This document shows positions 1 to 64,000 of a stretch of DNA of 64,000 nucleotides, piece after piece. The stretch is taken from contig JBKPAJ010000021.1 in the NCBI GenBank assembly GCA_046726375.1, forward strand, positions 65,199-129,198. Reading direction: 5' to 3'. The notes beneath the pieces are model-generated. The model was not told where the DNA came from. It was given only the letters and a program-made list of their open reading frames with translations, and ran no database searches. Source of the stretch: Acidobacteriota bacterium. GTDB taxonomy: Bacteria; Acidobacteriota; Vicinamibacteria; Vicinamibacterales; UBA2999. Positions within the stretch are counted from its first letter, which is position 1. Each line of letters opens with the position of its first letter. The position numbers and the translations under genes were made by a program.

Positions 1-498
1 TTGCGCGTTCACATATGTCCGGCAGATCTGGATGACGGCCAGCTCATTGCGTCCGATCCGGCGCGCCAACACCTCTTCCTTTCCTGCCGCAGTATCGAAA
101 CGCCATCCGTTCGCGTCCTTCACGAGCGGCACCGGAAACGGCCAGTCCTCGTGGCCGATCACCAGCGATTTGCCGCCATGGCCATCGTCGACGAGGCGCC
201 ACCCGGCGGCCGCGGCCGCCGTGAACACCTCACGATTGCGACTGGCCGTCGCCAGATCGGACGAGGCGATCAACTCCTCCGACTTCGGACCGAAGATCTT
301 CACCAATTCGTCGAGATTTCCGGACTTCACCACCTCGATGAGCGCGCGCGCGGCGTCTTCGGGTGTCGCAAAGAGCCGCTCGGAGGGTCGCGGGGCGGAC
401 GCCGTGCACGACCAAATCGCCGCAAGCGTGACGCCGATCAGCGCCATCGGCATCAAGCGCCTGCTTACGGCCCCGCTCCACGCCTTTCGTGAGTACAT
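1..498 (-). CDS. DUF2950-family exported protein (3' end runs off the left edge)
   Basis: Not in the ORF track because it is open-ended. Hand translation of the reverse strand from ATG at 498 gives MYSRKAWSGAVSRRLMPMALIGVTLAAIW...FATPEDAARALIEVV...GHEDWPFPVPLVKDANGWRFDTAAGKEEVLARRIGRNELAVIQICRTYVNAQ, open to position 1. The DWPFP...W.FD...GKEE...RRIGRNEL block is typical of DUF2950. It lies directly downstream of a DUF3300 gene, the usual pairing. Confidence 0.8.
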   Translation of the reverse strand, partial: MYSRKAWSGAVSRRLMPMALIGVTLAAIWSCTASAPRPSERLFATPEDAARALIEVVKSGNLDELVKIFGPKSEELIASSDLATASRNREVFTAAAAAGWRLVDDGHGGKSLVIGHEDWPFPVPLVKDANGWRFDTAAGKEEVLARRIGRNELAVIQICRTYVNAQ

Positions 499-530
499 GA
501 TCATGATGACCACACGCGTCCCGCGCTGCG

Positions 531-1748
531 CTACCGGCGCCGGCCGCCCGATCCGCGCGAGCTGCTGCGGCTGCGCTGCCCGCGCTGGCTCGCCGCGCGT
601 TCCGATTTCCCGCTCGAGTAACCGGAGAACGCATCAGAGCTCCTGCCGCTCCGTTGCGACGCCTCGGCTTTGTCGCGGCTGTAGCCGCGCGCTTCCTGGC
701 TCGTGGTGTTCGCCGTTGCCGTGGAAGTGCGTTGCCCTGCCGCCGCTTGCGCCTCGCTGCGGCGCTGCTCGCGCTGCGCCTGTGACTCGGGCCGGTTTTC
801 CTGTCGGGTCTGCTGCCGCTCGGTGCGTTGTTGCTGCGTGGTGCCGGCACGATCGCCGCGCTCCTCCGCCACGTCCTCGCGCCGTTCGCTGCGTTCCTCT
901 GCCAGATCCTCCCGGTTGTCGTACCAATCCTCCCGCGCATCCTCCCTCGCGTCGTACCAGTCGTCCCAAGCATCGTCGTACATGTGGAAACCGCCGCCCC
1001 ACCCGTACGGGCCGTAGTAGTAGTCGTTGTCGATCGCGGCGCCGATCGCGATGCCTGCGGTAAATCCAATCAGGCCGGCCGCGACCGCATCGCTGCTACT
1101 GCTGCTGCTTTCCTTCTGCACCACCACGGTCGACGACGTCACGGGCTGGGTGTAGACGAGTTGGGGGTCGTATTGCGGCACGTAGACGACCTGCGGGTTC
1201 GCCGGCTCGATGACGATGACCTGCTGACCACTCGACGTTGTGCGCGTCTCGACGGTCTGCTGCGGCGTGCTCTTCAGCGTGCCGGCAGCGCGCGCCTTAG
1301 CGCGCAGACGCTGGATGCTGGCAAACAGCGCGGAACGATCGGAGGTGAACGCCTGTCCGAGCTTGGCCGTCCACTCCATCTGCCCGGCCATGTAGCGCAC
1401 GATGTCCGGAAACACGACCAGCGCGACGAAGCTCGGCTCGAACCCCGCGGCCTTGGCCGCATCCTGGAGTTCCGTGCCCTTGACGCCCTCGTGGCTCTGT
1501 AACCATTCGCTCAGAGCACCAACTTTGCCCGGGTTCTCCGCGCACAGCAGGATCTCGCTCAGAAGCGCGTCCGGGTAGAGCGCAATCGGAGCCAACAGCT
1601 TGTCGAGGGCGTCGAGCGATGCCGCGCTCTTGCTCGCAGACGACGGCTGCTTCTGCGCCGTCTGCGCTCCGCCCAACGCCGATGCAGGCATCGTCGCGAG
1701 CGCGAACAGAAGCACAACGTTCATGACGATGACGGACTTCCGCAGCAT
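531..1748 (-). CDS. DUF3300-family exported protein with low-complexity C-terminal tail
   Basis: 405-aa ORF with a signal peptide (MLRKSVIVMNVVLLFALATMPASALG) and an LLAPIALYPDALLSEILLCAENP block typical of DUF3300. It has a Gly-zipper-like hydrophobic stretch and a long R/E/Q/S-rich tail. Confidence 0.85.
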   Translation of the reverse strand: MLRKSVIVMNVVLLFALATMPASALGGAQTAQKQPSSASKSAASLDALDKLLAPIALYPDALLSEILLCAENPGKVGALSEWLQSHEGVKGTELQDAAKAAGFEPSFVALVVFPDIVRYMAGQMEWTAKLGQAFTSDRSALFASIQRLRAKARAAGTLKSTPQQTVETRTTSSGQQVIVIEPANPQVVYVPQYDPQLVYTQPVTSSTVVVQKESSSSSSDAVAAGLIGFTAGIAIGAAIDNDYYYGPYGWGGGFHMYDDAWDDWYDAREDAREDWYDNREDLAEERSERREDVAEERGDRAGTTQQQRTERQQTRQENRPESQAQREQRRSEAQAAAGQRTSTATANTTSQEARGYSRDKAEASQRSGRSSDAFSGYSSGKSERAASQRGQRSRSSSRGSGGRRR

Positions 1749-1761
1749 GGTGGCTCACTCG

Positions 1762-2535
1762 TCAGTAGTACTCGCGAACGAAACGCCGTCCCTTCAGCGC
1801 GGCCGTGTCGTTGTACGCGCCCTTGGTGGACCGTTCGGGCAGAACGACGTTCTTCTGTTTGATCCGTTTGTAGGGGATTTGCGCCAGCACGTGGCTGATG
1901 GTATTCAGCCGAGCCGCCTTCTTGTCGTCCGAACGGACGATGTACCACGGTGCAATGCGCGTGTCGGTCTTCTTCAGCATCATGTCGCGGGCACGTGAGT
2001 ATTCGTACCATTTCTCGAGCGACGGCAGGTCCATGGGACTGAGCTTCCACTGCCGGAGCGGATCCTCCACACGCGCCTCGAAGCGCCGCTTCTGCTCTTC
2101 GTTGCTGACTTCGAGCCAGAGCTTGATGAGGATCGTCCCGCCCTCGACCAGGAACTTCTCGATCTGCGGGCACAGGTCCAGGAATCGTTTGTGCTGCTTG
2201 TCCGTGCAGAAACCCATCACGTACTCGACGCCGGCGCGGTTGTACCAGCTGCGGTCGAAGATCACGACTTCGCCGGCGGCCGGGAAATGCTGCACGTACC
2301 GCTGCATGTAGACCTGTGTCTTCTCGCGGTCGGAGGGTGCGGGCAACGCCGCCACCCTGAACACGCGCGGGCTCAGCCGTTCGGTCAGCGCGCGGATCGT
2401 GCCGCCCTTGCCGGCGCCGTCGCGCCCTTCGAACACGATGACGACACGGAGGCGTTTCTCCTTGATCCATCGCTGCAGGTGGCAAAGCTCCACCTGTAGT
2501 TTGCGCATCGCCTTTTCGTATTTGGCTCGTTTCAT
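1762..2535 (-). CDS. ppk2: polyphosphate kinase 2 (single-domain PPK2)
   Basis: 257-aa ORF with P-loop FEGRDGAGKGGTI, plus FDRSWYNRAGVE and WKLSPMD motifs characteristic of PPK2. Confidence 0.95.
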   Translation of the reverse strand: MKRAKYEKAMRKLQVELCHLQRWIKEKRLRVVIVFEGRDGAGKGGTIRALTERLSPRVFRVAALPAPSDREKTQVYMQRYVQHFPAAGEVVIFDRSWYNRAGVEYVMGFCTDKQHKRFLDLCPQIEKFLVEGGTILIKLWLEVSNEEQKRRFEARVEDPLRQWKLSPMDLPSLEKWYEYSRARDMMLKKTDTRIAPWYIVRSDDKKAARLNTISHVLAQIPYKRIKQKNVVLPERSTKGAYNDTAALKGRRFVREYY

Positions 2536-2575
2536 CCGTCTGTGTCCTGAAATGTATGAATGACCGCGGCGCGCA

Positions 2576-2899
2576 TCACTGTGGCTGACCGCGGACTTCC
2601 TCCACGAAGTCGAGTCCCCGCGACGTCGTCACGAAGTCGAACTGCACTCGCGGCTCACGCGCGGACTCGATCAACGACAGCAGCGATGTGAACCGATCGG
2701 AGCGCATCCACTTGCGAATGTGATCGTCGGTCGCCCACTCCACGACGCATTGCACTGTCCAATCGGGGTTGACCCAGGCGCACGACCCGAGACATCCCTC
2801 CTCCAGGCGCAGAGTCATTACCAAGAACCGCAGGGCGTCGAGCAGGTCCTGAGCGGCGCGCGCCGACGAGGCAACGAGCGCGACGTTCAGGCGCACCAT
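2576..2899 (-). CDS. small ABM (antibiotic biosynthesis monooxygenase)-like protein
   Basis: The track ORF 2576..3094 has an unnatural Arg/Pro-rich N-terminus that overlaps the upstream gene. The internal ATG at 2899 gives a 107-aa protein (MVRLNVALVAS...CVVEWATDDHIRKWMRSDRFTSLL...) of ABM-like size and pattern. Confidence 0.55.
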   Translation of the reverse strand: MVRLNVALVASSARAAQDLLDALRFLVMTLRLEEGCLGSCAWVNPDWTVQCVVEWATDDHIRKWMRSDRFTSLLSLIESAREPRVQFDFVTTSRGLDFVEEVRGQPQ

Positions 2900-3086
2900 G
2901 GCGGGCGTCCTAGCACCACTCGTTCCAATTGGATGGATCGCGCCGCCGTCCGTGTTACCGCTAGAGAATGAACGCTTTCGGGCGGGCCGCGCGTTCCGCT
3001 GACGGGTAACGGGGTGACGCGCAACCCCCGGCATCGCAGAGGCTCCACGGCATGCCGGAGGCGCTGGCGATGGCGGTGGCGAGCGT

Positions 3087-5033
3087 CTAGCCATGGCCGG
3101 GCCGTTTCAGTCCAAGCTTCGCCATGCGCGTTTCCAGCGTCGTCGGTTTCATGCCGAGGCGATCGGCGGCCGCCCCTGCCCCGCGGATGCGCCATCCCGT
3201 GCTCTCGAGCACGGTGCGGAGATGTTCCTTCTCGACGTCGAGCAACCGCTGGCTGCGCCGCGGCGCCGGCGCGGAGGACTGCGGCAGAGGGATCGTCAAG
3301 CGCCGGCCGGTCACGACGATCATCGCGCGCTCCACGACGTTGCGAAGCTCGCGGATGTTGCCGGGCCAGGGATACTGCTGCAACGCGGCGAGGTTCTCGC
3401 GGTCGATCAAGTCGATGCGTTTGCCGAACGCCCGCGAGAATTCCTCCACGAAGCGCCAGACGAGCAGCGGGATGTCCTCCACCCGCTCGCGCAGCGGCGG
3501 CACGAGAATCGGAAAGACGTTCAACCGGTAGAACAGATCCTCGCGAAACGCGCCGTCAGCCACACGCTGCTCGAGATTGCGATGCGTGGCGGCGATGATC
3601 CGCGTATTGACCGTGATCGGATGCGGGCTGCCGAGCCGCTCGATGGTGCGCTCTTCGAACACGCGCAGCAGCTTCACTTGTACTTCCGACGGCAGGTCGC
3701 CGATCTCGTCGAGGAAGATCGTCGAGCGATCGGCGAGTTCGAAGCGGCCGGCCTGGCGCGCCAGCGCCCCGGTGAACGCCCCTTTCTCGCGCCCGAACAG
3801 CTCGCTCTCGATGAGCGTCGCCGGAATGGCGGCGCAGTTGACGCGGACCATCGCGCGCGTCCGCCGCGCGCTGAGCTCGTGGATCTGCGTCGCGAAGAGC
3901 TCTTTGCCGGTGCCAGTCTCGCCGAGAAGGAGCACGGTGGAATCGGTTGCCGCCACCTGCTGGATTTGCTCCAGCACACCGCGTACGGCTGCACTCTGGC
4001 CGATGACGCGCGTGTGTCCCAATCGCTCGCGCTCTTCCTGCCTCAAGTAGACGTTTTCGGCCTCGAGCCGGTCCTTCAGCTGCTGCACTTCCTGCGCAGC
4101 CGAGCGCAGCGCGTCGTCGCGGTGTTGCCTGGCGAGCACCTGATTGAAGACACTCGCGACCATTTCGATCCGGCGCAGCATCTGTGGCGGCCAGGTGCGC
4201 TCGGATTTGATCGAGCAGAACCCCACTGCGCCCGCGACCTTGCCCTGCAGGGTCAGCGGCACCAACACCGCGGCCTTGGTGCCGATTTCGCCGAAGCCGA
4301 TGCGGTCGGTCTCGGGAATCTCGTCGAGCGCCTGGAAGATGACCTTCTCTCCGGCCAGCAGGCGATCGATCGTCCACGGGAAGCGTGCCGACAGCAGCGG
4401 CAGCGGGCGAGACGGGTCAGCGGACGCCATCCAACTGACGGCGCCGGATAGAACGCGGTCGGAACTGATCTCGAAGAACGAGCCGCGATCGAGCCCGAGC
4501 TGCTCGCACGTTCGCTGGAGCGAGCCGACAATCGCGCCGACGACCTCATCGCCCTGGAGATTGATGAACTGAAACGACATCTCCGCTACGAACTGTTCGA
4601 ACGCCAGCTGCTCCTCGAGCATCGACCGCCGTTCGGCGTCTTCCGGCTGAGTCCCCAGCCCGATTTCGACGATCGATGCGAGCACGAAGACGAGACCGTT
4701 GCTGGTCCGCAGCGGATGGAGTTCGATCTGGACGGAAATGCGGGAACCATCTTTGCGCTGACCGAATACCTCACGATCGACGCTCATCCTGCGGAAGCTC
4801 GGGTCGCGGGCAAACTCCTGCCGGTAAGCGGCGTGGATCGTACGCAGCTCAGGTGGCAATAGCAGGTCGATGCTGCGGCCGACAAGCTCCTCGCGCTGAT
4901 AGCCGAACTGCCGCTCCAGGGCGCGATTGACGAACATGATCGCGCCCTGCACATCCGCGATCAGGATGGCGGTGGGCGAGGCCTCGAGTGCGGGCTGCGC
5001 GAGTTCGGACATGTCGACGATGGACCCAAACAC
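3087..5033 (-). CDS. sigma54-dependent transcriptional activator (PAS-GAF-AAA+-HTH)
   Basis: 648 aa. N-terminal PAS-like and GAF-like regions; AAA+ core with Walker [15 protein letters not shown] loop (EKGAFTGAL) and Walker B FLDEIGD; C-terminal Fis-type HTH ([21 protein letters not shown]). Confidence 0.92.
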
Positions 5034-5048
5034 CGGCGTTCCTGCCGT

Positions 5049-5645
5049 TTACTTCGCTCTCTTTACGTTCGTGAGCCGGATCAGCTCCGCCGCGTAGTCC
5101 TGTACAACAAACGCACCCTGCTTCACGGTGACTCTTGCCGCGGGGGCCATGGTCCCGGAGCCGCTGCCGGCGGCGTCGACTTCGATGTCGACGATCGCAA
5201 AGTCGTAGCCCTCCTTCGGCTTCGCGTCCTGGACGCCGGCGCCGAGGAACAGAATCGGCTGGTCGGCGACGATGGTCAGCAGCCGGCCTTTGTCGGTCGC
5301 CCGCTCGAGGGTCAGTCGTGTTGTCGTCGGTGTCCCCGTTCCCAACCGCACGGAACCAGTTGGAGGCACTCCGACCAGCGCCTTGCGCAGCGCCGCCGCT
5401 CCGCCGCTCGCGAACGCGCCGGTGAACTTGTCCACCTCGCTCTGCGACATCTTTCTGTCGACTACGATGGTGACCGGTGCGTTCGCCGCGGCCCCGCCGC
5501 CCGTCTTGACCGCGGCCGTCGCAGTGAAGGTCTCGCTGGTCTGCGCGTGCAGAGACGCAATCAGAAACGCTGACACCGTGGCGCCAAGCGCCGCGCCGAT
5601 TGCTGCCGATCGGAGATTCCGGGTTGTTGCCTGTCTAAGATTCAT
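5049..5645 (-). CDS. exported hypothetical protein
   Basis: 198-aa ORF with a signal peptide (…AAIGAALGATVSAFLIASLHAQT) and natural-looking composition. It lies 15 nt upstream of the EBP gene on the same strand. I recognise no family. Confidence 0.6.
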   Translation of the reverse strand: MNLRQATTRNLRSAAIGAALGATVSAFLIASLHAQTSETFTATAAVKTGGGAAANAPVTIVVDRKMSQSEVDKFTGAFASGGAAALRKALVGVPPTGSVRLGTGTPTTTRLTLERATDKGRLLTIVADQPILFLGAGVQDAKPKEGYDFAIVDIEVDAAGSGSGTMAPAARVTVKQGAFVVQDYAAELIRLTNVKRAK

Positions 5646-5947
5646 GGGTCACCTCTCGCGTCCTCTAACAACGCGCAGTGCCCCGAGTGCAGCAGACGTG
5701 CCGTGAATGGGGCGGGTGACGAAGCGGCGGAAGACGGCCGGAGACCGAACGAACTGCCTCCACGACAGGCGAATCCGCTCCGGTATCGCGGAGAAGGTCC
5801 GACATGCCGGAGATCGATTGGAGGACGGGGGCCAGGCCGCGGGTGGCCGTTCCTGCTGGGCGAATTGAACTTCGGGCTCTCGGCGAGTGCCGGACCGCTG
5901 CTCGCGGTCATGGCACGGGGCGTGCTGAACGGCACGTCGGAGCGAAC

Positions 5948-6793
5948 GTGTTCACCGTCTTCTGCCTTGGCCTCCTCGAACCAGTCGAACATGGTCTGTC
6001 GCAAAAGGCGGTGGAGATTGCGCGGCCCTTCGGATTCCCTATCACGAACTCGATGGTGGTGACTTGGGTCGTAGCCCTGGGCCTGATCCTCTTTGCGCAG
6101 CTGGCGACGCGGCGCATGAGCAGCGTCCCGAGCGGAGCGCAGAACTTCCTCGAATGGCTGGTCGAGGCCCTTTACGGACTGCTCGAGAGCATCATCGGCC
6201 GCCATCTGGTGCAGCGGACGTTCTGGTTCTTTGCCACGATCTTCATCTTCATCCTGTCCGCGAACTGGTTTGGTCTCATCCCGGGTGTCGGCACCATCGG
6301 GTGGGGTCACCAGACCGCCGAAGGCTTCGTCGTCGAGCAGCCGCTGCTCCGAGGCGCCAATGCGGATCTGAACCTGACCCTGGCAATGGCTCTGGTCTTC
6401 TTCGCCTGCTGGATCTTCTGGGCACTGCAGGAAGTGGGCATCGGCGGCGTGGCCACGGAGCTGTTCGCGCCGAAGGGCGAAACCACCGGCATGCTCAAAG
6501 TGCTGATGATTGTGGTGTTCTTCGCAGCCGGCTGTCTGGAGATTGTGTCGATTCTGTTTCGTCCCGTCTCTTTGAGTTTTCGTCTCTACGGCAATGTGTT
6601 CGCCGGCGAAAACATGCTGGAGGCGATGGCCACGCTCGTGCCCGGCCTCGGATGGTTGTTGCCGATCCCCTTTTACTTCATGGAACTGCTGGTGGGTCTC
6701 GTGCAGGCGATGGTGTTCATGCTCCTGACCGCCGTCTTCACGCTCCTGATTTGTCACCACGAGGAAGCTGGCCCCGCGGCGGCGCACGGCTGA
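5948..6793 (+). CDS. atpB: F0F1 ATP synthase subunit a
   Basis: The track ORF 5804..6793 contains FGFPITNSMVVTW, WFGLIPG and the conserved Arg motif LSFRLYGNVFAGE. The start is uncertain; I chose GTG 5948 because the 48 residues upstream of it are Arg/Gly-rich. A different frame upstream (5850-5940) looks coding-like and could be an AtpZ/AtpI-type remnant, which I could not resolve. Confidence 0.88.
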   Translation: MFTVFCLGLLEPVEHGLSQKAVEIARPFGFPITNSMVVTWVVALGLILFAQLATRRMSSVPSGAQNFLEWLVEALYGLLESIIGRHLVQRTFWFFATIFIFILSANWFGLIPGVGTIGWGHQTAEGFVVEQPLLRGANADLNLTLAMALVFFACWIFWALQEVGIGGVATELFAPKGETTGMLKVLMIVVFFAAGCLEIVSILFRPVSLSFRLYGNVFAGENMLEAMATLVPGLGWLLPIPFYFMELLVGLVQAMVFMLLTAVFTLLICHHEEAGPAAAHG

Positions 6794-6860
6794 CGGGGAT
6801 CGGATGGCGTGCGCGTAACGCATTCACATTGACTGGCGAGTAGCAGAAAGGACACACACG

Positions 6861-7049
6861 ATGATCGGAAGTATTCACGTCGGCCTGGCAGCACTGGGCG
6901 CCGCGATCGGCGTGGGATTGATTGGCAGCGGCGCCTCGAGCGCGGTGGGCAGGAATCCCGGCGCGTCCACGAAGATCATGGTCCAGTCGATCCTCTCGAT
7001 CGCTTTTGCCGAAGCGATCGTGTTCTACGCGCTGTTCCTCGTGCAGTAG
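6861..7049 (+). CDS. atpE: F0F1 ATP synthase subunit c
   Basis: 62-aa two-helix hairpin with a GxGxGxG-type first helix, loop RNPG, and the ion-binding carboxylate in IAFAEAIVFYAL. Confidence 0.92.
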   Translation: MIGSIHVGLAALGAAIGVGLIGSGASSAVGRNPGASTKIMVQSILSIAFAEAIVFYALFLVQ

Positions 7050-7111
7050 ACATCGCTTTCCGGCCGGCGGCATGGCGCCCAGCCGCGCCGGGAGAAAACG
7101 AGTGCGCAATC

Positions 7112-7657
7112 ATGGACGTAGTAGCGCTGCAGACTGCAGTCGAAGGCCAAAGCCAGATCGAACAGATCGCCAGCACCTTCGGCGTTGACTGGACTCATCT
7201 CTTCGCCCAGAGCGTCAGCTTCGGGATCGTATGCGCCGTTCTCTACGCGCTCGCATACAAGCCGATCCTGCGCATCCTCGAAGCCCGCCGGCAGCAGATC
7301 GCCGCCGGCCTGGCGAACGCGGAAAGGATCAGGGCGGAGCTCGACCGCATCGAGCAATCGCGCGTCGACGTCCTGGCAAAGGCGGCGGCCGAAGGCAAGC
7401 AGCTGATCGAGGACGCACGCGCCGCCGCGGCGCGTGTGCAGGCCGAGGAGACGAAAAAGGCCATCGCCGCAGCGGAGCAAATCATAGTGAAGGCGCGCGA
7501 GGCCGCAGCGCGCGATCATGCCCAGATGCTCGCCGAGCTCAGACGCGAGATCGGCCGCCTGGTCGTTCAGACCACCGCATCGGTGACTGGCAAGATTCTG
7601 ACACCGGAGGATCACCGCCGTCTGGCCGAGGAAACGGCCAGGCAGCTGGTGTCCTGA
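7112..7657 (+). CDS. atpF: F0F1 ATP synthase subunit b
   Basis: 181 aa: a single N-terminal TM helix followed by a long Ala/Glu/Arg-rich helical stalk. Its position between atpE and atpH fits. Confidence 0.85.
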   Translation: MDVVALQTAVEGQSQIEQIASTFGVDWTHLFAQSVSFGIVCAVLYALAYKPILRILEARRQQIAAGLANAERIRAELDRIEQSRVDVLAKAAAEGKQLIEDARAAAARVQAEETKKAIAAAEQIIVKAREAAARDHAQMLAELRREIGRLVVQTTASVTGKILTPEDHRRLAEETARQLVS

Positions 7658-7682
7658 TCGGCGCCGCCCGGGAAGGTCCGCG

Positions 7683-8075
7683 ATGAAGGCGAACCGGAAG
7701 GTCAAACGCTCAGCCAGGCACCTCTATCGGCTCTGTCTCGTCGATGGCGTGCTGGATGAAAGCCGCGTGCGCCGCGTCGCGCAGCGGATCGCCAACTCCA
7801 GACGGCGTGGCTCGCTCGCGATCCTGAGCGATCTGCGCCGACTCGTGCGACTCGATCGCGATCGCCACACCGCCCTCGTCGTGAGCGCCGCGCCGCTGGC
7901 GCCGAACCTGCGCGAACAGATTCAGTCGGATCTGAAACGCGTCTACGGTCCCACGATCGCAGCATCCTTCGAGGAAAACCCCGCCCTCATCGGCGGCCTG
8001 CGCATCCGAGTCGGCAGCGACGTCTACGACGGCAGCGTGCGGGCACGGCTCGCCGCCTTGCAGGCGCATTTGTGA
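7683..8075 (+). CDS. atpH: F0F1 ATP synthase subunit delta (short, 130 aa)
   Basis: OSCP-like C-terminal block (…VVSAAPL…LKRVYGP…FEENPALIGGLRIRVGSDVYDGSVRARLAAL). Its position between atpF and atpA fits. There is no room for a longer N-terminus because atpF ends at 7657. Confidence 0.8.
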   Translation: MKANRKVKRSARHLYRLCLVDGVLDESRVRRVAQRIANSRRRGSLAILSDLRRLVRLDRDRHTALVVSAAPLAPNLREQIQSDLKRVYGPTIAASFEENPALIGGLRIRVGSDVYDGSVRARLAALQAHL

Positions 8076-8096
8076 ACCTTTGTGGTGAGATGACCT

Positions 8097-9632
8097 ATGG
8101 CTGACCTCGTGCAAGAACTTGAAGAGCAAATCGCGGGAGCGAGAGCCGCAACCGCCAGGCAGAGTGTTGGCATGATCCGCGAGATCGGCGACGGGGTCGC
8201 CAGGATCGAAGGTCTCGACGATGTGATGTTGAACGAGATGCTCGACTTCGGCCAGGGCATCACCGGTTTGGCGCTCAACCTCGATGAGACCGAGGTTGCG
8301 GCCATCATTCTCGGCGACTACACCAAGCTGAGCGAGCGCGACGAGGTGCGTGCCACTGGTCGCCTGCTTCAGGTGCCGGTCGGCAGAGGCTTGCTCGGTC
8401 GTGTCGTGAGCACGCTCGGCGAACCGCTCGACGGCAAGGGGCCGATTCCGAGCGACGCGGCCTATCCGGTCGAAAAGCTCGCGCCAGGCATCATCAAGCG
8501 CCGTCCGATTGGCCAACCGGTCCAGACCGGGATCATGCCGATCGACGCGATGATTCCCATCGGCCGCGGGCAGCGCGAGCTGATCATCGGCGACCGCTCG
8601 ACGGGTAAGACGGCAATCTGCCTCGACACGATCATCAGCCAGGCGCGTCTCAACAAGGCGGCCGAAGGCGCGGGCGACAGCAGTTATCGGCCTCTCTACT
8701 GCATCTACGTCGCGGTCGGCCAGAAGCAGTCGACGATCGCCCGGATCATCGCCACGCTCGAAGACGCCGGCGCCATGCCGTACAGCATCATCGTCGCGTC
8801 GCCAGCGTCGGATTCGGCCGCCAGTCAGTACCTCGCGCCTTTTGCCGGAGCCGCCATGGGTGAGTGGTTCATGGACCACGGCATGGACGCACTCATCGTC
8901 TACGACGATCTATCCAAGCACGCTGTTGCCTATCGTCAGGTGTCGCTGGTGCTGAAGCGACCGTCCGGTCGCGAAGCCTACCCAGGTGACGTGTTCTATC
9001 TCCACAGCCGGCTGCTCGAACGCGCCGCTCGAGTGGGCGAACAATTCGGCAACGGTTCATTGACGGCGCTGCCGATCATCGAGACGCAGGCCGGCGACGT
9101 TTCGGCGTACATCCCGACCAACGTCATCTCGATCACCGACGGACAGATCTTCCTGGAAACCGATCTGTTCCATCAGGGCATCCGTCCGGCGATCTCGGTC
9201 GGCATCTCGGTGTCGCGCGTGGGCTCCGCGGCGCAGCTCAAGGCGATGAAACAGGTGGCCGGACAGCTCAAGGGCGACCTCGCCCAGTTCCGCGAACTGG
9301 CGGCCTTCGCGCAGTTCGGCTCCGAGCTCGATGCCGCGACACAAGCCAAGATCGATCGCGGCAAACGCATCGTGGAGCTGTTCAAGCAGCCGCAGTACAG
9401 GCCGATTCCCGTGGAGCATCAGGTGGCGGTGATCTGGGCCGTCCAGAACGGCTATGTGGACGATGTGCCGGTCGAGCGGATCAAGGAATTCCAGGCGGAC
9501 TGGACGGACTTTCTGACCACGCGGCGGGACGCGGTGCTGCGCAAAATCACCACCGAAAAGGCGATTAGCCCCGAACTCGCCGCGGAGCTGAAGGCGGCGG
9601 CCGATCAGTTCAAGCAGACGTGGAGGAAATAG
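8097..9632 (+). CDS. atpA: F0F1 ATP synthase subunit alpha
   Basis: 511 aa with Walker A GDRSTGKT, plus [42 protein letters not shown]. Confidence 0.98.
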
Positions 9633-9638
9633 CCGGCC

Positions 9639-10505
9639 ATGAACAGCCCACGCGACCTCCGCCGCCGCATCAGGTCGATCAGCGGCACCGCGCAGATCAC
9701 CAAGGCGATGCAAATGGTGGCGGCGTCGAAGATGCGCAAGGCGCAACAGTCGGCGCTCGACGCCGCCCCGTTCGCACGGCTGTTCTATCGCCTGCAGCGT
9801 CTCGCCACCACGCGGGTGCGGCAGTTCGAGCATCCGCTCCTCGAGGTGCGCGATGTCCGCCGCCGTGCAGTGATTCTGATCGCGGCCGACAAAGGGCTGT
9901 GCGGCGCACTCAACACCAACGTCTTCCGGGTCGCCAGCCAGTACGAGACCGCATCGACGACCTTCATCACCGCCGGGCGCAAGGCGGCGCAGTTCGTGGC
10001 CCGCACCGGGCGGCAGCTCGCCGCCGAATTCACGTACGGCGACTCGCCAACCTATCCCGAGGCCAGGGCGCTCGCCGCGTTTGCACGCGACCTCTTCCTG
10101 AACGGCGAGGTCGACGAGGTGCTGATCGTGGCGACGCGTTTCGTCAACACGCTGACGCAGGTCCCGGTCGCGCTCGAGTATCTGCCCGTCGGGGAGATCC
10201 GCGGCGTGCAAGTTCCGGGCGCGGAATCGGAAGCGGCACTTGCAGCCGACACGGGCGATACCTCGTTCGAACCAAGCGCTGAGGAGGTGTTGAGCTATCT
10301 CCTCGGGCACTATCTCAACATCTATTTGTATTTCGTTCTGCTGAATGCCAAAGCGAGCGAGCAGAGCGCCCGCATGGTGTCGATGAAGAACGCCACTGAC
10401 AGCGCGGAGGGTCTGATCAAAGACCTGACGCTCGAGTACAACAAGCTGCGGCAGGGAAACATCACGAAGGAACTATTGGAGATTGCGGGCGGCCAGGCAG
10501 AGTGA
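9639..10505 (+). CDS. atpG: F0F1 ATP synthase subunit gamma
   Basis: 288 aa. N-terminus RRRIRSISGTAQITKAMQMVAASKMRKAQ and C-terminus YNKLRQGNITKELLEIAGG are typical of gamma subunits. Confidence 0.95.
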   Translation: MNSPRDLRRRIRSISGTAQITKAMQMVAASKMRKAQQSALDAAPFARLFYRLQRLATTRVRQFEHPLLEVRDVRRRAVILIAADKGLCGALNTNVFRVASQYETASTTFITAGRKAAQFVARTGRQLAAEFTYGDSPTYPEARALAAFARDLFLNGEVDEVLIVATRFVNTLTQVPVALEYLPVGEIRGVQVPGAESEAALAADTGDTSFEPSAEEVLSYLLGHYLNIYLYFVLLNAKASEQSARMVSMKNATDSAEGLIKDLTLEYNKLRQGNITKELLEIAGGQAE

Positions 10506-10523
10506 CCCGGCCATCGCTGATAG

Positions 10524-11942
<1,419 letters not shown>

Positions 11943-11968
11943 CGCCGCAAGGAACGGGTGCCACGCAA

Positions 11969-12379
11969 ATGGCCGAGACGCTCAGACTACAAATTGTCAC
12001 GCCGCAGGCGACGGTCTTCTCCGAGGACGTGCACATGGTCACGCTGCCGGTCGCGGAAGGACAGATCGGCGTCTACCCGCAGCACCTGCGCGTGATTACG
12101 CAGGTCGTGCCCGGCGAGATCATCGTCAACCAGAACGGGACCGATCGCTTTCTCGCCGTGGGCGAAGGCGTGGTGGAAATCGATGCCGACCACGTCGTCG
12201 TCGCGACCGACATGGCGATACCGGCCGAAAACATCGACGAGGCCAGGGTCGAAGAGGCCCGCGCGCGCGCCGCCGCGCGGCTGCGCGAAAAGATCTCCGA
12301 CGAAGAGGTCGCGTCAGTCAACGCGTCGCTGGCGCGATCGTTGGCGCAACTGCAGGTGCGGAGGCGTCGCCGAATGTGA
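11969..12379 (+). CDS. atpC: F0F1 ATP synthase subunit epsilon
   Basis: 136 aa: a beta-sandwich N-terminal part and a helical Ala/Arg-rich C-terminal part. It is the last gene of the operon. Confidence 0.93.
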   Translation: MAETLRLQIVTPQATVFSEDVHMVTLPVAEGQIGVYPQHLRVITQVVPGEIIVNQNGTDRFLAVGEGVVEIDADHVVVATDMAIPAENIDEARVEEARARAAARLREKISDEEVASVNASLARSLAQLQVRRRRRM

Positions 12380-14088
12380 CGATTCCAGCCACACGTACTC
12401 GCCATGCTGCGGCCGCGGCGCTGCTTTGCGCGTTCTGCCTGACAGCGCCCGCGATCCTCTTCGCGCAGCCGAACCCCGCCGCGCCGGCCGCGGCACAGCC
12501 GTCGGCTGACGTTCAGGATCCCGAAGCGGAAGGCGATCGCGGTGCGCCGGTGCTGGTGGGCGGCGAGCCGGTGATCTGGATCGCGGCCGGCGCCGGACCG
12601 TATTCGCCGCAGTTCCGCGCCGAGCGCATCGCGCAGCGGCTGCGCGATATCGTGCATGACCGCGGCATCATCGATCCCAGTGTCACGATTGCAGAAGTCG
12701 AGGGCTCCTCGGAGCTCCGGGTCGGGCCGCGGCTGCTGATGGTGGTCACGCAGCAGGACGCCAGGAGCGTGGGCGTGCCGCGCGTCGGGCTGGCGGCGGA
12801 ATACGCCCGCGGACTCGAGGCGGCGATCCGGGCGGAACGGCTGCGCTATGCCCCGGCGACGTTGATTCGGTCGGGCATCTCCGGTGTCGCGGCCACGCTG
12901 CTGCTGTTGGTTCTTCTCGTGGTGATACGCCGAGTCACGCGATGGACTCGCGCTGCGCTCGCGCGCTCGCGCGCGCGCCGCATGTCGCTGCGTGTGCAAC
13001 AGGCTGAAATCGTTCCGGCGGAGCGAATCGGCCGGGTGCTCGATCGCACCATCGTAGCGATCCGGTTCGTGGTCGTGTTCCTCCTGATCGACCTATATTT
13101 GACCTTCGTCCTCGGTCTGTTCCCATGGACGCGTGCCGTGTCGGCCAAGCTTCTGAGCTATCTGATCACGCCTCTGCAAACCGCCGGCTCGGCGTTTGTC
13201 GGCTATCTCCCAAACCTTCTGTTCCTCATCGTTATCGCCGCGATCGTCAACGTGGCGATTCGGCTGGTGGGGCTGTTCTTTCGGCAGGTTGCGCAAGGCC
13301 GCATCGTGTTCGCGAACTTCCCCGCTGAGTGGGCCGATCCGACCTACAAAATCGTCAAGGTGATGCTCATCGCCTTTGGTGTGGTGGTGGCGTTCCCGTA
13401 TCTTCCGGCGTCCAACTCCGCGGCGTTTGCGGGCGTCTCGGTCTTCATCGGCGTCCTGGTGTCGCTGTCGTCGAGCTCGGCGATTTCGAACATCATTGCC
13501 GGCATCGTCCTCACCTATACCAACGCGTTTCGCGTGGGCGATCGAGTAAAAGTCGGCGAGTCGTTCGGCGACATCATCGATACCTCGCTGCTCGCGACGC
13601 ACATACGGACAATCAAGAACGAGCACATCACCATCCCGAACAGCATCGTGCTGGGCAACTCGATGACGAACTTCTCGCGCACGCCGAACACCGCCGGCCT
13701 GATTCTTCATACCAGCGTCACGATCGGCTACGACGCGCCGTGGCGTCAGGTACACGAGCTGCTCATCGGCGCGGCGCTCGCGACACCCGGCCTGCTCCAC
13801 GAGCCTCGTCCGTTCGTCTGGCAGACGGCGTTGAACGATTTCTACGTCACCTACGAGATCAACGCATACACCGACAGGCCGCACGCCATGCTCGAGATCT
13901 ACGCAGATCTGCACGCCAGGATCCAGGATGCGTTTTATACGGCTGGCGTCGAGATCATGTCGCCGCATTACACTTCGGTACGCGACGGCAATACGGTGGC
14001 GATCCCCGAGGCCTTTCGGGCACCGGCTTATCGCGCGCCTGCATTTCGCGTTGAAAGCGTCGGCGACGTCGTCGCACGCCGGCCATGA
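12376..14088 (+). CDS. mechanosensitive ion channel (MscS family) with N-terminal exported domain
   Basis: 570 aa with a signal peptide, multiple TM helices, and the MscS core IIAGIVLTYTNAFRVGDRVKVGESFGDIIDTSLLATHIRTIKNEHITIPNS. The GTG start at 12376 overlaps the atpC stop (ATGTGA). Confidence 0.9.
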   Translation: MTIPATRTRHAAAAALLCAFCLTAPAILFAQPNPAAPAAAQPSADVQDPEAEGDRGAPVLVGGEPVIWIAAGAGPYSPQFRAERIAQRLRDIVHDRGIIDPSVTIAEVEGSSELRVGPRLLMVVTQQDARSVGVPRVGLAAEYARGLEAAIRAERLRYAPATLIRSGISGVAATLLLLVLLVVIRRVTRWTRAALARSRARRMSLRVQQAEIVPAERIGRVLDRTIVAIRFVVVFLLIDLYLTFVLGLFPWTRAVSAKLLSYLITPLQTAGSAFVGYLPNLLFLIVIAAIVNVAIRLVGLFFRQVAQGRIVFANFPAEWADPTYKIVKVMLIAFGVVVAFPYLPASNSAAFAGVSVFIGVLVSLSSSSAISNIIAGIVLTYTNAFRVGDRVKVGESFGDIIDTSLLATHIRTIKNEHITIPNSIVLGNSMTNFSRTPNTAGLILHTSVTIGYDAPWRQVHELLIGAALATPGLLHEPRPFVWQTALNDFYVTYEINAYTDRPHAMLEIYADLHARIQDAFYTAGVEIMSPHYTSVRDGNTVAIPEAFRAPAYRAPAFRVESVGDVVARRP

Positions 14089-15800
14089 CGAACGATCGCT
14101 CGCGCAGGTCACCGGCGGTGGCGGCATCCGCGTGGCTGCCTGTCTACACCCGCGAGCAGGTGCGGCCAGATCTCGTCGCCGGCCTGACACTCGCGGCGTA
14201 TCTGTTGCCCGCTGGCATCGGCGATGCTTCGCTGGCGGGACTTGCGCCTGAGGCGGGTCTCTACGCTTGTCTGTTCGCAGGACTCGTCTTCTGGATCTTC
14301 TGCAGCTCGAAGCAGACCGTCATCACGGTGACGTCGGCGCTGTCGCTGCTGATCGGCGCGTCGGTCGGGAATATGAGCGCCGGCGATCCCGTGCGACATG
14401 CCGCGCTGGCGGCCTGTGCCGCGCTCATGGTCGCCGCGATTGCGTTCGCCGCGTGGCTCGTTCGTGCGGGCAACGTGGTCGGCTTCTTCTCCGAGACAGT
14501 GCTCGTGGGGTTCAAGGCCGGTCTCGCGCTGTACCTCTCGACGACGCAGCTTCCCAAGTTATTCGGCTTCAAAGCTGCGCACGGAGACTTCTGGGAAGGT
14601 GCGGCGCATTTCATCAGGCATCTCCCTGAGACGAACGAGGTGGCGCTCCTCGTGGGCGCGGCGGCGTTGGCCTGTCTGGTCGCGGGCAAGCTCTGGCTGA
14701 AGCACCGCCCGGTGGCGTTCCTGGTCGTGATTGCCGGAATCGTTGCGGCGGGCGTCCTCAATCTGCAAGACCGCGGCGTCGCATTGCTCGGCGACGTCCC
14801 GCAAGGGCTGCCCTCCCTGGGACTGCCGAACGTCAGCCGACTCGATTTGAACACGCTGCTGCCGCTGGCGCTCGCGTGCTTCGTGCTGGCGGCGGTCGAG
14901 ACGTCGGCCATCGGCCGGATGTTTGCGCAGAAGCATGGTTATCGCTTCGATGCCAACCAGGAATTCCTGGCGCTTGGCGCCGGGAATCTGCTCGCGGGTC
15001 TTGGCCGCGGACTGCCCGTGAGCGGCGGCATGTCGCAGTCTCTTGTCAACGAAAGCGCGCGGGCGCAAACGCCGCTGTCCGGTCTGATCGCGGCGGTCTT
15101 CACGTTGATCGTCGTGCTGTTCGCGTCAGGACTGCTGCGCAATCTCCCGCAGCCCGTGCTCGCGGCGATCGTGCTCGCCGCGGTCATGAGTCTCGTCGAC
15201 ATCCACGCGTTAAGGCATATCTGGCACTTCAGCCGCGCGGAGTTCGCGGTCGCGATCGTGGCCCTTCTTGGCGTGCTCGGCTCGGGACCAGTTAACGGCG
15301 TGTTGCTCGGCGCTGCGATCTCGATCGTGATGGTGCTTCGACAAGGCGCGCGTCCGCGCGTGATCGAGCTCGGGCGCATCGCCGGCACCACCCATTTCGC
15401 GGATCGTGCGCGCCACGCAGAGACGCAGGCGATCCCCGGCGTGCTCGTGGTCCGGTGCGAAGCGGCCCTCCTCTATTTCAATGTGGAGTACGTTCGTGAA
15501 CGGCTGTTCGAGCTGATGCGGGCGCGCGCGGATGCCCCGCGTCTCGTGGTGTTCTTCCTTGGTTCGGTTCCGCGCGTCGACCTGGCAGGCGCCGAACTCG
15601 TGGCCGATCTGTACACAACGCTGCGCGCTCGCGGAATCGAGTTGCGGTTGGCCGATCCGAACGGTGAGGTGCGTGCTGCGCTCGCGCGCGTCGGCTTCGA
15701 GCAAACATGCGGGCCCCTGGACACCGGCCAGGCCATCGATGTGGTCGTGTCGCAGTGGCAAGCGGAGATCACTGCACGAAGCGAGCTCGCCCCGTCTTGA
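14085..15800 (+). CDS. SulP-family anion transporter with C-terminal STAS domain
   Basis: 571 aa. The N-terminus DLVAGLTLAAYLLPAGIGDASLAGL, the many TM segments and a C-terminal STAS-like region are typical of SulP. The ATG overlaps the MscS stop (ATGA). Confidence 0.9.
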   Translation: MTNDRSRRSPAVAASAWLPVYTREQVRPDLVAGLTLAAYLLPAGIGDASLAGLAPEAGLYACLFAGLVFWIFCSSKQTVITVTSALSLLIGASVGNMSAGDPVRHAALAACAALMVAAIAFAAWLVRAGNVVGFFSETVLVGFKAGLALYLSTTQLPKLFGFKAAHGDFWEGAAHFIRHLPETNEVALLVGAAALACLVAGKLWLKHRPVAFLVVIAGIVAAGVLNLQDRGVALLGDVPQGLPSLGLPNVSRLDLNTLLPLALACFVLAAVETSAIGRMFAQKHGYRFDANQEFLALGAGNLLAGLGRGLPVSGGMSQSLVNESARAQTPLSGLIAAVFTLIVVLFASGLLRNLPQPVLAAIVLAAVMSLVDIHALRHIWHFSRAEFAVAIVALLGVLGSGPVNGVLLGAAISIVMVLRQGARPRVIELGRIAGTTHFADRARHAETQAIPGVLVVRCEAALLYFNVEYVRERLFELMRARADAPRLVVFFLGSVPRVDLAGAELVADLYTTLRARGIELRLADPNGEVRAALARVGFEQTCGPLDTGQAIDVVVSQWQAEITARSELAPS

Positions 15801-15915
15801 GCTCGTAGACCGCTCCCACTGAGTTTGATCACGCCTTCACACGTCCGTGCGTGGCCTTCTGGCCGTGCGGCGCAATTGCTGCATCGACCAGGAGAGATGG
15901 CAACGGCACCGTGAA

Positions 15916-15953
15916 AGCCGCAGGGACGAAGCGCACGGTAGTGGCGGCTTTTT
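15916..15953 (+). terminator. candidate rho-independent terminator after the atp-mscS-sulP string
   Basis: AGCCGC (15916-21) pairs with GCGGCT (15944-49) and is followed by TTTT. The 22-nt loop is large, so this is weak. Confidence 0.3.
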
Positions 15954-16092
15954 ATCGGAGATCCTCCGAAATAACGGAGGCCGGACGCCCCACCCATCGC
16001 CCGCGCCGGCGGAACGACGTGAGTCTTCAACAACTTGCGCAGACCGTTGCCGTGCGGTTGCAGTTGGCACTAGGCGTGCTGCCCACAAGGCG

Positions 16093-17685
16093 ATGATCTC
16101 GCGGACGTCGCGGCGAGCCGATGGCGGCGGGCTCGCCTTACGGCGTCTGGTGATGGCGTTGTTTGTGGTGCTCGCACCAGACGTTTCGAGTCATGCCCAG
16201 GCCCGCGCCGCAACACCAGACATGCCCGGTTCTGCTGTGCAGCCTTCGCCACCCGTCGTGTCGTGCGCATCGAAGCCGGGCGAGCGCATTCAGTGCCCGG
16301 CGGACACGTCTGCGGGCGTCGCGCTCGTGCGGTCGAGCGGAGTGGGTACGTGCCTGCTCGGAAAAACGTGGGGGTACGATCAGAGCAGCGTCTGGGTCGC
16401 TGACGGGTGCGGCGGCGAGTTCGTCGTCGGCCAAACCACGCCTGCGACGACGGCACCCGTACCGGAGCCCAGAAAACCGACCGAACGCATCGAGACGTGG
16501 GGCGAATTCGACCCGGGTGAGGGCTTTCTGATCGGCAGAAGCAGCGTCGGAGAGCTCTCGATCAGCGGATATGCGCTGCTGCGCTACCTTAACCAGCTTC
16601 CCGCGGAACAGACCTTCACCGACCATCTCGGGAACACCCAGACGATCGATCCGCGCAACGACATCTTTCCCCACCGCATCATCGTGTACCTGAAAGGGTG
16701 GGTCGGCGTCCCAAAGCTTGTTTACACCGTGGTTTTATGGACGGTGAATACGACGGACCAGGACGCCCTCTTCGCCGTCATGGGTTATCAATTCGCCCGC
16801 AAGTTCAGTTGGTACGGCGGCATCAACGGAAGTCCGGGAACACGATCGTTGCAGGGATCGCATCCATTCTGGCTCGGTCACGACCGCGTGATGGCGGACG
16901 AGTTCTTCCGTCCGTATTTCGCGTTCGGCACATGGGCACAAGGCGAAATCACGCCCGGCCTCTGGTACAACGTCTTCCTCGGCAACAACTCCAGTTCGCT
17001 CGGGATCAAAGCCACGCAACTGGATCGCCACTTATCCACTGGCGCGTCCACCTGGTGGATGCCCACCACGAAGGAGTTTGGTCCCAGGGGCGCGTACGGC
17101 GACTGGGAAATGCACGACAAGGTCGCGACGCGCTTCGGCTTCTCGACCACCGAGAGTCGTGAGGAACGCTTCACTGACGCCACGACCGGCGCGACCGGCA
17201 ACACCACGATCAAATTGGCCGACAGCCTCAACGCATTCGACACCGGCGCGCTGGCCCCGGGCGTGACGGTGCAACAGCTCGACTATCGAATCATCGCCTT
17301 CGATGCCGGCGTGAAATACCGAGGCATGTTCTTGCAGACCGAGATCTACACCCGCTGGCTCGATGAATTCATCGCCGACGGTCCGCTCCCGGTCACATCG
17401 ATCGTGGACAAGGGGTTCTACGTTCAAGGTGCGTTCTTTCCGGTGCCGAAAAGGCTCGAGCTCTACGGCGCGACATCGCAGATTTACGGCGACAAGGACG
17501 CCGGCTTCGACAACAGCTCCGAGTACCTGGTCGGAATGAATTTCTATCCGGCGAACACGCGCAATCACCGCTTCAACGTGCAGGTCATCGACGTGAATCG
17601 CTCGCCGGTCGGCAGCACGTTCGGTTATTACGTCGGCGGTCAGAAGGGAACGACCGTCTCGACAGCGTTCTCGGTCTTCTTCTGA
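16093..17685 (+). CDS. outer-membrane porin-like protein with N-terminal DUF3011-like Cys-rich domain
   Basis: I chose the internal ATG at 16093 (MISRTSRR...LALRRLVMALFVVLAPDVSSHAQA signal). The Cys-rich module (VSCASKPGERIQCPADTSAGVALVRSSGVGTCLLGKTWGYDQSSVWVADGCGGEFVV) resembles DUF3011. The rest is beta-strand-rich, aromatic and porin-like, and ends in ...STAFSVFF. Confidence 0.7.
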   Translation: MISRTSRRADGGGLALRRLVMALFVVLAPDVSSHAQARAATPDMPGSAVQPSPPVVSCASKPGERIQCPADTSAGVALVRSSGVGTCLLGKTWGYDQSSVWVADGCGGEFVVGQTTPATTAPVPEPRKPTERIETWGEFDPGEGFLIGRSSVGELSISGYALLRYLNQLPAEQTFTDHLGNTQTIDPRNDIFPHRIIVYLKGWVGVPKLVYTVVLWTVNTTDQDALFAVMGYQFARKFSWYGGINGSPGTRSLQGSHPFWLGHDRVMADEFFRPYFAFGTWAQGEITPGLWYNVFLGNNSSSLGIKATQLDRHLSTGASTWWMPTTKEFGPRGAYGDWEMHDKVATRFGFSTTESREERFTDATTGATGNTTIKLADSLNAFDTGALAPGVTVQQLDYRIIAFDAGVKYRGMFLQTEIYTRWLDEFIADGPLPVTSIVDKGFYVQGAFFPVPKRLELYGATSQIYGDKDAGFDNSSEYLVGMNFYPANTRNHRFNVQVIDVNRSPVGSTFGYYVGGQKGTTVSTAFSVFF

Positions 17686-17704
17686 GACCGAGGGAGGTCT
17701 CGCG

Positions 17705-18850
17705 ATGATCAGCATCGTTAGTCGTCGTCGCGGGCTGGCGCCGCTTGGCGGCTTCGCCCTTGTCATGCTGCTGCTCGCACTCGTGCTGCCGCTCTCGGGA
17801 GGCGCTCCGACTGTTGCCGCGCAAACCACGGCGTCGGCAAGCGAGTTCTACGACTCGCATTTCCACCTGACCAACTACATCCAGCAGGGAATCGAGGCGC
17901 GTCGGTTCCTGCAGATCATGGGCACGCGCGTCGGTCGATCGACGCTCTTTGGCATCCCGCTGCAGCAGCATTGGTCGTATGCCAACTCCGCGGACTTTGC
18001 GCCCACCTACTACCTGCACAGCGATGCGCCGCTCTACTACTACTCGTTCACCGACGCCTACATCGCCAGCGTCTATCGCTCGCTCTCTGAGGCCGAGCAG
18101 GCGCGCTTCGATCCGATGATCACCGGGTTCAACCCGGCGGACATGTACGGCGTCGATCACATCCGACGCGTGCTGAAGACGTTTCCCGGCGTCTTCACCG
18201 GGATCGGCGAATTCAGCATCCACAAAGAGTTCGTGTCGGCCAAGGTGTGGGGCGAAACCGCCAGCCTCACCAATCCCGCGCTCGATCGCATCCTCGATTT
18301 TGCCGGCGAAAGCGGTCTCGTCGTAATCATCCACAACGATATCGACATGCCGTTTGCCAAACAGGACACCGAGCCGGTGTACCTGGCGCAGATGAAGGCC
18401 CTGCTCAAGCGTCACGCCAATGCGCGCATCATCTGGGCCCACGTCGGCCTGGGACGCATCGTGCATCCGGTGCAGGTGTCGGCCGAAGCAGCTCAACGCG
18501 CGCCGTCGCAGTTTCAGATTGTGGAGGCGATGCTCACCGATCCGGCGCTCAACCACGTGAGCTTCGACATCTCGTGGGACGAAGTCGCGAAGTATGCGGT
18601 CGCGACTCCGGAATCGATTGCGCGCGTCGCAGCCATCCTCAACCGCTATCCCGACCGGTTCCTGTTCGGCACCGACACGGTGGCGCCGGCAGGTCCCGGT
18701 CCGTACTTCGCCGTGTTCGACCTGTGGGCGCCGATCTGGCGCCTGTTGACGCCCGAGGCGAGCCTCAAAGTGCGCAAGGGCAACTACGAACGGATCTTCG
18801 ACGAGGGACGCCGCAAGGTTCGCGCGTGGGAGACCAGCAACGTGCGATGA
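17705..18850 (+). CDS. exported amidohydrolase-family protein
   Basis: 381 aa with a signal peptide. The metal-binding start FYDSHFHLTNY, plus IIHNDIDMP and WAHVG, fit the amidohydrolase (TIM-barrel metal hydrolase) pattern. Confidence 0.78.
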   Translation: MISIVSRRRGLAPLGGFALVMLLLALVLPLSGGAPTVAAQTTASASEFYDSHFHLTNYIQQGIEARRFLQIMGTRVGRSTLFGIPLQQHWSYANSADFAPTYYLHSDAPLYYYSFTDAYIASVYRSLSEAEQARFDPMITGFNPADMYGVDHIRRVLKTFPGVFTGIGEFSIHKEFVSAKVWGETASLTNPALDRILDFAGESGLVVIIHNDIDMPFAKQDTEPVYLAQMKALLKRHANARIIWAHVGLGRIVHPVQVSAEAAQRAPSQFQIVEAMLTDPALNHVSFDISWDEVAKYAVATPESIARVAAILNRYPDRFLFGTDTVAPAGPGPYFAVFDLWAPIWRLLTPEASLKVRKGNYERIFDEGRRKVRAWETSNVR

Positions 18851-18881
18851 GCGCACGCTTGCGACAAAAGGAGAAACCGAG

Positions 18882-20180
18882 ATGCGACCCGATCGGACCG
18901 TCCGGCAGACCATCGTTTTCGTGTCGTTGGTCAGCGCGTTGCTGTTGTTTGCTGGCGCAACAGCTGCTCGCGCGCAGCAACCGACAGGCGAGACGAGCGC
19001 GACCGCCGGCGCTGACAGCGCCCAGGCACAGCCTGAGGCAAAGCCCAGCTTCGAGATCTATGGCTTTGCCATGCTCGACATCGGCCACGACTTCAAGCAG
19101 ATCAACCCGAACTGGTTTGACACGATGCGCGTGACCAGGCTGCCGTCGTTCGAAAACGAGTTCGGACGCGACCACAATACCTTTGCCGGCGTGCGGCAAA
19201 GCCGCCTGGGTGTGCGATCGAACACGTCTACCGCGGTAGGCGATTTGAACACGACGTTCGAGTTCGAGCTGTTTGGCACCGGTGTCGATGAAGGCCAGAC
19301 GACGTTTCGTCTGCGCCACGCGTACGGCGAGCTCGACGCGTTTCTCGCCGGCCAGACCTGGAGCCCATTCATGGATCCGGACGTGTTCCCCAATTCGCTC
19401 GAGTACTGGGGCCCCACGGGAATGGTGTTCTTCCGTAACGTGCAGGTCAGATGGACACCCGTTCGCGGCGACCACACGGTGATGCTCGCGCTCGAACGGC
19501 CAGGTGCGAGCGGCGATCAGGGCGTCTATGCCGACCGCGTCGAGCTCGAAGGCATCCGGCCACGCTTTCCGCTCCCCGACTTCTCTGGCGCCTACAAGTA
19601 CAGCGCCGGCTGGGGATACGCTCGAGTCGCCGGCATGTTACGCCGGATCTATTGGGATGACACGAAGACGGATGATTTCTTCGATTTCACCGACAATGCC
19701 ACCGGGTGGGGCATCAATCTGAGTTCCAACCTCAAAGCCGGAGCAAGCGACACCATTCGGCTGCAGTTCGTGTTCGGCGAAGGCATCCAGAACTACATGA
19801 ATGACGCACCGGTTGACATCGGGATTGAAAACAGACCTGTCATCAACCCTCCTGTAAGCACCGAGCCGCCAATCGCAGGGGTGCCGCTGCCGTTGATCGG
19901 ATTTGTCGCGTTTCTCGATCACACGTGGAGTCGGGAGTTCAGCACTGCGGTCGGGTACTCGCTGACCGACATCGACAACAGCGACGCGCAAGCGCCAAAC
20001 GCATATAGCAAGGGCCATTACGCGCTCGGCAACGTTCTCTACTACCCGGTGCCCAACGTCATGGTGGGAAGCGAGCTGCAGTGGGGCCGCCGCGAAAACT
20101 TCTCCGATGGATTCCACAGCGACGGGTTCAAGGTCCAGTTCTCGTTCAGGTACAACTTCTCGTGGAAATTGGGAGGCTAG
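18882..20180 (+). CDS. outer-membrane porin-like beta-barrel (DcaP-like, tentative)
   Basis: 432 aa with a signal peptide, alternating beta-strand pattern (FEIYGFAMLDIGHDF…, GVRQSRLGVRS…) and a C-terminal aromatic end ...FSFRYNFSWKLGG. Confidence 0.65.
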   Translation: MRPDRTVRQTIVFVSLVSALLLFAGATAARAQQPTGETSATAGADSAQAQPEAKPSFEIYGFAMLDIGHDFKQINPNWFDTMRVTRLPSFENEFGRDHNTFAGVRQSRLGVRSNTSTAVGDLNTTFEFELFGTGVDEGQTTFRLRHAYGELDAFLAGQTWSPFMDPDVFPNSLEYWGPTGMVFFRNVQVRWTPVRGDHTVMLALERPGASGDQGVYADRVELEGIRPRFPLPDFSGAYKYSAGWGYARVAGMLRRIYWDDTKTDDFFDFTDNATGWGINLSSNLKAGASDTIRLQFVFGEGIQNYMNDAPVDIGIENRPVINPPVSTEPPIAGVPLPLIGFVAFLDHTWSREFSTAVGYSLTDIDNSDAQAPNAYSKGHYALGNVLYYPVPNVMVGSELQWGRRENFSDGFHSDGFKVQFSFRYNFSWKLGG

Positions 20181-20182
20181 CG

Positions 20183-21238
20183 ATGAAGGCACGCACTCGG
20201 AACATTTCTCTCGGCGCCGCGGTGCTCTTCGCGGTGGCCGTGCTGGCCCTCGCCATGCCGTGGCTCCGCGCTCAACAAGCGCCGGCAAACGTCCAGCAGG
20301 CCGTCGACGCGGCATACGCGAAATTCCGGTCGCTCAGCGAAGGCAAGAACGCGGACTACATTCCAGCGCTTGCCAAGGTCGATCCCAACCTGTTCGGCAT
20401 CGCCCTGGTGACGGTCGACGGCAAGGTCGCGACCGCCGGCGACGTGAAGACCGAAGTCTCGATTCAGTCGATCTCGAAAGTGTTCACCATGGCCCAGGTG
20501 ATCCAGGAACAGGGCCCCGAGTCCATCGAGAAACGCATTGGCGTCGACGCCACCGGCGCGCGATTCAACTCGATCATCGCCGTCGAGGGCGTCCGCACCG
20601 TCGTGGGCACGGGCGCGCCCGAGATGAATCCGCTCGTCAACCCCGGGGCCATTTCCGCGACCAGTATGGTCCGGGGAAGCAGCGCCGACGAAGTGTGGAA
20701 GAAAATCATCAGCTTCCACAACGACGCCGCGGGCCGTCAGCTGAGCGTGCTGCAGGACGTTTACAAGTCGGAGTCGGATACCAATCAGCGCAATCAGGCG
20801 ATCGGTGCGTTGATGCTGGCCTACGGCTACATCAAGGACAACTGGCAGCAGGCCGTCGATCTCTACACTCGCCAGTGTTCGATCGGCGTGAACGCGAGGG
20901 ACCTTGCGACAATGGCGGCAACGCTCGCTGCCGCAGGCAGGAATCCGGTGACCGGCAAGCAGGTGCTCGATGCGTCGAAGGTGCCGGGCGTGCTCGCGGT
21001 GATGGCGACCGCGGGACTCTACGACGACTCGGGCAAGTGGCTGTATCACACCGGTCTCCCGGCGAAGAGCGGCGTGGGCGGCGGTATCATCGCCGTCTCG
21101 CCCGGCAAGTTCGGCATTGCCGTGGTCTCGCCGCCGCTCGACGACGCAGGAAACAGCGTGCGCGCACAGCGGGCGATCGAGGCCATCTCGAATGCCCTCA
21201 ATGGCAACCCGTACGCTGCGAAGCCACCGACGAATTGA
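20183..21238 (+). CDS. glsA: glutaminase A with signal peptide
   Basis: ATG 20183 is preceded by GGGAGG 6 nt upstream. DYIPALAKVDPNLFGIALVTVDG, SIQSISKVFT and LPAKSGVGGGIIAV are glutaminase hallmarks. The longer track start (20081) overlaps the porin gene. Confidence 0.92.
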   Translation: MKARTRNISLGAAVLFAVAVLALAMPWLRAQQAPANVQQAVDAAYAKFRSLSEGKNADYIPALAKVDPNLFGIALVTVDGKVATAGDVKTEVSIQSISKVFTMAQVIQEQGPESIEKRIGVDATGARFNSIIAVEGVRTVVGTGAPEMNPLVNPGAISATSMVRGSSADEVWKKIISFHNDAAGRQLSVLQDVYKSESDTNQRNQAIGALMLAYGYIKDNWQQAVDLYTRQCSIGVNARDLATMAATLAAAGRNPVTGKQVLDASKVPGVLAVMATAGLYDDSGKWLYHTGLPAKSGVGGGIIAVSPGKFGIAVVSPPLDDAGNSVRAQRAIEAISNALNGNPYAAKPPTN

Positions 21239-21260
21239 CGCGACCGGCGGATTTGGATCA

Positions 21261-22295
21261 GTGTTGGCGATCGTTCGCCGAACACTTGGCATTGCACTCA
21301 CGGTGTGCGTGAGTGCGACGAGCTACGCGCAGGGTCGAACCGACGTCGTGACGCTTGCCAACGGCGATCGGATCACTGGCGAAATCATACGGCTCGAGCG
21401 CGGACGGTTGGAGTTCAAGACCGACGACGCCGGCACGCTCTACCTCGAATGGGACAAACTCCTGAGTGTCGTCGCGACCGCGCGTGTGGTTGAAGTCGTC
21501 ACCAGCGACGAGCGGCGATTTCTCGGAACGTTGGGCCCAACCGTCGAGCGGTCGATCGGCATCACCAGCGCCGAAGGCGTTGTCACGCTCGCCATGACGG
21601 AGGTGACGTGGATGACGCCGATCGGCGGGAGCTTCTGGAAGAAACTCGACGGCGCGATCGATGCCGGATTCAGCTATACGCGGTCGAGCGGTGTGGCGCA
21701 GCTCAATCTCAACTCCGACACGACTTACCGCAAGCCGGCGTTCGAGGGACGGCTCACCGCGTCGGTCACAGTGACTCAGAAGGACGATGACTCCGGTCGC
21801 GACGACCGCGGGTCGCTTCAGTTGTCGTACCTGCGATACCCGTGGCGGCGCTGGTTCCTGCTCGTGGGTGGCCGCTTCGAGACCAATGAAAGTCTCGGGC
21901 TCGAGCTTCGTTCGCAACTCGTCACCGCGGTCGGTCCGCGCGTGATCAACAGCAATCGCGCGCAGATGGCGTTCGGGGCGGGACTGAGCGTGAACGACGA
22001 ACGCGGGGTGGACGTCGAGTCGACGCGCAACGTGGAGGCGCTCTTCATCTTCCAGACTTCGTTCTATACCTACGACAGGCCGAAAACGAATCTCGATATT
22101 GCCCTGCAGTACTACCCGAGCCTGAGCGACATTGGACGGCAGCGGGTGCAGTTCGACGCGGCCGTCAAACGCGAACTTTGGAAGGATCTGTTCGTTTCGT
22201 TCAACGGCTACAACACCTTCGACAGCCGCCCCCCGAATGCAGCCGCCGACAACAACGACGTCGGCATCGTCTGGTCGATCGGCTGGAGCTACTAG
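21261..22295 (+). CDS. DUF481-like outer-membrane protein
   Basis: GTG 21261 gives a signal peptide (VLAIVRRTLGIALTVCVSATSYAQG). VTLANGDRITGEIIRLERGRLEFKTD is the DUF481-type N-terminal repeat. The remainder is beta-barrel-like and ends ...WSIGWSY. Start is uncertain. Confidence 0.68.
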   Translation: MLAIVRRTLGIALTVCVSATSYAQGRTDVVTLANGDRITGEIIRLERGRLEFKTDDAGTLYLEWDKLLSVVATARVVEVVTSDERRFLGTLGPTVERSIGITSAEGVVTLAMTEVTWMTPIGGSFWKKLDGAIDAGFSYTRSSGVAQLNLNSDTTYRKPAFEGRLTASVTVTQKDDDSGRDDRGSLQLSYLRYPWRRWFLLVGGRFETNESLGLELRSQLVTAVGPRVINSNRAQMAFGAGLSVNDERGVDVESTRNVEALFIFQTSFYTYDRPKTNLDIALQYYPSLSDIGRQRVQFDAAVKRELWKDLFVSFNGYNTFDSRPPNAAADNNDVGIVWSIGWSY

Positions 22296-22479
22296 CCCCA
22301 GCTCCGGTATCCCGGAGGAAGCACGCGCGAGGTCGGGTCACCGGCGGCTAAAGCGCGCGGCGGTGACGCGGGAATGAGAATTTCTCGTGTTATCGTGCCG
22401 CTATATCCGTCGCAACGGTGGCACCGTTCTTCCATAGCCGAGGCGAGAAGCGGCCGTTGCCATGCCGCGGAGGTCCATC

Positions 22480-23046
22480 ATGTCACGCCACCGTCACGCC
22501 CTCGTCGTTGCTGCCTGTTTGACATTCGCACTCGCTGGATGCCACAAGCAGCCCAGCACGCGGCCGCTCAAAACCAGCCCCGTTACCACCGGCGAGGGAA
22601 CGATTGAGGAGGCGCGCAGAAAACTCCAGGGGCGTTGGACGCTGCTCTCGCTGACGGTAGCCAGCGAGGACGGACGCCAATCAGCCGTGGATGCCACTGG
22701 CGTGCTCGCCTTTGACGGCTTCGGCAATCTGGACATCGAGTATCGGCTGAGCGAGGCCGGGCAGAAAACCCTCGAAGGACTCGGGATCAAGACGCCGGGT
22801 CCCGTCCTCTCGACGTCGGGCAACGTTGCGATCGATCCCGTACAGCGACAGATTCGATATGCTGGCGTCGATGTGCAGAAGCGGGCGCTCGAATTCGATC
22901 CGGATTTGGCCGCGCGCCGCGCCAATCCGTTTACGCTCGAGCGCATGCGCTATTACAGCTTCGCGGACACGGGCGAGCTGACGCTGACCACGCGGCACGA
23001 CAACGGCCGCGACGCCGCTGTCGCGCACTGGAAACGCGCGTCGTAG
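22480..23046 (+). CDS. lipoprotein, unknown function
   Basis: ATG 22480 has GGAGG 7 nt upstream. There is a lipobox (LTFALAGC). Confidence 0.6.
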   Translation: MSRHRHALVVAACLTFALAGCHKQPSTRPLKTSPVTTGEGTIEEARRKLQGRWTLLSLTVASEDGRQSAVDATGVLAFDGFGNLDIEYRLSEAGQKTLEGLGIKTPGPVLSTSGNVAIDPVQRQIRYAGVDVQKRALEFDPDLAARRANPFTLERMRYYSFADTGELTLTTRHDNGRDAAVAHWKRAS

Positions 23047-23050
23047 CGCT

Positions 23051-23545
23051 TTACTTCTTTCCGCCCGGATACGTTTCGAACAGGCGCGCAACGTACTGAC
23101 GGATTTGGCTGTTCCGCGCCGCCGCGTCGGCGTTGATCGGCTGCACAGTGTCGGCCGCCCACACCCGCTTGTTGCTCGCGTCACGCATGACGATCACGAG
23201 ACGCCCCAGGGTCTTCGTCGGCGCCAGCTTGCCCTCGCGCTCATACGCGTCGATCTTGTCGAGGTCGACATCGGTGCGGACGTTGGTGTGATAGCGGATG
23301 GTCACGTTGCCGGTGCCGCTTTCCAGCTTGCGAAACCCACGCGCCGCCATTTCGGCATCAATCGCTTCGACGATGACTTTGTGCGCCGAGACATCGTGTG
23401 CCTCGTAGCCTTTTTCCCACGTGTATGTCGTAAAGGCAGCGAAGTTCGCCTTCGGGTCTTTGAGACTCTCGATCTTGCCTTCCTTGGGAGGCGCTTGAAC
23501 GAACGACAGGACGACAGCCATCACGCAACCCACCAACTTCATCAT
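23051..23545 (-). CDS. DUF4136-like exported protein
   Basis: 164 aa with a signal peptide. Its size and pattern (…FTTYTWEKG…, …RLVIVMRDASNKRVWAA…) resemble DUF4136 lipoproteins. Confidence 0.6.
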   Translation of the reverse strand: MMKLVGCVMAVVLSFVQAPPKEGKIESLKDPKANFAAFTTYTWEKGYEAHDVSAHKVIVEAIDAEMAARGFRKLESGTGNVTIRYHTNVRTDVDLDKIDAYEREGKLAPTKTLGRLVIVMRDASNKRVWAADTVQPINADAAARNSQIRQYVARLFETYPGGKK

Positions 23546-23581
23546 GACCTCACTTCGAATTAAGCAATCTGTCGACGCCTA

Positions 23582-23739
23582 GCAGTGAAGCTCCGCCTCA
23601 AACCGCCAAGGACTGCGAAGTTGTCTCCGCTTCACTGCCATATGTTGGTTTGCCCCCGCTCCGCCGGGGCTAGACATCCCCTAAGGCGCTTGCAAAACTT
23701 GCCTCATTTCGGACGCTCTCAGCCTTAGGGGATGTCTAG
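23582..23739. repeat. three consecutive inverted-repeat hairpins in an intergenic spacer
   Basis: GCAGTGAAGC (23582-91) pairs with GCTTCACTGC (23629-38). GCCCC (23652-56) pairs with GGGGC (23666-70). A perfect 17-bp repeat, CTAGACATCCCCTAAGG (23670-86), pairs with CCTTAGGGGATGTCTAG (23723-39). Confidence 0.85.
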
Positions 23740-23904
23740 TTGCCAACCACTCACTACGCCGGAAACATGTCCACCGGCCGAGAGTCGTGGCCTGTTCGGC
23801 CTGCGCCGCAACGACCGTGCCCTCGCGGGAAATCCTGAGCCGTGCCAACGGCTGGGCAGAGAGCACCGCTGTCGCGACAACAAACGTCAGAGCGTTCCGC
23901 ATGC

Positions 23905-25488
23905 TCATTTGCCCCGCTTCTGCATCGCCTTTTCGCGCTCGGTCCGCTGCTCCATCAACAACGAATAGGCAAGATAGTACTTGTAAATGTTGGCCACGTA
24001 CTGCACTGTCTCGCGCCCGATGACCTCGCCGGCTACGACTTCCACGTTGTTGAACCACACGTTGGGGTTCAGCCCGCGTTGGGCGGCACGGGCGCGCAGC
24101 TCGCGGATGCGGCCAGGGCCTGCATTATAGGACGCAAACGTGAACAGACCCTTGTCGAGCGGCGTCATGTTCTCGCCTGCGAAGTAGCGGTCCATCATGA
24201 AGCGGACGTACTTCACCCCACCATGGATATTCGGCTCGAGCTGTCTGATGTCGCCCACCTGCAGTTCCTTCCCGGTCTGCGGCATTACCTGCATGACGCC
24301 GATCGCACCGACACGGCTCTTGGCGTTTTGATTGAGCTGCGATTCCTGGTAGCCCTGCGCCGCCATCAGCAGGAAATCGAGTTTGTATTGACCGCTGTAT
24401 TTCCTGAACAGAGCAACGGTGCGCTCGAACTTGGCGCGCTCGTCCTCGGCCGTCGCATTGCGCGCGTAGCTGATGTTTTTAAGATACTGATTGAAGAGCA
24501 TGTTGCGCCTCGCCGAGCCTTCCGGGTAGCGCGCGATGAACGCGTTGAGTTCGGCAAGCAGTTGTGGACTGTTCTTGCGAACGAGCATGCCCGTTTGTCC
24601 CCCGGTCCTGACCGCGGCCCCCGTGTTCAGCACCAGATTCGGAAATACCTTCTGCCAGAACTCCGCGATGTAGTCGTCGGTCATGGTCATCGGCACAAGC
24701 CCAGCGTTCACCATTTCCAGAATGTCTTCGTTGGCGAGCACCTCGGGGGCCGCCCGCACCTTCACCGGCGGTTTTCCGGCCTTCTTGAGCTCCGCATTGA
24801 ACCGATCGACACCCTGCGCGGAAATGTCGGACTTGCGCAAGTACACTTCGCGGCCGCCGAGGTCCAGCGGCGACGCGACCGGTGGCACGTCCGGGCCGGT
24901 CACGATAATCGACGAGATATTGCTGCGGGTCGGATTCGTGGCATCGACTTGAGCTTTTCGCCAGGCCGTCAGCAGCGTCCCGGCTGACACGACGTCGCCG
25001 CGTCCGTCGAGCAGCGCGGGGATCAGCTCGTCATTCGCGACTGGAATGAACACGACATGCACTTTCGTGTGCCGCGACTGCAATTTCTTGTTGAGGTCCT
25101 CTTCGAAAAGGCGGAACGCGTCGTGCACCAGCCCGCGCGGTTGTCCCTGGTCGACGAAGTAGTTCACCTTCGAGTACGTGGTCAACACACGAATGACGCG
25201 GCGCTGGATCATCCCCTCGAGATCCCCAGTCCACTTGACACCCCGGATGTCCGGCAGCTCGTACACTTCGTCCGCCTCCGCCTTGGCGGCACGGTCAGCC
25301 TCGCTGATGGCTGCGGCGTCGGACGTCGACTGGTTCACGGCGGCGCCCGACGGCGACTGGTTCGCGGCGGCGCCCGACGTCGACGTCGCGCCTCCGGACG
25401 GCGGGCCACCCTTACACGAGACAATCGCCGCGACCGCGCACAACGCCAAGGCGAGGGATGCGCATCTTGACAAACCTTCCGCTGTCAT
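23905..25488 (-). CDS. MltF-like lytic transglycosylase fused to a solute-binding (SBP_bac_3-like) domain
   Basis: SLT catalytic region (…YQESQLNQNAKSRVGAIGVMQVMPQTG…) lies C-terminal to a periplasmic-binding-like domain. I chose ATG 25488 (MTAEGLSRCASLALALCAVAAIVSC, lipoprotein-like), which overlaps the upstream stop as ATGA. The track start is 25530. Confidence 0.85.
   Translation of the reverse strand: MTAEGLSRCASLALALCAVAAIVSCKGGPPSGGATSTSGAAANQSPSGAAVNQSTSDAAAISEADRAAKAEADEVYELPDIRGVKWTGDLEGMIQRRVIRVLTTYSKVNYFVDQGQPRGLVHDAFRLFEEDLNKKLQSRHTKVHVVFIPVANDELIPALLDGRGDVVSAGTLLTAWRKAQVDATNPTRSNISSIIVTGPDVPPVASPLDLGGREVYLRKSDISAQGVDRFNAELKKAGKPPVKVRAAPEVLANEDILEMVNAGLVPMTMTDDYIAEFWQKVFPNLVLNTGAAVRTGGQTGMLVRKNSPQLLAELNAFIARYPEGSARRNMLFNQYLKNISYARNATAEDERAKFERTVALFRKYSGQYKLDFLLMAAQGYQESQLNQNAKSRVGAIGVMQVMPQTGKELQVGDIRQLEPNIHGGVKYVRFMMDRYFAGENMTPLDKGLFTFASYNAGPGRIRELRARAAQRGLNPNVWFNNVEVVAGEVIGRETVQYVANIYKYYLAYSLLMEQRTEREKAMQKRGK
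25327..25380. repeat. 27-bp tandem duplication inside the MltF-like linker
   Basis: CGACTGGTTCACGGCGGCGCCCGACGG is followed by CGACTGGTTCGCGGCGGCGCCCGACGT. On the minus strand this encodes SGAAANQSP/SGAAVNQST. Confidence 0.85.
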
Positions 25489-26603
25489 TGAGTCCTCCGA
25501 AACGGCATGCCGACCCAGGAATATTGCCAACCAACTGACAGAATCTTAAAGCGACCACCCACCCGCGTGATGACCCCGTCACTGAAGCTACACTTCAAGG
25601 ACTGCCGACGACTCACAGGCACCGAGCCTGTGACGCCGACGCGCGAGTTCGCTTGCAGCGAGGTCAGGCTCTGCAGGCCGTCAACCGTCGTTCGCCCGCC
25701 GTACCAGTAGTTCAGGTCGAGCGAGATCCACAGGCGCGGTTTGACATCGTAGCTGATGTGCCCCTCGAACGATCCGATCGGGGACTGTTTGCGGACCGAC
25801 CCCCGCACCTCTGGACTTGGGGCGAAGTAGTCGTTATTGGCCGTAAACAACCAGACGCCTCCATACGCGTCGATGACCAGGCGTCTTGCCCGGTGGCTGA
25901 GGCCGATTTCCGGTTTGAAACTCCAGCGATTCGTCCCCAGATTGATCACCCGCGTATTGACGTACTGGCCAGTCGGCGCGACCACGCGCAGGCTCGCACC
26001 GATGACATTCTTGGATGGCGGGGTCTTGACGAACTCGGGAGCCGGCATGGCCCGTCCGCCTTTCAGGTTCACCGCGAACCTCACCGCGGAGTCCATCAGC
26101 CCTTCGCGGTGAGCGTCACGCTCGTTGCCGATAACCGTGGCGCGGATATTCCCGGTTACCCACGGAAGCGCTGCACTGAGATTGGCCGATCGACCGAAGA
26201 AGTCGAATCCGAAGTAATAACTGAGAACGGGAGTATGCATGGTCCCGCTGGCATCGGTGATGGGCAGCGTTGGATCGAACTGGACCTCTCCCTTCGACAG
26301 CGCGTACGTGAGCGTTACGGCGTTCGACGACACCGGCGTAATGACGTAAGCGCGCGGCGTAAGATCCTGCGCCGCGCACGGCGCCGACACCACCCAGGCG
26401 GTGACCGCCGCGGCAAGAACGCGACGCGCGCAAGACCGTGCGTTCCTGCCGGTATGCAGTGTCGCCAGCTCCGAGGTGGATACTTCCGTAGAAGATCGCG
26501 GACAGCTTCCCGAAGGAGCGCCTTGCACTTGGCGTTGTCGATAACGAAGTTGATGTTGGCTTGTTCCACGCCTCGCCACACCCACCGCTCCTTTTGCGGA
26601 CAA
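25485..26603 (-). CDS. outer-membrane transporter-like beta-barrel (MetA-pathway/phenol-degradation-type OMP, tentative)
   Basis: Signal peptide ...ARRVLAAAVTAWVVSAPCAAQD, then a beta-barrel pattern ending ...WQYSWVGMPFRRTQ. The start codon is unresolved: there is no ATG or GTG next to the signal peptide, and the track start is TTG at 26603. Confidence 0.65.
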   Translation of the reverse strand: MSAKGAVGVARRGTSQHQLRYRQRQVQGAPSGSCPRSSTEVSTSELATLHTGRNARSCARRVLAAAVTAWVVSAPCAAQDLTPRAYVITPVSSNAVTLTYALSKGEVQFDPTLPITDASGTMHTPVLSYYFGFDFFGRSANLSAALPWVTGNIRATVIGNERDAHREGLMDSAVRFAVNLKGGRAMPAPEFVKTPPSKNVIGASLRVVAPTGQYVNTRVINLGTNRWSFKPEIGLSHRARRLVIDAYGGVWLFTANNDYFAPSPEVRGSVRKQSPIGSFEGHISYDVKPRLWISLDLNYWYGGRTTVDGLQSLTSLQANSRVGVTGSVPVSRRQSLKCSFSDGVITRVGGRFKILSVGWQYSWVGMPFRRTQ

Positions 26604-26853
26604 ATCGAGGACGAACCGTGCCGCCGTATGCCCTCGCAGTATATGTGCACTCCTCGCGGCGCTGTCACGGTGACGTGACTACGTCGCTCGCCCCCAAAAG
26701 GGAGCACCAGCGGTATGGACACCATCGCCACCCAAGGGTCCCGCACATGGGCCGAGCGCGCACTTCGTAATGATGCTGAATACAACACGCGCGCAAAGAG
26801 ACGCTGGCTGGCGCCGTGCCGCAAGGGCGGTGAGTCACACCTGCGTCGAACGC

Positions 26854-27723
26854 TCAAGGCCGCACGGGCACTTCAGCGGCGACACCGCGGCGTTGCAGCA
26901 TGATGTAGCAGATGGAAACCACGACATTCACCAGCAGGTACAACACAATCGCGGCGGGTACGAGCTTCTCCTGCGGAAAATTTGCGCCGGCGACGGCGAT
27001 CGCGATCGCCGGATGCCGGCATGCGGTGGAGAGCGCCAGCACGCTGCGTTCTTCGCGATTGGGTCCGCCGAGGGTGTGACCGACCACCAGGCCCACAACG
27101 ACAAACACCGCGAACAGCAATACTGTGCCGTTGCCTATGAGCGAAAGCGCTGTCGGCAGCAGCGCGGCCAGCAGCGCAACTGTCGTGAGCGCGAGAGACG
27201 CAAGCGCGACGATCGCCGACCATTTCGCCAGTTTCAACGCCACGCCAGGCGACACAGTTCGCACGGCCATGCCGAGTCCGAGCGGCAACAGCACCGAGAT
27301 AAAGGCGAGACGTAGGATCGCTCCCGGCGGCAACGCGATCGGCAGACCCACGATGCGGCCGATGAAGGAAAGTGCAATTGGAACATAGAGAATCGACAAC
27401 ACCGCGGCCGTGACCATGAGGCCGATGCCATACGCTATGCGCCCGCCCGCTTTCGCCTCGCGATTCAAGAGCAGTGGCGGCATTGGCGAGACCGCCAAAG
27501 CGAGGACTGCGATTTCAACCGCCGGGTGAAACGCGAAGAGAACGATCGACAACACCGCGAAGAACGGCATGACGACGAACATCGCCAGCAGCGCACGCGC
27601 CGCCATCCGTGGGCGGCGGGCGGGATACAGGACGTCGTCGCCCGTCGATTGCAACCCGTAGCTGAATACCGCTAGAAAGATGCTGGCCTTGAGGGCCAGG
27701 CTCACGGCCTGCTGGGTATCCAT
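26854..27723 (-). CDS. bile acid:Na+ symporter (BASS)-family transporter
   Basis: 289 aa with roughly 8-9 TM segments. The overall pattern resembles BASS/SBF-like proteins. Confidence 0.75.
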   Translation of the reverse strand: MDTQQAVSLALKASIFLAVFSYGLQSTGDDVLYPARRPRMAARALLAMFVVMPFFAVLSIVLFAFHPAVEIAVLALAVSPMPPLLLNREAKAGGRIAYGIGLMVTAAVLSILYVPIALSFIGRIVGLPIALPPGAILRLAFISVLLPLGLGMAVRTVSPGVALKLAKWSAIVALASLALTTVALLAALLPTALSLIGNGTVLLFAVFVVVGLVVGHTLGGPNREERSVLALSTACRHPAIAIAVAGANFPQEKLVPAAIVLYLLVNVVVSICYIMLQRRGVAAEVPVRP

Positions 27724-27902
27724 CGGTGTGTTGGCACACGCTCGGCGCTGCGAGCCCCGAGTCCGTGCGCCTCTATTCAGGATATTCTCCGCGATTCCGG
27801 AGCCGTCACCGCCAGGTCAAAACCCAGTGATTTCGGCGACGGGCTTTCAACAGAAATGTGCAGCTTTGCGATTGCCGGCACACCAGCATCGCAACGCTTG
27901 TG

Positions 27903-29558
27903 TCACGTTTGCTGCCGAGTTAGACGGTATTTGGCCATGCGGCTTTCGAGAGTTGTGGGTTTGACGCCCAGTCGCTCGGCGGCTCCTCCTGGCCCGCGTA
28001 CCCGCCAGGCCGTGCTCTGGAGAGTCGCTCGAATGTGTTCGATCTGGATCTCGTCGAGTGTCAATACCTGCAGCCGAGGGCCGGCGCCGCCAGTGTCCGG
28101 CAGGGATACCGTCAGCCGCGGGCTGTCCGCGACGATGACGGCGCGCTCGATAACATTGCGCAGCTCACGAACGTTTCCCGGCCACGCGTAGCGCTGCAGG
28201 CGTTCCATTGAGTGGTGCGAGAGCGTTTCGATTGGCTTTGCCAGCTTTTTCGAGAACTCTTCGACGAATTGCCACACCAGTCCAGGGATATCCTCGGCGC
28301 GTTCTCTGAGCGGCGGAACCGCGATCGGAAAGACGTTGAGTCGGTAAAACAGATCCTCCCGGAATTTGCCCTCTGCCACGGCTTTGTCGAGATTGCGGTG
28401 CGTGGCCGCGATGATGCGGACGTCGATGTCGATCGCGTGCGTACTCCCGACCCGCTCGATCACTCGCTGTTCGAGAACCCGGAGAAGCTTCACCTGCACC
28501 TCCGGCGACAACTCTCCGATCTCATCGAGGAAAAGGGTCGAGTGATTCGCGAATTCGAAACGGCCGATCTGCCGTGTGAACGCGCCGGTAAATGCGCCGC
28601 GCTCGTGGCCGAACAACTCGCTTTCAATGAGCGAGCTCGGAATCGCGGCGCAGCTCACGCGAATCATCTCGCGCTTGTGCCGGGCGCTGAGCTCGTGAAT
28701 GGCCTGAGCAAAGAGTTCCTTCCCAACTCCGGTCTCGCCGAGCAGCAGAACTGTCGAAGGCGTGGAAGCCACCTGTTCCACTTGTGCAAGTGCACGCCTG
28801 ACCGACGGGCTTTCGGACACGATAGGACGTGAAAGCCGCAAGGCCGCGACCGAATGTCGAGTCTGCACGCTGTTCCGCTTCGCGTTCTGACGCAGTCGCT
28901 CGAGCTCCTCGGACGTTTCCTTCAGCGCCGTCAGGGTTTCGTGGCGCATCAGCGCCTGGCTGAAAACTGCCGCGGCGAGACGCAAATACTCGATGACCGA
29001 GGGTGACCAGTGGCGTTCTCTCGTGGTTGTGCTGACGGCGAGGCCGCGTCGGCCGAGAGCGGCGTCCAGTGCGGCCATGCGAAACCAGGCCGCGGACCGC
29101 ACGCCGTGCTTTTCCAGGAGATCCCGATCCGCGGCATTTGCCACCTCGTCGATCCCCGAGAACCAGATCGCGTCGGCGCTTTCGACCCATGCAGCGGATC
29201 GAGCCGACGGCAGTTGCAACGGCGGTGGAGCGGCTTGCGAATGACGGCTCCAATGGTACGAAGCCACGACCTGTCCCGGTTCGGCCGGCTCGGACCACAG
29301 CACCGCGGAATCGACTTGGAGGGTTTCGCCAAGCTCACGCAAGCCGTCTGCGATGGCGTCGTCGATCCGCGAGGGCTCGATCGTGGCGAGTCGTGCGGCG
29401 AGATTGGCCATGAGCCGCCGGAGCGAGCCATTCACCCCGGAGCGGCCGGGCAAGTCGCAATCACTGCACTGCCCACCTGGATGTGGGTCCAGGTGCGCAG
29501 CCCATGGAAAAGGCTGGACTGCGTCGTTCGCCATGGCTTTACCAGCTCGTGCAAACAT
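27903..29558 (-). CDS. sigma54-dependent transcriptional activator (GAF-AAA+-HTH), paralog of 3087..5033
   Basis: AAA+ core with GETGVGKE, ERGAFTGAF and FLDEIGE; C-terminal HTH AAERLGVKPTTLESRMAKY. I chose ATG 29558 because the longer track ORF overlaps the AraC-type gene. Confidence 0.88.
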   Translation of the reverse strand: MFARAGKAMANDAVQPFPWAAHLDPHPGGQCSDCDLPGRSGVNGSLRRLMANLAARLATIEPSRIDDAIADGLRELGETLQVDSAVLWSEPAEPGQVVASYHWSRHSQAAPPPLQLPSARSAAWVESADAIWFSGIDEVANAADRDLLEKHGVRSAAWFRMAALDAALGRRGLAVSTTTRERHWSPSVIEYLRLAAAVFSQALMRHETLTALKETSEELERLRQNAKRNSVQTRHSVAALRLSRPIVSESPSVRRALAQVEQVASTPSTVLLLGETGVGKELFAQAIHELSARHKREMIRVSCAAIPSSLIESELFGHERGAFTGAFTRQIGRFEFANHSTLFLDEIGELSPEVQVKLLRVLEQRVIERVGSTHAIDIDVRIIAATHRNLDKAVAEGKFREDLFYRLNVFPIAVPPLRERAEDIPGLVWQFVEEFSKKLAKPIETLSHHSMERLQRYAWPGNVRELRNVIERAVIVADSPRLTVSLPDTGGAGPRLQVLTLDEIQIEHIRATLQSTAWRVRGPGGAAERLGVKPTTLESRMAKYRLTRQQT

Positions 29559-29575
29559 GGTCGTCACCCTTGCAT

Positions 29576-29974
29576 TTACAAGCGTTGATTGATCGCCGAT
29601 TGACGAACGCCGCGCAGCGTTGCGGACGGGGGTTCGCCGAACGCCTCTCGGTAGCTCCCGGCAAACCGGCCCAACTCGTGGAACCCGTGAGCCGTTGCCA
29701 CCAGCGTGACATTGGTCGATGCGGTGTTCGGTTGGGTCAGTGCTCGCCGCACCTGTTTGAGGCGCTCTGCGAGTATCCATCGTTTGGGGCCCATACCGTG
29801 AACGGCGTAAAACGCTTCGCGGACGCCGCGTTCACTCCGTCCGACCAGCCGGCAAAGCACGGCAACGGGCACCGGCGTATCCAAATGCGCGCGGAGGTAC
29901 GCTTCGGCGCGCTCGACGATTGCCCTGCGCGATGCGATCGCCGGACGATCCCGGCCGGCACGGCGAGGTTCCAT
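29576..29974 (-). CDS. AraC-family HTH-domain-only protein
   Basis: 132 aa with two HTH units (…LCRLVGRSERGVREAFYAVHGMGPKRWILAERL… and …VATAHGFHELGRFAGSYREAFGEPPS). There is no N-terminal ligand-binding domain. Confidence 0.75.
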   Translation of the reverse strand: MEPRRAGRDRPAIASRRAIVERAEAYLRAHLDTPVPVAVLCRLVGRSERGVREAFYAVHGMGPKRWILAERLKQVRRALTQPNTASTNVTLVATAHGFHELGRFAGSYREAFGEPPSATLRGVRQSAINQRL

Positions 29975-30141
29975 GGCTGGACACGCTATCGCCGGTGCGG
30001 ACGCAGCGAAACTGGCTTATCTAGCAGAGGTGACGGGCAAAATTGACAGGGGGAGGTTTAGCGGGAGCGACGTGCCGTTTCTGCATAGCCTCGCCGCCCC
30101 CGGATCGGTATTGTCAAAGACGCGCGCGTGATTGATGCGCC

Positions 30142-30555
30142 ATGATCATGCCCAAACGCCGGCGAGTGCTGCTCGTCGATGACAATGCGGAGATCCTGAA
30201 CCGGGCAGCGGCGGTGCTGTCGCCCGACTTCGAGATCGTGGGCGCTGTAACCGATGGGTACGCCGCATTGGAGGCCGCGCGCACATTGCGGCCGGATGTC
30301 ATCGTTCTCGATATCTCCATGGTCGGCATGTGCGGCCTGGAAGTCGCCAGCCGGCTCAAGGCCGTAGGCTCCACGGCAGCGGTCGTGTTCCTGACGATTC
30401 ACAACGACGAGGAATTCGTTGTCGCGGCGAAAAACGCCGGTGGAGTGGGCTACGTCCTCAAGCCACGGCTCGCCAGCGATCTTCCGCTGGCGGCGCTTAG
30501 CGCGAGCTGCGGGCGGCGGTTCATCTCACCCCACATACCCGGCGACGTCTGGTGA
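30142..30555 (+). CDS. single-domain response regulator (receiver only)
   Basis: 137 aa with VLLVDDN…, phospho-acceptor context DVIVLDISMVGMCGLEV, and …FLTIH…A…GYVLKP. Its 3' end overlaps the convergent kinase gene by 30 nt. Confidence 0.85.
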   Translation: MIMPKRRRVLLVDDNAEILNRAAAVLSPDFEIVGAVTDGYAALEAARTLRPDVIVLDISMVGMCGLEVASRLKAVGSTAAVVFLTIHNDEEFVVAAKNAGGVGYVLKPRLASDLPLAALSASCGRRFISPHIPGDVW

Positions 30556-32403
30556 CTGCGGCGGAGAGGTCGAGTCGGCGGGAATGTCGGCCGGGGAATG
30601 AACGCGAATCGCGGTTCCCTGCCCGCGGGTGCTGACGACTTTCACATGGCCGCCCACCGCGTGGGCGCGCTCCTCCATGCTCACAAGACCTAATCCGCCG
30701 CCACGCTTGCGCACCGCCTCGACGTCGAACCCGCGCCCGTCATCGATGACCGTGAGATCGACGTCGTCGCCGGAGCGGGAGAGGATGACCGTGAATTGCC
30801 GCGCGCTGCCGTGAACGACGCCGTTTCGGAGCGCCTCCTGGGCGATTCGAAACAAGCACACTGAGACGTCAGGATGCAGGCGCGCGAGAGTGCCTTCGGT
30901 TTTGAAGGTCACTCGAACGTCATGTCGTTTTGCCACTTGATTGCAGTACGCCTTCAGGGCCGGCGCGAGGCCGAGCAGTCGCAGGGAAGCGGGGTGCAGA
31001 TCGTGGGAGAGGCGTCGAATGCCATCGAACATGCCCTGCGTCCTGTTCTCCAAGTCCGAAAAGGCCTGTTGCGACTGCGCGTCCTGGATGTTGGCCGACG
31101 ATTGCTTAAGAGTACTCACCCCTATCGACACGAACGCCAACTGCTGGCAGACGTCGTCGTGCAGGTCGCGGGCGATGCTGGCGCGCGCAGCTTCCTGTGC
31201 GTTGATCAGTCTGCCGGCGAGCTGGCGGATTCGCTCGTAGCTCGTTCGCAGCGACGCCTCTCGTGCTCTGATCGTCTCCTCGGCGCGGCGCCGTCTGGCT
31301 CGCTGCGCGAGGAGCGCCGCGATGAGCACCAACTGCGCCCCAACCACGACGATCGTCGCCACGATGTACGTGCGATAGGTTTCCCACGCGCTGAGCGTCC
31401 TGAAACGCACGTCCGCTCCCGCGGGAAGCTTCGCGGGGTCAACGCCCCAGCGCCGTAGTTGCCGAAAGTCGAAGATCGGTACGAGCCGAGCGCGTTCGAG
31501 AGGAATGTCCTGCGGCCGTGCACCGTCGAGCAGCTGACGCGTCATCTGGCCGAGGCGGGTGCCGGTTTCGCGGGTGAGACGCACGACGCCACCGACCAGA
31601 CCCAAGCCGATATAAAAATCGCTCGTACCGTACACCGGCACCGTTGCGGTCTCGGCTAGGCGCTGCGCGATGGTGTCCGGATAAATGAAATTGTTCGCGT
31701 CCCGGGGTTGATGCCAGAGATACAGAATCAAGCTGCGCGATGGTACAGCCTTGACTGCGGCGAGGAGCCGCGGGACGGTGCTCTCGTTGATATACGTCAG
31801 CTTGACTTGATCGGAAAAGCCAGCCAGCTCACGTGCGACAACGTCTTGGCTGACCTGCTCACCAGTCTTGGCCACGACGAATACCTGCTCCGTTGCGGGA
31901 TGCAACGCCAGCGCAACCTTCAGCGTCTCCGCATACGCAACGCCAACGAGCACTCCGGTCAGCGGACGGGCGGGGCTGTGATTGATCTCGTCTGGGATCT
32001 CGAGCCCTGTGAACACCATCGGCGCATCGGGAAATAGCTGATCGCGATACGCCAGCACAAACCGCAGTACCGCGTCGGTCATCGCAATCACCACATCGAC
32101 ACGCCGGTCGCGAAACTTCCGCGCAATGTAGTCGCGCAGGTCCAACGATGCATCTGCTACTCCGAACGCGTCAGCCTCCAGGTATTCGGTGAAGAAGTCA
32201 ATTCGCGTCTCCGGCGGCGCCGCGAGCGCATTCCGAATGGCGTTTTCGAGCACGAGATTCGACGGGTGGTCTTCAGGGCCGCCAAAGATCGCCAGTACGG
32301 TTTTTGGCGAGGGCGCCTGAGCGAATACCGGCCGGTCGGCCCAATCTGATGCGAGAACGATCAGAGCAACCGAGATCACCCGAACGAGGGCTGCGGCAGT
32401 CAT
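30526..32403 (-). CDS. sensor histidine kinase (HisKA_3/NarX-type) with periplasmic solute-binding-like sensor domain
   Basis: 625 aa: signal/TM, a ~300-aa periplasmic domain resembling the ABC-type substrate-binding fold, a second TM, H-box ARDLHDDVCQQL, and an HATPase region (DDGRGF…GGLGLVSMEERA). Confidence 0.88.
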   Translation of the reverse strand: MTAAALVRVISVALIVLASDWADRPVFAQAPSPKTVLAIFGGPEDHPSNLVLENAIRNALAAPPETRIDFFTEYLEADAFGVADASLDLRDYIARKFRDRRVDVVIAMTDAVLRFVLAYRDQLFPDAPMVFTGLEIPDEINHSPARPLTGVLVGVAYAETLKVALALHPATEQVFVVAKTGEQVSQDVVARELAGFSDQVKLTYINESTVPRLLAAVKAVPSRSLILYLWHQPRDANNFIYPDTIAQRLAETATVPVYGTSDFYIGLGLVGGVVRLTRETGTRLGQMTRQLLDGARPQDIPLERARLVPIFDFRQLRRWGVDPAKLPAGADVRFRTLSAWETYRTYIVATIVVVGAQLVLIAALLAQRARRRRAEETIRAREASLRTSYERIRQLAGRLINAQEAARASIARDLHDDVCQQLAFVSIGVSTLKQSSANIQDAQSQQAFSDLENRTQGMFDGIRRLSHDLHPASLRLLGLAPALKAYCNQVAKRHDVRVTFKTEGTLARLHPDVSVCLFRIAQEALRNGVVHGSARQFTVILSRSGDDVDLTVIDDGRGFDVEAVRKRGGGLGLVSMEERAHAVGGHVKVVSTRGQGTAIRVHSPADIPADSTSPPQSPDVAGYVG

Positions 32404-32405
32404 TC

Positions 32406-35400
32406 TCAGAACAACACCCTGACCGCGAGCTGGATCTGCCGCGACGATCCCGCTTCGCCAGTGGGCAGACGCGTCCTTGTGATCTTGCCGAACGTCGGTG
32501 TGTCGACGATGTTGCCTGGCGGGCCGAAGTTCGCGTGATTGAAGAGGTCGAACACGTCCACTCGAAACTGCAGACCGACAGCCTGTGCAGGTTGTGCATT
32601 CCTGATCAGCGACAGATCCGTGTTGTGGAATGCCGGGCCGATCACGACGTTTCTGCCCAAATTGCCGAAACGATCGACGGCCGCGAACGCCGAGCGATCA
32701 AACCACTGATCCACCTGCCCAATGATGCGGATCGGGCCGGTGACATCGGGGCGCACCGTATTCGGAGCGCCATTGAGGCTGCTGTTGCTCGTGACGATGT
32801 TGACGGGATTGCCACTCTGCGACTGCACGACTGCAGCCACCTGCCATCCCCGCGTCATGACGTGTGCGGTAAACGGCAATGAATAACCCGCGCTGAGCAC
32901 GAACCGATGGCGCGCGTCGAAGTCGGACAAACCGTACTGGGCGGGAATGTTGTAGCTATCCTGCACGGCAAAGCCGGAGGAGTTCAACGAGTTGGTGTCG
33001 AGCGACTTCGACAACGTGTACGAACCGTCGAATTGCAGGCCGTGCGAAAGCCGCTTCGTCAGCGCCACTGACGCGGCGTGGTAACTCGAGAATCCGCTGC
33101 TCTCCACCTGCGTGATGGTGCCGAGCGGCGTGCCTGGACGAATAGGGCTCGCGTTCGACACGACGGGAAACGGGCGCGCTCCAGCCACCGGCTGATTGAG
33201 ATTGCGCGAGAGCCGCAGATTCTTTCCGCGCGATCCGAGGTAGGCAGCGGTGATCGCCAGGTCGGCGGCGATTTGTCGCTGCACGTTCACATTCCACGAG
33301 TCCAGTGTGGCGTTTCGCAATCGGTGATCGACGGTTGCCGGCGCAAGCCCACCGGGTCGCGTCGTGTGCAACGCGTTGCTAAGAGCGATGGCGCCCGTCG
33401 CGGTCAACGGTGCCGCCCACGGCGGATTGCCGGCCGTGTCTCTCACTGCCGTTGTGCTCGGTTGGTCTACGGCGCGCGCATAAGCCGCGCGCGCCACCGT
33501 GCGGCCGTCAGACGAGAGGCTGAAGGCCACTCCCACGCGAGGCTCGAGATTGCGATTGTTCTGCCGGTAGATGTCGTGGACGTCCACGCCGACCCGCAAC
33601 AGCGATGCAGTCGGTGCATCGAACACGATGAATTTGTCGTCACGCTCGGTCGGTGTGACGTGCCACTCGTAACGCATCCCGAGTTCGAGCGTCAGCCGGT
33701 CGTGGACGATGATCTGATCCTGAAAGAAAAGAGATGCCGCACGCTGATCGATGAAACTTGTTCGCTCGCCGAGCGTGATATTGAACGCGTTCGCTGTTCC
33801 AGCCAGAAACGCAGACACGGACGGGAAGTTGAACACGCCGGTTCCCTCAGCGAAGTTCTCGTTGAGAAAGTGGCGGTACTCGCCGCCGAATTTCATCGAG
33901 TGCCTGCCGCTGGAGCGACTGAACGTGTCGTTGAACACGTATGAGGTGTCGTAGCGTCCCTGCGGCAGGTTCCCAGGACCGCCGAAATTGAGGTCACCCG
34001 CGACGATCATCTGAGGCAACCCAATCGGCCGCGTCACTCCGTTTGCAATACCGAAACTCGTCGGATTGAGCGCTGCGGCCGGAAAGCTGCCTCCGCGCAG
34101 ATAGCTGCGGCCAAATCGGACCTCATTGACGGCGTGCGTGCCGAACATGTGCGTTTCGTTGACGGTGAGAATGTTCGCGTAAGGGCGGAACACCAGCCCG
34201 AACCCGGGAATGCTGTTGCCTTGCGCCCCGGGTTCGTTCGCACGGACGTGCTGGCTGCCAAAATAAGCCTGGACACGGTCATTGCCGCCGATGCTGTGGC
34301 GGACATCGATCGCCCAGCGATCGGTATCGACGATCGCTGGCGCTGAGCCGATCCATCGCGCGGTCCCGTCTGCATCGAACGCGTTCGCTCGGGGGATGAG
34401 GGGAATCAATTGTCGAATGACCGGATCCGTCGCCGCGGCGCGTTGCTCGTCGCTGAGCACGAGGCTGTTCATGTTGACGCCCTGCCGCTGTCTGAAGGCT
34501 TCGTACGAAGCAAAGAAGAAGGTGCGTCCGCGGCGGATGGGGCCGCCCATCGATCCACCAAACTGATGACGGCGGAAGGGTGCCGGATCGGGCGTATTGA
34601 ACTCGAAAAAGTTCCGCGCATCGAGCGCATCGTTGCGTGCGAACTCGAAGACGTCGCCGTGGAATTCGTCGGTGCCCGATCGCGTCACGATGTTGACGAT
34701 CGCTCCCGACACGTGGCCGTATTCGACACCGAGCGTCGAACTGTCAATCTTCAGTTCCTGGATGCTGCCGAGAGGAGGCTCGAAGATGAGTGAACCGAAC
34801 GTCAGGTTGTTGGTGGTGACGCCGTTGACCACGAACCCCACAGCCTCTTCACGATTGCCGGCGATGTTGAAGGCGAGCGCACCGACACCGCGAATCGGTC
34901 TCGAGGAGAATCCGTTCTGCGACGGTGTCACCGATGCCGGCACGAGCAGACCGAGATCGATGAAGTGCCGGCCATTGAGCGGAATCTGTTGGATCGTTTG
35001 AGCGGTGACGACCTGGCCGATCGTAGTCGTGGCGCGGTCGATGAGCGGCACTTCGGCGCGAACCACCACGGTCTCGCTTCGCGCGCCCACCTCCAGGCGA
35101 AAGTCGCGCACCAGCGTACGCCCGACATCGACTATCAGCTCCTCGATGACCTCACTGCCGAAGCCTGTCGCTTCGACCGTGACTCTGTACCTGCCCGCCG
35201 GCAGTGCCGCGATGTGATATCGGCCATCGGACGCGGTGTGACGGGACGTTTCGAAGCCGGTCGTGGGGTCACGCACATCAATCGACGCACCAGCGACCAC
35301 CGCGCCGGACGCGTCAATGACGCGACCCTGCAGAACCGCCGTCGTCTGGGCGCCGCATGGCACTGAAGCGCAGAGGAGCGCTAAGCTCATCAGCGCCGAC

Positions 35401-35426
35401 TCCAGACGGTGAGATCGAACGACCAA
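32406..35426 (-). CDS. TonB-dependent receptor with CarboxypepD_reg-like N-terminal domain
   Basis: 1006 aa with signal peptide, LQGRVIDASGAVVAGASIDV…GRYHIAALPAGRYRVTVEATGF, plug and 22-strand-barrel-like remainder, ending ...RQIQLAVRVLF. Its stop lies 2 nt before the kinase ATG. Confidence 0.9.
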   Translation of the reverse strand: MVVRSHRLESALMSLALLCASVPCGAQTTAVLQGRVIDASGAVVAGASIDVRDPTTGFETSRHTASDGRYHIAALPAGRYRVTVEATGFGSEVIEELIVDVGRTLVRDFRLEVGARSETVVVRAEVPLIDRATTTIGQVVTAQTIQQIPLNGRHFIDLGLLVPASVTPSQNGFSSRPIRGVGALAFNIAGNREEAVGFVVNGVTTNNLTFGSLIFEPPLGSIQELKIDSSTLGVEYGHVSGAIVNIVTRSGTDEFHGDVFEFARNDALDARNFFEFNTPDPAPFRRHQFGGSMGGPIRRGRTFFFASYEAFRQRQGVNMNSLVLSDEQRAAATDPVIRQLIPLIPRANAFDADGTARWIGSAPAIVDTDRWAIDVRHSIGGNDRVQAYFGSQHVRANEPGAQGNSIPGFGLVFRPYANILTVNETHMFGTHAVNEVRFGRSYLRGGSFPAAALNPTSFGIANGVTRPIGLPQMIVAGDLNFGGPGNLPQGRYDTSYVFNDTFSRSSGRHSMKFGGEYRHFLNENFAEGTGVFNFPSVSAFLAGTANAFNITLGERTSFIDQRAASLFFQDQIIVHDRLTLELGMRYEWHVTPTERDDKFIVFDAPTASLLRVGVDVHDIYRQNNRNLEPRVGVAFSLSSDGRTVARAAYARAVDQPSTTAVRDTAGNPPWAAPLTATGAIALSNALHTTRPGGLAPATVDHRLRNATLDSWNVNVQRQIAADLAITAAYLGSRGKNLRLSRNLNQPVAGARPFPVVSNASPIRPGTPLGTITQVESSGFSSYHAASVALTKRLSHGLQFDGSYTLSKSLDTNSLNSSGFAVQDSYNIPAQYGLSDFDARHRFVLSAGYSLPFTAHVMTRGWQVAAVVQSQSGNPVNIVTSNSSLNGAPNTVRPDVTGPIRIIGQVDQWFDRSAFAAVDRFGNLGRNVVIGPAFHNTDLSLIRNAQPAQAVGLQFRVDVFDLFNHANFGPPGNIVDTPTFGKITRTRLPTGEAGSSRQIQLAVRVLF

Positions 35427-35547
35427 GGTGTGGTAACCCGCGACCGAGCGGAGTATGCATCGAGCAATTGCGGAGGATCAATCGCTGCACATACGTAACG
35501 GGACAGCCGAGGTGGACTTCTACAGGTAAGAAGCTAAAGTAGCGCCC

Positions 35548-36177
35548 ATGAACGTGCCTCGGGTCCTGCTCGCCGACGATCACGCATTGCTTCTCGGTGC
35601 GTTTGAGAAGCTGCTGGCAGGTGAATGTGAGATCGTCGGCCAGGTGTCTGATGGGCGGGCACTGATCACCGCCGCCGAAACCCTCAAACCAGACGTTATC
35701 GTCCTCGACATCTCGATGCCGCTATTGAACGGTCTTGAAGCCGGGCGTCAAATCAAGCAGCGGCTGCGCACCGTGAAACTGGTCTTTTTGACCATGAACG
35801 AGGATTCTGACCTGGCAGCTGAGGCATTTCGTGCGGGGGCGTCGGCATATCTGCTCAAGCGTTCGGCGGCCTCGGAGCTGTCGGCCGCCATACGCGAAGT
35901 CATGCAGGGACGCTCGTACATCACGCCGCTTGTTGCCGAAGGCCTCGTCGGCGCGCTCATGCACGTCGATGAGCACAAGGCGGAGCAGGAATTGACCCCG
36001 CGCCAGCGTGAAGTGCTGCAATTGCTCGCCGAGGGCCGCTCGATGAAAGAAGTCGCCAGCGTGTTGAACCTCACTCCGCGGACGGTCGCCTTTCACAAAT
36101 ACCGGATGATGGAACAGCTGAAAGTGAAATCAACGGCCGAGTTGATTCAGTATGCGGTCAAGCGTCACATCGTTTGA
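35548..36177 (+). CDS. NarL/LuxR-family response regulator
   Basis: 209 aa with a receiver domain (VLLADDH…DVIVLDISMPLLNGLE) and a LuxR HTH (LTPRQREVLQLLAEGRSMKEVASVLNLTPRTVAFHKYRMMEQL). Confidence 0.93.
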   Translation: MNVPRVLLADDHALLLGAFEKLLAGECEIVGQVSDGRALITAAETLKPDVIVLDISMPLLNGLEAGRQIKQRLRTVKLVFLTMNEDSDLAAEAFRAGASAYLLKRSAASELSAAIREVMQGRSYITPLVAEGLVGALMHVDEHKAEQELTPRQREVLQLLAEGRSMKEVASVLNLTPRTVAFHKYRMMEQLKVKSTAELIQYAVKRHIV

Positions 36178-36210
36178 TCCACAGGCGAGCCGCAGCTCAT
36201 CCCACATAAG

Positions 36211-36390
36211 CTTTCGCTACCGATGCGTCGCAGACCGCTGATGCAGTCGAAAGGACATCTGGCGAACTGTCCGTTTGGCGGCGAAAAGAACAGCGGCCTC
36301 GGAAGATACAACGGTCAATGGTCGATCGAGGAGCTCACCACAATGAACTGGATCTCTGTGCAACACGAACCGTTGACCTATCCCTTCTGA
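36211..36390 (+). pseudogene. relic of the C-terminal end of an aldehyde dehydrogenase
   Basis: Not in the track (<60 aa). Hand translation gives …[41 protein letters not shown], which matches the conserved ALDH C-terminus (PFGG.K.SG.GR…E.T…W). It is bounded upstream by a TAA at 36208, so the other ~450 codons are absent. Confidence 0.7.
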
Positions 36391-36454
36391 GATGACCGCC
36401 GTGCACGTTCACCGAACGACGGCGCGCAAGCGCGCGACGAAGGTCCCCGCGACG

Positions 36455-37408
36455 ATGCGCGCGGCCGCCATTGATCGGTTCGGAGGACCGGAGGTCTTGA
36501 CGCTGCACGTCATGCCGGTACCTGAAGTCGGGCCCTCGGAAGTCCTGATCGCGATTCACACGGCGGGCGTTGGCAGTTGGGACGCAGACATGCGCGAGGG
36601 ATGGTGGCCCGACAGCAAGCGCCCCAGGCCTCCGCTGGTGCCGGGCACTGACGGCTCAGGGACAATCGCCGGAGTAGGCTCGCGGGTTCGTCGATTCGCT
36701 CGCGGCGACACGGTGTATTCGTATAGCTTTGCCAACCCGAAGGGCGGCTTCTACGCGGAGTACGTGGCTGTCGTCGCCGAGAAGGTCGGACGACCTCCCG
36801 CGATGCTCAGCCTGAAAGAGGCGGGTGCGGTCGCCACCACGGGTCTGACCGCGATCCAGGGAATAGACGACGTGCTTCATGTGAAGCGCGGCGAGGCTGT
36901 CGTGATTCACGGCGCCTCGGGCGGCGTCGGCAGTCTCGCGCTGCAGTTTGCGAAGATGCGCGGCGCGCGGGTCCTGGCGACCGCGTCCGGGCAAGAGGGC
37001 ATCGCGCTCGTGCGCCGTCTCGGCGCGGACGCAGCCGCCGACGCACGGCGTGATGACCTCAAGGCCGCGGCACTCGAGTTCGCGCCCGACGGCGTCGACG
37101 CGGTCCTGGCGCTTGCCGGAGGCAAGGCGCTCACACGGCTGCTCGACGCCGTTCGACGCGGTGGCCGCGTCGCGTTCCCAAAAGGCGTGGAACCCGCTCC
37201 TCGCAAGCGACGGGACTTGTCCGTCCAGTCGTACGACGCGACGCCGGGCGCCCGCGAGTTCGAACGCTTGGGGCGAGCGATTGAAGCCGCGCAGCTCGAG
37301 GTAGCGATTGCCGCGGCGTACCCGCTCGAGCGGGCCGCGAGCGCACACCAACGGCTCGAGAAGGGTCACGTGCACGGCAAGATCGTGTTGCGCGTCCGGG
37401 GCCGTTAA
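36455..37408 (+). CDS. zinc-type alcohol dehydrogenase / NADPH:quinone oxidoreductase (MDR family)
   Basis: MRAAAIDRFGGPEVL…, the GAGGVG-type Rossmann motif IHGASGGVGSLALQFAK, and HVHGKIVL at the end. The track start 36392 (1 nt after the ALDH-relic stop) would add a basic 21-aa extension. The start is ambiguous. Confidence 0.88.
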   Translation: MRAAAIDRFGGPEVLTLHVMPVPEVGPSEVLIAIHTAGVGSWDADMREGWWPDSKRPRPPLVPGTDGSGTIAGVGSRVRRFARGDTVYSYSFANPKGGFYAEYVAVVAEKVGRPPAMLSLKEAGAVATTGLTAIQGIDDVLHVKRGEAVVIHGASGGVGSLALQFAKMRGARVLATASGQEGIALVRRLGADAAADARRDDLKAAALEFAPDGVDAVLALAGGKALTRLLDAVRRGGRVAFPKGVEPAPRKRRDLSVQSYDATPGAREFERLGRAIEAAQLEVAIAAAYPLERAASAHQRLEKGHVHGKIVLRVRGR

Positions 37409-37746
37409 CTGTATTGGCGGCCCCGAGGGCGTCTCTCTGCGCGCACGGTCTTCGAAGGATTCGCCGAAGTACTGGGAGTTTGGTCCGTCGCGGTAATTGT
37501 CGGAATGATGCAACGACCACGGCAGCGAACCAAGTGCCCTCGCAGGCCGATGCTCAAGACCGTGGCGCATGAGATCGCGCATCTGCTGAACCATCATCGC
37601 AAAGCATCGACGCCGGCGCACGAGTACTACCAGACGTCCCGCTATCTGGTGGACGTGTTGAACACGCTGGACGGATCTGACATCAAAATCCCCATCAGCG
37701 CGTGCTCGACTGGAACCCCTGGTAGCGGGAGGCCGAATCTCGACCT

Positions 37747-38469
37747 TCACCGCGCCAAGTGCTTTGTCAGCCACGATGCCTGGTACTCACGCAACAGCGC
37801 GATCGCTTCGTCAGCATTCGCCACACAGCGTGGGATGGCCATGTCGTCGGCGTTTGCCAACGGGGGGTCTTCAGCGAGCATTGAGCGACGCGCCCATTCG
37901 ATCAGGCCGGGCCACATCTTCCCCACGAGAATCAGCGGTGCGTCCGGGAGATGTTTCACCTGGAGCAGTTGCCAGATGATCATCGTTTCCAGGACCGTGC
38001 CGACACCTCCCGGCGCCACCAGGAAGGCGTCGGAGGCGAGCACGAACTGGTGCAGGCGCGTAAAGAACGTCCGATGCTCGAAGACCTCCGTCACAAACGC
38101 GTTGACTTCCTGTTCAAACGGCAAATCGACCCGAATCCCGATCGACTCACCTCGTTTCGCTGTGGCCGCTCCTTCGTTGGCCGCCCTCATCAGACCTGGT
38201 CCCCCGCCGGTGATGATGTCGCAGTTCATCTCTGCCAGCGCGGCGGCAACCCGCTTCGTCTCTTCATAGCCGAACGATCCCGGCTGCACCCGCGCCGAGC
38301 CGAAGATGGTCACGCGATAGCGATCGCGGCGAGAGGGTTTGAGGCGGGTCAGATTGTTGACGACGTCCCAGAGTCCCAGGATCGAATCCACGAGAATCTG
38401 CCTCACATGCTCTTCATCCGCGAGGCTGACGGCTGCGGGCGATGTGTCACCAGACGTATGGTCGCTCAT
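37747..38469 (-). CDS. LOG-family (TIGR00730) nucleotide phosphoribohydrolase
   Basis: 240 aa with IFGSARV…, GGGPGLMRAANEGA and PGGVGTVLE motifs. Confidence 0.9.
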   Translation of the reverse strand: MSDHTSGDTSPAAVSLADEEHVRQILVDSILGLWDVVNNLTRLKPSRRDRYRVTIFGSARVQPGSFGYEETKRVAAALAEMNCDIITGGGPGLMRAANEGAATAKRGESIGIRVDLPFEQEVNAFVTEVFEHRTFFTRLHQFVLASDAFLVAPGGVGTVLETMIIWQLLQVKHLPDAPLILVGKMWPGLIEWARRSMLAEDPPLANADDMAIPRCVANADEAIALLREYQASWLTKHLAR

Positions 38470-38782
38470 GACTGTTCTCTCTCATTTGGTCCGCAAGTAT
38501 TCCCGGCGCTGCGACGACCGCCAACAATGCTTGCAACTGATATTCGTTTGTTAAGACGGCCGGCATCGAAGCGGCTCGGCGGAATGTAATACATGGGTGT
38601 AGAATCTGCCCACATCTCCAACCGGCAGCAGCGACGAGTCGACCGCCGATGACTTGGGCGGCGTGATCATGCGCGCGGTCGCCATCGTTGACCGCGGCAT
38701 CGCCTCCATTGACCGCCCGTAGCGTGATTACCGGTCTGCCTGTGACGCGACGGCAGCGCCGGGAGGCGGCACCTAGCCCAAG

Positions 38783-38801
38783 TAATTGACATTGTCAATT
38801 A
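38783..38801. promoter_or_regulatory. 19-bp perfect palindrome, candidate MarR operator
   Basis: TAATTGACATTGTCAATTA lies 21 nt upstream of the MarR-GNAT start. An additional half-site-like TTGACAAT is at 38807-14. Confidence 0.55.
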
Positions 38802-38821
38802 GTTACTTGACAATAGCCAGC

Positions 38822-39745
38822 ATGGACTCCAGGACCCGCGTCCAGGCCGTCCGCCGCTTCAATCGTTTCTACACTAAACACATCGGCGTCCTGCAGCAGG
38901 GATTTCTCGGCAGTCCGTTCTCACTTGCGGAAGGACGCGTGCTGTACGAGATCGCGCATCGCCCGCAGCCGACGCCGACCGACGTCGCCAAAGCGCTCGC
39001 GCTCGACGCAGCCTACGTGAGCCGCATGCTGCGCAGTTTCGATCAGCGCGGCCTGGTGCGCCGCACGCCGTCGCGCACCGACGGCCGGCGCGCGCACCTG
39101 TCGCTCACGCGCAGCGGACAGGCGGCCTTCGCGCGCCTCAATCAGCGAACCAACGACGACGTTGCGGCAACGCTGCACAAACTGTCGGCAGGTGACCAGC
39201 GACGGTTGGTGGCGGCGATGCAGGTCATCGAAGGGTTGCTGGGTGCGACGCGGGAGCAACCCACGTCGTACCTCCTGCGCCCGCCGCAAGCCGGAGACCT
39301 GGGGTGGATCGTGCATCGTCAGGGCGCGCTCTACGCCGACGAGTGGGGATACAACGAGGAGTTCGAGGCGCTCGCCGCCGACATCGTTGCGGCGTTCGTG
39401 CAGCACCTGAGGCCGTCGAAGGAACGCTGCTGGATCGCTGAAAAGGACGGCGAGATCGTCGGCTCGGTCTTCCTCGTCTACAAATCGAAGACTGTTGCGA
39501 AGCTTCGACTGCTGTACGTCGAGCCGTCTGCGCGTGGTCTGGGCATCGGTGCGCGGCTCATCGAGGAATGCGTGCGCTTCGCGAGACGGGCGGGATACCA
39601 GAAGATCACGCTGTGGACGCAGAGCGAGCTCGCGGCGGCGCGACATCTCTACAAGCGGGCCGGGTTTACGCTGACCGCGAAAAAGACACACGACAGCTTC
39701 GGCAGGAAAGGCCTTGTGGCCGAGACGTGGGACCTCGCGCTGTGA
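38822..39745 (+). CDS. MarR-type HTH regulator fused to GNAT acetyltransferase
   Basis: The N-terminal part is a MarR wHTH (…LAEGRVLYEIAH…VAKALALDAAYVSRMLRSFDQRGLVRR…). The C-terminal part is GNAT (…YVEPSARGLGIGARLIEECVRFARRAGYQKITLWT…). I chose the ATG at 38822. Confidence 0.88.
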   Translation: MDSRTRVQAVRRFNRFYTKHIGVLQQGFLGSPFSLAEGRVLYEIAHRPQPTPTDVAKALALDAAYVSRMLRSFDQRGLVRRTPSRTDGRRAHLSLTRSGQAAFARLNQRTNDDVAATLHKLSAGDQRRLVAAMQVIEGLLGATREQPTSYLLRPPQAGDLGWIVHRQGALYADEWGYNEEFEALAADIVAAFVQHLRPSKERCWIAEKDGEIVGSVFLVYKSKTVAKLRLLYVEPSARGLGIGARLIEECVRFARRAGYQKITLWTQSELAAARHLYKRAGFTLTAKKTHDSFGRKGLVAETWDLAL

Positions 39746-40563
39746 CCGAACCGATCTACGTCTGCGGGCACACGCCGGCTGAGCTCGACCGCCTGCGCAG
39801 CCAGAGCGCCTTCTTCGAGGACATCACGCGCGCTGTGTTTGACGCGGCCGGGCTGCAGCCCGGTTCGCGTGTGCTCGACATCGGCTGTGGTGTCGGCAGT
39901 GTGTCATTCCTCGCGGCTGAGATCGTCGGTCCTGCAGGATCCGTGATCGGCGTCGATCGCGCCCCCGAAGCGATCGCGGCCGCTCGCGCACGCGCGCGGG
40001 AAGAGGGCCGGCCGAATGTCGATTTTCGCCTCGGCACGATCGACGAGATCGTCGACGATCGATTCGACGCGCTTGTTGGCCGGTTCGTGTTGATGCATCA
40101 GGCGAAACCCGCCGCGACTCTGCGCGCTGCCGCCCGGCACCTTCGGCCCGGAGGACTCGTCATCATGCTCGAATCCGCCATGAGTGCGTGCGTTGCCGGC
40201 TTTCACTCTTCCCCGCATTCGCCGACCTACGACCGCGTCGTTTGCCTCATCACCGACATCATTCGAGCCGCCGGCGCCGACGTCGCCATGGGGCTTCGTC
40301 TCGGCGAGGTGTTCGAACGCGCAGGCCTGGCGCGGCCAACCATGCGGCTGCATGCGCGAGTTGAAGGCGGGCCGGATGCGCCGATTTATCGCTACATCAC
40401 AGACAGTCTTCGCAGCGTGCTGCCGCTCGCTGAGCAGCTTGGCGTCAATGGCTGTGCGGACGTGGACATCGGACAGCTCGAGGACGCATTGAGAGCAGAA
40501 GTTGTCGCGTCTGGCGGCGTGCTCGCATCACCGCCGGTCATATCGGCGTGGAGCGGAGCGTGA
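39742..40563 (+). CDS. class I SAM-dependent methyltransferase
   Basis: The GTG start overlaps the upstream stop (GTGA). SAM motif I VLDIGCGVGSVS is present. Confidence 0.85.
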   Translation: MTEPIYVCGHTPAELDRLRSQSAFFEDITRAVFDAAGLQPGSRVLDIGCGVGSVSFLAAEIVGPAGSVIGVDRAPEAIAAARARAREEGRPNVDFRLGTIDEIVDDRFDALVGRFVLMHQAKPAATLRAAARHLRPGGLVIMLESAMSACVAGFHSSPHSPTYDRVVCLITDIIRAAGADVAMGLRLGEVFERAGLARPTMRLHARVEGGPDAPIYRYITDSLRSVLPLAEQLGVNGCADVDIGQLEDALRAEVVASGGVLASPPVISAWSGA

Positions 40564-40567
40564 AAAG

Positions 40568-40840
40568 GTGGCGATTCTGGTAGCGGCCGTCGTCGTCTTC
40601 GGCGTACCGACAATCTATTTTGCCGTTCGCAGTAGAGACTTTCGCAAATTTCTCGCAGGCGCATTCTTGGTGAGCGCGGGTGTGCAGTTCTATTTGTATC
40701 TCGCCGGTGTTTCAGTGCCGCTTCTGGGCACCGGATTGGTTCAGACGCCCGCGCTGAGCGCAGTGCGCTCCGCGCTTCACTTCATTTTCTTTTTGATCAC
40801 GTTCTATTTTGGATACATCAAAAGGTCCGACGCCCGATGA
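40568..40840 (+). CDS. small integral membrane protein
   Basis: GTG 40568 gives ~90 aa with three hydrophobic helices. I recognise no family. Confidence 0.5.
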   Translation: MAILVAAVVVFGVPTIYFAVRSRDFRKFLAGAFLVSAGVQFYLYLAGVSVPLLGTGLVQTPALSAVRSALHFIFFLITFYFGYIKRSDAR

Positions 40841-41074
40841 ACTGTGTCGTGGTTCACGGGCATAAGGCGGCAGGCCCTCCGGATTCCGGACGAGGCTCCG
40901 GCACTCCGGAGCCCGGGTCCCTCTTGCGAAAGGCGGCCTCGTGGCGCAAACGGTCCGAAGTCCTTAAATCGCAACACTTCCAGTCTCACGGAGGCCGAAT
41001 CGTCCTCAGGTACGCAGCATGCTTCATCGGTGCCTGCGCATGGTGCCGGCGGATTGCATGAGGGCTCCATCCCG

Positions 41075-41503
41075 ATGGTCACACGACTGATCGTCGCGTG
41101 CACCGTGATGGCGCTGTGTGTCACCATCCACGCCGGCGGCGTGACGTGGGCGATCAGATGGTTGCGCAACGCTCCCGTGCCGGTGCAGCGGTTCTGGCCC
41201 AGCCTGCGGCTGTTTATCGCCCTCGCCGTGTGGATCGTGCTGCTGCATCTCCTGGAGATCATTGTCTGGGCCGTGCTGTATCTCTGGAACGGTGCGATGC
41301 CCGACTTACATACGGCCATGTACTTCAGCGCCGTGACCTACACCACGACTGGCTACGGCGACGTCGTGCTGCCGGAGGGATGGCGGCTCGACGGAGGGGT
41401 CGAGGCATTAACGGGCATCTTGATGTGCGGATGGTCGGCGGGATTTTTCTTTGCGGTGGTGAATCGCCTCTATGAAGCACGACCCGGCGCAGCCCACTCG
41501 TAA
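41075..41503 (+). CDS. two-TM potassium channel (pore-only)
   Basis: ATG 41075 gives 142 aa with the selectivity filter TYTTTGYGD between two TM helices. Confidence 0.85.
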   Translation: MVTRLIVACTVMALCVTIHAGGVTWAIRWLRNAPVPVQRFWPSLRLFIALAVWIVLLHLLEIIVWAVLYLWNGAMPDLHTAMYFSAVTYTTTGYGDVVLPEGWRLDGGVEALTGILMCGWSAGFFFAVVNRLYEARPGAAHS

Positions 41504-42599
41504 CAGCGCGTTGTCCTTCAGGCCGTCAATCAACTGGTTGCTGGCCCTCGTCCCCGTGTCGGTCGCGCTCGAACAGGCGCACGTTCCTGCGCCACTGCTG
41601 TTCTTCTCGGCGGCGCTCGCGATCGTGCCGATTGCGCGTCTGATCGTGCTCTCGACCGAGCAGCTCGCGACGCGCACGGGCGATGCCGTCGGCGGCCTGC
41701 TCAACGCCACCTTCGGCAACGCGCCGGAGCTGATCATCGCGCTCGTGGCGCTCAGGGCTGGTTTCTATGACATGGTGCGTGCATCGATCATCGGCGCGAT
41801 TCTCGCCAATCTCATGCTCGCCACCGGCGTGGCGTTCTTTCTGGGCGGTCTCAGATATCACACCCAGGAGTACAACGCTGGCGCGGCGCGGCTCTACAGC
41901 TCAATGATGTTGATCTCGGCGGTGAGCCTCGGTGTCCCGAGCGCGTTCAACCGCTTCTTCTCGCCGGAAGCGACCATTCGCGAGGAGAAGCTCGTGAACC
42001 TCGGAACCGCGGTGGTGCTACTTGCCGCCTACGGCTTGTACCTCGTGTTCCTGCTGAAGACGCACCCCGAGTACTTCGAGAGCGTCACGATGACGGAAGC
42101 GGAGCACGGGCCCGAGGGTCCGCAGTGGAGTCTCGGACGGGCCATCGGCAGTTTGGTCGGAGTCTCACTTCTGGCGGCGTGGATGAGCGAAATCCTCGTC
42201 GGCGCCGCTGAGGGCACAGGCAAGGCGCTCGGCATGTCGGAAGTCTTCATCGGGATCGTCTTTCTCGCGATCATCGGCGGTGCGGCCGAGAGCGGGTCGG
42301 CGATCGCGATGGCGCGCAAGAACAAGCTCGATCTCACCGTGGGCATCGCGATGGGCAGCAGTATCCAAATCGCGTTGTTCGTCGCGCCGGTGCTGGCGCT
42401 CGCGAGCGGCCTGATCGCGCCGCAGCCACTCGAACTTTCCTTCAGCCGCGCGGAGCTCGGGACGTTGTTTCTCGGCGTGCTGGTTGCCGCCATCGTCGCC
42501 GGCGATGGCCGCTCGAATTGGTACAAGGGTGTTCAGCTCATGCTCGTATACGTGATGATCGCCCTTCTGTTCTACTTCCTGCCCGCGGGCACAGGGTGA
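41472..42599 (+). CDS. Ca2+/H+ antiporter (CaCA/CAX family)
   Basis: 375 aa with alpha-repeat motifs GLLNATFGNAPELIIA and IIGGAAESGSAIAMA, and ~11 TM segments. Confidence 0.9.
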   Translation: MKHDPAQPTRNSALSFRPSINWLLALVPVSVALEQAHVPAPLLFFSAALAIVPIARLIVLSTEQLATRTGDAVGGLLNATFGNAPELIIALVALRAGFYDMVRASIIGAILANLMLATGVAFFLGGLRYHTQEYNAGAARLYSSMMLISAVSLGVPSAFNRFFSPEATIREEKLVNLGTAVVLLAAYGLYLVFLLKTHPEYFESVTMTEAEHGPEGPQWSLGRAIGSLVGVSLLAAWMSEILVGAAEGTGKALGMSEVFIGIVFLAIIGGAAESGSAIAMARKNKLDLTVGIAMGSSIQIALFVAPVLALASGLIAPQPLELSFSRAELGTLFLGVLVAAIVAGDGRSNWYKGVQLMLVYVMIALLFYFLPAGTG

Positions 42600-42639
42600 C
42601 CGGCGAACCCGAATACTCAACATGAGGCGAGCGGATTCC

Positions 42640-43129
42640 ATGAGCACTTGGCGGCGGACCGGCCTGGAACAACTCATGCGCGACGTCGGCTACGGACTGC
42701 GCCAGATCCGCCGCAAATCCAGGGTTCTCGGCCATCGCCATCCTTACGTTCGCGCTCGGCATCGGCGCCAACACCGCGATGTTCAGTGTTGTGGATGCCG
42801 TGCTGATTCGTCGGCTGCCCTATGTCGACGCGGACCGTCTCGTCATGATTTGGGACAAGATGAGTTACATCGACTTCCCGAAACACTATTCAACGCCCGC
42901 CGAGTGGTACGACTGGCGGCGCAGCAACACGGTGTTCATGGATATCGCGGCAACTCAACCTGGAGACGCAACCCTCTCGGGCGACGGCGAGCCGGAACAA
43001 GTGCCGGCCCGCAAGGTCACCGCGAATTTCTGGACTCTCCTTGGCGCCCAGTCGCTCGTCGGACGCGTGTTCACCGACTACGAAGATGCGCGAGCCGCGC
43101 GGGTGGCCGTGATCAGCTATGGCCTGTAG
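42640..43129 (+). pseudogene. ADOP/MacB-like ABC permease: frameshifted N-terminal fragment, truncated after ~160 codons
   Basis: Frame 1 reads MSTWRRTGLEQLMRDVGYGLRQIRRKS. Frame 2 continues PGFSAIAILTFALGIGANTAMFSVVDAVLIRRLPY…RVAVISYGL*. The switch is at AAATCCAGGG (42715-24). Full-length family members are about 800 aa. Confidence 0.8.
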
Positions 43130-43691
43130 CGCAAGCATCGGCTTACCTCACACTGCATCAGCGTGCACATAACGACACCCACGACACCATTTGCCGGCGA
43201 ACTGCTGTGAAGAATGCGGCGCACAGCCCAGCTAAGATCATTGACGCCTCGCGGCCGCACCTCTCGATGATCGACGCAGCTGCTAATCGTTCGGAGCTCT
43301 GAATTATTGAGGTCGTAATCGCCGGCTGCATGGCGGTCGCACGCCTTCGCAAGGTTCTCACCCGGCGAAAAGCGCGCTACTGCGCCACCGCCACCGAACT
43401 CGGTCCAGACCGAGTGGCCGAGAAATGATTCGCCCTAGTCGTGTTAACGGGCACACGCGCGTCAGGAATGCAAAGCGCGACGCCGCAAAGAAAATTTGCA
43501 AATAGCTCTTGACATGTTTCGCGCGTGCCACCGCCAAAGATCACCGCTGGTATGTAGATCGGCCGTCGTGGCGACGACGATGGCGCGGGAGTGATTTTCT
43601 TGCTGCGGCCACGTCAAACGCTTTCTACAACCACGAACGCACGCCTGCGCGGCGCTCGGGGTTGCAAAATCTGCCGTGCTATAGCGGGAGT

Positions 43692-44693
43692 ATGACGACC
43701 ATCGCTCCCTCCTTCGTCGATGTATGCGATCGCGATATCGTGGTCCACGTCAAGGACGCCGCCGCGCACGAGCGCGGCGCCACGGGAAGGCTGATCGCGC
43801 TGCTGGCGGAGTTCGATGCACGACGACTGCATCTCGCCGAAGGATGTTCTTCCCTGTTCATCTATTGCACGCAAGTGCTACACCTGTCAGAACACGCCGC
43901 GTACGGCCGGATCGAAGCCGCGCGCGCCGCACGCCGTCTGCCGGTCGTCCTGGAGCGGCTTGCCGACGGATCGGTGAACCTCACCACGGTGTGTTTGCTG
44001 GCGCCGCATCTGACGCCACAGAACGCGGCGGAAGTGTTGGACAGAGCGCGGCACAAGAGCAAGCGCTACGTTGAACATCTCGTCGCGGAGTTGCGCCCGC
44101 TTCCCGATGTGGCCGCGGCCGTGCGCAAGTTGCCGGAGGCCAAAGCAGTCGCGCCCTCATCCGCGACCGACCCGGTGAGCCCGGCCGGTGCGCGCGCGCC
44201 CACTCCGACTGTCGCGCCAACGCCTCCAAGTCATCGGCCCGTCGTCGCGCCGCTCGCGCCAGAGCGCTACAAGATTCAAATGACCGTGGACCGGGAGACT
44301 TACGAACGGCTACGGCGCGCCCAGGACTTGCTCCGTCATGTGATTCCGACGGGCGGTCCCGCCGCCATCGTCGGGCGCGCACTCACACTCCTGGTCGAAC
44401 GTCTCGAGCGGACCAGGTGTGCGACGACCGATCGACCTCACGGGGCGAGTCCACCTGTCTCCTCGTCGCGGACCATTCCTGCCGCGGTCAGACGGCGCGT
44501 GCTGCAGCGTGACGGCAATCGTTGCGCCTTTGTCGGCACAGAAGGCCGATGCACCGACACGGGATTTCTCGAGTTCCATCACGTGCTACCGTTCGCGGAC
44601 GGCGGCGCGGGGACGGTCGACAATATCGAGCTGCGCTGCCGCAGTCATGACGCACACGAGGCGGAGCGGTGGTTTGGGTTGGCTGGACCGTGA
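43692..44693 (+). CDS. HNH endonuclease with DUF222-like N-terminal domain
   Basis: ATG 43692 gives 333 aa. The N-terminal part is …RLIALLAEFDARRLHLAEGCSSLFIYCTQVLHLSEHAAYGRIEAARAARRLP…. The C-terminal HNH motif is RCAFVG…CTDTGFLEFHHVLPFADGGAGTVDNIELRCRSHD. Confidence 0.85.
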   Translation: MTTIAPSFVDVCDRDIVVHVKDAAAHERGATGRLIALLAEFDARRLHLAEGCSSLFIYCTQVLHLSEHAAYGRIEAARAARRLPVVLERLADGSVNLTTVCLLAPHLTPQNAAEVLDRARHKSKRYVEHLVAELRPLPDVAAAVRKLPEAKAVAPSSATDPVSPAGARAPTPTVAPTPPSHRPVVAPLAPERYKIQMTVDRETYERLRRAQDLLRHVIPTGGPAAIVGRALTLLVERLERTRCATTDRPHGASPPVSSSRTIPAAVRRRVLQRDGNRCAFVGTEGRCTDTGFLEFHHVLPFADGGAGTVDNIELRCRSHDAHEAERWFGLAGP

Positions 44694-45211
44694 GTGGCAC
44701 TGGGCAACGACCATGTTTTCGCCCAGGCGTCAACTTTCCAGAAAGCGTTCGACGAAAACTCCCCGCGCTTCAAAGGCGGCTAAAGCGAGCGCTTCAGCCG
44801 ACCGCGTCGCAATGCGATTCGGTTACGTGGCGAGCGGCTTCAGTTCACACGGCATCAGCCCTGCAGATGAAAGGGGTCTGACCCTTTTTCCCGTGAGCGC
44901 TCCGAAAAAAGGGAGGACCTGAGAAAAGCGTGCGCCGTCATCTTCGTCCTGACAGTTTGCGCTTCGTGCGATACGCCGGTTTCCGTTCGCGTGCGCCTTG
45001 CAACATGGACTCACGGCGCCCGGAGCGTAATCGCACGCCGCGGTTTGGCTTACCCGCCGGAACGTCTCGTGTGGTCGGGCCGCACACCGAAGCGACCATG
45101 GCCGGAACGCATTTTTTCGGCGTGGGCACGCCACTTTGTCGCGGCGAATGCTCGACCTCGATTGCACCGCGCAGCGTATGTCATGCGCCGCGAGGTTGCG
45201 GCAACGATCTC

Positions 45212-45921
45212 TTATTTCGGCGCCGTCGCAGAGCTAGACCCTTGGCCTCGCCGAGCGGTCCAGCTCGTTCGCACTCCCATCTCGTTCGAGAACTGGCCCG
45301 TGATCTCGTCGGCCTCGATTCGTCCTTCGTATTCGGCGTAGCAGTCATTGACCTCGATGAGCACGACTGCGCCATTCTGTCTCCAGAGGGCGTCGGTGTT
45401 GCCGCCGATGCCCTAGGTAAATCAGACGGTTTCGCTTGAGGAACTCAAAAGTGCTGTCCTGCCGCCCCGGCGCATCTCGTGGGCCGATCCAGCCTTCCCG
45501 AATCGTTCCAGCAAGAGTCGGAATTGCCGGCGATGAGGCCGCGGGAGTCTGGATGGCGGCAGTCCAATTCGAGCTGCCCGCACAGCCTTTCCGATCGACC
45601 CAGATGTTCACACTCTGTGCCTGCGCCTCGTGGCGGCGATAGACGTATTCGACCTCGACACGATGACCGGCTTGAGCAATTCGGGCCCGGCCGGGCTCGT
45701 ATTGTGCGCCAGCCAGGTCCGCGAAAGTCGAACCGCGTCTCGGGAAGAAGACGACAGGATTCGGCGGGTGATACGTCCGGCCGCACGCGGACGTGCCCGG
45801 GAGTGGTCGAGAGCACTTCGCAGTGTTCGGTAATGTTGCGCGGCGTGTTGCCGCTGATCTTCTCGATCAAGAACAGAATCATACTGAGGATAAACGCCAC
45901 GACCACGACCAGCGCGCACAC
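45212..45921 (-). pseudogene. decayed gene readable only by joining three reading frames
   Basis: Minus-strand segments: a TM start VCALVVVVAFILSMILFLIEKISGN (from 45921); then, in another frame, TYHPPNPVVFFPRRGSTFADLAGAQYEPGRARIAQAGHRVEVEYVYRRHEAQAQSVNIWVDRKG…FEFLKRNRLIYL; then, in a third frame, GIGGNTDALWRQNGAVVLIEVNDCYAEYEGRIEADEITGQFSNEMGV…*. Each segment has GC-rich third positions. I recognise no family. Confidence 0.35.
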
Positions 45922-45951
45922 GACGATGCTCGCGACTCCTTGTCGATCGGC

Positions 45952-46511
45952 CTAGAAACTGAGCGAGACCTGTAGCCCTCTCGCATCACGACCGATGACC
46001 GGCGCTGCGTGCAGGCGTGTCGATCCCGGCCGGGCCTCGTAGATCGTCTCTCGTCCGCGGATCAGCGCGTCGATTCCGATACCGATGCCGGCGCCCATCG
46101 CGCCGGTTGTGAGCATCGACCCGACGTTGCCTCGACAAACCTCCCAGGGTTTCGCCAGTCGGCACAGGAACAGCCCCGACGCGACCCCCGTACCCGCGCC
46201 AATCGAGGCGCCGTTGAGCACCGAATCGGAATGACGCACGCTGACCTGCCTGATGTCATCGATGCGGAAACGTCTAGTGTGCTCGCCCACGATGGCGGTG
46301 ACGATGTCCCCCGAGACGCTGGATATTCGCGTCTTTTCCTCTCGTCCACGGGAATCGGTTATCCACGCTGTCACGCCTGGAACCAGTATGGTTTCCAGGG
46401 TCGGTTCAGCTGCCTGAGCGTTTGTGCCAAAACCGCAGAACCCGTTGAGGCAAGAAACAGGATGAGGAGAGTGACACTCCTCAGCCGAATGAATGGTCGG
46501 TTCGCACGCAT
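45952..46511 (-). pseudogene. exported Gly-zipper protein with signal peptide and mature part in different frames
   Basis: The track ORF 45952..46374 (…ASIGAGTGVASGLF…GAMGAGIGIGIDAL…) lacks a signal peptide. The signal peptide MRANRPFIRLRSVTLLILFLASTGSAVLAQ starts at ATG 46511 in another frame and stops at 46371. The frames can be joined by one base at the TTTT/AAA runs near 46410-46425. Confidence 0.5.
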
Positions 46512-46834
46512 GGCCACAAGTCCCCTTAGCGCGTAATGGGCCAAGCAGCCGGAATACGGCTCACGATGGTTGCAGGGCAGGCACGGAGGTGCAGCCCCGC
46601 TTAACCGAATCTTCCTCGACTGTCACCGCCCGGTCATGACTACTCCCGTCGTGATCGATAACCTCTGCAACCGCCACGAGTGAAGTATTACCAAGCGTTC
46701 TTCTTCTGCATCAACGTCATTCGCGGATTTCCGCTGCCGTTGATCGCGGACGAGGACATCGCACCGATAGTGGCGTAGATGAAAAGCGCCTTCTGAACGC
46801 GCGAATGGGCAACCGCGGTTGGGAACTACGGGAT

Positions 46835-47437
46835 TCATCGCTCCCGAGTCGAGTCCGTGATCACCAGCTGGTTCTCCACGCCGAAGGTGCCAGGCACCTC
46901 ACGCGCCCGAACGCCGGCGATGGTCCTGTCGAATTCCGAGTCCACCATACCGAGCAGCAATGTTCGTCCACCCTTGACGATGATGTGGATCGGATAGTCG
47001 CCGAATGGCTGCGTACCCGGATAACGGAACGTGTTGAAACGCCGGTCGAACGCCGACAGTCCGCCGCCCGGTGCGTAACGCGAAAGCACACTGTCTCCAT
47101 AAATCCGGCGGAACGTAACCCATCGGATGCGATCGTCATTCTGCGAAACGGGCAGCTCCTCGATCGTGTCGATGACGTCATCTACGCGCGGCACGCGCTT
47201 GACTGCGCTCACCACCTGTTGTCGCAGCGATAGCTGATACACAAAACCGGAAAGCGTCACCCTTCCCTTGTCGTACTGGAACGACAGGAAGTCGAAAACT
47301 CCGTAGTAAGGCAGCCGCCGAACCGCGGCCCGGATATCTTCGAGGGTCCGCTCATCGCTTGCTGACGTCTGCGCAGCGAGAGGGATGTTGAGAATAATCA
47401 CACTTGCGAGAAGGGCTACAAAGCCACGTCGCTGCAT
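46835..47437 (-). CDS. BON-domain protein (OsmY-like), exported
   Basis: ATG 47437 has GGAG upstream and gives signal MQRRGFVALLASVIILNIPLAAQ. Two BON-like modules are present (…RVTLSGFVYQLSLRQQVVSAVKRVPRVDDV…, …TLLLGMVDSEFDRTIAGVRAREVPG…). Confidence 0.8.
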   Translation of the reverse strand: MQRRGFVALLASVIILNIPLAAQTSASDERTLEDIRAAVRRLPYYGVFDFLSFQYDKGRVTLSGFVYQLSLRQQVVSAVKRVPRVDDVIDTIEELPVSQNDDRIRWVTFRRIYGDSVLSRYAPGGGLSAFDRRFNTFRYPGTQPFGDYPIHIIVKGGRTLLLGMVDSEFDRTIAGVRAREVPGTFGVENQLVITDSTRER

Positions 47438-47842
47438 TGTTGGTCTCCAGTACCTTTGATGCACGGAAAGCGGACCCGGATTCAGGTTGCGGCTGGGCCG
47501 CCCGCGAATTGTCCTGGTCCGCTACTTCGTTTGACGGCGGCAGCGAACGCGTTGTTCAAGGCCCGACACGTAGTGAGGCTGATTGCGATGTGCGGGTCAC
47601 GAATGGCTCGATGCCGCCGCGGAGCTGAGACCGGGTGCTAACTTCGAGCGACGAAGGCGATCGTGAGGCCGATGATGACCGAGGACACCAGCTCCATCGC
47701 GAGCTGCTTCAACACCAGCATTGCGGGCCATGGCTGCTGCGCGTACGAGAGCAGCCACACCGGAAGCTGTCCCAAGCACCGGTGGTCATAGGAGCGCTCA
47801 GGCGACCATCGAACCGGGTACTATCACCACCAAACGCGCGGC

Positions 47843-48868
47843 TCACCACGTGAACCTGAAAATGCTCGCTGTGGACCGGCGCGGATCCGGCTGCTGTGAA
47901 TTGATGTCTTTGTAACTTTGGGGCACGCTCGCCCAATCCGTGTAGATGTTGCCCCCGATGTAGAACCCGGGCTTGGTTGTTGTCGTGGACGCAGGCTGCG
48001 GAGTTGAGAAGAGCGTGTAGATGCGTTGCGGTTCTGTCGGACCGAGCCGATCGCTCAGCGGCACGTATTCAGCGATGCCATCGGCGTTGACGTCTGCGCG
48101 AATCCAGTCCACGTGCAGTAGCCGGTGATAGGTTCGATCCGAGATCATGCCGCGGAGTTGCGCGTTGAAGCCGTCGATGATCGATTGCGCATCCGCGCGC
48201 GCTCGAGTGACGGCGAGATACAGCTCCCGCGTAACGAGCGGCGTCGAACCAATCTGCAGCCGCGTTCCCGATTCCTTTGGATAGTTGTTGACGATGTAGT
48301 GGACGACGAGTTCGTCTATGAGCGTGTAGTCCACGGCGCCTTTGAGGAGTTGCGCGAGGCTGTCTTCCTCGCTGTGCGAGCGCACAAACACCGGTCCTCC
48401 GCGGTCAATCTCGTCGCCGTACGAGTAGCCCTCCACGATCGCCACTCGTTTGCCCTTGAGATCGGCCAACGCCTTTGCCGAGACGTCCGCCCCGCGGCGT
48501 CCTATGAGCACGAGGCGGTTCTCCAGGTAAGGCTGCGAAAAAACTAACAGGCGTTCCCGTTCAGCATCTTTCCACACGGCGGCGCTGCCATCGAACTGAC
48601 CGGAGAGCAACAAAGGGGTGAATTGCGCAGCGCTGACGATCGTCGTCTTCGCGCTAACGCCGACGCGGTCAAGGGCGGCCTCGACCAGATCGAGCGCAAA
48701 CCGGGGCTGTCCGGGAGCGTTCGTGAACGGCGGCCATGCCGTCGAGACGAGCGTTAGAGGCGCTGTCTGTCCTGCGTTAAGCACCGAAATGAACCACGCC
48801 GACAGTGCGAGGATCGTTGCGATTGTCCAGCTGGCGCGGCGACGACGCAGATTGAGGGAAGAACGCAT
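47843..48868 (-). CDS. periplasmic solute-binding protein (family 3) with ~90-aa C-terminal extension
   Basis: 341 aa with a signal peptide and an SBP_bac_3-like pattern (…STAWPPFT…LDLVEAAL…GKRVAIVEGYSYG…). Confidence 0.78.
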   Translation of the reverse strand: MRSSLNLRRRRASWTIATILALSAWFISVLNAGQTAPLTLVSTAWPPFTNAPGQPRFALDLVEAALDRVGVSAKTTIVSAAQFTPLLLSGQFDGSAAVWKDAERERLLVFSQPYLENRLVLIGRRGADVSAKALADLKGKRVAIVEGYSYGDEIDRGGPVFVRSHSEEDSLAQLLKGAVDYTLIDELVVHYIVNNYPKESGTRLQIGSTPLVTRELYLAVTRARADAQSIIDGFNAQLRGMISDRTYHRLLHVDWIRADVNADGIAEYVPLSDRLGPTEPQRIYTLFSTPQPASTTTTKPGFYIGGNIYTDWASVPQSYKDINSQQPDPRRSTASIFRFTW

Positions 48869-49016
48869 GGCACCCTCCGGTTAAAGAGTATCCGAATCGC
48901 CGACTGGTGAACGAATGGCTTCACGCTATTCACCACCGATGGCGGCGATGTTGTTGACGTCGTCCTGGAGAAGGCAGACAGTCTGATCGATCCAATCGTT
49001 TCCAGAGAGAGCAGTC

Positions 49017-50438
49017 ATGGCGATCACAACCGCACCAACTCGCGCGGCAGCGCTTGTGGTGGTCTTGTCCATGTTGGCCCCGGGCGTGATGGCGCAAACC
49101 CCGGTCAAGCTGCCAAAGAACCGATACACGCCACAGCAGGACGTCGAGCTCGGGCGCCAGGCCGCCGCCGAAGTCCGCGGGCAGTATCCCGTCATCAAAG
49201 ACGAGCGGATCGCTCGGTATCTCGGCCGACTCGGCGATCGATTGGTCGCGGCCGCACCGCCTGAGCTCAAGGAACCGGTCTTCGAGTATTCGTTCACGCC
49301 GGTAAACCTGAAGGAGATCAATGCCTTCGCGCTGCCGGGCGGGCCGATGTTCGTCAACCGCGGCATGTTCGACGCGGCCGCGGCCGAGGGCGAAGTTGTT
49401 GGCGTGATGGCACACGAGCTGTCGCACGTCCTTCTTCGCCATGGAACGGCCAATGCGTCCAAGGCGCAGAATCCGTGGTTGCAATTGGGTCAGATCGCCG
49501 GCGTGGTGGGCGGCGCCGTCGTCGGCGGCGCCGCAGGATCGGCCATCGCGCAAGGAAGCCAGTTCGGACTGGGCACAGTGCTTCTGAAATACAGCCGCGA
49601 CTTCGAGAAGCAGGCGGATCTGCTCGGCGCGCAGATCATGGCCCGCGCCGGCTACGACCCGCGTGCGCTCGCTCGCATGTTCGAGACGATCGAGCGCGAT
49701 TCGAAAGGCAGTGGCGGTGGCAGTCCACAGTGGTTGAGCAGCCATCCCAATCCCGGTAACCGCACGGCGTACATCACCAAAGAAGCAGAGATGCTGACCA
49801 TTGCGAGCGCCGCCGACGAGCGCGAGTTCGCGCCAATCAAAACCGCGTTCGCGTCCTTGCCGGCGGCGACGTCGATGAGCGAGCCCGCCCGCGCCAACAA
49901 TCCGTCGGGCGGCGAGGCGCCTGAATCAGTTGGAACCGTGGGGCAGCCGGTCCCGGCGCCATCGTCGCAGTATCGGACCATCAGCGGCGGCAGGATTTTT
50001 CAAGCGTCCGTTCCAGCCGATTGGACGCCGGTTCAGTCGAACAGCGCGATCAAAGTGGTCGCGCAGAATGGGTACGGTCAACTCAACGGACAAACCGTTT
50101 TCAGCCACGGTGTCGAGTTTGGTGTCGTGAAAGCGGGAACAAGGGACTTGCGGGAAGCGACCAACGCGTGGTTGCAGGCGGCCGCGCAGAGCAATCCTGG
50201 CCTTCGCGTCGCCGGGACGCAGCAAGAGCTGCGGATTTCACAGCGATCGGCGATCGGTACGTCGCTCGTCAACCCGTCGCCGCTCGGTGGTCAGGAACTC
50301 ATTGGCGTGTATACGACGTTTCTCGTCGATGGAACCCTGTTCTATTACCTGACGGTGGTCCCAGAGAAAGACGCACAGATGTTTCAGGAGACATTCCGGC
50401 GCGTGGGCGAGTCTATTCGCTTGACGGAAGCGCGCTGA
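49017..50438 (+). CDS. M48-family zinc metallopeptidase, exported
   Basis: 473 aa with a signal peptide, AFALPGGPMFVNRG, and HExxH in VMAHELSHVLLRHG. Confidence 0.88.
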   Translation: MAITTAPTRAAALVVVLSMLAPGVMAQTPVKLPKNRYTPQQDVELGRQAAAEVRGQYPVIKDERIARYLGRLGDRLVAAAPPELKEPVFEYSFTPVNLKEINAFALPGGPMFVNRGMFDAAAAEGEVVGVMAHELSHVLLRHGTANASKAQNPWLQLGQIAGVVGGAVVGGAAGSAIAQGSQFGLGTVLLKYSRDFEKQADLLGAQIMARAGYDPRALARMFETIERDSKGSGGGSPQWLSSHPNPGNRTAYITKEAEMLTIASAADEREFAPIKTAFASLPAATSMSEPARANNPSGGEAPESVGTVGQPVPAPSSQYRTISGGRIFQASVPADWTPVQSNSAIKVVAQNGYGQLNGQTVFSHGVEFGVVKAGTRDLREATNAWLQAAAQSNPGLRVAGTQQELRISQRSAIGTSLVNPSPLGGQELIGVYTTFLVDGTLFYYLTVVPEKDAQMFQETFRRVGESIRLTEAR

Positions 50439-50530
50439 TCGACCTCAGGTCGAAGCAAGAGTCGGCTGAAATCCAATAACGTCACCCTGTTGTTAGACGC
50501 GAGGATTTGGTGGGCAAACTATCATCCCTG

Positions 50531-50944
50531 CTAGCCATCCGCGCATTCGTCGAGAACGGCCTTGATGTCCACGACGGGGGTGCCATCGATCGCCTCGATC
50601 GGTCCAATCCGCAAGCGCGTTCCCGAGATTTCACGAACGGTCACGCGATGAAGGCCCAACGGGTTGGGCCGGTGCGGAGACCGTGTGGCGAACACAGCCG
50701 TCAGTGGATTGTTGGGGTCGCCGCGAGGGTGCACCTCAAGCACGTCACGGTCGGCATGATGCAGCCAGGTGATCACGATCAGGTCGTCGCCTTTGGCGAT
50801 CCCGAGCAACCCACCAGCGCAGGTCGAATTCAGTTCGAGCCAGGCATCGGGTGCTCCCTCGGAGCCCTGCCGAGGCGCCTCGTCCAGCGCTCGAAGCGTC
50901 GACTGAATACGGCCGAACGTATGCAGGGAGAAGTGATCACTCAT
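50531..50944 (-). CDS. trmO: TsaA/TrmO-like tRNA methyltransferase (UPF0066)
   Basis: 137 aa with …VFATRSPHRPNPLGLHRVTV…IEAIDGTPVVDIK, typical of the TsaA family. Confidence 0.85.
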   Translation of the reverse strand: MSDHFSLHTFGRIQSTLRALDEAPRQGSEGAPDAWLELNSTCAGGLLGIAKGDDLIVITWLHHADRDVLEVHPRGDPNNPLTAVFATRSPHRPNPLGLHRVTVREISGTRLRIGPIEAIDGTPVVDIKAVLDECADG

Positions 50945-51076
50945 TGAATTGACTCGCAGATCACGTAGGTGCGGGCATCTTCCCGCATTCGGCAGCTCAC
51001 GGTTCTGTCGCGATTGTCAGTTTGAATCCACTGGGATCGGTCACCTCGAAGGCGCCAGCGTCCTGGAGAGATCGGG

Positions 51077-52414
51077 GTGATAACTTACCGCGCCAAAGAG
51101 TTCGAGGCTAGATCGAGAGTGATGCAGCCGCAGACGGACAAGCTCGACGGATCCGTCGGTTACACCGCGCGTCCTGCGAGCGTGGTGAGATTGATTGGAC
51201 CGGGATTGCTCGTCGCCGCCGCCGGAATCGGCGCCGGCGACATCGTCTCCGCCACGATGGCGTCGGCGTTTCATGGCCTCACGCTGTTGTGGGTGGTCGT
51301 TCTGGCGGCTTTGTTGAAAGGCGTCCTGAACGAGGGCATCGCCAGATGGCAGCTTGCGACCGACATGACGGCGATCGAGGGATGGTCGCGCTATCTGCCG
51401 TGGTGGGTTCGCGTCTACTTTGCTGCCTATTTGCTCATCTGGACGGTGTCGGTGAGCGCCGCGCTCACGAGCGCGTGCGGCCTGGGTATCGCCAACCTGA
51501 CGCACGGTGTCATCCCGCGCCCCTGGGGGGCGATCGCGCACTCGATCGTTGGCGGCACGCTCGTGCTCGTCGGCGGTTTCCGCGGCTTCGAGAAAGTGAT
51601 GAAAGTGCTCATCGCGACGATGTTCTTCGCGATCGTCGCGTGCGCCGCGTTCACTTTGTCTGATCCGGCGGCCGTGCTCTACGGCCTCTTTGTTCCAAGA
51701 GTACCGAGCGGCGCCGGACCCTCGGTGTTGTCGGTGCTGGGCGGCATCGGCGGCTCGATCGCGATGCTGGCGTACAACTATTGGCTGCGCGAAGAGCGGA
51801 TGCTTGGTGCCGAGTGGCTGCGCTTCGTTCGGATCGACGTCACCATCGCGTATGTGTTTACGGCGCTGTTCGGCATCGCGATCATGATCGTGGGCAATCA
51901 GGCCTTTCACGTGCCTGGTGTCGAAATCACGAACGCGCAGGCCGTAACCAAGATGGCCGGGACCCTCGACCGCATCATCGGCCCAGTAGGCTTCTATGCC
52001 TACTCGATTGGTTTTTGGGCGGCTGTCTTTGCTTCGTTACTCGGAGTGTGGCAAAGCCTGCCGTACCTGTTTGCCGACTACTACGGTCTGATGCGGAATT
52101 ACTCGCGAGCGGAGCGTGAGCGTCTCACGATGGTGACGAGTACGCCGTATCGCCTGACGGTGCTGTTCATCACGCTCATCCCGATTCCTTTCGCGTTCAT
52201 CGACCAGCCGCTCTATATCGTGCGGACGTTCACCATCGTCGGCAGCTTCTTCATTCCTTTCCTCGCGGCAACGCTCCTGTATTTGAATAACGTCTGCATC
52301 CCGGAGGAGAGCGGCGTTCCCAGAAACTCCGCGTTGATCAATCTCGCCCTTGTACTCGCATTGATCGCGTTCGCGATCGTCGGCGCGTCCGAGGCGGGTC
52401 TATTGCGAAGGTAA
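51077..52414 (+). CDS. NRAMP-family divalent metal transporter
   Basis: 445 aa with GPGLLVAAAGIGAGDIV (DPGN-equivalent region) and ~11 TM segments. GTG 51077 has GGAGAG upstream; an alternative ATG is at 51122. Confidence 0.82.
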   Translation: MITYRAKEFEARSRVMQPQTDKLDGSVGYTARPASVVRLIGPGLLVAAAGIGAGDIVSATMASAFHGLTLLWVVVLAALLKGVLNEGIARWQLATDMTAIEGWSRYLPWWVRVYFAAYLLIWTVSVSAALTSACGLGIANLTHGVIPRPWGAIAHSIVGGTLVLVGGFRGFEKVMKVLIATMFFAIVACAAFTLSDPAAVLYGLFVPRVPSGAGPSVLSVLGGIGGSIAMLAYNYWLREERMLGAEWLRFVRIDVTIAYVFTALFGIAIMIVGNQAFHVPGVEITNAQAVTKMAGTLDRIIGPVGFYAYSIGFWAAVFASLLGVWQSLPYLFADYYGLMRNYSRAERERLTMVTSTPYRLTVLFITLIPIPFAFIDQPLYIVRTFTIVGSFFIPFLAATLLYLNNVCIPEESGVPRNSALINLALVLALIAFAIVGASEAGLLRR

Positions 52415-52437
52415 GCGCGTAGAGCTCGGCGCCGGTA

Positions 52438-52812
52438 TCATTTTTCTTTCTGCGCGTACTCGTCTGCTCCGAGAAAGTGCAGAGAGACATACACCTCGTC
52501 GCCAACGACCCAGCTGTCGTGTGGAATGGGCGGTATGTAGAAGAGCGTTCCGGGGTGCAGTTCCACCACACGACCGTCGTCGAAGGCGGCCGTAGCGACA
52601 CCAGCCAGGACGAGGCCGATATGCTCGACCGGGCATCGCGTGCGCCCGAGCGCAACGCCGACGTGCTCGGACCATTTCCACCCCGGTTTATACGTTGCGC
52701 GGCCGAACGTCTGCCCGGCAAGTCGAACCACTTCGAACCGGCCCTTCTCGAATTCCCGTACTTCGTCCGGTTTCTCGAAGCGGCGGAGGATCAGGTCTAG
52801 TGAGGACATCAT
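52438..52812 (-). CDS. cupin-domain protein
   Basis: ATG 52812 (GAGG upstream) gives 124 aa with a cupin beta-barrel pattern (…HIGLVLAGVATAAFDDGRVVELHPGTLFYIPP.PHDSWVVGDE…). Confidence 0.72.
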   Translation of the reverse strand: MMSSLDLILRRFEKPDEVREFEKGRFEVVRLAGQTFGRATYKPGWKWSEHVGVALGRTRCPVEHIGLVLAGVATAAFDDGRVVELHPGTLFYIPPIPHDSWVVGDEVYVSLHFLGADEYAQKEK

Positions 52813-52986
52813 GAGCCTCACACTATCACTCACGAATAGCGCCGGCGTAGACCCACTGATCGGCAATTGGTTCGCACCCACAGGGTTGGCGTCATTGGCG
52901 CACTCAGCCTCCTAGAGAACGTTCGAGGCGCGGCGGCGCATCTGGTGCGTGGTATTCTCTCCGCGCGTTTGCGCAGGAGAGGAACC

Positions 52987-53663
52987 ATGGTCCTGACGAA
53001 GTCCGAACTCGTCCCGTCTCTTCAGCACAAAGTGCGCATTCTGCTTCACCTTGCGAGCAAGATCGACCGCGCGAAGTTGGACGACCGTCCCACGCCAAGG
53101 CAGCGCAGCACGCTCGAGTTGCCGCAGTACTTGAGCGTCATGGGACCGGCGCTCATCAGGGCCGCCAAGGCCGGGGCCTTCGATCCGGCCGCGTGGACGG
53201 CCGCCGAGAAAGCCGCCAAAGACTTGGACTTCGATCAGGCAGTGGCGGCGATCGCCGCGCAGCGCTACACGTATCCAGATTTTCTTGCCGACGTTTCGGA
53301 CGACGACTTCCGTGACGAGGTCCGATGTTCGGCAACCACACAACCCGCGGCGCGTTCATCGTCAACCTAGTGCTCGGCGGATGCGCGGCTCACAGGACGC
53401 AGAAATTCAACTATCTCAAGGCGTGCGTCCGCGAAGAGTTGAGCACGATGAACTGCTGGGCGGGGGTCGACGCGCCGGCGCCCGGTTCCTCGCCGCCTGC
53501 GACAGTTGACAACACTCAGCGAGTGCTTACGGCGCCTAAACCCCGGAGCTCGCCGGAGCTCACTGGAGTGGATAGCGCCAACGGCGCCCACCGCACGAAA
53601 GCGGCCGGTTTTGCGCTCATACGGTCGGATCACTTCGATGCCACGATTCGCAACTCCAAGTGA
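52987..53663 (+). pseudogene. DinB-like helical-bundle protein split over two overlapping frames
   Basis: ATG 52987 (GGAGAGGA upstream) reads MVLTKSELVPSLQHKVRILLHLASKIDRAKLD…DDDFRDEVR, then turns unnatural. Frame +1 from 53325 continues MFGNHTTRGAFIVNLVLGGCAAHRTQKFNYLKACVREELSTMNCW…. The family name is tentative. Two separate overlapping genes remain possible. Confidence 0.55.
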
Positions 53664-53709
53664 ATTGAGGGGTTAGACCACTTACTTCTGCCGCTACTGA
53701 GAGCCTCCT

Positions 53710-56691
53710 ATGCGATTGATACATGCAGTTATGGGCATACTCCTTACGGCACCCGCCATGCCGGCGTGGGCGCAGACTCCTAACACCGCGGCGATTGTCG
53801 TCCTCGTCGTCGACCAGACCGGCGGTGTCGTGAGAGACGCGAACGTCAGCCTGATAAACGCGGCGACCGGGGCAACCCGTGACGTGATGTCCGGCGACGA
53901 CGGGTCCGCGGCTGTTGCGGCGTTGCCGCTTACCGGCACGTACGCGATCAAAGTGACGAAAGCCGGTTTCACGGCCGAGGACGTCGCCGGCCTTACGCTT
54001 CGCGCCGGCGAAACCGCCACCGTCAGGGTGAGGCTCGTCGCCAGCGGCGGCACAACAGAGGTGATCGTTTACGGCACCGAGCAAGGTGTGCGTGCCGACG
54101 CGCAGATTGGGCGCCGGATGGACAGCCCTCTTATCGATGAGACACCGATTCTCGGTCGCAAAGTTGGCAACCTGCCGCTGTTCAACTCAGCTTTTCGCCA
54201 GGGAAAAGGCACGGGCGACCTCTTTGTCACCACGCCCTACTTCATCACGGGCGCAGGCAGCCGCCGCACCACGACGTTCATGCTGGACGGTGCGAGCAAC
54301 GACGAAAGCTGGGGACGCCAAACTATGCTCGCGACAGTGCCGATCGGCGCGGTGCAGGAAATCGCCGTGCTGTCGAACGCGTTTTCAGCGGAATTCGGCT
54401 GGACCGCTGGACCCGCGCTGAACATCGTGACCAAATCCGGCACGAACGTGCTGCACGGCGAAGCGTTGTACATGGTGCGTCCCGGCAGTACGCAAGCGGA
54501 GACGTTCTCGACCACGGGCTTCTGCCCGCCGTCGCTAGCGAGCTGCACGATGCCCAGCACACTCCAGGCGATCAACCCCGCGGACGTCCCCGACGAGCTC
54601 GATCAGGTTTCCGGATCGATCGGCGGCTCGATCGTGAAGGACAAGACGTTCTTCTTTGGCACCAGCGACTACACGTGGCAGGACCGCACGACGTTTCTCT
54701 CGAATACGCTTCCGCAGTTTGTGTTGCCGCCGGACGGCAGTCTCGCCTATGTGGGTCATTATCGACAGGCGCTTGTCGACGCGAGGGTTGACCACAAACT
54801 CACGCCTGGGCAGTCGTTGATGTGGCGATTCAACGTCGATCGGATGTACGACACGAATCCGAACGACGCCGTCGTGGGTACCAACGCGCCAACGGTCGCG
54901 CGCAGGTATACGCGGCGATCCTGGACGACTCAGCTCAATCACACCGCCGTTCTCACCCCGAATCTCTTGAGCGAAGCGCGATTGACCTACTTGCATGGCG
55001 ATCCGGTCACTCTTTGGGAAGCGCAGTCGCTTTCGACCACGTACACGCGCGCTGGGTCAATGCCGTTCACGATCGGCGAATCGCGCTCGGCCGATCTCTT
55101 CAGCCGCCAGGTGCAGTTGGCCGACACGCTGTCGTGGTCACGCGGCAAGCACAATCTGCGGTTCGGCGGCAGCCTTATTCGTCACAGCACGGGTGGCTTT
55201 GGCAGCGAGCCCGGACAGGCGGTGCTCGGCACGTTTACGTTCCTCAGCACGACTACGGCGCCGTTTGAACAGTTGACGCTCGCCGACGTGCAGCAGTACA
55301 CGCAGCCGATTAGCTATGGCATCACCAGCTACGAGCTGAAACAGTGGATGTCGGTGGCGTTCGTACAGGACAACATTCGCGTGAGCGACGATCTTATGGT
55401 TGACGCCGGCCTTCGCTACGACCGCCAGACGCTGACCGATGCAACGAAGAACTTTGCGCCGCGCGTGGGGGTCGGGTGGCACCCGAATGGCGATTGGCGT
55501 CTGGCGATTCGCGGCGGCTACGCAATGTACTACACGCAGATTCGCGCCAACGCGCTCGCGAGCGCGCTCACTGGCGGCCTCGACGGTCTCGTGACACACA
55601 CGGCAACGCCCGGACAGTTCGGGTTTCCAACCTGTTTGACTGGGCCGTGCCTGCCGTTGAATTTCGATCCGCGTACACTGCCGCTGTCACAACAGCCGGC
55701 CCGCAACATCACCGTGCGTGCGGGCGAGCGGGATTTTTACCGGTCACAATTCGCAACCTATGGGTTGAACTTCGATCTGCTCGCGAACTATCCCGACGAG
55801 TTTGTGAATCCGCGCAGTCAGGTGAGTTCGATCGGCGCCGAGCGCGAAGTCATGAAGGGCCTGTTCGCTGCCGCCGATTACGTGCATCACCACTGGACCA
55901 ACCTCGATCGCACCGTGGACTTGAACGCACCGACGCCGTTCGATCGCAGCGCTGTCGGCCAGGTGAGAAGCGTGGCCGCGGCCAACGCGACACGTCCGAT
56001 CGTGCCGGTGAACGGCGGCGTCCGCACCGTCAACGTGTTGATGAACCTCGGCGTCGCCGATTACGACGCGCTGCAAACCCAGATCACGTATCGTGGCCAC
56101 CCGAAGGTGTACGCGGCTCTCAGTTACACGCTGGCAAAAGCCACCAACACCACCGAGCCGGACGGCAACGGTATCGCGCCCAACGACGGGAACATCGCGC
56201 GCCTCGGTGAAGAAGAGCGCGGACCGAGCGTCGTCGATCAGCGGCATCGCGCTGTCATCACCTTCACCTACGATCTGCCCTACCACATCACCGCGGGGAC
56301 GGTGACACAGCTTGCGTCGGCGCGTCCCTTCAACGCCACCACCGGCATTGATAACAACGGCGACGGCGCCAACAACGATCGGCCCGTCGTCAACGGCACG
56401 GTGATGAGCAAATCGGCGTTTCGCGGAACGGGCACGCAAGACGTCTCAATCTTCGTCGAGGAACGCCTGAAGCTGCACGATCGCACCGTGCTGCTCCGCC
56501 TCGAGGGTTTCAACCTCTTCAATCACGGCAACATCCTTGGCCGCGCGCAGACGACGTACGGCGACACAGCGATTGTGAATCCGACGTTCGGTCAGGTCGT
56601 GAGTGTCGGCACGGCAACGACTGCCCTTCCTTCGCTCGCGAACATCGACCCGCCGCGGATGCTCCAGGCGCAGGTGCGATTCGTGTTCTGA
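53710..56691 (+). CDS. TonB-dependent receptor with CarboxypepD_reg-like N-terminal domain (second copy)
   Basis: 993 aa with signal peptide, VVLVVDQTGGVVRDANVSLINAATGATRDV…GTYAIKVTKAGF, plug and barrel, ending ...LQAQVRFVF. Confidence 0.9.
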   Translation: MRLIHAVMGILLTAPAMPAWAQTPNTAAIVVLVVDQTGGVVRDANVSLINAATGATRDVMSGDDGSAAVAALPLTGTYAIKVTKAGFTAEDVAGLTLRAGETATVRVRLVASGGTTEVIVYGTEQGVRADAQIGRRMDSPLIDETPILGRKVGNLPLFNSAFRQGKGTGDLFVTTPYFITGAGSRRTTTFMLDGASNDESWGRQTMLATVPIGAVQEIAVLSNAFSAEFGWTAGPALNIVTKSGTNVLHGEALYMVRPGSTQAETFSTTGFCPPSLASCTMPSTLQAINPADVPDELDQVSGSIGGSIVKDKTFFFGTSDYTWQDRTTFLSNTLPQFVLPPDGSLAYVGHYRQALVDARVDHKLTPGQSLMWRFNVDRMYDTNPNDAVVGTNAPTVARRYTRRSWTTQLNHTAVLTPNLLSEARLTYLHGDPVTLWEAQSLSTTYTRAGSMPFTIGESRSADLFSRQVQLADTLSWSRGKHNLRFGGSLIRHSTGGFGSEPGQAVLGTFTFLSTTTAPFEQLTLADVQQYTQPISYGITSYELKQWMSVAFVQDNIRVSDDLMVDAGLRYDRQTLTDATKNFAPRVGVGWHPNGDWRLAIRGGYAMYYTQIRANALASALTGGLDGLVTHTATPGQFGFPTCLTGPCLPLNFDPRTLPLSQQPARNITVRAGERDFYRSQFATYGLNFDLLANYPDEFVNPRSQVSSIGAEREVMKGLFAAADYVHHHWTNLDRTVDLNAPTPFDRSAVGQVRSVAAANATRPIVPVNGGVRTVNVLMNLGVADYDALQTQITYRGHPKVYAALSYTLAKATNTTEPDGNGIAPNDGNIARLGEEERGPSVVDQRHRAVITFTYDLPYHITAGTVTQLASARPFNATTGIDNNGDGANNDRPVVNGTVMSKSAFRGTGTQDVSIFVEERLKLHDRTVLLRLEGFNLFNHGNILGRAQTTYGDTAIVNPTFGQVVSVGTATTALPSLANIDPPRMLQAQVRFVF

Positions 56692-56911
56692 GCAGCGTTA
56701 GCGTCAGGGCTCGTTGGCGTCACCGTCCAGATGCAGCGGCTCGTAGAACACACCGTGCGGCCGTGTCATGCCCGTCGTGACCCACGACGGGGCAGCGCTT
56801 TCTCGTGAACATCAGCGACGAGGACGAGAACGCTGAGCCGATCACGGTTATCTTGAACTGGGCAGCCCGGAACCGAACCGGCCGCACGCGCACATTCAAC
56901 CAGTACAATGC

Positions 56912-58663
56912 ATGGTCATGATCGCGAGCTTCATCGTGCCGATCGTGGTCATCCTGCTGGCGAGCATCGGCTGCCGCGCAGCGGAGTCGCGTGAACCGCG
57001 GCCATCCGTCGCGGCCCAGACCGCACCAGCCTCTGCACCAAAGTCACCACCGACGAGTCCTGTTCTCGATCCTGACGTCGCGACGGCGGTCAATCACGTT
57101 CTCTCCTCCGCTGAGCATCCTGAGCTTCGATGGGGCAAGATCCCCGACGTCGCGGCTGCTCTGAAATCGTTGTACGACGCGGAACCCGATCGGCTGTTCT
57201 GGTTCGACGGGACCACTCCGGTTCCGAAATTGACGGCCACTCTCGACGCGCTCGCAAAGGCAGGCGACCACGGCCTCGATCCAGCGGATTACGACGCAGC
57301 GCTGCTCAGCGAGCAATGGGCGACCTTCAAGACGGGCACCATCGCAGCGGCGGATCGCGCGTTGTTCGATCTCGCAGTGAGCGTCGCTGTGGCGCGAATC
57401 GTCAAAGCCGTTCAAGTGGGACGGGTCGATCCCGCGACGATGTACTGGGGCTACGACGTTTCGACCACGCGTGTCGATGTCGCGAAGCTCCTGCCGGCGG
57501 CGCGCGATGGCGACGGGCTGGCCGCCACGCTCGACAAGATCTCGCCACCGGTCACCCACTAGGCTCGCGCGCGGCGCACGCTGGCCATCTACAAGGCGCG
57601 TGCGCGCGCGGGCGAACCGGAGGTCGTGCCCGATCTGCCGAAAGGGCAGACGAAAGTAGAAGCGGGGAAGAGCTGGGTCGGCATCCCGCAGGTGGCGGCG
57701 CGACTGCGTGTGTTCGGCGATCTCGGGGAGGCCGCCCCGGTGGAAGGCACTGTCTACGCGCCGATACTTGTGAGCGCGGTCAAGCGCTTTCAGGAGCGGC
57801 ACGGCCTTGCCAATGACGGCGTGATCGGGGCCGGCACGATCAAGGCGCTCAACGTCTCGCTTGCCGCGCGGGTGCGCCAGATCGAACTGGCGATGGAGCG
57901 CATGCGGTGGCTTCCGGCTCTCAGCAACCGTCCGAATGTGTTCGTCAACGTGGCGCTGTATCGCCTGTGGGCAACCGATCCCACGACGGGCGAGGAGCCG
58001 CTGCGGATGAACGTGGTGGTCGGCCAGTCGCTCAACCATCAAACGCCGATCTTCGTCGAGAAGATGGAGTACGTGATCTTCCGGCCGTTTTGGAATCCGC
58101 CGCCGCGCATCACGGTGAACGAGATCGTGCCGAAGGCGCGCCGTGATCCGTCATATCTGGCGCGCGAGGATATGGAGATCGTCGCCAGCGCCGCCGATAA
58201 CGCGCCGGCGTTCGAGCCCACGCCCGAGAATCTCTCGCAGGTCGTTGCTGGAAGGCTGCATCTACGTCAGAAGCCCGGTCCGCGCAACTCCCTCGGCCTG
58301 GCCAAGTTCATCTTTCCCAACGACGAGGACGTCTACATGCACGGCACGCCGGCGCAGCAGCTCTTTTCGCGGGTGCGCCGCGATTTCAGTCACGGTTGCA
58401 TCCGTGTCGAAGATCCGGCGCGGTTTGCCGCCTGGGTGCTGCGCGACCAGCCGGCATGGACGCCCGAGAAGATCGAGGCGGCGATGCAGGGCGAGAAGCC
58501 CACGCAGGCGAACCTGAAGCAGCCGCTCACGGTGGTGATCTTCTACGACACCGTGCACGTCAACTCAGAAGCGGTGGTGTTCTTCGTGGAAGACATCTAC
58601 GGCCACGATCGCGCCCTCGACGCGGTGCTGTCGCGAGGGTATCCCTATCCCGTCAAGGGGTAA
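56912..58663 (+). pseudogene. YcbB/LdtD-like L,D-transpeptidase interrupted by one in-frame TAG
   Basis: Track ORFs 56912..57562 and 57626..58663 are in the same frame. The only interruption is the TAG at 57560-62 (…ISPPVTH*ARARRTLAIYKA…). The downstream part has a PG-binding domain (FQERHGLANDGVIGAGT) and the YkuD catalytic motif HGTP…SHGCIRV. Confidence 0.8.
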
Positions 58664-58958
58664 CGACGATCGGTCGCGCACAGCCCGCCGACGTAGCCGC
58701 GGACCTTCAGCTCCGCCATGCCGCGACGCAGACAAGCGATCGAATCCAGCAAACCGAAAAAGCGTACCTCGACCGCGTGAGAACGTATCTTCACAAGAAG
58801 AAGAGCGACTGAAGTCGGTGATGCCGGCACCTGTGTCTGGCGAACGCTTCAGCTGCATCGATATCGACAAAGAATCGAACGTCCTCCGCACGTTGCACAC
58901 CGCCTTCGTACAGACGTAGTGTACGAACACCGGCGCGCGGTGGGACAGGAGGTTGACC

Positions 58959-59123
58959 ATGCCAGTCTACGAGTTCGCTTGTCGCGATTGTCAGAAGACA
59001 TTCGAGGTGGTCCGACCAATCTCGCAATCGTCGTCGGCCACCGTCACGTGCACTCACTGCGGGAGCACCAAAGTCGAGCGGATCTGGAGCACGGTGTACG
59101 CGATCACAGCGAAAAAAAGCTGA
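58959..59123 (+). CDS. FmdB-family zinc-ribbon protein (54 aa)
   Basis: Not in the track (<60 aa). AGGAGG lies 7 nt upstream. MPVYEFACRDCQKTFEVVRPISQSSSATVTCTHCGSTKVERIW… has the MP.YE..C..C start and two CxxC pairs. Confidence 0.8.
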   Translation: MPVYEFACRDCQKTFEVVRPISQSSSATVTCTHCGSTKVERIWSTVYAITAKKS

Positions 59124-59132
59124 AGCTAACCG

Positions 59133-59405
59133 ATGACGGGAACCCCGCTGCGCGTTGACGTGGAGTGCTATGCGGGGCACCGGGGCGAGGAAACGCCGCG
59201 GCGCTTCGGACTCGCCGGTGCCAGGATCGAGATCGCTGAAGTTGTCGACCGCTGGCTCGCTCCCGATCACCGCTACTTCAAGGTACGGGACGGCCAAGGC
59301 GACCTTTACATCCTGCGCAACGACGTCGCTTCCGAAACATGGGAGCTGACTTTCTTCCGACGGCGCGGGGATGGCGTGGAGCCGTGTTCAGCGGCCGCCG
59401 ATTGA
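59133..59405 (+). CDS. small conserved-looking hypothetical protein
   Basis: 90 aa, starting 9 nt after the zinc-ribbon stop. The sequence is natural-looking (…VECYAGHRGEETPRRFGLAGARIEIAEVVDRWLAPDHRYFKVRDGQGDLYILR…). I cannot name a family. Confidence 0.55.
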   Translation: MTGTPLRVDVECYAGHRGEETPRRFGLAGARIEIAEVVDRWLAPDHRYFKVRDGQGDLYILRNDVASETWELTFFRRRGDGVEPCSAAAD

Positions 59406-59462
59406 GATCGTGCGGTCGCCGAGGATCGCACAGCCGCAATGCGGTGCAGCAGCGGATGCCGA

Positions 59463-61733
59463 TCACAACTGAACGTCAACCGGCTTTCCATCAAACACAA
59501 GCTGGCGAGACGTCTTCTCTCCCGCCAGGCGCACCTCGATCGCCCGTTTCTGCGGCGGCAGAAATCGAGAGCCCGGCGCCAGGCGGAGCGTGTAACGCCG
59601 ACTCGCGTCGCTCCACGTCATCGCGAGCCGCATCCACTCGCCCTTGCGATAGTCGAACGTCTTTCCATCGTCTTCGTACAGATCGAAAGCGCCGTCGGCA
59701 CCTGGGTAAATCGTAACGGTCAGCGGACCATCCACGGGCTCGTCCACATACTGCTTGACGGGTCCAAAGGGCAGAATCGCCCCCGCGCGCACGTGCAAGG
59801 GCATGGTTGCGAGATCGACGCGCCGATCGATCTCGCGGCCGCCATCCACTCGCTGCTCGGTCCAGAAATCAAACCACGCGCCGCGCGGCAGGTAGAGGCG
59901 CCGGCTCGTTGCACCCTTCTCCACGACGGGCGACACGAGGATGTCGCGTCCCCACAAGAATTGATCGCCGCGTGCGGCTGCGTGCGAGTCGTCAGGATAA
60001 TGCAGCCACAACGCGCGCATCAGCGGCAGGCCGGTCTGGGTGCACTCCCGCGCCGCTGTGTAGGTGTAGGCCAGCATTCGATACCGCAGTTCGAGGTACT
60101 TCTTCACGATTGGCTCGACGTAAGGATTGTTCAACTCTCGTGGATCGGGATCGGCCGCGCCGCCCGTGTAGCTGCGAATTTCCGACGGTCCGAGCTTGCC
60201 CGTGTTCCATCCCCACGGCAGCCGCAAGTGCCAGTTGCGGCCGTGCGAGCGGAACAAGGGACAGAAGGTGCCAAACTGAAACCACCGCACGTGCAGCTCG
60301 CCCGTGTACTCGGCTGTCGGCACGAAGCCGCCGATATCAGTGCCCCAGAACGGAATGCCTGAGAGTGCGGTGTTGACCGCAACGGGCACGTGCGTCTTCA
60401 ACGTCTCCCACGTCGTGTAGACGTCACCCGACCAGAGAAACGCGCCGTAGCGTTGCATTCCGGCGTAGCCGTTGCGGTGAAGCGCAAACGGCCGTTCGTT
60501 CGGCCGATACCGCTGCGGGCCCTCCCAATACATGCGAATGCGCGCGAGTCGTGATGCGGCGTCCAAGCCGTCGCCTTGATCGGGCCACATGCCGTCGACA
60601 CCGAGATCGTAAAGCGGCTTGTGATACGGCCAGTAGCAGGGCACGGCGCGATCATCGGGCCAGCGATCGTCCGCCGTACGGCCGCTCGGCACCGCCTTGT
60701 CGGGCGTGCATGGTTCGTTCACGGCGCCGCTCATTCGCCGACCTTCGATGACGACGTGCAAGACGACTTTGTAATGCTGCGCGTGGAGCTCGTCGATCGT
60801 GCGCTTGGGGACCGGGAAGTTCTCCGTCTTCCACGCGAATTCACCGTTGCGTGTGTTCCAGCCCGAGGGAGTGAATTCGGTTCCGAGATAGATCAGCGCA
60901 TCGCATGGCAGCTTTTTTTCCCGGAACGTGTGAGCCACCCACATCACTTCCTCAGGACCTGCGAGCGTGCGATGTGATTGCATGTAGCCGAAAGCCCACA
61001 ATGGAGGCAGTTCCGCGAACCCAGTGATGCGCGCGTATTCGCCCATGATGGTCTTCGGTTCGTGCGATGCGACGACAAAGACATCAAGGGGAAGCGCGGC
61101 ATCGCTCGGCGTGAGCGTTCCTTGCGGACCCGTCAGATCGAACGCGCCGAGCGGCTGATGAACATACATGCCCCAACCATCGGTGCTGACCAGCCACTGG
61201 ATCGGGACGCGCCCTCCATGTGTGCGCAGCTGGTAGCCGCCTTGGCCATTGCGGTTCGTGTATGTCGATCCCTTCCGATCGAACTGCGGACCCCCTTCGC
61301 CGAAGCCGAAGAGCGGCCCTTTGCCGAGCGTGAACGTCATCTTCGGCGCTGCAGCATCCAGCACTAGGCGTTGGATCGCTTCGCCCTTCACGGTATCGAC
61401 GTGCAGTGTTGGCGGGCCGTCGGTGAACCGCACGATCAAGTTTCCTGCCTGGACCGGTGCAAAGGCAGAGCGCTGACGCCCAATCGCACGCCCCTCTGCC
61501 GCCGCAACTAACGCGCCATCGTCAGACGGGGTCTGCCCGCTCCCCCCGTCAATTGGCACCACGATGATCCGCACGGTGTCGCGGCTCACGGACGCGATCG
61601 CGATCTCGACGCGCTTTCCGGCGAAGATGATCGGCGAAGCCTGGCCGCGAAGGATCGTTGGTGCGAGGACGACGCCCGCACCCGCCGTTGCGAGCTGTTT
61701 CAGCGCGATCCGACGCCGGATCGGTGTGGACAT
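59463..61733 (-). CDS. glycoside hydrolase family 31 (alpha-glucosidase/xylosidase-like) with Tat-type signal
   Basis: 756 aa with N-terminus MSTPIRRRIALKQLATAGAGVVLAP, GVDGMWPDQGDG and FLWSGDVYTTWETL, which are GH31-like catalytic-region motifs. Confidence 0.9.
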   Translation of the reverse strand: MSTPIRRRIALKQLATAGAGVVLAPTILRGQASPIIFAGKRVEIAIASVSRDTVRIIVVPIDGGSGQTPSDDGALVAAAEGRAIGRQRSAFAPVQAGNLIVRFTDGPPTLHVDTVKGEAIQRLVLDAAAPKMTFTLGKGPLFGFGEGGPQFDRKGSTYTNRNGQGGYQLRTHGGRVPIQWLVSTDGWGMYVHQPLGAFDLTGPQGTLTPSDAALPLDVFVVASHEPKTIMGEYARITGFAELPPLWAFGYMQSHRTLAGPEEVMWVAHTFREKKLPCDALIYLGTEFTPSGWNTRNGEFAWKTENFPVPKRTIDELHAQHYKVVLHVVIEGRRMSGAVNEPCTPDKAVPSGRTADDRWPDDRAVPCYWPYHKPLYDLGVDGMWPDQGDGLDAASRLARIRMYWEGPQRYRPNERPFALHRNGYAGMQRYGAFLWSGDVYTTWETLKTHVPVAVNTALSGIPFWGTDIGGFVPTAEYTGELHVRWFQFGTFCPLFRSHGRNWHLRLPWGWNTGKLGPSEIRSYTGGAADPDPRELNNPYVEPIVKKYLELRYRMLAYTYTAARECTQTGLPLMRALWLHYPDDSHAAARGDQFLWGRDILVSPVVEKGATSRRLYLPRGAWFDFWTEQRVDGGREIDRRVDLATMPLHVRAGAILPFGPVKQYVDEPVDGPLTVTIYPGADGAFDLYEDDGKTFDYRKGEWMRLAMTWSDASRRYTLRLAPGSRFLPPQKRAIEVRLAGEKTSRQLVFDGKPVDVQL

Positions 61734-61793
61734 GCGCGCATCCTAGCGTTCGCTCCAACCGCATTACAATGCCCCACACGAAAGGAGATCCCG

Positions 61794-62150
61794 ATGGCGA
61801 AGAAAGGTTCTGAACGCGGCCGGGCTGCAAAAAAGGCGAAGCCGTCGCGAGCGCGCACTTCGGTGAAAAAGAGCGCTGGAGTGAAAAAGACCGCTGGAAA
61901 GGTGACCACGCCTTCCGCCGTCGCGGAGCAGGCGAGCCGCATCGTCAAGGAGGCTGCCGCCAAGCAGCGCATCGTCGTTTCGCTGACCGAGGAGCAGTTC
62001 GAAGAGCTGGCCCGAAACCTCAGGCCTGAGGGCAATGGCACATTCGATCCGCGGAAGCCGTTCCAGATCGAGTTCGAAGCCGGCACACGGGTGAAGTCGC
62101 GGTTGCCGGTCGCGAGCTGCGCGTTCTGGAGCGACAGCTGCTGCGTCTGA
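61794..62150 (+). CDS. 118-aa Lys-rich protein with Cys-rich C-terminal tail (candidate precursor peptide)
   Basis: AAGGAG lies 6 nt upstream of the ATG. The N-terminus is basic and includes an 18-nt tandem duplication (61863-80/61881-98, VKKSAG/VKKTAG). The centre reads VSLTEEQFEELARNL. The end reads …RLPVASCAFWSDSCCV*. The stop lies 6 nt before the next ATG. Confidence 0.6.
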   Translation: MAKKGSERGRAAKKAKPSRARTSVKKSAGVKKTAGKVTTPSAVAEQASRIVKEAAAKQRIVVSLTEEQFEELARNLRPEGNGTFDPRKPFQIEFEAGTRVKSRLPVASCAFWSDSCCV

Positions 62151-62156
62151 ACCTTC

Positions 62157-63278
62157 ATGTCTCCCCGGCCGGGTCGTGTTCGCCGCGCGAGCTGTCTCGT
62201 CGCATTCTGGGAACACGACGCGCTCGTCGTTGTCAATTACCTCACCGGCCGAGAGACGGTTCTGCCGACGCCTTTGGCCACGGTCTTGAGTCGTCTCGAT
62301 GGCTATATTGCCTTTGACGCGCTCACTCGCCAACTCGCCGCGCTTCCGCGCGCGAGGTCGCTGCTCCGGAGACTGATCACTCAGGATCTGCTCCTCACCG
62401 AGAATTCGCCGATCGACGTTCGTGACCGGCTGTTAGCTGCCGCGTGGGAATGGGGACCGAGCGCGCGCTTTTTTCACTTCGCGACGCAACGCGTTCCTTA
62501 CGAGTCGGATCCCGTTGAGGGACGTGGGCGTCTCGCAGAGCATGCCCGGCGAGTGCCGCCGCCCTCTCCTTACAAGGAATTCAACGCCGCCATTCCTCTG
62601 CCGGGCAGCTTCGCGGAGCAGGACGGTGACTTCTGGGACGTGCTGCGGCGGCGCAGGACATTGCGTCGATTTCAGCGAGCGCCAATCAGCCACGAAATGC
62701 TCGGGCAAGTGCTGCTCTGGACGTGGGGCGAAACACGGCGCATCGACAATCCCGACGTCGGATCGTACTTGCTGAAGACGTCGCCCTCGGGCGGGGCGCG
62801 CCATCCAATCGAAGTGTACCCGTTCGTCCGCAGAGTAACTGGCGTCAAACCCGGCATCTATCACTATTCAGTGAAGGAGCATGCGCTCGAGTATCTGCGT
62901 CCGCCGCTCTCAGCGAGTCAGCTTGTGAAGCTGCTTGCGAATCAACCGTGGGTCCGTGACGCCGCCGTCGTATTCTTCATGACCGCGGTTGTCGAGCGGA
63001 GCATGTGGAAGTACAAACACGAACACGCGTATCGCGTGTTGCTGCTCGATGCCGGTCACCTCGGTCAAACGTTTCATCTCGTCTGCACGAAACTTGGACT
63101 CGCCCCGTTCACGTCGTCGGCCAAGCAAGACGACGAGATCGAGCGTGTGCTTGGCATCGACGGCGTCAAGGAGATCTCCCTGTACGCCGCCGCTACCGGC
63201 ATTCCAGCTTTCAGCGATCAGCTCTCAGCACAAAAAAGCCGAAAGCCCAAAGCGCGAAAGCCGAAAGACGAAAGCTGA
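62157..63278 (+). CDS. SagB/ThcOx-family (nitroreductase-fold) dehydrogenase with RRE-like N-terminal domain
   Basis: 373 aa. The C-terminal part reads …FWDVLRRRRTLRRF…KTSPSGGARHPIEVYPF…GIYHY…WKYKHEHAYRVLLLDAGHLGQTFHLVCTKLGLAPF…. The N-terminal ~110 aa (LVAFWEHDALVVVNYLTGRETVLPTPLATVLSRLDGYIAFDALTRQL…LITQDLLL) resembles a PqqD-like winged helix. Confidence 0.86.
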   Translation: MSPRPGRVRRASCLVAFWEHDALVVVNYLTGRETVLPTPLATVLSRLDGYIAFDALTRQLAALPRARSLLRRLITQDLLLTENSPIDVRDRLLAAAWEWGPSARFFHFATQRVPYESDPVEGRGRLAEHARRVPPPSPYKEFNAAIPLPGSFAEQDGDFWDVLRRRRTLRRFQRAPISHEMLGQVLLWTWGETRRIDNPDVGSYLLKTSPSGGARHPIEVYPFVRRVTGVKPGIYHYSVKEHALEYLRPPLSASQLVKLLANQPWVRDAAVVFFMTAVVERSMWKYKHEHAYRVLLLDAGHLGQTFHLVCTKLGLAPFTSSAKQDDEIERVLGIDGVKEISLYAAATGIPAFSDQLSAQKSRKPKARKPKDES

Positions 63279-63335
63279 TAGCCGAAAGCTGATAGCTGAT
63301 AGCTGATAGCTGACAGCCGAGAGCTGAAAGCGCGT
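63237..63335. repeat. heptanucleotide tandem repeat array (AGCYGAN, ~13-14 units)
   Basis: Units, in order: AGCCGAA, AGCCCAA, AGCGCGAA (8 nt), AGCCGAA, AGACGAA, AGCTGAT, AGCCGAA, AGCTGAT x3, AGCTGAC, AGCCGAG, AGCTGAA, AGCGCGT. The SagB-like stop TGA (63276-78) lies inside a unit. Confidence 0.92.
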
Positions 63336-63361
63336 ACGCTCGCGCAGTATGATCAGCGAGC

Positions 63362-64000
63362 GTGGAAGTCTACCTCATAGACGGCACGTACGAACTGTTC
63401 CGTCATTACTACGCCCTGCCGCCGAAGAGAGACGCGCAGGGTCGAGAGATCGCTGCCGTTGAGGGCGTGCTCGGGTCGATCCGCGGGTTGTTGAACGCGG
63501 GCGCGACGCACGTCGGCGTCGCCACCGACAAAGTCATCGAGTCGTTTCGCAACGATCTTTGGCCGTACTACAAGACTGGCGACGGCATCGACGCTGACCT
63601 GCTGGCGCAGTTTCCATTACTGGAAGAAGCGCTGGCAGCGTTCGGGATCAAAGTGTGGCCGATGGTGGAGTTTGAAGCTGACGATGCGCTTGCCGCTGCG
63701 GCGGCGAAGGCGGCGCTTGATCCGCGCGTCGAGCGCGTGGTGGTCTGCACTCCCGACAAGGATCTCGCGCAGTCGGTGCGCGGCACGCATATCGTCCAAC
63801 TCAATCGCCGCACGCGAACCCTTTACGACGAAGCCGGGGTCATCGCCAAGTTTGGCGTGCCGCCAGTCTCGATCCCCGATTACCTTGCCCTCGTTGGTGA
63901 CTCGGCCGACGGATACCCCGGCCTTCCAGGGTGGGGTGCGAAATCGACGGCGGCCGTCCTGGCACGCTTCGGCCACCTGGAAGCGATTCCCGAAGACTCC
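63362..64000 (+). CDS. 5'-3' exonuclease / flap endonuclease (Pol I N-terminal-domain-like), 3' end runs off the right edge
   Basis: Not in the track because it is open-ended. Hand translation from GTG 63362 gives VEVYLIDGTYELFRHYYALP…VATDKVIESFRNDLWPYYKTGDG…EFEADDALAAAA…CTPDKDLAQ…IPDYLALVGDSADGYPGLPGWGAKSTAAVLARFG…. The acidic-cluster and H3TH motifs of FEN-type exonucleases are present. Confidence 0.88.
   Translation, partial: MEVYLIDGTYELFRHYYALPPKRDAQGREIAAVEGVLGSIRGLLNAGATHVGVATDKVIESFRNDLWPYYKTGDGIDADLLAQFPLLEEALAAFGIKVWPMVEFEADDALAAAAAKAALDPRVERVVVCTPDKDLAQSVRGTHIVQLNRRTRTLYDEAGVIAKFGVPPVSIPDYLALVGDSADGYPGLPGWGAKSTAAVLARFGHLEAIPEDS

Follow-up and report, generated by a model that had tools for sequence, protein, structure and literature searches.

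The window analyzed here, a 64,000-nucleotide stretch of DNA from an Acidobacteriota bacterium, encodes on its forward strand a small protein with a Cys-Cys pair at its end, followed directly by a flavoenzyme of the SagB type, and the locus raises the question of what such an enzyme would do there. SagB-type flavoenzymes have hitherto been assigned the second step in the making of azoles, acting after a YcaO protein, and, to our knowledge, YcaO-independent reactions of this type (the tiarin fluorophore, dehydrophenylalanine) have been reported or proposed only in 2025 preprints. With a confidence slightly better than even, the pair is read here as a self-contained two-gene posttranslational modification cassette, in which the enzyme would dock on the leader of the small protein and dehydrogenate its tail with no YcaO protein involved. 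The product would probably be an undescribed modified peptide or protein; literature searches found no described class matching the cassette, which agrees with the statement of the original prediction that no known RiPP class could be assigned.

The small gene is the open reading frame 61794..62150 (forward strand, 118 aa, with its stop inside these coordinates in the window ORF list), and it is preceded by the strong ribosome-binding site that had been claimed for it, a Shine-Dalgarno sequence AAGGAG at 61782..61787 (+), seen by eye 6 nt ahead of the ATG. Its precursor-like protein has homologs, and both genes of the pair are real and under purifying selection: compared with the homologous locus L002, the last 36 codons of the small gene show seven synonymous and no nonsynonymous differences, and the enzyme gene gives a dN/dS of 0.09. 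Three parts can be distinguished in the small protein from the homolog alignments. Residues 1 to 44 (61794..61925, +) form a Lys/Ala-rich extension that, according to the alignments and the family lengths, is lineage-specific, being variable or missing in most members of the family. It contains the expected 18-nt tandem duplication (61863..61898, +; Tandem Repeats Finder), whose copies are 17/18 identical and encode VKKSAG and VKKTAG, and which is missing in the closest homologs (a gap in P0002 in the alignment). This Lys-rich N terminus had been called histone-like; such a function was rejected, as most family members lack the segment, and for the same reason it is placed outside the conserved system. 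Residues 45 to 105 (61926..62108, +) form a conserved leader-like region with the motifs ASxxxKxxAxxQ, a strand-like IxIxLTxEQ, and DPxxPxxIxF, and would be the presumed docking segment for the N-terminal domain of the enzyme. The acidic helical stretch noticed earlier, VSLTEEQFEELARNL, is indeed found in the protein. Finally, the core-like tail VASCAFWSDSCCV occupies 62109..62147 (+), and its last 10 residues, CAFWSDSCCV, hold three Cys (C109, C116, and C117) instead of the four that had been counted.

The family to which this protein belongs comprises at least 165 sequences without annotation, 74 to 150 aa long (median 88 aa), with about 60 residues conserved; with so many conserved residues in proteins of this length, a folded partner is an alternative to a leader plus core. 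The highest conservation lies in the tail, whereas the N terminus varies in length. A terminus of the form CC-x is present in 154/165 members, so the Cys tail is conserved as had been anticipated, and per-position counts over these 154 sequences define the motif V-A-[GAS]-[YC]-x-[YF]-x-[GS]-D-[TS]-C-C-[VA]. Ala at position −12, Cys at −3 and −2, and an aromatic residue at −8 are each found in 154/154, Tyr occupies position −10 in 133/154, and Arg predominates at −7; the conserved core consists of V-A, the aromatic residue at −8, and [TS]-C-C. The description of the tail as Cys/Trp-rich does not extend to the family, where the first Cys and the Trp of the window protein are not conserved. In RiPPs, the leader is usually conserved and the core variable. 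In a distant variant, L019, the leader-like motif is retained but the tail differs, and this was counted as substrate-like behavior, as in RiPPs. Profile searches with the protein and its family against Pfam, NCBIfam, and the PDB returned no known family, the small protein gave no NHLP or Nif11 match, and DUF7291 was discarded as a candidate family, since it matched 3/17 members at E ≥ 0.019, under the threshold.

The enzyme gene (62157..63278, +, 373 aa) starts 6 nt after the small gene, whose TGA at 62148-62150 is followed by the spacer ACCTTC and then by the ATG at 62157. No GGAG-like site was found ahead of this ATG by reading the sequence, consistent with the earlier view that the gene has no ribosome-binding site of its own. 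The small ORF and the enzyme ORF are in frame through TGA-ACC-TTC in L002 as well as in the window; nevertheless, a read-through or selenocysteine fusion was rejected, because at other loci the genes differ in frame or overlap by 4 nt. The predicted SagB/ThcOx nitroreductase motifs, SPSGGARHPIEVY and YRVLLLDAGHLGQTF, are both present, and the protein passes the cutoffs of PF00881 (E 8e-19, 68.8 bits against 23.5), the only Pfam family detected in it, and of TIGR03605 (123.9 bits against 78.4). Its AlphaFold2 model (pLDDT 85.8) retrieves nitroreductase folds with a Foldseek probability of 1.0, with ThcOx, BmdC, and McbC among the matches. The profiles and Foldseek place the oxidase domain at residues 158 to 350 (62628..63206, +). 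Near its start, R166-R167-T168-L169-R170 (62652..62666, +) fits RR[ST]xR, with R166, R167, T168, and R170 invariant in the alignment, and as a motif-level match would correspond to the FMN phosphate/N1-binding type, whose counterpart in BmdC is Arg145/Arg146/Ser147/Arg149 (PMC8795117). Moreover, K285-Y286 (63009..63014, +) is invariant in 30 homologs and aligns residue by residue with Lys201-Tyr202 of McbC, and also with the WKY of ThcOx; for the McbC pair, which lies next to the flavin, a catalytic role has been described (PMC6395948). Judged from these sequence features, the enzyme is a SagB-family FMN dehydrogenase with an intact catalytic dyad and predicted FMN binding. A 7-nt tandem array, AAAGCCG repeated 13.7 times (63235..63331, +; repeat search), encodes the nonconserved Lys-rich C terminus of the enzyme and runs on into the intergenic DNA; the pLDDT of the model is low past residue 351.

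At the other end of the enzyme, the AlphaFold2 model and Foldseek delimit an RRE-like domain at residues 7 to 82 (62175..62402, +; pLDDT >90), with four strands, three helices, and one further strand in this order, the strands being predicted at residues 7 to 36 and the helices at 38 to 75. ThcOx and BmdC align with the model over its whole length (362-371 columns), their N-terminal domains having been characterized as RRE-like or as peptide clamps (PMC5108345, PMC8795117), and residues 83 to 157 (62403..62627, +) are modeled as a helical linker and loop comparable to the wrapping linker of BmdC and McbC (PMC8795117). When residues 1 to 101 were modeled alone and without an alignment, the result was poor (pLDDT 48), and a fold search with it placed the RREs of lasso peptide and sactipeptide systems (TbiB1, CteB) at the top without significance (E ≥ 0.15). 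Also, a profile of 24 N-terminal domains matched nothing significantly among PDB sequences, and a scan of the 24 enzyme members at E ≤ 10 gave no PqqD-type Pfam match. The predicted structure thus suggests a β3-α3 RRE shape; of the proposed PqqD-type RRE, the fold and the alignment with ThcOx and BmdC speak for the idea, whereas no match at the sequence level accompanies them.

The two genes travel together. Starting from the enzyme, the small gene was found directly upstream in 19/20 informative genomes, and starting from the small gene, the enzyme gene was directly downstream in 8/8 places, so that the co-occurrence expected of a functional pair is seen from both sides; the spacing goes from a 4-nt overlap up to 82 nt, and every locus examined has one SagB-like gene per cassette. 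Neighbor clustering over 19 loci (±6 kb, about 10 phyla) recovered the small gene and the enzyme as the only shared families, with no third family in common, and seven further annotated places likewise showed no conserved third gene. In the window, the flanking genes are those named before and now confirmed by Pfam, a GH31 gene (59463..61733, reverse strand) and a 5′-3′ exonuclease gene (from 63353, +). The proposed lack of a YcaO partner agrees with a Pfam scan of 32 of the longer window ORFs, outside an ATP-synthase-like block at 7.7-12.4 kb, in which no YcaO domain was detected, and no cyclodehydratase was linked to the cassette in about 27 loci. The neighbor comparison revealed no conserved protease or exporter beside the cassette, a lack that secreted RiPPs do not usually show, and the small protein is cytoplasmic, without a signal peptide. 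Among related enzymes, those at 37-44% identity adjoin small ORFs without a Cys, Ser, or Thr run, and a kinase-TPR gene is found beside the more distant enzyme clade only.

The role of the small protein as substrate, the residue modified, and the kind of product are all inferred from these data. Its long conserved leader-like part and its 13-residue core-like tail would suit a substrate, and the enzyme would be a dimeric, FMN-dependent SagB-type dehydrogenase, whose RRE-like domain would dock on the leader, probably by pairing of the IxIxLT strand with the edge of its β-sheet, bringing the tail to the flavin. There, Lys285-Tyr286 would take the Cα proton and the flavin would take the hydride from Cβ, giving a Cα/Cβ dehydrogenation (−2 Da per event) that would need no earlier YcaO cyclodehydration. 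The likeliest targets would be the aromatic residue (Tyr/Phe) that is invariant at −8, the Tyr/Cys at −10, or both, by analogy with PflD/PosD, where Phe becomes Z-dehydrophenylalanine. A ring may then form, either by addition of the invariant Cys-Cys to the dehydro residue or by oxidation of the Cys pair itself.

PflD/PosD (WP_060837886.1) are MNIO-nitroreductase fusions from Pseudomonas RiPP clusters (bioRxiv 10.1101/2025.10.30.685615, PMC12636437), and their nitroreductase domain carries out the Phe conversion, with a loss of 2 Da, without YcaO (PMC12636437). As proposed for the cassette, this is a SagB-type nitroreductase domain acting on a ribosomal precursor without a YcaO protein. Over two intact blocks (106 residues), PosD and the window enzyme share 46-47% identity, values that are approximate because the PosD sequence was machine-read from supplementary DNA with frameshifts, whereas ThcOx and 3eo7 reach 34-38% in the same comparison; the enzyme-family profile matches the error-laden PosD sequence piecewise over positions 120-339. 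The stretches KTSxSGGxxHxIEVYP, HYSVRRHxLExL, and WKY are common to PflD/PosD and the window enzyme, and on this approximate sequence PflD/PosD would be the closest characterized relative among those tested. Moreover, the Phe that they modify lies in V-A-I-F-D or A-A-I-F-D, to be compared with V-A-x-[YC]-x-[YF] in the cassette tail. However, the analogy is partial, because there the enzyme is fused to an MNIO and the precursor is of the NHLP type, with a Gln-rich ARMD core; the Pseudomonas clusters also include an α-ketoglutarate-dependent HEXXH enzyme, a GNAT, and transporters. In contrast, the cassette pairs a lone enzyme bearing an RRE-like domain with precursors of an unrelated family that end in Cys-Cys, and Pfam on the enzyme together with the neighbor comparison showed no MNIO fusion and no HEXXH or GNAT partners.

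A tentative and rather unlikely extension of this reading is that the cassette serves protein maturation and not the making of an antibiotic. One flavoenzyme would produce a dehydro-aromatic residue, followed by a Cys crosslink or heterocycle, at the C terminus of a cytoplasmic protein of ~80 aa that is neither cleaved nor exported. If so, no YcaO, radical-SAM, or metal enzyme would be needed, and the outcome would be either a modified protein or a redox cofactor of a new kind, derived from a peptide.

The [TS]-C-C triplet could also be cyclized by a YcaO protein. In a canonical azole pathway, of the kind that yields linear azole-containing peptides, a YcaO protein supplied in trans would make azolines from the triplet and the enzyme would oxidize them to a (methyl)oxazole and thiazoles. 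The azoline dehydrogenases of TOMM, LAP, cyanobactin, and NRPS pathways (McbC, SagB, ThcOx, and BmdC) share fold, FMN, and Lys-Tyr residues with the window enzyme, at about 23% identity overall, and in BmdC and ThcOx the order of RRE-like domain, linker, and oxidase domain is the same. With the Lys-Tyr dyad and the SagB domain, the enzyme has the complete catalytic apparatus of an azoline dehydrogenase, Thr/Ser-Cys-Cys is a typical cyclizable run (the only such triplet conserved in the tail), and, as the search covered the window ORFs and the surroundings of the cassette, a YcaO gene could lie elsewhere in the genomes. Nonetheless, the azolines that those dehydrogenases oxidize come from a co-encoded YcaO protein or NRPS Cy domain, and a SagB enzyme normally has its YcaO partner in the same gene cluster, whereas the 32 scanned window ORFs contain no YcaO and the 19 loci share no third family within ±6 kb despite the tight linkage of the two genes. 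The relatives at 37-44% identity, whose adjoining small ORFs offer no Cys/Ser/Thr run, and the YcaO-free action of PflD/PosD also argue against this pathway, and overall we consider it quite improbable.

The same invariant Cys-Cys (154/154) could instead cycle between thiol and disulfide or bind a metal, making the small protein a redox or metal partner, with the flavoprotein as its reductase or oxidase. Such a role would suit a cytoplasmic protein with no signal peptide and no protease or exporter nearby, a core conserved across phyla as in housekeeping proteins, and a nitroreductase-fold enzyme, since enzymes of this fold often shuttle electrons. However, it leaves unexplained the invariant V-A and aromatic residue, at least seven residues away from the Cys pair, and related enzymes pair with small ORFs free of Cys. 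Moreover, the enzyme retains the Lys-Tyr dyad that abstracts the proton, a feature specific to Cα/Cβ dehydrogenases, and carries a predicted domain of the peptide-docking type, which leaves this option very little likelihood. Scarcely credible is a hetero-oligomeric oxidase acting on a small molecule in which the small protein would serve as structural subunit, the part that AlbB plays for AlbA in cyclodipeptide oxidase: AlbAB, a nitroreductase-fold enzyme requiring a small (~100 aa) second subunit from the same operon (PMC10557607), offers a precedent and is among the Foldseek matches (8uc3), but this match is weak, generic, and ranked 47th, the surroundings hold no conserved gene that could supply a substrate, such as one for a cyclodipeptide synthase or an NRPS, and a conservation peak at the extreme C terminus with free N-terminal length fits a substrate better.

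For the two-gene modification cassette, trifolitoxin had been cited as a YcaO-free precedent, which is correct in part. The trifolitoxin cluster contains a YcaO protein (TfxE), although in the tiarins, the family to which trifolitoxin belongs, SagB-like dehydrogenases with an RRE catalyze the step that defines the class and need no YcaO for it (bioRxiv 10.64898/2025.12.02.691738). By analogy, PflD/PosD, with dehydrophenylalanine formed without YcaO, would be the better precedent. Tiarins and the cassette both have the precursor gene directly upstream and a strong Shine-Dalgarno sequence; however, tiarins use a TfxB and TfxC pair and precursors of 23-65 aa with a conserved Gln. A tiarin reading was discarded, as the cassette has no TfxB/TfxC pair and the last 13 positions of the 154 tails hold no conserved Gln. 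Immunity genes of the GNAT and aminoacyl-tRNA synthetase types often accompany tiarins, whereas the cassette lacks such neighbors except for a ValRS gene beside L012; this gene occurs at one cassette locus only and is taken as a coincidence. On the other hand, TIGR04511 ("SagB_rel_DH_2") is the best-scoring specific model for the enzyme and its relatives (159-181 bits), the window enzyme reaching 181.4 bits and five relatives 159-171, all under the curated cutoff of 240. The system behind this model is a putative, bioinformatically defined peptide maturation system without YcaO, and its TIGR04510-type partner is missing from the Cys-Cys cassette.

If the reading of a self-contained modification cassette is true, this would be the simplest known YcaO-independent SagB-type system, with one enzyme and one substrate, and its product may be a new posttranslational modification of Tyr/Phe and Cys. 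The precursor family is named in no database, and the core of its tail is nearly identical residue by residue across about ten phyla, without export or cleavage genes. The cassette, likewise unannotated, occurs in many soil bacteria and some archaea, its carriers in about ten phyla including Actinomycetota, Acidobacteriota, and the ammonia-oxidizing archaea, with Thaumarchaeota among these phyla; a metagenome scan with the small-protein profile yielded two loci only. Complete genomes with the cassette include AP038806.1 and OY969570.1. Cultured carriers include Nonomuraea typhae, Microbacterium deminutum, and Nostocoides sp. F2B08, and a two-gene system in cultured strains offers a way to learn what SagB-type enzymes do alone.

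Both genes of the cassette lie where the original prediction placed them, according to the ORF listing and sequence reading. The small ORF (61794..62150, + strand, 118 aa) is preceded by the strong ribosome-binding site claimed for it, a Shine-Dalgarno AAGGAG at 61782-61787, and its Lys-rich N-terminus carries the 18-nt tandem duplication at 61863-61898. The protein includes VSLTEEQFEELARNL and ends in VASCAFWSDSCCV, with three Cys in the last 10 residues instead of the four first counted. The enzyme ORF (62157..63278, + strand, 373 aa) does lack a Shine-Dalgarno of its own, its ATG at 62157 being six bases past the TGA of the small gene. Within 62148-62159, the two genes share a reading frame with only TGA-ACC-TTC between them, an arrangement that is identical in L002, the Acidobacteriota MAG nearest to it, and different in other loci. 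Compared with L002, all 7 differences in the final 36 codons of the small gene are synonymous, and the enzyme gene has a dN/dS of 0.09; judged from these sequences, purifying selection acts on both genes relative to this relative. The 60 nt that separate the small gene from the divergent GH31 gene include, 24 nt 5' of the ATG, a TACAAT (61765-61770) that may serve as a -10 element on sequence grounds and is not among the elements reported by a consensus promoter scan. Also, the 7-nt unit AAAGCCG is repeated in tandem 13.7 times at 63235-63331, over the last ~15 enzyme codons, where it codes for a Lys-rich tail that homologs lack, and on into the intergenic region, in which repeated TGATAG stops lie.

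An enzyme-profile scan of one genome per species gave 59 loci, and pairing was counted in the 20 loci that had upstream DNA present and whose enzyme shares 44% identity or more with that of the window. A member of the small-protein family ends just 5' of the enzyme gene in 19 of them, L016 being the exception; conversely, searching with the small protein alone found the enzyme gene directly downstream in all eight places, so the co-occurrence proposed as a check is found from both sides. Spacing varies: the two genes overlap by 4 nt at one extreme and lie 82 nt apart at the other. In two of the eight places, both long-read metagenome contigs (L062:5323-6364 and L067:3266-4283), the enzyme gene is broken by frameshifts, reflecting either assembly error or pseudogenisation. 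Carriers belong to Acidobacteriota, Armatimonadota, Nitrospira, Gemmatimonadota, Chloroflexota, Alphaproteobacteria, Thermoanaerobaculia, Thaumarchaeota, and Actinomycetota, including the cultured Nonomuraea typhae, Microbacterium deminutum, and Nostocoides. The records of N. typhae hold two cassette copies at different chromosomal places, L061 (GCA_044457445.1) and L014, the latter possibly from another assembly, and RND-type transporter genes adjoin one of them.

No relative of the small protein was found in Pfam, NCBIfam, or PDB searches, and the initial homolog search gave only 11 close homologs. The loci gathered through the enzyme exposed a far wider family, with at least 145 clusters in a profile search, every one annotated as hypothetical, and 49 matches among 1.84 billion representatives searched without filters. 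Among 165 sequences compared (median 88 aa), 154 have a Cys-Cys-x terminus, with the tail motif V(147/154)-A(154)-[GAS]-[Y 133/C 19]-x-[Y 143/F 11]-x-[G/S]-D-[T/S]-C(154)-C(154)-[V 99/A 51]; a few members extend shortly beyond Cys-Cys. The predicted Cys/Trp-rich tail thus holds for the Cys-Cys pair, whereas the first Cys and the Trp of the window protein represent a minority subtype. Alignments show ~55 conserved residues before the tail (ASxxxKxxAxxQ, IxIxLTxEQ, DPxxPxxIxF), and the Lys-rich N-terminus is variable or missing. A gammaproteobacterial variant (L019:4383-4631), whose enzyme is more distant (39% identity), keeps a leader-like ELTSEQLESLK and ends in KKVFCFFN in place of the Cys-Cys tail.

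Pfam detects in the enzyme a nitroreductase domain alone (residues 163-342), and the SagB-type assignment is confirmed by TIGR03605 (NCBIfam; 123.9 bits, cutoff 78.4). The best specific NCBIfam model, TIGR04511 "putative peptide maturation dehydrogenase", scores 181 bits and so falls short of its 240-bit cutoff. Thirty homologs all keep R166-R167-T168-x-R170 and K285-Y286, and the latter pair aligns residue for residue with Lys201-Tyr202 of McbC and the WKY of ThcOx. In McbC, the Lys-Tyr pair takes the C-alpha proton while flavin accepts the C-beta hydride (PMC6395948). An AlphaFold2 model built from 30 sequences (mean pLDDT 85.8) has at its N-terminus a domain with four strands and three helices (residues 7-82, pLDDT >90); residues 83-157 form a helical linker and loop, and residues 158-350 the oxidase domain. 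In Foldseek, 362-371 of its 373 columns align with those of ThcOx and BmdC (E 5e-19 to 2e-15), where the oxidase domain is accompanied by two "peptide-clamp" domains preceding it (ThcOx, PMC5108345) or by an RRE-like domain and wrapping loop (BmdC, PMC8795117). Because of this alignment, the predicted structure supports the RRE-like reading of the N-terminal domain; the sequence does not, a profile of the domain having no match among PDB sequences and Pfam. A stand-alone single-sequence model of the domain was poor, and its fold search ranked TbiB1, CteB, and another lasso B1 protein first, not significantly.

Taken together, we consider it somewhat probable that the two genes are an enzyme-substrate pair performing YcaO-independent dehydrogenation. 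The RRE-like domain would dock onto the leader-like part of the small protein, allowing the tail to reach the flavin, where the Lys-Tyr/FMN machinery would dehydrogenate C-alpha/C-beta directly. The conserved aromatic residues would be the most plausible targets, and the invariant Cys-Cys might react with the dehydro residue or be itself oxidized; confidence in any particular product is far lower.

An azole pathway with YcaO supplied in trans appears unlikely. In agreement with the YcaO-less claim, none of the 32 window ORFs scanned gave a YcaO match. Moreover, a distant enzyme clade (37-44% identity; Acidoferrales and Vicinamibacteria) has a small upstream ORF (motif AA[HFW]Gxx[FLY]) that is Cys-free, and therefore the wider enzyme group cannot depend on azolines. 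This clade (L022-L048; for example L022:5643-5906, 6001-7056, and 7070-9505) has as its linked gene a convergent one for a Ser/Thr kinase-TPR protein, and may represent another uncharacterised system of modification. That the small protein is a redox or metal partner is slightly less likely again, and an AlbAB-like two-subunit oxidase is highly improbable.

Trifolitoxin, invoked as a YcaO-less precedent, needs a correction, its cluster containing the YcaO TfxE (bioRxiv 10.64898/2025.12.02.691738). The step that defines tiarins targets a conserved Gln and is carried out by a TfxB/TfxC pair that bears an RRE (same preprint); with a single enzyme and without a conserved Gln, the cassette is not a tiarin. 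A closer parallel is PflD/PosD, an MNIO-nitroreductase fusion whose nitroreductase half turns Phe into Z-dehydrophenylalanine without YcaO (bioRxiv 10.1101/2025.10.30.685615, PMC12636437); its authors describe YcaO-independent nitroreductases in RiPP clusters as rare and uncharacterised (PMC12636437). The PosD coding sequence is frameshifted by reading errors in a machine-read supplement; its nitroreductase half matches the enzyme-family profile over positions 120-339 and, in two blocks left intact, shares approximately 46-47% identity with the window enzyme, where ThcOx and 3eo7 reach 34-38%. Its target Phe sits in V-A-I-F-D or A-A-I-F-D, resembling V-A-x-[YC]-x-[YF] of the cassette tail.

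With these corrections on Cys count, tail and family, and trifolitoxin, the original interpretation is supported. SagB-type flavoenzymes that modify ribosomal precursors under the guidance of a leader were already known, as was, since 2025, their YcaO-independent use; new are the reduction to a minimum of two genes, a previously undescribed family of precursors with a Cys-Cys tail, and the breadth of distribution. The product may be a modified protein that is retained, or a cofactor derived from the peptide, given that the core is kept from phylum to phylum, that the precursor is long, and that neither a protease nor an exporter gene is linked.

All-against-all ORF clustering within ±6 kb found the small and enzyme families as the only ones common to cassette loci. 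Window neighbours are unrelated (GH31, 5'-3' exonuclease, L,D-transpeptidase, TonB-type outer-membrane proteins, transporters, and sigma-54 activators). Elsewhere in the window, ORFs 5642-6823 and 36656-37774 match no Pfam family, and a 394-aa ORF (43509-44693) has a marginal C-terminal HNH endonuclease match and nothing else. In a Nocardioides MAG (L017:3958-4287, L018:2421-2750), a 109-aa ORF just 5' of the cassette has a C-terminus weakly resembling dynobactin precursors (NF041295, E 5e-4, under cutoff). Finally, in a Limnocylindrales MAG, a valine-tRNA ligase gene directly 3' of the cassette (L012:7133-9577), a single case among cassette loci, recalls the immunity synthetases of tiarin clusters.
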